A stretch of DNA of 64,000 nt, taken from the NCBI RefSeq assembly GCF_963853765.1, contig NC_088860.1:38502001-38566000 (forward strand), given 5' to 3'. Below the pieces are notes generated by a model. That model did not search any database and was not told where the DNA came from. It saw only the letters and a program-made list of their open reading frames with translations. The translations under genes were made by a program, and so were the position numbers. This document shows positions 1-64,000 of the stretch, one piece after another; the stretch's first letter is position 1; every line of letters begins with the position of its first letter. The stretch is from Magallana gigas. Lineage: Eukaryota.

Positions 1-38
<38 letters not shown>
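1..38. repeat. (CT)n microsatellite
   Basis: Pure CT dinucleotide run at window start. Confidence 0.95.
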
Positions 39-41
<3 letters not shown>

Positions 42-300
42 GTATACACGTATTAAGTACAATAGTTTGGACTGATAGAAAATACAAGATTCATGTATTT
101 TTTTCTATTATTACCTAAACACTTATATTCATGTATCTTAAATTCACACCCGACATGATGCAGTTGAAAGATGAAACCTGTGAAACTTTGATCATATAGT
201 GCAACAGTAATCTTGTATACGCTATTAAATTTGAACATGATAGTGAACATGAATCTGTAAATATGTTTAAATATGTTTTATTTATGAAACATTTACAAAA

Positions 301-428
301 ATGGTAATGTAATGCATTACTTCAAGAAAATTAAGTAATGGTAATGGTAATGTAATGCCCTACCGGGTAATTCATGAAGTAATGGCAATGTAATGCATTA
401 CTTTACAATGTAATTCGCTCCAAGCCTG
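301..428. repeat. Probable MITE end with GTAATG/GTAATGCATTAC subrepeats
   Basis: Repeated gtaatg/gtaatgtaatgcattac motifs ending in ccaagcctg; the partner end was not seen. Confidence 0.4.
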
Positions 429-450
429 AGGACACAATATACATCTTTCT

Positions 451-621
451 GACACCACCAGCCCCACAGATTTCTCTGACACTGGACAACAAGCCATGCT
501 GGATATTCGGCTGTGTCACGTCATCCTCATTCCATCAGACTGAAATCTGAGGTCGATAGGTCGCATCCATGGAAATTAGGGGCGGAGAATTATTTGTTAT
601 ATTAATAAAAAAAACTTAGGC
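451..621 (-). pseudogene. Decayed copy of WDR11 coding exon 10 plus its upstream intron flank
   Basis: Aligns to 38751-38922 (about 16 substitutions and one 1-nt insertion over ~148 nt by hand count). It has a frameshift, a CGA>TGA stop, and the acceptor AG changed to AA. Confidence 0.9.
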
Positions 622-1053
622 CCCACACAAAATTAAGTTTTATTTCTCAGGGGGTTTTTATTGTTTGCATTGGAATCTAAATGACACATCTCCCATAGTA
701 GTGGGATGGTGGGTCTGAATACTAATCTTGCTTGCAGGGTGCGGCAATGGGGAGTCCAAGACCTATTTTTGACAAGTCTAGCATGTTCATTTGGTAAATT
801 TTATTTTTCAAGGGGTGGGGGTGTCCTGATGCTTGTCTTCCATTTCCTTCTTTAGATCCGCTCTGACATAACTACATGTCATGTAGTTATGGGATCAGAT
901 AAGCATTTTCAGTAAAAATGTTCAAATGTTGTTCACCACAATGACCTTTAATAATTAATTGGTGATAAGGTCACATTTGCTTTTTTTTCTTCATATAAAC
1001 ATCCACACATTACACATTTAAATAAATACATTTATACTTCACTACATTTGTAT

Positions 1054-1121
1054 GCTGATGGTGGGATTTGAACCAACTCTTCATTCTCAAAGGAATGTGT
1101 GCACCATTACACCACACCAGC
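1054..1121 (-). pseudogene. tRNA-Gln(TTG)-like pseudogene or tRNA-derived repeat head
   Basis: Folds as a cloverleaf: GCTGGTG/CATCAGC acceptor stem, TGGTGTAATGGT A-box, CATTC/GAATG anticodon stem with a 6-nt loop CTTTGA, GTTCAAATCC B-box. T-stem has a mismatch. Confidence 0.55.
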
Positions 1122-1445
1122 TTTTATAGAGAAATATCTATTGAACAGGAGAATCTTAAGTCAAAACACAAATACTATCTTTTCAAACCAAACTGGTTAA
1201 CCTACATTTTAAAGCTTAATTGAATATACGTTCAGCGGTGATAAAGAATGTCAGATATATTTAAACCTCCCAACAATGGGTGACCTCGATTCTAGACCAA
1301 CACATATACAAGCATACGTTTGTAACTGGCATTTAATTTGATCATGTAACTTGCACAGGTAGGCAACCGACCAGAAAGAATAAACACCTGACGCCCGCCA
1401 TGTTGGATCGTGAAGACCTGAAGTTTACCAATGGGGTAACGTTAG

Positions 1446-1718
1446 GTAAGTTTTATAATCCACTTTCTTATTGTGTTTTCTTGATAATCTAAAATCTTTG
1501 GACTAATGATTTTTATGCCTTATATTTGTTAAATTCATAATTTTTTCATGAATAGTAAAGAAAAAAGCAACTAACTTTGTATGACAACACATATTAATGA
1601 AAGTTTAATGCATGAAATGAATCTCTAATTCCTACACATACATGTATAGAGATAGAATTACTCAAACCAAGATAATAAATGTATACATCATAAATACAGA
1701 CTGAATTTTACTTTTCAG
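1446..1718 (+). other. Putative 5' UTR intron of the TRIM-like gene
   Basis: Donor TTAG|GTAAGT at 1446 and pyrimidine-rich acceptor TTTTCAG at 1718, just upstream of the ATG at 1755. Confidence 0.55.
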
Positions 1719-1754
1719 GTTTAGTTCCCCCCTAATTACAAGGTTTCCCTGACT

Positions 1755-1907
1755 ATGGACCCCTGGAACAGCGCCCAGGATGTTGTATGCTGCACCCTGT
1801 GTCAGGACTCTGTGGCCCCCATGTACTGTGAAGTTTGTCATATACATCTGTGTAAAGACTGTGTATTGAATCATTTCTCTGATTCCTCTAAAGTTCATGC
1901 CACTTAA
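1755..1907 (+). pseudogene. Out-of-frame N-terminal B-box1 segment of the TRIM-like gene
   Basis: Translates [50 protein letters not shown] (CxxC...CxxC...CxxC...H B-box pattern) in a different frame from the 508-aa ORF. Confidence 0.85.
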
Positions 1908-2983
1908 ACAATATTTAACCACTTTGAACAATCCTAAATGTAGGAAACACACCACCAAACAATGTGAACTCCATTGTGAACAATGTGACATTCCTATTTG
2001 TGTAGAATGTATCTCTTCTGGAAAACATTCAGGACATAAACAAGTTGACATTTTCCAAAGCTTTGAAAACAAAACAGAAATTTTACAAAAAGATTTGCAA
2101 GAATTAGAAAAATCCATTTATCCTAAATACAAAGAGATTGCATCCAACATCCCAGTGCAGAAAGCTGATCTGAGTAAAAACTCCCAGAAATTGACAACAG
2201 CAATTGACAAACAAGGAGAAGTATGGCACAGAGAAATAAACACCATTATCACAAACCTGAAATCTAACGTGGAGGAAATGGAATCCAAACACCTGGTTGT
2301 CCTGAATAAACAGGAAGATGAAATCACACACATCATTTCTGAAATCACACAGACCATTGCTGAACTGAAGAAGTTACTGAACACCAAAGATGTCTGCCTT
2401 GTCTCTGAGTACAAATCCAGGAACGCTGAATTCAGAAGATTGCCTCCTAAACTCAAAGTGTCCTTACCAAAGTTTAGGCCTCAGGAAATCCACACAGATC
2501 AGCTGATTGAACAGTTTGGTGCTCTGTCAGCATTATCTTTTACAACAGAGGAACAAGACTACAGCATGCCGTCCTGGGGAGCCGAGTCCTCTCCCTCAGA
2601 CCGGTCACTGATGGATGTACCCCAGGTCATCACAGCTATAGACACAGGGTATGAATATCTATATGGTGTGACGTGTCTGAATGATACAGAAGTATGGACG
2701 TGTGGTGATGGCAACAGGATGAAACTCTACAACCTGCAGGGGGAACTAGTAGAGTCCATCCAAACCAAGTCAGGGAACGATCCACGGGGCATAGCAGTGA
2801 CAAGGAGTGGGGATCTAGTTTATACTGATCACCATGATAAAACTGTGAACATAGTGAAGAATACACAGATACAGACAGTGATCAGACTACAGGGGTGGAA
2901 ACCTTACGGTGTCTGTAGTACCTCCTCTGGTGACCTCCTGGTTGTCATGGTCAGTAATGATAGAAAACAAACAAAAGTTGTGT

Positions 2984-3019
<36 letters not shown>

Positions 3020-3423
3020 ACGATGACAAAGGACAACCTCTCTATTCACCTGGTGGATTATCTAACATTAAATACATCAGTGAGAACAGGACCCTAGATA
3101 TATGTGTATCAGACTGTGACGCCTGTGCAGTAGTGGTGGTCAATCAGGCCGGGAAACTCCGGTTTACCTATACTGGTCCTCCCTCTACTACCAAGGGATC
3201 ATTCTATCCACTCGGCATCACAACAGACAGCCAGGGTCGGATCCTGACAGCAGACCAATACAACCACTGTATCCACATCCTGGATCAGGACGGAAAGTTC
3301 CTCCGCTACATTGACAACTGTGATTTACAGGATCCAGAGGGTTTATGTGTGGACACCAGAGACAACCTCTTTGTGGCTGAGTATGACACAGGTAAAGTGA
3401 AGAAAATACAATATTACATGTAA
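1897..3423 (+). CDS. RING-less TRIM-like protein: B-box2, coiled coil, NHL beta-propeller (TRIM2/3/71-like bivalve family)
   Basis: 508-aa ORF with B-box CRKH...[16 protein letters not shown]...H..H, a helical coiled-coil region, and NHL-type repeats ([48 protein letters not shown]). Confidence 0.88.
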
Positions 3424-5612
3424 ATCAATTAACTGTATCAATTATATGTAAACAAAGAATATAAGTACATATAACATACTGTGTGTAGATATAATGTAAA
3501 CAAACTATATACATTACATGTCATCATACGGTGTGTATCAGATGTAAACACGCTGAATGTGGATAATTTAATGTATCACACATACACTGACCGTGTCTAC
3601 AAGATGTAAACATACTGTCTAACTGTATCTGTGTTAATCATTCCATTTATTCAATCTTTATTTGTTTATATATCATATGTTTGTATGTAAACAAATTGTT
3701 CTTTTATATTGATCTCAGGAAAACAGACCGTGTTTATATATTGTATGTAAACAAACTGTGTTTATGTATTACATGTATATATCAAGGGATTCAATGTACA
3801 TGTATATTACATATAGACAAACTCCATTTTCTATTTATAGATGTATATATAAAGTGACTGTTTTGATGTGTCTATAATCTGTGTTTGTTACATTAGAATG
3901 AATGGACTGTATTTGTTACATGTGGTTATCAACAAACTCTGTGTGACATGTTTTAAATACACATAATGGGTTAACAGAGAGGTAGCACTCAATTCTTTAC
4001 CAGCAATGGAGCGAGGCCACAAAGGGACTGAGGCCCATTACTTATATAGAGGAGTGATACCAGTATATTAACCCAGTCAGAATTCACATCCAATGAGACA
4101 ATTGTTGTGACTTACCTTTAAACCTTTAGAATTAGAGTAGATGTTTGATCAACTGCTAATCTTGTATCTTCTGTTCTAACTTAATAAAATCCTTGTGTGG
4201 AATAGACTGTCCCTTCGTGTTTCTATCTTGGAGTTTTGCAGAACTGCACGATCAAAGGATTCTGAAAATGTATTTAGACAATGAGTATATTGACATAGAT
4301 ACATATATATATAATACTGCTTATGAATGTTTGACAATTATTTTATCAATAAAACTTAAAACAAAACAATATCAATGGATTCTTTAATATCAGCGCGTAG
4401 CCTTTTAAATTTGGAGTCAATCATACATTGGCACGTCAGAACTGTGGCGTTAGGGGCAGAAATTGCATAATTGTCATGCTGACATAATTTCATTTAAAAG
4501 AGGGGGAGGAATTACAATATATTAAATAAAATAAAAGAACAAAATTTGTACATATAAGTACCGGTACCAATTTGTCTTCATTGAAGCAGCAGTTATACTG
4601 CCTATCTGTGGTCAGTGGAGCAGTGAGGTATGTGGCCCTCTTTCTCCCTCTTAGCGAGTGCAGTAATGAGTGTGGGCTGACAGCGATATCTGAGATGATT
4701 TGACTGCTATTTGATGACTGTAACAAGTAAAATACATGTAAAATATGAATGAGCATGTTTGTTAATTATAATATACCCGTACGTAAAAGTATCATGAACG
4801 AATTGAATAATATAGACAAGTAACAAAGTTTTCGTTTATATTAATATTGAAACATATTTAAATACATGCTGCCAACTGGTTGACATCAAGGTAATTAGCA
4901 AATAAGAGTCTCCGCAGTCTATTACTTGCATTAGTTTTATTACCAGCAATAAAACATTGGCGAAATCTTGGACGACGGGTAGCCAACTGCCTCCTAAAAC
5001 TCCTCTTTTCAGATTGTTTATATGACATGACTGTATAAACTCATGGAAATATAATATTATGAATGTTTTGGTAATAGATTTAATATTTTGTAATTCTGAG
5101 GAAAACTGAAAAAATGAATCAAGTTGGTATTGAACGACAATTTTGTTTTGTGTTATTATACTACAAGACCTTAAAGTTGTATAACCTATGACCCAGACAG
5201 CTCAACTGGTACGGATGGCATCCGATGCAGATTTTAATTTCTCTTCAAGGATGGCCGTTACAAAGTCAAGGCGACTCATTACCTCGATACTTAGACGGTA
5301 TTTGTCCAAAAGTATTGATCAGCTAGGAAATATATAGAAAGAGATTTAAAAAATTTCAATGTAATGTAATATGGAAAACAACAGCTGAGAAAACCCAACT
5401 TCTACATATTTTTCCATAAATCTTCATCCTTCAAAATTACAATGAAAAGAGGTGATGTTGAAACATAAAATAAACCATGTAAATATAATTCTTTGATACA
5501 ACGTAGCCAGTGTTTTTCCATAAGAAAGACTTGGCATTTATACCATCCTGCATCCTCCAGACGACTGGTCTTTGAGCCTGTATTCCGAACCCGGCTTGAA
5601 ATGTACAGCAAA

Positions 5613-5643
<31 letters not shown>

Positions 5644-7258
5644 CATATGAATGATTGACTGCAGTGACTACCTAAAACAAAAATTTATATAATACAGTTG
5701 GAGAGTAATAGTACTATAGTAATACTGTATTTTTCGCATAATGCATTTACATTATTTTGCTTTCAACTCTTGCCAACATTTGTTGAACAAAAAACTTTTT
5801 GTCGAAAAAAAACTTTATTTTCAATCATCAATTTAAGTGTGATTTATCTATTTTAAATGATTTTTTCGGTTATCTTTCCTTTTAAAATATTTGTTGTCAT
5901 TTTTCTGTAAACCTTATAAATGGCCCAAGGGCTTCTATCCTTTTTTTTTCCTTCTTTTTTTTGGGGGGGGGGGGGGGGTCCAGCCCTATCGCCAGACACA
6001 AACTTCAGACCTGTCTTTTTTAAACATATACTCAAAGTTCAGAAATCATTAAATTTTTAAAAGAATAACAAAGAGCAGAAACTCGTTTTGCAAACGGTCA
6101 ATTTCCATCATATCATTGTCCGGGGGTAGGGTCGTCGATCCCTTCTTTTGCCCCTATCCAAGTAATAAGTTGGGTGTGAAACTGCTAAGAAGAAGTGTCT
6201 TATAAGCATACGGTGTCTTACCGATACATTTCGCTTTTATTTACAAAACCAAAAAGTAGTTAAAAAATTACTTTGGAAATCTTCGTAACCATTTTGGTTC
6301 AGAAATCATAAAAAAAAAATTATACGAAGAGCAGATTGTCGTCAATATCTCTGAAATCTGAATATAGGCAGCATAAGACATGCATCATATTAATATTCAT
6401 TATTTATTTTGACCAATAAACTTACTACCAATATTATAACTAGTATATGTTTAAAGGAATTTTTATGAAAAATGTTGAATTATGTTGAGCGAGAAAATAA
6501 TTATATAAATACATTGAATTCCAGTATTTTGCTTTAAAAAAAAATAAATTCATGATTAGATGTGGTAAAACACTGCATGGTATTATATTCACACGCAGAT
6601 CCATAGAAATGAAAATTTTAAGCGAAAAATGTCGATCAAAGAACTTTGAGAAAACAGCAATAATCTGATTAAAATCTGATCGTCGGATCGATGCTTCCGT
6701 TTAAATATGGTTCATGTATTTCGCTACAAGGCGACCTATCAGTTATAAACGGGAGCACCAAGGATATGATTATCAGATTGGAGAGAACACCTACATGTAC
6801 ATAACAGTCGAGAATCTCTAACTATTTAAATTTGCAAACCAGTGTCAGATGGTTTCAATTTTTGTCGGAATTTTCAGACTAATGTTTTAATTTTCTACAT
6901 ATTATATAAACATTTATTGAGATGGGTTCATTTCATTTTTTTTTTTGCTCATATCTTAAGATATTGCAAAATAATCATTATTATTATTTTTTTTTTGTAA
7001 AAACAAACTTTATCTCAAGATAGTGACATTGCTTAAAAAGCGTTTCACAGATAACATAGCGCCTTTGATACCGCGCGCTATGCCGGTATCGGCGCCATTT
7101 GTCGCGGTACTTCAAACCGCTCGGTGGAGAAACCTTTTATTAAAGGGCCCTGACATCTCCCTTACAAAAACCATATCAACACAAAAACCCTCATCATTTC
7201 AATAAAGTCGACAGCAAGGGCAATTTTAAAAGCAGAATGTCCTCCGCCATGCAACGTG

Positions 7259-7906
7259 ATGCAGTTAGCCAAGAGATTGGACCACTCCGAGATTTACTTC
7301 AAGAAAGCCTGCCTCCAGATTGTGATGCTCAACGAGAAACTTTCCTCTGCCAGCAGACGATACCGATTATTATACTTTCATGTTAAATACTGAAATCGGA
7401 TTGGTTTAGACGCAGTTGATAATCCATTCTATTACCCTCAGCATTAGCAACACACTTAGCAACGGGTAACACAACGAATTGTTACATGCGCGTAAATTAT
7501 GCGCGTACGGTTTGCCGTGGAGTTCACGTCATTTCTATATAAAAGCAGTAAAAAAATTCTAAAATTAAGACATTCAGTATAATAAAATTATTAGTGCCTG
7601 TTTGGGAGGATAACAGCTGAAATTGACAACCCTCGACAACTATTGTCAACCTCCGCTTCGCGTCGGTTGACAATGGTTTCCTCGGGGTGTCAATTTCAAC
7701 TGTTACCCTCCCAAAAAGGCACTCTTTATATAATGGCACACGCTTCTGGTCGTCGTTCCTTCCGGTACTCGCTACGTCTATGCTTGGCGGCAATCGAAGG
7801 TCTACGCAACGGTTACTTTGAATACGCCATGATCAAAGCTCAGGAGATGCTACAAGTCAGGCGTGACGAGGATGAGGAGGGCGATCGATACGATATGGCC
7901 CAGTGA
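7259..7906 (+). pseudogene. Small (~93 aa) ORF of unknown function split by a hairpin element
   Basis: 7259-7366 (MQLAKRLDHSEIYFKKACLQIVMLNEKLSSASRRYR) joins 7733-7906 (MAHASGRRSFRYSLRLCLAAIEGLRNGYFEYAMIKAQEM...) in frame once 7367-7732 is removed. GC-richer than the flanks. Confidence 0.55.
7367..7732 (-). mobile_element. Non-autonomous element with long terminal hairpin (family H1, copy A)
   Basis: Reverse-complement match to 31266-31629 and 63502-63838; long palindrome around 7592-7724. Confidence 0.85.
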
Positions 7907-8314
7907 TTTACAACATGTCGCACTATCACCGACCACAATGAATATAAGAAACGGCTCTTTTCAGAGCCACTCAAATTATTCGAGAAGAATGCCTGTATTA
8001 CACGTACTACTTAACAACATAAGGATTCAAAACACATTCACTTTTCATTTAATTTGAAGATATATCACACAAATACAATTTTATAGCAAGAAATCACCGC
8101 ATTTAATTAAATCATCTTGTTTAAAATCACAATAAAGTTCAAAGTTCCCAGTTCCGACACATGGCATCAATTTAATAATACTGGATTCGCCAAACCTGAA
8201 AAAATCTTACAGTCTTTTATCTTAAAGCGCAAATTTTGTCGAATTTCTATACGTTTTAATTTTTATTATGTCCTTGAAAGTGAGGTAGGAGATCTATAGC
8301 GTTTACATATATCG

Positions 8315-8539
8315 CAGGCACGTAGCATTGGGGGGGGGGGGGGGGCAGCCCCCCCCCCCCCCCCCCCCCCCCCCACACACACACTTTTTTCTCGCAGCAA
8401 GAAATTTACATATAAAAATTTAGGATTTTGAAGATTTAGGGAAACTTTAAATTTCCGTTTTTTTTTCTTTTTTTTGCTTGTCAAGATTTTTTGGATGAGT
8501 CTGACCCCCCCCCCTTTCAAAATCGATGCTACGTGCCTG
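8315..8539. mobile_element. MITE with 13-bp TIR and 5-bp TSD
   Basis: CAGGCACGTAGCA ... TGCTACGTGCCTG, flanked by TATCG on both sides; internal G and C homopolymers. Confidence 0.8.
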
Positions 8540-8831
8540 TATCGCAACATATTTTGATTCATTAATGGTCGAGTGACCTTAATTGAAACGAGCTTTTTAA
8601 ATTTTCGTTTTAACTGAGTATAAGCATGTACATGGGTCGGGGGAATCTATTTTATCAATTATTACATGCAGACACTGAAACAATCGTCTCGTTTACATTT
8701 AATTATGTGCGGAGTAAAATAATCGTGTGTAATACTTTTATACTTCTATTTTACTACTTAAAATTGTCTGTTACAGTAACAATTACTTTATACGATTTTG
8801 CCAACACAACTCCCCCCCCCCCCCCTCCCCC

Positions 8832-8968
8832 CAAAAAAATCTTTCATCGATCCTTCAATTCCTAAAACAACAGTTAGCTGGTTGTGGTGACAGTCATTGA
8901 AACCATTGTCCAAGTTAAAGTATTTATAACGGCACATTGTCAAAACATCAAATGCGTATTATGGTTTC
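8832..8968. repeat. Dispersed repeat, inverted copy at about 62899-63032
   Basis: aacaacagttagctggttgtggtgacagtcattgaaaccattgtcc...atggtttc is the near-exact reverse complement of the 62.9-63.0 kb segment. Confidence 0.85.
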
Positions 8969-9186
8969 NNNNNNNNNNNNNNNNNNNNNNNNNNNNNNNN
9001 NNNNNNNNNNNNNNNNNNNNNNNNNNNNNNNNNNNNNNNNNNNNNNNNNNNNNNNNNNNNNNNNNNNNNNNNNNNNNNNNNNNNNNNNNNNNNNNNNNNN
9101 NNNNNNNNNNNNNNNNNNNNNNNNNNNNNNNNNNNNNNNNNNNNNNNNNNNNNNNNNNNNNNNNNNNNNNNNNNNNNNNNNNNNNN
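8969..9186. other. Assembly gap (218 N)
   Basis: Run of N. Confidence 1.
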
Positions 9187-9240
9187 CCACGCTCCGACCA
9201 AAATTATCACCTCATAATATTCAAAGAATGATTCCTTTTT
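9187..9240. repeat. Right arm of hairpin family H3 next to the gap
   Basis: ccgaccaaaattatcacctcataatattcaaagaatgattcc matches the arms at 61171-61322 and a remnant at about 41375-41450. Confidence 0.7.
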
Positions 9241-9989
9241 TTTTTTATTAAGGTATCCGATGTACAATTGACCAAATATTGATGCCTGGTAAGGTATATA
9301 TTCAATGTACTCGTTTGATAGGTAAGGATATGTAGTTTCTAAAAATAGATGTTTTTCCCGCCAAATCACTATGGGGAAGTAACTCTAGCTCTGCAAATCA
9401 CGCATGGTAAAATACTACTTTTCTTTGACGAAAACATGTGTAATCATTAATAATATTTATCAAATAAATATTGCCAACATTTTTTAATAAAAATAAAGTT
9501 TTTGAATAAATTGATTGCCTTTAATATCAATATCTTTTTTTTATCTTTGCGAAATTTTTTTTAACAATGACCATGACGACTCACACGATTTTTACCCCCC
9601 CCCCCCTCCCACGTCAGCCGGCGCATTCATAATCCAACGCATATTCCCGTTACCTGGTAATTTTCCTGTTTTCTATTCCTTTACGATTGAGAACGAGTAA
9701 TTTTAGAATTAAAAATCAAAATTGTTCAGTTTTTTTTTCATTCAGCAAAATGTTTGCACAAAAAATATTGTTACTAATACAACGAAGTCGTAAATTGCGG
9801 GTCACATCAGGTGTGTAAAGCGTTACGTACAAAGCGTGCAAGAACCGTGTGAAATGTTTTATTAGAATTCATTCCAAACCTTTCACTCGTAGAAAACAAT
9901 ATATATTGTATTATCTTTTACTCAAAATTGTATACTTGTTTAACAAAAAAATTAAGTCAGTTGTCGATAAACGATAAAGTCTGACTACG

Positions 9990-10966
9990 ATGTTTCCGTA
10001 TCGGTACAACTGTGGAATGCACAATACATCATTTATTGAGAAGGTTGAAGATCCAGAAAATTCAGAAAATAGAGTCCATTATATCCCTCATCACCCTGTG
10101 AAAAAGGACAGCACTACAACCCCGATTAGAATTGTGTACGATTGTAGCTGCAAGGACAAAACTGGACATGTTAGTCTAAACGACTGCATTGAGCCATACT
10201 CCCCTATGATGAATGACATCACGTCAATATTGACCAGATTCAGACTGAACAAGTTTGCAGTAACAGCAGATATTGAAAAGGCCTTCCTTCAAATTGAGCT
10301 TCACCAGAAAGACCGTGATGCAACACGATTCCTTTGGCTTAGCGATCCAGGTAATGCATCGAGTCCATTGACAACTTACCGCTTTCGATCTGTCCTGTTT
10401 GGAGCAACTTGTTCACCCTTTATCCTCAGCGCTACTCTGATGAAACATTTTCAAGAGAATGCAAATGAAACTTCATCTCTTCTTGAACAAAATCTCTATG
10501 TTGACAATGTTTTAGCCAGCTTCCAGAGCGAGGAAACAGCTATGAAATTCTACAAAGAATCAAGAACCTTACTTGCAGCAGGAGGTTTTAATCTTCGTTC
10601 CTGGAGCTCCAACAGTGAGATGCTACAAAACTTATCTAAAGCAGTAAAAACAGCGGATGAAGACTCTGTCGTTAAAGTTCTTGGAATGAAATGGAATCCA
10701 CAAGAAGATACTCTTCAATATGCAAAGAATGATACTGGACAAAAGAAGTATCCTGTGACTACAAAGCGAGAAGTATTGAGAGAAACATCAAAGGTGTTTG
10801 ATCCACTTGGATTATTAAGTCCTATTTCTGTGAAGGCAAAGATTTTCATGCAAGAGTTATGGAAAGCTAATTTGAAATGGGACGAAAAACTGCCTAAGTC
10901 TATGCAGACTACATGGAGAGAAATCTCATCAGAAATTTGTGATGCACTGGACATCAAAATAAACAG
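9990..10966 (+). mobile_element. BEL/Pao LTR-retrotransposon pol fragment, 5' part (RT)
   Basis: YIPHHPV, RIVYDCS, ADIEKAFLQI, FGATCSPFIL, YVDN, FDPLGLLSP are Pao-type RT motifs. 5' truncated and interrupted by the LINE at 10967. Confidence 0.92.
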
Positions 10967-11240
10967 TTTTTTTGGTCACGTGACACGGATTATAGTGGAC
11001 GCTCATTCCCTTGCTCCTGTGTTTTTGACACTTTTTGCCGTTTTTCGGAACTCCGGGACATTCTTTAACATGGGTATGTGTAAAGTTTGTTCCCAGTGAT
11101 TGTATATATGTTAACATTCTAGTTATTTTGATGACTTTGACTTGTAAATACTGTATATTCATATCAATTCTGCGGTGATTACGCGGTGAGCGATTTTCAC
11201 CTATTCATACCTGTGTAAATACCTGCGTTCGACACTCGTC

Positions 11241-12587
11241 ATGGCTGACCAACCTGTTGACAAAACAATTAAACCGTTATACCTGAAGGACTCTGATCTA
11301 CAGTGTATTGACGCTAATCGGGTAACGGAATTCATGCTAATGGAGCGTGTAATTGATGTCATAGGCAATTCCTTGCACTGCTTGCAATTAGACAGAAATC
11401 TGTGGCGTGTGTATGTAAAAGACCAAGGCAGCAGAGAAAAACTGCTGACCGAGGGTATAGCTTTGAAAAACATATCTTTAACTTTTTTTGATACAAATCC
11501 CTACAGTTCAGGAAATCATGACCCCACTGTAAATACTCTGAAAGTTCGTCTATGCGGACTACCTTTGTCTGTCGATGAATCGGCCGTCGTCGAGCTACTT
11601 GATAAGTTAGGAGCAAAGTTGAAAAGCAAGATATTGTATGAAAAAATAAGACACCCGGTAACAAACAAAATGACTAGCGTACTTAATGGAAATAGATTCA
11701 TGTACTTAGAACCCCTTGAAAACGGCAAAGTTCTGCCTCGTGTTAACTATTACGCTGGCATACGCTGCATGTTATTTTACTACGGTCAGCCCAAACCTCA
11801 GCGGAATCTCACCTGTACTCAGTGCTGGGACACCGGACACACAAGAAATTTTTGCAAAACCGAACCCCGTTGTAAAGTCTGCAAAACACCCGGCCACAAA
11901 CCAGGTGACTCAAGGTGCTCCTCCTATCAAATTCAGGAAAGTGTTATAGCCTTCAATGGTGAAAATAACATTTTGTCAAATTTTTACCCATGTGAGCTCA
12001 ACATCTTCGGAGTACAACACAAGTCCGCAGAGCATGCATTCCAATATGCAAAATCATTACGATGCGGGGACCTGGAGGCTGCCAAGTCCATCCAAGAGGC
12101 TAAAGACGCTCTCTCCGCCAAACGCATCGGAGACAAAGTGCGGATAAATGAGCAGTGGACCGAATCGTGTGAAAGTGTTATGACCGAAATTATAGAAAAT
12201 AAATGTGTCCAAGTTGAGAGGTTCAGGGAAAAGCTCAGGTCTGTTAAGAAAAACACATTGTTTGCCGAGTCAACATTCAACGACAAATGGGGGACAGGGC
12301 TGGATAAAGCTGGTACAGAAAACACAAAAGCTTCAGACTGGCCCGGTCAGAATCTACTAGGCCATATTATTGGAAAAGTGGCACAGAAAATCAGAAAAAG
12401 AAAAAAAAGCGACCAATGGAGTCAGCCTAAACAGAGCTCGAGACAGCAAAAAAAGCACAGTACAACGCAGAAAAATATAGCAGAAATGCTTCGCTCCCTG
12501 CGCGCCAACACTGACGCCGAATCCGCGTCAGGTTGTGATGCATCTTCAGAAACTGACTCCGAACCCGAGGAATCCGGTAAAGGATAG
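11241..12587 (+). CDS. LINE ORF1p: RRM-like region, two CCHC zinc knuckles, C-terminal NADAR (YbiA-like) domain
   Basis: KVRLCGLPLSV RRM-like strand; CTQCWDTGHTRNFC and CKVCKTPGHKPGDSRC knuckles; NADAR motifs LSNFYPC, SAEHAFQYAK, W...ESVM, FAESTFNDKWGTG, WPGQNLLG. Confidence 0.9.
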   Translation: MADQPVDKTIKPLYLKDSDLQCIDANRVTEFMLMERVIDVIGNSLHCLQLDRNLWRVYVKDQGSREKLLTEGIALKNISLTFFDTNPYSSGNHDPTVNTLKVRLCGLPLSVDESAVVELLDKLGAKLKSKILYEKIRHPVTNKMTSVLNGNRFMYLEPLENGKVLPRVNYYAGIRCMLFYYGQPKPQRNLTCTQCWDTGHTRNFCKTEPRCKVCKTPGHKPGDSRCSSYQIQESVIAFNGENNILSNFYPCELNIFGVQHKSAEHAFQYAKSLRCGDLEAAKSIQEAKDALSAKRIGDKVRINEQWTESCESVMTEIIENKCVQVERFREKLRSVKKNTLFAESTFNDKWGTGLDKAGTENTKASDWPGQNLLGHIIGKVAQKIRKRKKSDQWSQPKQSSRQQKKHSTTQKNIAEMLRSLRANTDAESASGCDASSETDSEPEESGKG

Positions 12588-12754
12588 ACCAAATACTGTC
12601 ATACGAGTTATAAATCAATGACCACAATGTTCGTTATTTGGACTCGCCTTAGGAACAGCGGTATGGCAATTATATGTACGATCACTAGCAAATGCACTTG
12701 CTATGTTCTATACTTTATGCACTTGATAGTTATTTTAATATACAATTCTAAGTA

Positions 12755-15700
12755 ATGGAAAAAGTAAGCTTTATATCAGTAAATGTTAGAGGTCTAAATA
12801 CAGACGAAAAAAGGAAAAAAATATATTCATGGCTTTATGAGAAAAAAATAGATATCGCACTTCTGCAAGAAACACATTTTGTTCAAAAATATGAATGTAA
12901 ATACAACACTGGTTGGAAAGGGAAAACTTTTCATGCATATAGTGATTCAGTTTTTAGTAGAGGTGTAACTATTCTTTTTAGAGAAAATCTTGATATTAAA
13001 GTTATGAACTTTAAAAAGTCATTAGATGGAAGGAAAATGTTGTTAAACGTTGATATAAATGGTGAAATTTTCTCCATCATTAATGTTTACGCTCCTAATA
13101 TATTAAACAACAGACACATTTTCTTTACAAAATTAAAATCTTTTATAGAAAAAAATTGCTTAAATGACAACATAATTCTTTGTGGAGACTTTAATTGTCA
13201 AATTAATGATACAAGTGATAAAAGTTTACACGTTTTGAAAAATATCATGAACAAATTCAACTTAATTGACTTTTGGAAAAGTGAATTCCCCGAGTTGAAT
13301 GGTCTAACATGGTGTGATGCAGAAAACAACCCTAAAAGTAGGATAGATTATGTACTATTAAATGAAAATATATATCGTAAATTTGGTGGATTAATAATCA
13401 GGAAAATTCCTGGCACTCATTCTAAAGGAAATCGCATGTCTGACCATAGGTTTTTAAAATTTCACCTGAACTTATCATGTGAAAAAAGAGGCCCAGGCTA
13501 CTGGAAGTTAAATGTGTCAAATATAGAAAACGATAAATATAAAAAGGAGATTCATAAAATCATTGATAATTTAGATAACTCCTTGAACCCAGTCGACAAA
13601 TGGGAATGTATTAAACGTAAGATAAAAGAATTTTCTATTAATTTTTCGAAATATCAACAGAGATCAATTAAGAAACGGAAAAAGGAAATTGAGAAAGACA
13701 TTGAAAATATAGAAACTAGTAAAACTGAGGAATTCGATTATAAAAAGCTTAAACAGTTAGAAGCAGAATTAGATTCTATTTATGATAAACAATCAAAAGG
13801 TGCACATATTAGATCTAAAGCAAAATGGGTAGAAAATGGCGAAAAAAACACATCATATTTTCTAAATTTAGAAAAGCAACATCAATCATCAAACGTAATA
13901 ACGGAACTTTTGACTTCAAACAATGAAAAAATTCATAATACCAATTCAATTATGGGGGAAATGTTTAAATTTTACCAGAGCTTATACGCAAGTAAAAACA
14001 TTGATAATAAAATAATTGATGATTACTTATCTGAAATCAATGTACCAGTAATAAGTGAGGATAATAAACGTATGCTAGATAAATTTCCGACGTTCGAGGA
14101 ATGTACGGAAGCTGTCAATAGTATGAAACACGATAAATCGCCTGGACTTGATGGATTACCAAGTGAATTCTATCAATGTTTTTGGAATGTAATTGGCCCT
14201 TATTTCTACGATGCTCTTAAAGATATATATGAAAATAAAATGATGACATACACACAGCGGCAATCAGTAATATCGTTAGTGTTTAAGAAAGGAGAAAAGA
14301 ATTCTTTAAAAAATTATCGTCCAATTAGTCTAACAAATACTGATTACAAAATCATAGCTTTTGTTTTTGCAAAAAGACTACAGAAGATCCTAAAAGACAT
14401 AATCAATGATAACCAAACTGCATATATAAAAGGAAGATACATTGGAGAAAATGCCCGGCTTATATTAGATATATTTGAATTTTGCGAATCAGAAAACGTG
14501 GGGGGAATTCTGTTATTTTTAGATTTTGAAAAAGCATTTGATTCGGTTGAATGGAATTTTCTTTTTAAAACATTAAAAAAGTTTAATATCGGAAAAAGTT
14601 TTATTACATGGGCAAACATTTTGTATACAAATCCTATTTTTAAAATGAAAAACAACGGCTGGCTTTCAAAATCATGTTCAATGACAAGAGGAATAAGACA
14701 AGGATGTCCTTTATCAGCTCTCTTATTTCTTTTTGTTGCAGAAATATTGGCGACTAAAATTAAAAATCATCAAAACATAAATGGCATTAAAATAAATAAC
14801 TATGAAATTAAAAGTATACAACATGCAGATGATTTAACAGTGGCTTTGAACGACGAAATCTCAATGAAGAATACTTTAGATATTATTAAAGCATTCTGTG
14901 AATGTGCTGGGTCAAAAATTAATACTAATAAAACTGAATGCATATTATTAGGAGATATGAAAAACGAATTTGAAGAGCTTCATGGAATCAAAGTAACAAA
15001 TAAAGCAATTAAATGTTTAGGTATTTATGTAGGCCATGATAAGGAAGAATGCTATAATAAAAATTGGATGAGAATTTATCATGACATGGAAAAACTATTT
15101 GAATCCTGGAAACGAAGAAAATTAACACTCTTTGGAAAAGCATGTATTATTCGGACTCTAGCTATTTCAAAACTTGTATATACTTCGTCAATACTTTGTC
15201 TTCCTGACAGCAATTTTATTAAAAGAATACAGAGATTGATTTTTAACTTCATTTGGGAAAAAACGGAAAGAATTAAACGAAATACTTTAATTGGAGACAT
15301 AGCAAAAGGTGGATTATCTATAGTAGACATAGATTGCAAGTTAAAATCATTAAAAGCAGCGTGGATTCCAAGATTACTTAACTCAAAAGGCATTCTATTT
15401 GATATTCTTAGTAACCAGTGTAAAAAACTTAATATCGATATACACTTTCTTTTAAAGTGCTCCACTACTAAAACAGAGACCTTGGATAGCATAAAATTAC
15501 CCCTATTCTACAAAGAAATATTTTGTTGTTTTAATGAATGTAAACGTGAACTGCACTTTGAAAAAAGATCACCTGATGATATTTTACAACAACCAATATG
15601 GAATAATTGTAACTTAGTATATAAGGGAAACTCTGTTTTCTTCGAAAACTGGATTAAATCAGGAATACTATACATTAAAGACTTGTTTGACGACGAGGGT

Positions 15701-16483
15701 AACTTCAGACGATTAGAACATTATGCAAATATTATTAATAAATCTAACTGGTTATGTGAATACAAAATTCTTTTTCAAATAACTAAATCAATTCGAAGAC
15801 TTTACTCATTCAGCAATGTAAACTTTATCAACATACAAAGCGTAATGAGTTTCAACTTCCCTCTGGGATATTACAACTTGACTGGTAAATCTAGTAATTT
15901 TTTCTATAAAAATCTCATTGAAAAAAAGTTTTGTAAGCCATCTTCTCAATTAATACTGCGTAAAGAATTTGAAATATACGATGAGAAGAGTTGGAAAAAT
16001 ATTTATGAATGCAAGATTAAAGATATAAAAGATAAACATGTAGCTGAATTCAGTTACAAGCTCTTAAATAATATATTATGTAATAATGTATATGTGAGTA
16101 AATGGAAAAAAGATATATCAAATCAATGTGTACACTGTAAACAAATAGAAAATATAAAACATTTGCTTTTTGAATGTAACAATGTTAAAAACATATGGAA
16201 TACTGTTAGTAGTTTATTGTCATTCAAAATACAATGGAAACATATCGTTGGTTTCTTCTATGAAAAAAGCGATAAAACTAAATCTCTAAATTTACTTATC
16301 ACTTATGTAGCTTATAGAATTTATAAACAAAAAATGCTTTGTAGATTGGATTCTATGAATGAAACTGAATGTATCATATATAATCATGTTAAAAAATCCA
16401 CTTGTTTTTATGCCTCAGTTTTACGTTTTTTAAATGCAAATGCTGAGTGCAAGTTTTTTGAAAATCTGTCAAAGATGATGTGA
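12755..16483 (+). CDS. LINE ORF2p: APE endonuclease, reverse transcriptase, C-terminal Cys/His zinc-binding motif
   Basis: EN motifs SVNVRGLN, LQETH, NVYAPN, GDFN, RIDY, SDH; RT motifs SPGLDGLPSEFY, YRPISLTNTDYK, LDFEKAFD, RQGCPLS, HADD; CVHC...HLLFEC. Uninterrupted 1242 aa. Confidence 0.96.
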   Translation: MEKVSFISVNVRGLNTDEKRKKIYSWLYEKKIDIALLQETHFVQKYECKYNTGWKGKTFHAYSDSVFSRGVTILFRENLDIKVMNFKKSLDGRKMLLNVDINGEIFSIINVYAPNILNNRHIFFTKLKSFIEKNCLNDNIILCGDFNCQINDTSDKSLHVLKNIMNKFNLIDFWKSEFPELNGLTWCDAENNPKSRIDYVLLNENIYRKFGGLIIRKIPGTHSKGNRMSDHRFLKFHLNLSCEKRGPGYWKLNVSNIENDKYKKEIHKIIDNLDNSLNPVDKWECIKRKIKEFSINFSKYQQRSIKKRKKEIEKDIENIETSKTEEFDYKKLKQLEAELDSIYDKQSKGAHIRSKAKWVENGEKNTSYFLNLEKQHQSSNVITELLTSNNEKIHNTNSIMGEMFKFYQSLYASKNIDNKIIDDYLSEINVPVISEDNKRMLDKFPTFEECTEAVNSMKHDKSPGLDGLPSEFYQCFWNVIGPYFYDALKDIYENKMMTYTQRQSVISLVFKKGEKNSLKNYRPISLTNTDYKIIAFVFAKRLQKILKDIINDNQTAYIKGRYIGENARLILDIFEFCESENVGGILLFLDFEKAFDSVEWNFLFKTLKKFNIGKSFITWANILYTNPIFKMKNNGWLSKSCSMTRGIRQGCPLSALLFLFVAEILATKIKNHQNINGIKINNYEIKSIQHADDLTVALNDEISMKNTLDIIKAFCECAGSKINTNKTECILLGDMKNEFEELHGIKVTNKAIKCLGIYVGHDKEECYNKNWMRIYHDMEKLFESWKRRKLTLFGKACIIRTLAISKLVYTSSILCLPDSNFIKRIQRLIFNFIWEKTERIKRNTLIGDIAKGGLSIVDIDCKLKSLKAAWIPRLLNSKGILFDILSNQCKKLNIDIHFLLKCSTTKTETLDSIKLPLFYKEIFCCFNECKRELHFEKRSPDDILQQPIWNNCNLVYKGNSVFFENWIKSGILYIKDLFDDEGNFRRLEHYANIINKSNWLCEYKILFQITKSIRRLYSFSNVNFINIQSVMSFNFPLGYYNLTGKSSNFFYKNLIEKKFCKPSSQLILRKEFEIYDEKSWKNIYECKIKDIKDKHVAEFSYKLLNNILCNNVYVSKWKKDISNQCVHCKQIENIKHLLFECNNVKNIWNTVSSLLSFKIQWKHIVGFFYEKSDKTKSLNLLITYVAYRIYKQKMLCRLDSMNETECIIYNHVKKSTCFYASVLRFLNANAECKFFENLSKMM

Positions 16484-17107
16484 TATGTCTTATTATCATA
16501 GTGTAAAATATTCTATTATCCTAAAACTACTGAGAAGAGACCTGTCTTCCAGTAGAGCTGTCATAAAAGGGAGGATATGGACTGTAAAACAAGGTAGAAC
16601 CTCCTTATTAGGACAGCAAACTCTTTTTGTCCATGATTTTTATATCATAATTATATAAACAACTACAGTGTAATATAGTAAACTGTTATATACCATGGAT
16701 ACATAGAGTCTGCCTATATATCTCTACACCCAGAGACTATGTGATTGATAATATTGTCTACCAGGTTAGGCAAGATACTACTTGTACATTTATTTAAATC
16801 TCTATACATTGCTAATTTAGCCTTATTTGTACACCATTTTTTTTACTTGCTTTATGAATCTATGCTAATTGTATATATATGTGTAATACACTGAAACATT
16901 ATCTGTGGAATCTATACAACTCTAAATACTCTTTAAAGTATTTTTTTCATAAGCAATATTTAATTAGATGACAAAAATAATAATCATAGTATCTTATTTA
17001 AGACAATGTGCTGTCTTGTAGATAGCTTATTAGAATTCTGTGCTTGAAGTTATTGTATACTTTGTTTGTTCTTGCAAATAAATTATCCAAAAAAAAAAAA
17101 AAAAAAA

Positions 17108-17950
17108 AAAATAAACAGAAATAACAGTTCGTCAATAGATTCAAGGTGTGATTCATTGCACGTTTTCTCCGATGCAAGTCAGCAAGCATATGGTGCATGT
17201 GTCTATTTGTTATCAAAGAACAAGATAACATTACTTATGGCCAAAAATCGAGTGACACCAATCAAGCAGATCACACTTCCAAGACTAGAACTCATGGGAG
17301 CACTTATTGGAGCAAGATTGGGAAAACATGTAAAAGAAATAACAAGAGTTAACAAAATTTACATTTGGTGTGACAGTCAAATTGTACTTCACTGGATCAT
17401 TTCACAGAAAACGCCAAACAGATTTGTAGCAAACCGAGTAAATGAAATTAGGGAGATCAGCAAATCTTCAACATGGCAGTATTGTCCAACATACTGTAAT
17501 CCTGCTGACTATCTCACACGAGGAATTGCCCTCAAGAAATTCAAAGAAGATACCCTCTGGTGGAATGGACCAGAATGGTTAATGGAACCCCAAAAATGGC
17601 CTGTATGGGATGGGCCAACAAAGGCAATATTATGTTCCACAAGCACAGAAGAAGAGAGTGATATGAGTCATCAAACGAAGGTTCAAGATACTGTAGACAT
17701 CAAGACTGAAAGTATACAGTCAATACTGAAACTTGAAGATAAGAGTTCACTCATGAAGTTAGTCAGAGTTCTTGCATACATAAGAAGATTCATTCACAAC
17801 TGCAGACATTCTAGTGAAAAGAGAGCAGGATTTCTCAGTAAACAAGAGTTAGGTGAAGTTATTAGACTGCTCATACAAGATGCACAGAGAACCGAGTTTA
17901 CAAAAGAAATGGAATATCTGAAACATCCATCTGGAAGGAAACCAACGGTC
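17108..17950 (+). mobile_element. BEL/Pao pol fragment, 3' part (RNase H region)
   Basis: LHVFSDAS..AYGACVY, TLPRLELMGA, WCDSQIVLHWI, FVANRV, NPADYLTRG, WWNGPEWL; continues the frame of the 9990 fragment across the TSD. Integrase absent. Confidence 0.92.
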
Positions 17951-18065
17951 GCAAAATGTACAAAATCACAATTTAAAAAATATTAAAAGTTCATAATAGG
18001 TCGCGTTGTGTTTGAAAAATTTAATTAGAAAGTCTTTGACTTCTCCTCAACTCTGGCTCTGATTT

Positions 18066-19649
18066 TCATATTTTGGGAAAGTCATTGTGCTCTTGAACCA
18101 ATTTTCCAATTTTGAATTCGTTGAATGTAGTTCCTGCTCTCTTGTGGTAATGCCTGTGGTGAATATTGTTTTCTTCTAATGCTCTATAGAATTTGAATTT
18201 CTCCAAGTTGTTATGGGTATATGGATCCAATTCCCATAGCTGTGTCATCAAGGCTGAGTTTTGTTTCATGATCTCCTCTAAAGAAGTAACATTCTTTCCC
18301 ATCTCCAGATTGATCACTCGAAGTTCTAGCTCATCCAGGTAGTGTCTCAAGTCTGCTGTATCTTTGTTTGCCGATGTGGTGAAGGTCTCACTGCATGTTT
18401 CCACGTTGGATTGAATTTTCAGCATTTGTGCTTGAAGCTGGTTGTTCAAATCTTCTAGGATCTTCATCCTCTGTTCTAAAACTGAATTTTCTCTCTGGAT
18501 TTTCTGGATTTTGTGATTCTTGAACGATGAATTTCTTCTTAGTTTGAAATTCTCTCTCCTTAACTGCAAAATCTCTGATTTAAGTTTTTCCACCAGATCT
18601 TCTTGTGCTTGGTCTTCCTTCTTTTTATCAACGACTGTGTTGGAAGCTGATTTTTTCTGTTTTTCTGTTCTTGACTGAGCAGTTTCTCTCTTCTGTAGTT
18701 TGGTATTCAGTTTGTTTGTCTCCTTGGATGTGGGCACTTTCTCTTCCTCTTTACATCGATCTCCATTCAGCTGTTTTGAGAAATGTAGTTGGATTGACTG
18801 CTCTAGTAGAAGTGATTCTGTCTCTTTTGTCCTCTCTAAATTTTTGACTGAGCTCTTAGATGATGGTTTCAGGAATTGCGACTTGTAACATATGCTGGTG
18901 TGGTGAGTCTTCTTACAAATCCTGCATTTGAAACGTGACTGACAATTATTAACTTTGTGTTTCCCTAAACAGTTGAAGCATACTCTTTTTTCTTTTATGA
19001 TGAATATTCTCACTTCACAATCTTGAATAATATGGCAAGTTGTTGGCGAATGGTTCTCATTGCAGAATAAACATAGCTTTACAAAATTTTGTGGGTTGTT
19101 AATCCTTTTATGACTTGACCCCGCAACCAAGTTAGCTGCTGGAATGAATTCCTGGCTTGATCTTAGATTGCTAGCTTGTCCAGTAGGCTCCACCTTTACG
19201 GCTCTCCTTAGTGACTGTAAATCCCAGATATCATCATCATCTTTTTTGTCCACAGTATAATGAGTCTTAGGGATTCCTGAGTTACCTTGTGACGTGTCAT
19301 TGCATTGAGCAAACTCTTGCGCATTTACATTTAAGTTGATGGATGTAGATTGATGAACATTCTCTAAAGTCTTGGTAGATGACGCGCTCTTTGTCAGTTC
19401 TGCTAATCTTAGTCTTAAATGTGACATGTACTCAACTGAATCTCTGATCTCCATTTGGATTTCTTCTTCACTCGATAATTCTTGTAGGATCTGGCTGTTG
19501 ATTTTCTCTAACGTGTCTTGTTTCTCCTCCAGTATCTTGATCATTGCAGAATGCTCATCCTCATTGTTGGTCTCAGAAATTCTCCCCAAAAAATTAGTTA
19601 TAGTTCCTCGATGTCCTGCACGCATCGCCTTTAGTTTGGATACATGCAT
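18066..19649 (-). CDS. BEL/Pao Gag-derived protein (527 aa): triple zinc knuckle plus coiled-coil tail
   Basis: N-terminus SKLKAMRAGHRGTIT; knuckles CLFCNENHSPTTC, CFNCLGKHKVNNC, CRICKKTHHTSIC; tRNA primer-binding site just upstream. Confidence 0.8.
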   Translation of the reverse strand: MHVSKLKAMRAGHRGTITNFLGRISETNNEDEHSAMIKILEEKQDTLEKINSQILQELSSEEEIQMEIRDSVEYMSHLRLRLAELTKSASSTKTLENVHQSTSINLNVNAQEFAQCNDTSQGNSGIPKTHYTVDKKDDDDIWDLQSLRRAVKVEPTGQASNLRSSQEFIPAANLVAGSSHKRINNPQNFVKLCLFCNENHSPTTCHIIQDCEVRIFIIKEKRVCFNCLGKHKVNNCQSRFKCRICKKTHHTSICYKSQFLKPSSKSSVKNLERTKETESLLLEQSIQLHFSKQLNGDRCKEEEKVPTSKETNKLNTKLQKRETAQSRTEKQKKSASNTVVDKKKEDQAQEDLVEKLKSEILQLRRENFKLRRNSSFKNHKIQKIQRENSVLEQRMKILEDLNNQLQAQMLKIQSNVETCSETFTTSANKDTADLRHYLDELELRVINLEMGKNVTSLEEIMKQNSALMTQLWELDPYTHNNLEKFKFYRALEENNIHHRHYHKRAGTTFNEFKIGKLVQEHNDFPKI

Positions 19650-19660
19650 TTTCTCATATG

Positions 19661-19672
19661 GTCACGGCACCA
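19661..19672 (-). promoter_or_regulatory. Primer-binding site complementary to the tRNA-His 3' end
   Basis: Minus strand TGGTGCCGTGAC; tRNA-His ends ...GTCACGGCACCA. It lies 3 nt after a CA, as expected at the end of a 5' LTR. Confidence 0.8.
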
Positions 19673-19675
19673 AAA

Positions 19676-19829
19676 TGTCGCGATTGTATAGTGGTCTTTG
19701 AGTCAGATAGAACGAAAACACATCTGAACGCTTTGACTGGTTTATCTAGACTGATTTGAACATACACATATTATTGTAACGTTACCATGACGTCATATTA
19801 TGATGACGTCATAATAGCAATGTCTCACA
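19676..19829 (-). mobile_element. Candidate 5' LTR (TGT...ACA, ~154 bp)
   Basis: Starts TGTGAG, ends CGACA, abuts the PBS. No matching second LTR found, so the outer boundary is uncertain. Confidence 0.45.
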
Positions 19830-45551: not shown

Positions 45552-46280
45552 GAGTGATATTCGCCTGTTTCATTTCATACTTTTCTTCTCCAGCTTGTGA
45601 TGTCTGCCAGCTAATCATTTCCGGAAACAACCTTTCACGGAACTTATTTGGTATTTAGAATGATATACTTTTTGTGAAAAATTGTTGTTCTAGTATTTTG
45701 TAATAATAGAAATATTCTATTTATTTATTAAGAATATCTTAATCAATTTGATATTGTAAATAAAAGTGTTTCACTTTGCAGGATATTAATTTTCCGGAAA
45801 TTTGACCGGATGTGTTTTGTGTTTATCGTAAAGTCAATCACCCGAGTTTCCTAGGAACATTTTGATACGTTACACGTGTACTTATATTTTCATTGTGTTG
45901 TGATGTTTTGCATCGCAGCCCAACTGAGAAGTGAAATGTATTAGTTAATTTTAAGGTATATAAATGTAACTCAATGCATGTCATTATTTTTCAACGCCAA
46001 TACAGGGTGTATTTGTCATTAATAGCACACAGATAATTTATTCACAGATTGCAATCTTGCTGAATATCCTGGTACATTGTACTAAATCTGGGGCTTACCG
46101 GTTATATTTTATTTTGATGACTTTTATATGACACGTCATTTGGAATGCTTTCTTGCGCTCGAAAACAGCCACATATATTTTCATTAGTTTTGATAGGTAC
46201 ATGTATTTATATGAATTATAATTATATTTTTTAAGGAACAGTGTCCTGAGATTAAAGACTGCTTGACCAAACCTAGTCTT
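45552..46280. promoter_or_regulatory. Putative bidirectional promoter between WDR11 and PLPP4/5
   Basis: Divergent ATGs 730 bp apart; palindromic TTTCCGGAAA (ETS-like core on both strands) at 45618-45627 and 45791-45800. Confidence 0.6.
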
Positions 46281-49200
46281 ATGGAGGGACATCAGCCATT
46301 AGCTCAAGAACTAGTGATCCGAGTTATTCTGTTTGCTGTGTTTTAGTAAGTAAAAATGAATTAAATATATATTATACAAGCAGATGTAACAATTGATATT
46401 TAAAAAGGTATACAAATGTAGATTTAATGTAGAAAGGATCCTGGATGTTGATTACAGCAAAACTTGGATATAACAAACAAAGATATAGTGAATTTATGGC
46501 TATAACAAATTTCTATCAGGGTTGTCTCTAAAAATTGAAGTAGAAGGAGGAAATGAAAAAGAAGCAGGGGGTTTTGGGGTCTTCCTTATAGCTACATTGT
46601 GTTTGAAATGCAATAATAGCTGGGTAATTAAGGCATTATAGGCGGGGGAATTTCCCGCCTCCCGGGTCTTAGAGACAACCCTGTCTATTCATGCGCTGCC
46701 AAAATCCTAACATAACAACAGAAATTATTGCCCAAAAACAATTAACAAAAGTATAATTAGCACTGAATAAAACATGAGGCAAAAATAACCCTTTATTACG
46801 GTACAAATACAGTACATTTAACTTGTATGTATTTCTGAATTTTGATTTTTAACCGGGTTTTCAAACGGAAAAATGGTGAAAAGGGCAGGTGGGTGGGTTG
46901 CTGCCAAAAGGGTACCCTCATTGTTATGGATAACTCCTCCTACAGTTTTCAAGTTGTTCTTTTGTAGATCAATTATACATATATCAGATGTGTGCATATT
47001 GCTAGGATTTTGATTTCTGATAATTTATGGAAAAAATACCACTTTTTGAAATTTGTAATTTTTAGTCAAAATATTGCATATAGGGTACCCTCACTGTACA
47101 GATAACTCCTCCTACAGTTTTTAAGATAGGAACTTGTTCTTTTGCAGATCAATTTTACATATATTAGAGGTGTGTATATTGCTAGGATTTTGATTTCTGA
47201 TAATTTATGAAAAAAATACCAGCTTTTGAACTTAGTCATTTTTTGGCAAAATATTGTATAAAGGGTGGGAGGAGTTACGGATAACTCCTCCTACAGTTTT
47301 CAAGATAGGAACTTGTTCTTTTGCAGATCAATTGATCATATATCAGAGATGTGCATATTATGCACTGCATATTGCTAGGATTTTGATTTCTAATAATTTA
47401 TGAAAAAAATAACATCTTTTGAACTTAGTCATTTTTTCGGCAAAATATTGCATATAGGGTACTCCATTTCACTGGATACGGTAGGTAGTGTTTATCAATT
47501 CAGGATTGACATGGATTATGAATACAGTACACATAAAAGGAAACCCAGTTTTCTGTCACATTGACAGCTTTTCTCTTGTATATTTTTGGCTGCAGTTAGG
47601 AAACTGTGAATGTTTGACCTATATTTTGTAAGTTAATAATCTAGCTATCTCTAAATAGTTGATATCTTTTTGTTTCAGTGTGACGGATGATGCTGTTCCA
47701 TATTACAGACAAATCCAGAAGGAGGAGCAATGGTTATACAGGTTTCCCATGACCCCCAGCATCTACCCTGGGAATGTTCTTTGGGTCTGTTAATGTACTC
47801 TCTAACATACTTAAAGGGGCATTGTCACGATTTTGGTAAAAATTATTTTTTCGGTTTTAATATTTACAGTGCTTCAGAAAGGCATTTTTAATAGGCAACC
47901 GAATATGAGTGTCATTTGTTAAGTTATAAGCGCTTGAAATTCTTCGCTATGTAAACAAAGCGTTTGTTTACATTTTGAACGTTGAAGTAAAAATTCCAAT
48001 TTTAAACCTAAAACGAATATATGTGAATTGCTAGGAACTGTTTATTTATAATATAAAGATAGACAAATAACCTGGAAAAGGGTATTTTACTGGTACAATG
48101 TACATTGAACCTATGATATGTAAACAAAGACAGGGCACGAGCCTTGTTTAACCAAAATCGAGACCATGCCCCTTTAAGGTAATTGTAAGAGTTGTTTATT
48201 TCATTAAGACATCTTTGGTATTAAAATTGGTAACAATTAATTTTTTTCTTAAGGTTCTCCAATCCTCAGCTTCAAAGTTTTTTTTTCATCCTAAAAAATG
48301 TTATTTATCCTTCAGACTTTATGAACATGATAAATGAAATAAAATAAAAAGAAATTTTTTGATGGTAGCCATGCATTTTACGAAGTTATTGCAATTTTGG
48401 CCACGATGAATACATGTATATATTGGAATAATACCGTATACAAGTTGAGATCAAATTAGAAAAAAAATGTTATACCGGAGCATCGGTGGCTCGATCGAAC
48501 CCCTTTACCTCTGTAGAAAGTAGGTCTCTGTGGACTCACAAAGCCAATCAGTTTGTTGAAAGCTTAGCGTAATATTAAAATAACACTTCAAGACTAAGTA
48601 AATTTGTCTATATAAAAGGCAGATCTAGATTTATGGTATAAAAAAATTCCAGATGATTTAGAGTTATTGAACATTGCTGAGGATCAGAGATCGTTAATTT
48701 TACTTTTTCCTTTTAATTAAATTTATATTTTAAGTTTCAACATAATATGCACTCCATCTTACAAAATAATATTTGTATTTGGACAAAACTTGCACTAAAA
48801 CAATCAGAGTATTTTTAAAGCAAATACAAGTATACCAGATATGTTAGATTTTTTACGAAATGGGTCACTTCCGATCAACACACATATCAGCTAGACAGCC
48901 TTGCTTGTCTCTTCTGTGGTACGTCTTTTTTGATATAAAATTTAATGAAGTCTAGCTCATATATAGCTGCAGGTCTCTAGCTCCTGGTGTGAAAAAATTT
49001 GAATGGATGACCTGGTGGGAGCTACAGTGCCACCCATCGTCCAGCCGAAATTTGTCAGACAGGCAGCTACAGACCTGCAGCTTGCTCACATATGAACAGA
49101 TTGTAAAATGTGTTGTATTTATATCAAGTTTTATTATAAAGGGGGGGGGGGGGTTAATGGATGGCCGTATACATGTAATACATTATAGAGGCGTTTTCCA

Positions 49201-52200
49201 AGCTAGCCCAAGAAGTTGTGATAGTTTTTGAAAAGCTGTCTCATATTTAATTCTTCTTGCATATATAATACATTTATTAACATGCATGTTTACAGAAAAC
49301 ATTTGCATTGTTATATTTGACAGATTTTCTCTTTTCTAAACAAAGGTCAGGGGTGTGTGACAGAGACAGGAAGCTGACAATGACATGTTCTGTCAGTATA
49401 TTTGTCATTTGTCTCTTTCAGGTGACAGTTCTGACAGTACCTCTGACAGCGGTGCTTACTTTCTACTTCTTACGACGAGACAGACTGGACGCCAGGCAAG
49501 CCCTTCTGTGTAGGTGGCACTAATACAGTAAAACATGCTTATTACAAAGTGCGATTTTGCTTTGATATATTAAGTGTAATTAGTTATATCTATCAAGTTT
49601 ACAACATGCAATTAACTCACGGGAATCAAAATCACTCTGCTGTAAGCATTAGTTCATTCATTATAAGACTCTGTTTGCTATAACCCTGTTTTACTAACCC
49701 TGTTTTATGCTTTTTTTTGGTTCTAATTGCATTGTTATGTGTTAGGCTGAGAAAAAAATTTGGTTTACCAGGAATACTACTGTAAAGAATATTGCCTATG
49801 TCACAACATCAAAAATGTATTAAACAGCATATACTCATAACACTAAATAGTAAAAAAGTAAATTAATGTAAGGAATAAAATAAATAGCTATATATACATA
49901 TACCCAAATGACCAGTTTACTTGTAAACAGTTAAAGGAGCATGGTCACGATTTGGGTCAAAATTTATTTTTCAGAACCCATTTTTAATGTTTACAATGCT
50001 TTAATTAGCGTGTAAGACATTTCGAATGATCAACCTTAATTTGAGTGTCGGTTGTAGAGAAATAAGCAAGATACAGAGCATACAGTTATTTGTTATGTAA
50101 CAAGGCTGGTGCCATGTTTTCGTCCATGCCCCTTTAACCCTTTTTTATGAAACTACCTCTAAATCACTGTTTATAAAGTTTAACATTAAACTAGTTTTTG
50201 TAATGAATTAATTTCCTATTATGTATAACAATAATACTTGATCTTGGAAAAAAGGAATGAAAGAGTGCAAAGGAAAGGAGGATTGGAAGAATTTTTATCT
50301 GTATAGGGTGATAGTTGACAAATTTAAGACACATTTTGTTGTGCATATGAGTGCATGTGAATGTGTAGTATGATGAACAAAGTGCTTCATTATCGGTAAC
50401 TGAACATTTTTTTCCTCCCTTCAGGTGCCTCGCTAGCAATTTTCTTGACTGGATCGGTCACAAATTTCATAAAGCTGGGGGTGGGCAGGTTTGTATTCGC
50501 TCTTGTCCATTTTTATAATTTCTTTCAACTGATGTGTTTTACATACAAATAAACATATATGATGAGCAATTTCAAGAAAAGAAGCCTATCAATAGCCCTT
50601 AATAATATCTTAGACTAGTAAACTGTAGTCCTGATTTAATTAGCATTTCCTGTGAATAGGAATAATCAGAATTTTGAAACTTCAGTGGCATTGATTCAGT
50701 AATATACATGTATAAATGTTCTCATTTGGCTCTGTGTAATATTAAGCATTTTTACGGAATGTGGTTGCCACTAAATAAAGTATGGTACGTTGCTTGATGC
50801 CTCTCTTTCTATTCATTCCACAGACCTCGCCCAGATTTCCTCCAGCGCTGTTTCCCTGATGGCAAAATTCAGGACGACATGAACTGTACCGGAAATGTCA
50901 AGGACGTCATTCAGGGATACAAGAGCTTTCCCAGCGGACACTCGTCCTGTAAGCCAGGGACATTCTTGTTAATCAATGAAATTATATATAATTCATATGT
51001 TCATGCATATGTAAATGAAATAAGTTGGAGATGTACTTGTTTATCTATGACTATATGTTAAAACTATACGTGTACTGTAAACCAATTTTTATTCCTGTGC
51101 GAGAAATTTTCACGAGGTTCTTGAGAGCCTCATCATTGCAAATATAGCCACAAAACACTTCCTAAAATGTCCTTGCATCACCTTTAGACTTTCAATTAAT
51201 ATCTTAATTACAAAAATTACTGGTGCTCACCGCAATTTAAACCAGATTATTCCCTTTAATTTGCAAAATATTGATTTAAAAGTTATTGCAAATAAGAGTT
51301 GATTTACAGTGAATGCTTCTTACAATGTACTTCTGTGACAGTCAGACCAATTTGAATACCTTGCCAGATAGCCCAGCTGGTAGAGCACCTGACTAGAGAT
51401 TCAGGGGGCCTGGGTTCAAATCCCGGTCTGGTTCATCATTATTTCTCCCATCCCATTACATTTCTCATAGAAATGTTTTCTTTACACACCAACCATGGAG
51501 ATGTAACAATGTGTTATAAGTAATTTGAAGTTATCATTCAAGTTTTTATTTATTCAACTCATTATTAATGTTTAACAGTCTTAAGTTATTCAGTACAGAT
51601 ACTTGACAATGTTTCTCTTTTTTCATAATAATCAATCTATAGAATTTGTAAGTAATATGTAAATTCTATGAATGTAGAGATAGTCTGTTTTATATTTTAC
51701 AGTTGCCTTTTCTAGTCTTGGTTTTGTGGCTCTCTATATTGCCGGCAAGCTCCACATCTTTAATCGGAATGGCCACGGAAACTCCCTGAAGATTTGTTTG
51801 TTTGTGTCTCTGTTAGTGTGGGCCACTCTCATTGCTGTGTCAAGGACAGCTGACTTTCATCATCATTGGCAAGGTTCGAATTACAATATTCTATATATAC
51901 ATGTACATGTATATACTAGACATTCCATATTTTAATAGGCTAAACGAAATTTACTTTACTCTTAAATTTTATATTTATTTAATGAAAATTAAACTGCGGA
52001 CATGATAAAGACTTTCTTTTTAAATCGTCACTTACCCAGTAGTCTACAGTTCATTTACTTTTGAATTCATATGTGGTTGGGTTTTTATTTTTGGGGTCAT
52101 ATAGATGTGACTGTTGGCAGTATCCTTGGAATGACCTTGACCTACTTTTGCTACAGACAGTACTACCCTGCTCTGACGCGTGCCGTTTCACACTTGCCCT

Positions 52201-52298
52201 ATATTTCGCTTCCTTCAGAGCGTGACCTGATTCCAACATTTCCTGCATCTGCTGTGAATAACTCAGAAGCTGTCAATTCTTTGATGAAAATGGTCTGA
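46281..52298 (+). CDS. PLPP5: PAP2-family phospholipid phosphatase, PLPP4/PLPP5 (PPAPDC1) co-ortholog, 7 exons, 270 aa
   Basis: Exons 46281-46345, 47679-47784, 49422-49509, 50425-50488, 50824-50948, 51703-51873, 52105-52298 join in frame. PAP2 catalytic motifs [27 protein letters not shown]. The symbol is approximate: PLPP4 versus PLPP5 cannot be resolved. Confidence 0.92.
46517..46683. mobile_element. MITE with 14-bp perfect TIR and 5-bp TSD
   Basis: TCTAT|CAGGGTTGTCTCTA ... TAGAGACAACCCTG|TCTAT. Confidence 0.85.
46846..47579 (+). mobile_element. Non-autonomous Helentron (HINE)-like element with ~172-179-bp central repeats
   Basis: 5' subTIR AACCGGGTTTTC, (GGGT/GGGC) microsatellite, three GATAACTCCTCCTACAG-initiated units (46929, 47101, 47280), 3' subTIR GGAAACCCAGTT and stem-loop CTGTCA-CAT-TGACAG. 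Confidence 0.75.
47815..48173. mobile_element. Kolobok-like MITE (TTAA TSD)
   Basis: TTAA|AGGGGCATTGTCACGATTTTGG ... CCAAAATCGAGACCATGCCCCT|TTAA. Confidence 0.85.
49935..50133. mobile_element. Kolobok-like MITE, shorter relative of 47815-48173
   Basis: TTAA|AGGAGCATGGTCACG ... CGTCCATGCCCCT|TTAA. Confidence 0.78.
51336..51470 (+). mobile_element. tRNA-derived SINE copy
   Basis: A-box TAGCCCAGCTGG, B-box GGTTCAAATCC, shared 3' tail TCATTATTTCTCCCATCCCATTACA. Confidence 0.75.
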
Positions 52299-52335
52299 TT
52301 GCCTGTAGTGACATACACATTAAAAGTGTGAACTC

Positions 52336-52337
<2 letters not shown>

Positions 52338-52400
<63 letters not shown>
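52338..52400. repeat. (GA)n microsatellite in the PLPP 3' UTR
   Basis: Pure GA run just after the stop codon. Confidence 0.95.
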
Positions 52401-52401
<1 letters not shown>

Positions 52402-55400
52402 ATGTAAGAAAAGAGAGAGAGAATAAGGTGAAAGAGCATCAAAACATTCTCATGCAGAGATGATGATGGAGAGAGAGACAGACAGACAGACAGAGAAAAG
52501 AGGAAGAGAGATAAATGTCTTATAAAAGACTAAGGAAAACTATATATTTTGTTATTTTTATTTTTGTTGTTGTTGTTGTTGTTGTAAGTAGCTGTTATTT
52601 GTTTGTGTTAGACACAGGCTGGAATGTTTGTTTTATGATAAAGATCAAGGTGGACATCATACTACATTGTAATTTCTCTTGCTGTCCATGAAGCTTTATG
52701 CAATTATAATACAAAGTTTTATAATGATTACAATAAATGCTCTGGTGTTTTACATATACATATATTATATAAGTAAATTAAATCAAAATATGTCCCTGAT
52801 TTTGTATTACACATTGTCTGAAAAGTATGATTGGTTTCTGTACGTTATTTGATTCATTATTTTATTTATACAGAACCTCAGCTGTTATCAATACTCAGTG
52901 TAACGTAGTATGGCATTGTATTGTAAAATACATATATATAAGAGAATCTGAATCTTTGAATTGCCAAGCTTGCTAGTCTTTCCAGTATTTGTTGGACATG
53001 TTTGTTAATATACATATATAATTATGTATACATTTTACATTAATTTAATGATTCATTCATAGTAATGGTACTTAATAGATGTATTCTTTATAGTAGTATA
53101 TTTTGATCATTACCTGAATAAGGAGTAAGTATGAATAAATTTACCATACCTCTACTTTTATTAGAGACATCTTTATTTGCAAGTCAAAATGTATGCAAAG
53201 GAAAGTTGGTCTATCGTATTTGAAAATTACCCAAACACAAAAAAAGGAATCAGTTTTTTATCAGCCCAAAAAACACTGACATGCCATCGGGTACATGTTA
53301 ACTTTTCGTTGTTTATGTATTTGAACCTGTATATGTAAGATATATATATATATACATATATATTGGTGTATGTAAACAAGCTTCTGTAAATTAATTAAGT
53401 TATTAGATTGCTGATTAAAATTAAAAACAGACTTAATTAACAGGCCAGTATATAATTATAAGTACATGTAGTGATACCTATAACATGTAGATAATGAAAG
53501 TATGTCTGGTAATCAAAATATTGGGATGACATTAACTTTGAAAAAAGCTTATGAGGGTCAGTTTAAAACAGTTTTAATCATTGAATAATGTATGTATATT
53601 TGATAATTTTGTTGATATTATATGTAATATATTTTTATCTGTCTCCTGCTTCTTTGTCTGCCATTTTGTAGTGAAGCCCTCTGTGTTCAAACTACTCTCA
53701 CTGCTTATATAGCTGTGTCCACAGAAAGGGGTTCCTCTCTGTTTATCTTGACTTGTACGCTGTAAATATATCGTTACAACAATGTGCACAACCCCCATAC
53801 ATATGTATAGAGAAATAAACAACACGTACATATTTTCTTTCTTCAATTGTATCATTACCTGTACATTTGAATATTTATAGTGAATTTATAAGATATGAAT
53901 TTTTTGGGGCTATTTTGCAAGCAGATGCAATTCTCTCTTCAATGCAAAGTCCAATTAGGAATTTCTTTTAATTAATTTGAAATAAATATATTTTTTTTCT
54001 ATTATCTCAGACTATCATTGTAATGATTCTGTGCATTACATGTATATAATTACTGTATTTTTAAAATTCATATATTAAAAGTAAATTTTAAGAACTTGTT
54101 CCTGGGCATTGTTTTACGATTAAGAAATAAAACTTTAATGAATGAAATCAAAATTAATATGATGACTTTACATGCCCCCCCTCCCCCCCCCCCCCTTTCC
54201 CTTAACTCCCTTTGTTACATGATAGAAAGTACATGTGTGCAGATTAAGAATTATTTTTGAAGGATTTGACCTTCATCACAAAGTACATGTATACTTCTAC
54301 ATGTCATTTTCTTTATCAGAAATTATTATCAATAAGAAATATTTCTCTAGATATTAGCTTATTTTTGGTATGTGTTTGTCATTGCTAATACAAACAATTT
54401 CAGAGCTAACTGTAATTGTTGTATATACAAAGCAAAAGGAGCAATAATTCATTTATCTATGACTTAAACAAACAATTTGGAGATCAAAGATTAGGGAGAG
54501 ATAATAAAGCAATGGGGGGGGGGGGGAGGGGTAATCAGAATATGGACTATTATAATTACTCTTCTCAAGCCAAGCCACAAAAAACTTCACTCAAACCCTT
54601 CTTCAAAGGAAATTAACTAATTAACATGCTCATTGTTTAATTGCCTGTAAGATCTGAATCTCCTCATGCATTAGCCAATAGGATTGGAGGATTTTGTAGC
54701 ATTCAGCCAATGATATTTTGAGTTTTGTTTTGTTTGTACAAGAGAGGCAATATTTTGTGCCAAACTTTAAATATTTTATTCAATTTTGAATTAAAGGAAG
54801 CCTTTTAGCTGTCTCTAGGTAAGTCAGTATTTTAATTTCAAGATTCTGTTTGGAGTTGAAATAGACATGTTAAATTTAATTCACTTTTGCTTTTATATTT
54901 TTAAAATTATTTTTGTTGAATCACTATTATATGGATATCTAAATCAATGAATTTAAATATTTCATTTTTCTTTTTACTTTGTCAAATAATAATTGACATA
55001 TCGTAAAATATTCTTATTTTGTTTCCTCTATTGATATAATGAACAAGATGACAATTCTGTTATTTATGTGCTAGATATAATTTAAAAGCAATTTAAGTTT
55101 ATTATTTAATGTTTATGCCATATGATATTTCAGTGAATCTTCTTGATTTGATTCAATACTGGTTTGAATAATTTGAATTATTATTTCAATATGTTTAAAT
55201 AAGTTGTATAATAAATTCAAAATTAATATTATTTGTAATCTAAGTTAAAAGTAAAAAATGTGCATTAATTTCTGATATTTGTAGAATTACCGGGTAACAT
55301 TTTTTTTTATTGATTTCTGCAATCAAAATTCAATATTTTGTGCAATGTTTAAAATTACATTCTGTGAACTGAAAAAATGGAAAGCAATTGTTAGGGTTTT

Positions 55401-55719
55401 TTTTTTTAACTTGAATTTGATCTCAGAATGAAATCATATGGAATTTTTATAATCAGATAATTTACATGAACTTATTTATGATAGAGTTAAGAAATTGATA
55501 TTTAAAAAAAAAAAATAGGTAAAAGAAATGATATTCATGAGGTCAGAAAATACAAATTTGTTTTCGTGCAGATATTTTAATTACTATGGCATATAATAAT
55601 AATGAAGGTATTTTTAAAACATGTCTAAAAGGCATATACAAAATGTCTGGATCAGATAAAAAAAATTATTTAGCTATAGAATATTTAAATTAATAAAAGT
55701 TTAATTAGAATTAATTTTT

Positions 55720-55955
55720 TTTTGGTTACAGCAGTAGATTTTACAAGAAAAATAGTAATATATCCTTTTGTTACAGCATTATGGAAAATTAATAAAGATA
55801 TAAGAAATATAATAACATTTTGTTTTGTTACAGCATTATGGAAAATTAATAAAGATATAAGAATTATAATCACATTTTGTTTTGTTACAGCATTATGGAA
55901 AATTAATAAAGATATAAGAAATATAATAACATTTTGTTTTGTTACAGCATAATGG
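55720..55955 (+). repeat. 57-bp tandem array copying the acceptor of the first coding exon of the zinc-finger gene
   Basis: GTTACAG|CA at 55731, 55776, 55833, 55890 and the real site 55947. Confidence 0.88.
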
Positions 55956-58900
55956 ATCTGTTGCTCAGTCATTTCTTGGACACTGCCATCAGAATCCCCG
56001 CCCGGGTTCCTCCACCGTCACCATCATCCACTCACCCACAAAAGTAAGTCATCAGGATATATCTTAACCATATTAGTTCAGTAATACATTGAGATCTAAG
56101 TGACACGTTCAGTTCAGTATTACATGTACAATACATTGAGATCTAAGTGATGCGTTCAGTTCAGTATTACATTTACAATGCATTGAGATCTAAGTGACGC
56201 GTTCAGTTCAGTATTACATGTACAGTGCATTTAGGGCTAAGTGACGTTCAGTTCAGTATTACATGTACAATGCATTGAGGGCTAAGTGATGTTCAGTTCA
56301 GTATTACATGTACAATGCATTGAGGGCTAAGTGACGTTCAGTTCAGTATTACATGTACAATGCATTAAGAGCTAAGTGAAGCGATGTTCAGTTCAGTATT
56401 ACATGTACAATACATTAAGGGCTAAGTGACGTTCAGTTCAGTATTACATGTACAATGCATTGAGGGCTAAGTGATGTTCAGTTCAGTATTACATGTACCG
56501 TACAATGCATTGAGGGCTAAGTGACGTTCAGTTCAGTATTACATGTACAGTGCATTAAGAGCTAAGTGAAGCGATGTTCAGTTCAGTATTACATGTACAA
56601 TACATTAAGGGCTAAGTGACGTTCAGTTCAGTATTACATGTACGGTACAATGCATTGAGGGCTAAGTGACGTTCAGTTCAGTATTACATGTACAATGCAT
56701 TAAGAGCTAAGTGAAGCGATGTTCAGTTCAGTATTACATGTACAATACATTAAGGGCTAAGTGACGTTCAGTTCAGTATTACATGTATAATGCATTGAGG
56801 GCTAAGTGATGTTCAGTTCAGTATTACATGTACAATGCATTAAGAGCTAAGTGAAGCGATGTTCAGTTTTACTGTACAATGCATTGAGGGCTAAGTGATG
56901 TTCAGTTCAGTATTACATGTACAATGCATTGAGGGCTAAGTGACGTTCAGTTCAGTATTACATGTACAATGCATTGAGGGCTAAGTGATGTTCAGTTTAG
57001 TATTACATGTACAATACAATGAGGGCTAAGTGACGTTCAGTTCAGTATTACATGTACAATGCATTGAGGGCTAATTAAGTGACGTTCAGTTCAGTATTAC
57101 ACGTACAATGCATTCAGGGCTAAGTGACATCATCTTAATCATTTTAACTATCATCATGCACAACTCCAGAATATCATCTTTCTTCTTTTTTTTTTTAATT
57201 CAAGTATTCATATAACATAAATCATAATAAATTGCATATACATTGTATTAACTTGATGAATATGAGAAAAAGGGAATGAGAGAGAGGGAAAAAGAGAGAG
57301 AGAGAGAGAGAGACAGAGAGAATATTATCCTTAATGAGGGTGGGGTGGGGAGGGGGGATCCAAGGGAGAATTGTGATTTCTGAGGAGGGGATTTTACCAT
57401 GAGGTTGAATTTTCCAAGGGATAAAAGTGATCGCTAGGGAGGGGATTTTACCATGTGATTAAATTATCCAAGGGAAAGAGGGGAGGCCTTGTGGGCCCCC
57501 ATCTAAATTGAACGAATATAAATATGAATATAACAATAAATGCATCATGGTAGAATACATGTCACAACAGGAACTCTTGCTGAAAGCAAATTTAGATACA
57601 CAAATAATTATGCGACAAATCATTTTATTTTGTAAACTAATATCTCAGCTAAAAACGATCTGAATTTTTATAAAGAAGAGCCATCAAGGTATTATTTCCC
57701 TCTTCTATTATTTTTTCCATGTATTGTTTTTAATTTTTACTGGGATATTGATTTTTTATATGGGAAATGAGGGGGGGGGGGTATAGCTTTTCCTCTTAAA
57801 ATTATGATCCTTGTTATTAATTTTTGGTAATTTTTTGTATAAGTTTCCTATACTTTCTTCCCCTGCTAATTGTTGGGGTTAATTCAGTGATGTGAATTTA
57901 AATAAATGTCACCTCCCAACATAGATTAGGGTCCAGCACTGCATGGCTCCCTCATTGCTACATGCCTTTACAATTGTGAGTTAACAGAAACAAAGTACTA
58001 AGATTATTTTCTAGAGAAGTTATCTTTCTTATCAGAGGGACATTCAACCTTAACTCTTACAAAAATAAACATATTTAGTTTTCCAGCATTTCTTGGAACA
58101 GCTTTAAAAAGTTAGTAACAAATTGATTTGTGTAGGAATACAAGGCAACCAAATGCCAAACCTATAGTGGCATTGTATTGAGTACCGGTAAATTCATTCA
58201 GACAACTTCTATACGCAAAAAGTCATTCTTGCCAGTTTCACGCAATGCACAATTAGCTTAGATCTTCTTTTTTTTTCTATTTTTAGATTATAAATTTGTA
58301 TGAAAAAATATACAAAAAATATACAAATAAGGGTGTCCAAGTAGCACATTTATCATTGCACTCACTTATCAAAGGTGCGACACGAGTTTGATCCCCATGA
58401 TCGACAGTGGTTGAAAGCAAAAGGGTATGGCGGTTGCCCGCTTGGACACTTGGGTTTTCTATGGGTACTCCAGCTCTTCCCACATTAATGACCCCCTCGC
58501 GCTAACATCCATGCCAACGAAAGATATTAATACATGTAATACCCGGTATATGTTGTAGAAGTTGTTTATCAATTGTTGTAAAATAAATAAGTTCAGTTTC
58601 AGTTTATGAAAAAATATATAATATTTAAATATCTATAGCAGTTGTGCTATTCATAGAAGCACTTGCAATTTGCATGCCAATAGCCAGGATTTTGCTTTCA
58701 GTAAAGCCTGGCTAAAATAACTGATAAAACAACTGCTAGGCATTGTGAGATGTTCTGTCCATTATATTTTAACCATATTAATACAGTATATACTGGTATT
58801 CATAATCACCAATTCTTAGAGCCTCCTTTATTGTTTTAAAAAAGTTGCAATTTTTTTCTATAACAATAACATGTCCAAACGCACTGCCATTATATATACA

Positions 58901-59966
58901 AATTTTGAGTCTTGTTCTCTTGTCCATTTTCAGCTTGGTCATGGGTCCTCAGAGAATGAAGGATGCTGCGTCTGTGTGCTCCAATGAAAACTTCTCCTCC
59001 GTACCAAACATAGCATCCATGGCAACCAGTGTCCTAACCAATCATCAAGGCTACTCAGATTCGGGTCTGGCTCCGCTTCAGTTGGAGGAAGATCTTCCAA
59101 TTCCAGACTTCAACCACCTGCCTTCCAGTCTGGAGGAAGATGACAACAACCATCACACCACCAATCCCCTGAGGTCAGCCATCTTCCAGACGATTCTCAA
59201 CAGCTATCCACAGCTCAGCAGGAAGATGCAGAGAAGCCATTACGTAGCTAAGAAGTTCCAGGAGGCCCCCAGCAACCGGTCAGACTGCCTGTACCAAGCC
59301 TCCAGGACCTCAAAGCTCTCGGATGACATCACTGTTGACAACCTGGTTTCTGATTTCATGGATGAGGAGTTTGACAGTGGATACCACAGCTTCAGTGACA
59401 ATGCCTCCATCAATTCCAGTGGCTCCATTTCTCCTAACTCTAGTGCCATGGACCAACTACAACAAAAGTTTCTTGAGGATTCCAGCATGAAAAACGAGTG
59501 TTCTAACTTCGATGATCTGTGTGTGTACGAGTCCATCATGGATAGTTGTTCAAAACCCTGTGACGTTTTAGAGGCCAGGAAGGTGTCGTCTGCTGTCATT
59601 GTGTCATCTGCCGTCAAGTTTAAGCACTCCAAACACCAGTGTCCTGTGTGCGGGAAGACCTACAGAGGAAACACCAACTTGAACTATCACATGGCTACCC
59701 ACACCGGTATCCGGCCTCACAAATGTTCCATCTGCGGCAAGGCCTTTACCCAGAAGTCCACTTTGCGCACACACTTCCGGATTCACACAGGCGAGAAACC
59801 GTACAAGTGCCGAACCTGCACTCGTGCATTTGCGGACTACTCCACCTGCATGAAGCATGAGCGGACCCACAGTGGGGAGAAGCCATACGCATGCCCAGAG
59901 TGTGGAAAGTGTTTCGCCCAATCCGGAAATATGCTCCGACATCGGCAGACTCACAGGAAAAACTGA
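55952..59966 (+). CDS. C2H2 zinc-finger transcription factor (4 C-terminal fingers), 2 coding exons, ~374 aa
   Basis: Exon 55952-56043 (donor AA|GTAAGT) splices in frame to 58934-59966. Four CxxC...HxxxH fingers with TGIRP/TGEKP/SGEKP linkers. A possible non-coding exon ends at a GTAAGT donor near 54819. Confidence 0.85.
56070..57130. repeat. 45-bp minisatellite, ~23 units, with a longer variant unit
   Basis: Unit gtgacgttcagttcagtattacatgtacaatgcattgagggctaa; variant taagagctaagtgaagcgat recurs every 3-4 units. Confidence 0.95.
58350..58600 (+). mobile_element. V-domain-like SINE remnant
   Basis: GAGTTTGATCCC B-box-like and GGGTTTTCTATGGGTACTCCAGCTCTTCCCAC resemble the V-SINE central motif; A-rich tail. 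Confidence 0.5.
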
Positions 59967-61160
59967 AATTCCACAAAAAGTGCTTATACTTTATAAAATA
60001 CATTCAAGAAAGTGCCAATATTTACATTCTGAATCCCTTGTGTTGTTTTTTATAGAGTTTTTTATTAAGGCATGAAATCAGTATTGTTCATTATTTCAAT
60101 GTATATGTATTGCATTATGTTTTATGTATTTTAAAATGTGGAATGTTCATGTAAATGTATATGGTACATTGTACTTGTAATTGTGTTTGACTGTTATGCA
60201 TTTTGTAAAAAAACGTCATTTCAAAATTTTCATTTATTAAAAAAATAAATGTTCTATTCATAGTACATTAATAGTTGTTGGTTGATTTTGTAAAACAGAA
60301 ACACTTTTTTTGAAACAACATTCAAGTAAAACGGATATCATAGTTTTTACAAAAGAAATTAAGACCTAATACATTTTCAATATCAATGAACATTTTAGAA
60401 GTAAAAATTATGAGAAATTTTGAGAAAAAAAATCCATTATTAGAATAAAACAAAAATTCATTTGAATGTGACATTTTTCCATACAGATCTACCCTCGGCC
60501 AAGAATTATACCTAGACCTTCTACAGGTTCACTGCACACTGACGGGTTCTTATACCATTGTACTTTTGTGCAGTCAATCTTCGAGTTATCCGCCCTTTAA
60601 TGTATAGTAATTTATTATGCGGTCTTCTAGGTTAATGTTTAAAAAAATTATAGGACTATATGTGATATGGGCCTTTAATGGCCCTATAAAATGAACATTA
60701 TCAATTTACAGTGTGTTAATCTTTGCTTCCTCTGTCAGATATACATTTGAAATATTTTCATAATTTTCATTTTGATTCATATGCCAACAATTTTGAAAAA
60801 AAAGAACATATAAAATTTTCTTTTCCAACTATATTTGCATTTTAGCGTAAAACGGCTTGTTTTCAAACAGTTTTGCTTTACTGAAGACATTGAGCGATTG
60901 CTTGAACAATAGCATTATCATATATAGTTCTTTGACAAAAAGAAACTTAATACATGATATCAACTGTGTATATGTTACCGTGGTAGGATCCGTATTTTTT
61001 TTTGGGGGGGGGGGGGGGTTCAATATATGTAAATGCTCTATGTTTCCAGAAGAGGGGGGGGGGGGGCGGCGCGTACGTTTTTCAAAATGTACATGGAAAA
61101 GTAACTTGAAATTATTTTGCAATAAGTAGTGGTACTCCCTTGATGTTTCTACCACTTCTG

Positions 61161-61322
61161 TTATATATAAGGAATAAGGTATCATTCTTTGAGTATTATG
61201 AGGTGATAATTTCGGTCGGGGCTTGATCAAATACAATAAAATCCGAAGGGCTTTATGATAGATTTGATCACGCCCCAACCGAAATAAGTACCTCATAATA
61301 TTCAAAAAAAGATTCCTCATTA
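61161..61322 (+). mobile_element. Hairpin element family H3
   Basis: TTATATA terminus followed by long imperfect arms (GAGTATTATGAGGTGATAATTTCGGTCGGGGCTTGATCAAAT and its inverse) with a CC-GAA-GG apex at 61243-61249. Confidence 0.7.
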
Positions 61323-62818
61323 TTTATATTTATATGATTTTAAGCCATTGTAAGATTAAATATTTAAATATTAATATGCAAACCCCGCTGGCTCCCCAAT
61401 TTAACATTATGGGTTATATAGTACAAAATCGATACGTAGTGTTATCACAGGCAAAGACACTGGAAAATGTAAATATATATGTTTATAATGTTTTTAGTGC
61501 GTTGTCAGCCAGCGGACACAAACTATATGTCTGTCGTGCATTACGGCAGATACCTGCATGTAAGCGGGTATGACTATTCTGTTGTGTTTGCAAATATTTG
61601 AAGACTCTTTACATGACGTGATATTTACATTGAGTGTATATTTCCCATTAGGATTGAATTGGAAATCTGCAACGTTTAATATTTCTTGTGAATACACATA
61701 GCCTATTCATTTCAATTCGAAAAATTTAAGTACATGCCGTTTTTTCTGATGTTGGAACCATTTTAACGAGAGCTTGGACTTTTGGTAATTCTGTCAAACA
61801 GCAATGTGACGTTGGCCTCTTTATTTCATTGCTGGCCACTCATTCATGGTTCTTTGAAATTAACAAGATTTTTCTGGCCCTTGAGCTAAGACTACGCAAT
61901 CGATGCATTTAACTTGTTATGACGCAAGGAATAGATAGCTACGCCCTACTGAAATTCCAAGGTCTTGTTAAAATTGTTCTAATAGCTCCAATATGTTTTC
62001 AAATTAATGTTAACGGTCTTTTTGTGGGTTCCGTCTTTTCAGACTAATGTCTTCTTCCTAATTCACAAATTATCTCAAAAGTTGTTTCTCTAAAATAGTT
62101 TCAAGTAAATACAATTTTTAAGCTGTTGACAAAAGATCCCGAGTATAAGTTTCAGAAATCCTCCCTTTTCAATTTTGTCTGATTATATAAATGATTTATG
62201 ATAAAGAGTTAGAACTTACTATCCTGTCATAAAGGGTGTTTACAACTAAGATGACGACCATTTGACTCTGAAAGGGGGGGGGGGGGTATTACCTACATGG
62301 ACATAGCATTTATTTCCATTCCTTCTTGGGTCTAAATTCTTATTTTTTTTAATGTTGAAAATAGACACTAACAGATAATATTCGGTGTCTTTTTTGTCAG
62401 ATTTTGTTGCTAGCTAAAGATTTATTTATTGAAATGTAACAAAACGGAAATAAAATACTAGCCCTTAAAAGAATAGCAAATCTAATTTGAAAGGACCTCG
62501 TTTTACGTACATTTGCCCAGTCTCAGTTTCTAGAGCTATGGCGATAATGTTTTTATCGAGTTCTATGGATTTAAATTCGACTATTAAAATGAGCATTGCT
62601 TTTATAACACACATATGATCGAATAATATTTCCGTTCATTTAAAATTGGGCTAAAGAAATAATTTGCTTGTGTAGATAAGTGATAGTTGGCCCATACGCT
62701 GAAAGTTACATGTATATCACAATATCTTGGTTTTATCAAACTAACAAATAAACACCTGTACGTTTTACTTTGATTAGCATCTAGAATTTATCAAAATTAA
62801 TAACATTAAATTGATTGT

Positions 62819-62822
<4 letters not shown>

Positions 62823-62885
<63 letters not shown>
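62823..62885. repeat. (CT)n microsatellite
   Basis: Pure CT run. Confidence 0.95.
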
Positions 62886-62888
<3 letters not shown>

Positions 62889-63501
62889 GCACTTTCAAAT
62901 GGAAACCATAATACGCATTTGATGTTTTGACAATGTGCCGTTATAAATACTTAGACTTGGACAATGGCTTCAATGACTGTCACCACAACCAGCTAACTGT
63001 TGTTTTAAGAATTTAAGGATTAAAGATTTTGGAATATTGTTTACAAAATAATAGCGGTGTGTGTAATCATGTGCATGTATTTCTAAAAGTATTGAACAGA
63101 ATAAAAAAAACTATAATTATAAATTAACATAATATCTATTTCCAATTCAATTCAATTTATTTCACTCAAACCGTCAACATGACGGTACATGAGGTACATA
63201 TATATATATATAAATATTTACAAGTGTAGGTATAGAGTCAGAGGCGCAAATTAGAGAAAAAAAATGAGAAAAAAGTACAAATGTTCAAGGAGGACAGACG
63301 GATTCAAAAATTTCATTTATAAATAAATAAATTTCCAAAGTGATATTGTTCATAAAATAGTGGGGGTGGGTTAATTAAGTTCACTTAATAAATTACGGTA
63401 TATCACATGTGCACAATAATCATAGTGCTTATAGTTGTTGTAAGACAATTGTTATTGCATTACATTTATGAGTCAACTTTATCAGATAGAACATACAACA
63501 C

Positions 63502-63838
63502 TATATAAATAGTGCCTGTTTGGGAGGGTAACAGTTGAAAATGACACCCCTCAATAACCATTGTTGACAATGGGTTTTAGGCGTTTCAATTTGAACTGTT
63601 ACTATCCCAAACAGGCACTATTCATTTTATTCTACTGAATGTCTTGATTAAAAAATTTTTTTTTTGATAGGAATGACTTGAATTTTACGGCGAACCCTAC
63701 GTGCTTAATTTACGCGCATGTAACAATTCGTTAAGTTACCCCTTGCGAAGTAAGTTGCTGAGGGTAACAGAACGGGTTATTAACTTCGTCTAAAGCAATC
63801 ACATTCAGTATTTTTAAAAAAAATGAAATTATAATAAT
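63502..63838 (+). mobile_element. Hairpin element family H1, copy C (apex deleted)
   Basis: Colinear with 31266-31629, but the arms join as ACCATTGT-TGACAATGG without the GCGAAGC loop. Confidence 0.85.
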
Positions 63839-64000
63839 TAAATAAAGATTGCCTCTACCAACCCCGCACGATGAGCTAAAATTCCTACTGTTATTGACAT
63901 CTACATCTATAAAACATTCACATTTTGGGCAATTCAGCAACATATGAGAATCATTTGATGGCACAAGGTAAAAGCTTGAATATGTATGATCGTATAAATT

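Follow-up and report, generated by a model that had tools for sequence, protein, structure and literature searches.

A LINE inserted in a BEL/Pao retrotransposon

The DNA analysed here (the window) is a 64,000 nt stretch of the Magallana gigas genome (NC_088860.1, positions 38,502,001 to 38,566,000) that carries one copy of a full-length LINE (Table 1). The LINE has inserted into pol of a BEL/Pao LTR retrotransposon, where the Pfam profile Pao Peptidase_A17 is interrupted at the insertion point, with 1-66 matched on the left and 61-162 on the right. Of the flanking duplication AAAATAAACAG, 7 bases are unambiguous and as many as 4 A residues may be added to them, and the 3′ end of the LINE is uncertain by at most 4 A. 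At the other boundary, the alignment with a second, independent copy (L005, 98.5% identity) starts precisely at position 10967.

Table 1. Positions of the LINE, its coding regions and its protein modules in the window
Feature	Position	Strand	Basis
Target-site duplication, left copy AAAATAAACAG	10956-10966	+	exact 11-base repeat of 17108-17118
L1/Tx1-type LINE, full-length, ~6.1 kb	10967-~17107	+	bounds from target-site duplication and poly(A)
5′ UTR	10967-11240	+	insertion point to ORF1 ATG
ORF1, 448 aa + stop	11241-12587	+	
Two RRM-like domains (predicted), ~aa 13-180	11277-11780	+	AF2 pLDDT ~90; Foldseek
Two CCHC zinc knuckles, aa 192-226	11814-11918	+	Cys/His conservation
NADAR domain, aa 235-393	11943-12419	+	PF08719, TIGR02464, phrog_1017, AF2, Foldseek
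C-terminal tail, basic then acidic, mostly disordered, aa 394-448	12420-12584	+	AF2, conservation
Spacer ORF1/ORF2, 167 nt	12588-12754	+	
ORF2, 1242 aa, stop-free	12755-16483	+	Pfam domains APE, RT, zf-RVT
ORF2 APE, aa 8-231	12776-13447	+	Pfam
ORF2 RT, aa 515-757	14297-15025	+	Pfam
ORF2 zf-RVT, aa 1078-1148	15986-16198	+	Pfam
3′ UTR	16484-17088	+	
Poly(A), 23 A	17089-17111	+	last 4 A shared with target-site duplication
Target-site duplication, right copy AAAATAAACAG	17108-17118	+	exact 11-base repeat of 10956-10966

The ORF2 product best resembles human L1 ORF2p (aa 4-870, E = 4e-82, versus 1e-12 for R2) and contains the GDFN, SDH and ADD motifs. With an APE and RT ORF2 nearest to L1 ORF2p, a type I ORF1 (RRM plus CCHC), a poly(A) tail and a target-site duplication, the element is an L1-group LINE, and the more specific label ‘Tx1’ rests on published reports (PMC12477816; PMC10294476). 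An earlier note made from the sequence had described the LINE as intact, a description that the open ORF2 with its three domains, the 23-A tail and the duplication bear out.

ORF1 ends in a NADAR domain and a disordered tail

The window ORF1 is 99% identical to the protein P0001 and 98% identical to C. gigas K1QZF9. Foldseek matches its N-terminal half to the tandem RRMs of hnRNP A2/B1 and U2AF65 (E ~3e-5), and a Pfam scan of the N-terminal 230 aa returned no RRM and no zf-CCHC match; the assignment of putative RRMs is thus based on the predicted fold. The two knuckles that follow have the forms C192-x2-C195-x4-H200-x4-C205 and C211-x2-C214-x4-H219-x6-C226, and all of their Cys and His residues are invariant or at least 90% conserved among 43 ORF1 homologues. 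In the C-terminal tail, AF2 pLDDT falls below 50 at aa 395-411 and 425-448, and the tail also holds a short conserved helix (aa 413-422) and a nearly invariant Q410. All three of these parts, namely the RRM-like region, the knuckle pair and the basic-then-acidic tail, had been read correctly in the earlier note.

Between knuckles and tail lies the NADAR domain, which begins with a strand (aa 235-238) immediately after the knuckles. The Pfam profile PF08719 matches with an envelope of aa 241-385 (11961-12395), covering 9-163 of 163 profile positions at 85.4 bits (E = 6.7e-24; gathering score 35.1 bits), and so agrees with the profile assignment that had been proposed for positions 11943-12395 (aa 235-385). 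Furthermore, the domain clears the 73.7-bit cut-off of the NCBIfam equivalog-domain model TIGR02464 with 83.9 bits, and phrog_1017 matches with E = 4e-32. The motifs that first drew attention to the region are all present in order: LSNF (245-248), SAEHAFQYAK (262-271), W306...VM314, K321..Q324, AE343STFND348KW350GTG and G369QNLLG374.

An AlphaFold2 model of the NADAR domain alone (pLDDT 93.9, pTM 0.87), together with Foldseek, agrees with the fold of the family, an alpha-helical core with two small flanking beta sheets. Only two PDB entries were matched significantly. The better, in sequence as well as in fold, is the Phytophthora nicotianae NADAR (PnNADAR; PDB 8BAU; E = 1.5e-6, 25% identity, TMq 0.83, rmsd 2.7 Å), an orphan member of the YbiA subfamily that hydrolyses guanine-ADP-ribose. 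The other is E. coli YbiA (PDB 2B3W; TMq 0.75), which shares the Glu of the last beta strand. Of the two structural comparisons that had been suggested earlier, YbiA was retrieved by Foldseek, whereas the DarT1-associated G. lovleyi structures were not.

The NADAR domain is an old, selected part of an ORF1-ORF2 lineage

Nearly all of the 76 homologues of ORF1 carry PF08719, and the three-module arrangement of RRM-like region, CCHC knuckles and NADAR occurs in at least 45 among the 150 highest-ranking representatives (clustered at 50% identity). Named relatives come from Saccostrea, Pinctada and C. virginica. A word-indexed search with the excised NADAR domain found ORF1 fragments only, and an exhaustive search gave 6680 matches; a profile search added no named taxa to those already found. 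The sole named relative found from a non-bivalve is a Haliotis multi-NADAR host protein.

Between families, pN in the NADAR domain is 0.10-0.20 and pS 0.80-0.95, giving pN/pS of ~0.12-0.22, values that are upper bounds only because pS (0.75 or more between families) is saturated. In every such comparison the NADAR pN is the lowest or second-lowest of four ORF1 regions. A pair of copies that are 99% identical differs in this domain by one non-synonymous and two synonymous changes, too few to be informative.

The domain is also linked to a particular ORF2. Six related loci extend far enough past ORF1 to be judged; in every one an APE-RT ORF2 directly follows ORF1, and it is intact after ORF1-NADAR at L001, L002, L006, L007 and the P0023 locus. 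At linked loci the two reading frames diverge in parallel, with identities of 31-67% for ORF1 and 35-61% for ORF2. Conservation, purifying selection and linkage together uphold the proposal that NADAR travels with the element, and nothing that the earlier note had named as contrary (a missing profile or fold match, presence in one copy only, neutral evolution) was found.

An artefact or a one-off neutral capture confined to the window copy would leave no such family, and given the near-universal PF08719 match among homologues and pN/pS well below 1, we assign this explanation a negligible chance. Specifically, single-copy capture, a host exon and an assembly chimera are ruled out by 97 domains of the same architecture, by the pN/pS values and by the repeated ORF1-ORF2 order on independent contigs. 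We therefore regard it as nearly certain that ORF1p of a young, apparently autonomous oyster L1/Tx1-type LINE has a YbiA-subfamily NADAR as its C-terminal globular module, and that this domain is an ancient, selected part of the lineage.

Catalytic residues are conserved and ADP-ribose contacts vary

By alignment with PnNADAR, whose residues have been described (PMC11543638), E43, K50, K75, G78, W89, E125 and W133 correspond to E264, K271, K294, G297, W306, E343 and W350 in the oyster protein. The catalytic Glu and Lys of PnNADAR (E43 and K50) are thus both present, as E264 and K271. Conservation was scored over 97 complete NADAR domains, each from a protein in which the N-terminal module of ORF1 is present as well: E264 and W350 are each kept in 96 of the 97, E343 in 88, K271 in 86 and K294 in 82.

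In contrast, the full set of ADP-ribose contacts of PnNADAR (R79, Y84, R93 and D130) is not kept in the window copy. The pyrophosphate-holding R79 and R93 are replaced by D298 and C310 (each a Lys in the majority of the family), a deletion takes away the adenine-stacking Y84, and the equivalent of D130 is N347/D348, where the family majority has Asp at 347. The loop before the WG pair is also one residue shorter. These contact changes and the shortened Glu-to-Trp loop imply that ADP-ribose binding may be altered or that the substrate may differ.

The placement of the missing residue needs comment. The acidic pair was said earlier to be retained with one residue fewer between the Asp and the Trp. 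Retention holds, because phmmer aligns E343 and D348 with the Glu and Asp of E. coli YbiA, which in that alignment has one extra residue before the Trp. The deletion itself is better placed between the Glu and the Asp, because Asp is commoner at 347 (53 of the 97 ORF1-type domains), where it gives the canonical D-x-x-W spacing; the subfamily of the window copy has N347 D348.

A domain with changed contacts could be non-catalytic, either reading ADP-ribose or nucleotides or serving a structural or oligomerisation role, for example by bringing the RNP to ADP-ribosylated chromatin or DNA breaks. This idea fits the window copy, in which two basic phosphate contacts and an aromatic one are gone, and also host multi-NADAR proteins such as P0132 (seven repeats), in which the catalytic positions are looser (E264-equivalent in 16 of 25). 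In the ORF1 family, however, it is the catalytic and not structural positions E264, K271 and E343 that are most conserved, which makes a non-catalytic role improbable.

E343 ends the strand at aa 340-343 in the AF2 model and is the Glu typical of the YbiA subfamily, whereas DarG1 and the phage AdfN proteins belong to other subfamilies with Asp or His at this position. The oyster domain also lacks the basic N-terminal beta-beta-alpha extension that forms the DNA groove of DarG1, a part for which the CCHC knuckles may substitute. Unlike DarG1, it has no adjacent ADP-ribosyltransferase, its neighbors being the LINE ORF2 and the BEL/Pao pol. A DarG1-type identity (DarT1-associated, BC4488 family) is ruled out by the Glu at 343, the lack of DarT and the lack of the extension.

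NADAR domains in other replicating elements

A second, non-L1 LINE type (L010) carries a GDSL esterase together with NADAR in its ORF1, and the same pair shares one ORF1-like protein in P0160, P0169, P0201, P0238 and P0255. Since the domain is found in RRM-CCHC and in esterase ORF1 proteins, LINEs have kept it in different protein contexts. The window element resembles CR1/L2-type LINEs, with their GDSL esterase and PHD, in the modular evolution of an ORF1 with an accessory enzyme, but its own ORF1 is of the RRM/CCHC type and has no esterase. Among the nearest relatives outside transposable elements are NADAR-TatD DNase fusions, which point to nucleic acid.

NADAR or Macro domains occur in invertebrate RNA-virus polyproteins, including those of bivalve picornaviruses (PMC9503650). 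As in the oyster LINE, the domains in roniviruses, nido-like and hepe-like viruses, bivalve and annelid picornaviruses and an Ectocarpus Gypsy lineage (NADAR at the Pol N-terminus) lie inside proteins with which an RNA-based selfish element replicates or is packaged, and the viral hosts overlap with that of the LINE in the bivalves. The viral and Gypsy domains belong to polymerase polyproteins, whereas the oyster domain belongs to a nucleic-acid chaperone, ORF1p. Ronivirus and nido-like replicases are among the structural matches of the oyster domain; at identities of just 14-20%, these matches give no sign of direct transfer between virus and LINE.

Proposed removal of ADP-ribose from nucleobases

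NADARs, including YbiA-type members and one from a sponge, strip ADP-ribose from guanine and cytosine in DNA and RNA, and they are the sole hydrolase family that reverses guanine ADP-ribosylation on RNA (PMC11543638; PMC11833690; PMC12945103). Phage AdfN NADARs are proven counter-defence proteins (PMC11825919), and the NADARs of bivalve, annelid and crustacean RNA viruses have been proposed to counter host ADP-ribosylation (PMC9503650). The best-supported reading of our analysis, to which we assign a probability of about 40%, is that the LINE ORF1p NADAR is a nucleobase ADP-ribose hydrolase that acts in repair or counter-defence.

According to this proposal, the RRM-like domains and CCHC knuckles of ORF1p would bind the element RNA first and single-stranded cDNA or target DNA afterwards, and would thereby keep the NADAR active site against nucleic acid. 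There the domain would cleave N-glycosidic ADP-ribose adducts on bases, at guanine N2 and possibly on cytosine, that would come from a host or other ADP-ribosyltransferase. If such adducts stayed in place, neither translation nor reverse transcription nor synthesis of the second strand might proceed. A CARP-1/pierisin link is known from the clam Meretrix; we know of none for oysters.

The proposal would give the oyster domain the same task as DarG1 and AdfN, namely to free guanine from ADP-ribose in the DNA or RNA of an element that replicates, and with AdfN it would share counter-defence borne by a mobile genetic entity (PMC11825919). A counter-defence hydrolase of this kind should be encoded by, and conserved in, the mobile element, and the ORF1 NADAR is both. 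PnNADAR stands alone, whereas the oyster domain is fused to RNA-binding modules. For NADARs, de-ADP-ribosylation in vitro does not forecast protection in vivo (PMC11125620).

The domain might instead process soluble or RNA-terminal ADP-ribose derivatives (Appr>p, NAD-cap moieties or cADPR-like signals), so that LINE RNA is matured or protected, or NAD-derived signalling is blunted. Viral NADARs were first predicted to act in this way (PMC9503650), and ‘processing the RNA intermediates’ is the only function offered for the NADARs of oyster Tx1 elements and of the Ectocarpus Gypsy lineage (PMC12477816); the altered pyrophosphate-binding residues of the window copy could also suit another ligand. 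We consider such substrates unlikely, given that all NADAR activities shown to date on macromolecules concern N-glycosidic base adducts and that fusion to RRM and CCHC modules favours a polymer-bound over a diffusible substrate. The domain might also take off N-linked ADP-ribose, for instance from arginine, that antiviral PARPs or ARTs have attached to ORF1p, ORF2p or host factors. The literature surveyed contains no protein-directed NADAR activity, and the active site maps to a nucleobase-ADP-ribose hydrolase, so that protein targets have a low probability.

TIGR02464, which the domain passes, is named for a riboflavin biosynthesis intermediates N-glycosidase, and sequence alone therefore cannot tell substrates apart. 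Together with the retained YbiA-subfamily Glu, this match would suit a YbiA-type housekeeping N-glycosidase for riboflavin-pathway intermediates or other damaged ribosylamines. To our knowledge, however, animals do not synthesise riboflavin, which makes the classical YbiA substrate unlikely. E. coli YbiA is moreover a bare single-domain metabolic enzyme, and such an enzyme has no evident reason to persist in the RNA-binding ORF1 of two LINE types. We regard the housekeeping role as very improbable.

Relation to previous work and implications

A YbiA-family NADAR in ORF1 of several C. gigas Repbase Tx1 LINE families has already been reported (PMC12477816, Genome Biol 2025), as the earlier note had suspected of the repeat catalogues. 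These families match the window element in host, LINE group and ORF1-NADAR fusion, and the window copy, 98-99% identical to C. gigas proteins, almost certainly belongs to one of them. That report is a passing mention based on a Repbase match and a supplementary alignment, without analysis of selection, active site, structure or distribution of the oyster elements; a search of the literature on NADAR with ORF1, DUF1768 or bivalves found no other prior report. The fusion is thus real, old and already published, and its worth lies in function and not in discovery. Added here are the evidence for selection, the active-site map and the second, non-L1 LINE type with GDSL esterase and NADAR.

The role of animal NADARs in physiology is an openly acknowledged gap (PMC11125620). 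With a selected NADAR in the protein that coats their RNA, active LINEs amount to a natural experiment on what threatens retrotransposition intermediates, and the threat in these animals would be an N-glycosidically linked group, most plausibly ADP-ribose on bases. A wider and more tentative possibility is that, in bivalves and further marine invertebrates, LINEs of two or more unrelated clades (RRM-CCHC-NADAR L1/Tx1 and PHD/esterase-NADAR non-L1) carry active nucleobase ADP-ribose hydrolases against an undescribed host defence that ADP-ribosylates retroelement RNA or cDNA. If true, this would be a eukaryotic, transposon-level counterpart of the contest between DarT and phage AdfN. If the domain is active, this would suggest nucleic-acid ADP-ribosylation as a form of transposon or virus restriction in invertebrates, and the element would offer a handle for the host transferase.

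Structure and insertion site of the LINE

The window carries one full-length non-LTR retrotransposon, and a search within the window found no second copy. An earlier note had read this element as intact, and it is: ORF2 runs without stops, the target-site duplication (TSD) is exact, and the element ends in a 23-A tail. Contig L005, an independent sequence with 98.5% nucleotide identity, fixes the 5′ end of the LINE, since its alignment begins exactly at 10967. The LINE is inserted within a BEL/Pao LTR retrotransposon, in its pol gene, where the Peptidase_A17 profile is cut at position ~61-66 with its halves on either side. The pol reading frame picks up again past the TSD, which gives the insertion a clean 'empty site'. 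By sequence likeness the element is assigned to the L1 group, since its ORF2 is far closer to human L1 ORF2p (E=4e-82 over aa 4-870) than to R2 proteins (~1e-12); its Tx1 label is taken from the literature.

Elsewhere in the window, a gag-like ORF gave no Pfam match, and several smaller tandem arrays accompany those tabulated. The TRIM-NHL-like family, represented here by one ORF, is often expanded in bivalves.

Features of the window and of the second LINE type (window positions unless stated)
Feature	Position	Strand	Remarks
TRIM-NHL-like ORF	1897-3423	+	508 aa, uninterrupted; B-box zinc finger, NHL repeats
N run	8969-9186		218 N; assembly gap or masked
BEL/Pao pol gene	9990-10966 and 17108-17986	+	RT and Peptidase_A17; LINE-interrupted
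TSD AAAATAAACAG	10956-10966 and 17108-17118		exact; flanks LINE
LINE ORF1	11241-12587	+	448 aa, no stop
LINE ORF2	12755-16483	+	1242 aa, no stop
APE endonuclease	ORF2 aa 8-231	+	Pfam
Reverse transcriptase	ORF2 aa 515-757	+	Pfam
zf-RVT, C-terminal	ORF2 aa 1078-1148	+	Pfam
A run at LINE end	17089-17111	+	23 A
Gag-like ORF	18066-19649	-	527 aa; three CCHC-like knuckles, long coiled-coil-like stretches
Satellite-like array	27846-28612		50-bp unit, 15.5 copies
Satellite-like array	56083-57128		45-bp unit, 22.5 copies
C2H2 ORF	58845-59966	+	373 aa; several C2H2 zinc fingers
Second NADAR-bearing LINE type	L010:341-6055		marine metagenome contig

ORF1 contains a YbiA-subfamily NADAR domain

The interval 11943-12395 (ORF1 aa 235-385), claimed in the earlier note as a NADAR domain fused to ORF1p, matches the Pfam NADAR profile PF08719 over ORF1 aa 241-385 (profile 9-163 of 163; 85.4 bits against a gathering score of 35.1; E=6.7e-24). 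It also exceeds the cut-off of the NCBIfam YbiA-type model TIGR02464 (83.9 versus 73.7 bits) and matches the phage NADAR family phrog_1017 (E=4e-32) and the PADLOC candidate-defence NADAR model (1.6e-20). The closest solved structure by sequence is the Phytophthora nicotianae NADAR (PnNADAR; 8BAU, E=1.5e-6). E. coli YbiA gives a weak match (E=0.13), in which the YbiA motifs that the note had quoted are nonetheless aligned.

AlphaFold2 gave a confident model of whole ORF1p from an alignment containing 43 homologues (mean pLDDT 84.9; NADAR region 93-98) and of the NADAR domain by itself (pLDDT 93.9, pTM 0.87). When the domain model was compared with the PDB using Foldseek, just two matches were significant: 8BAU (TM 0.83, rmsd 2.7 Å) and YbiA 2B3W (TM 0.75). 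For full-length ORF1p the next matches were tandem RRM proteins over the N-terminal half, and every Cys/His position of the two CCHC knuckles is at least 90% conserved, in keeping with the RRM-like region and knuckles previously described. The window domain belongs to the NADAR superfamily and the YbiA subfamily, and the original observation is confirmed in every part. Identity as a DarG1-type (DarT1-associated) antitoxin was rejected: the domain has Glu rather than Asp and lacks both a DarT neighbour and the N-terminal extension.

Conservation of the active site

Active-site residues of PnNADAR (PMC11543638) were positioned on ORF1 by sequence alignment, and conservation was counted over 97 complete ORF1-type NADAR domains. 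E43 corresponds to E264 (kept in 96/97), K50 to K271 (86/97), K75 to K294 (82/97), G78 to G297, W89 to W306, E125 to E343 (88/97) and W133 to W350 (96/97). E125, in the last strand, is the Glu that defines the subfamily; it is equated with E343 from the YbiA alignment and from model strand 340-343, since the ungapped PnNADAR alignment is shifted by one residue at this point. R79 and R93 are replaced in the window copy by D298 and C310, the family majority being Lys at each, and the Y84 position falls within a two-residue deletion. Compared with YbiA or PnNADAR, the E343-W350 loop lacks one residue; in most of the family Asp stands at 347 with canonical D-x-x-W spacing, and the window subfamily has N347 D348. 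Because the core catalytic residues are kept and the equivalents of R79, R93 and Y84 are changed, the catalytic core is intact, with the ADP-ribose phosphate and adenine contacts only partly kept. That the NADAR is instead a non-catalytic reader or structural part is improbable.

Spread, linkage to ORF2 and selection

An ORF1 search returned 76 relatives, and almost all of them carry PF08719. Those with names come from Crassostrea (Magallana) gigas (98-99% identity, which marks it as the host itself or a very near relative), Saccostrea cucullata and Pinctada imbricata; a domain-only search added a C. virginica relative. An exhaustive HMMER search with the NADAR domain yielded 6680 matches at E<=1e-3. 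The three-module ORF1 (N-terminal RRM-like, CCHC, NADAR) is present in at least 45 of the best 150 50%-identity representatives, and an APE-RT ORF2 directly follows ORF1-NADAR wherever there was enough downstream DNA (L001, L002, L006, L007 and the locus of protein P0023). ORF1 and ORF2 are intact in the four L loci, and their identities to the window element drop in parallel, from 67% and 61% in L002 to 31-33% and 35-39% in L001, L006 and L007. The consistent linkage to a LINE lineage that the earlier note had proposed to look for is therefore present, and a one-off artefact of a single copy is excluded. In a FastTree analysis of 186 complete segments, ORF1-type NADARs form a single clade of 158 (support 0.93) with host-like multi-NADAR proteins outside; the tree is midpoint-rooted on a similarity-biased sample and shows coherence, not origin.

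Selection across copies, also raised in the note, is evident between families (80-67% protein identity), where the NADAR has pN 0.10-0.20, pS 0.80-0.95 and pN/pS ~0.12-0.22, with synonymous sites saturated. NADAR pN is the lowest or second-lowest of four ORF1 regions in all between-family comparisons; the tail usually varies most. These analyses show a catalytically plausible YbiA-subfamily NADAR under long-term purifying selection, C-terminal to the nucleic-acid-binding modules of the LINE chaperone ORF1p.

Within the otherwise disordered tail, a short stretch is conserved (ORF1 aa 410-422, window 12468-12506; Q410 nearly invariant). It contains a modelled helix (413-422) that may be an interaction motif.

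NADAR domains in other contexts

In the second LINE type (L010), ORF1 combines a PHD-like motif, a coiled coil, a GDSL esterase and a C-terminal NADAR, and an APE-RT ORF2 comes next. Likeness of this ORF2 to L1 ORF2p is confined to the RT core (E ~1e-9), over which it is 24% identical to the window ORF2. Esterase and NADAR are joined, in either order, in five more representatives (P0160, P0169, P0201, P0238, P0255), three of which fall inside the ORF1-type clade by FastTree. The existence and placement of these proteins suggest that NADAR has moved between LINE ORF1 types.

Two 618-aa proteins from the exhaustive search (P0165, P0254) carry an N-terminal NADAR and a C-terminal TatD-family DNase. 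They are among the nearest non-ORF1 relatives of the LINE NADAR, and such fusions lend contextual support to a nucleic-acid-related role for its clade.

Giant proteins P0132, P0133, P0149 and P0237 contain 3-7 tandem NADAR repeats, spaced at 642 aa in P0132 (Haliotis rufescens LOC124129589, 4240 aa). Catalytic positions are kept less strictly in these proteins than in the LINE family; the proteins may come from host genes or from tandem arrays that gene prediction has joined. Of the C. gigas/metaclust gene models P0071/P0072, an IFIH1-like CARD-annotated one holds an ORF1 fragment 67% identical to the window element and the other fuses NADAR with a tyrosine-phosphatase domain; both are likely to be chimeras of a TE and a gene, or artefacts of annotation. 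NADAR and PTP are also joined in a Marseillevirus protein.

Possible function of the LINE NADAR

Animals are not known to make riboflavin, which takes away the classical YbiA substrate and leaves a metabolic N-glycosidase highly improbable. Guanine-linked ADP-ribose on DNA is hydrolysed by NADARs, among them an orphan YbiA-subfamily member from a eukaryote (PMC11543638); for YbiA-type and sponge NADARs, removal extends to cytidine-ADP-ribose (PMC12945103). ORF1p would place the NADAR on LINE RNA or cDNA, where it could strip base-linked ADP-ribose that would otherwise block translation or reverse transcription. We give this reading a probability of roughly 0.4. Action on soluble or RNA-terminal ADP-ribose derivatives is unlikely, and de-ADP-ribosylation of proteins is more doubtful still.

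The NADAR-ORF1 fusion is already in print; the earlier note had cautioned that it might be in Repbase or Dfam. A study of Ectocarpus transposable elements describes YbiA-family NADARs in Repbase ORF1 proteins of several C. gigas Tx1 LINE families and suggests that they help to process RNA intermediates (PMC12477816, Genome Biology 2025). Repbase held 14 C. gigas L1-Tx1 entries (PMC10294476); the feature is probably catalogued there. Our literature search found no other link between NADAR and LINE ORF1. Beyond the published remark, the present analysis adds family size and depth, ORF1-ORF2 co-divergence, a selection signal, an active-site map at residue level that records the deviations, a structural model of high confidence and a second LINE context.

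The AdfN NADARs of phages have been proven to act as counter-defences, by cleaning phage DNA (PMC11825919). Among animal RNA viruses, bivalve picornaviruses included, NADAR and Macro domains largely exclude one another and are proposed to reverse host ADP-ribosylation (PMC9503650). The NADAR-in-LINE feature is real, conserved and well supported; clearance of base-linked ADP-ribose by an ORF1p-held NADAR is an attractive but unproven mechanism. More tentatively, the domain might be the transposon's counter-defence against a host pathway that ADP-ribosylates nucleic acids.
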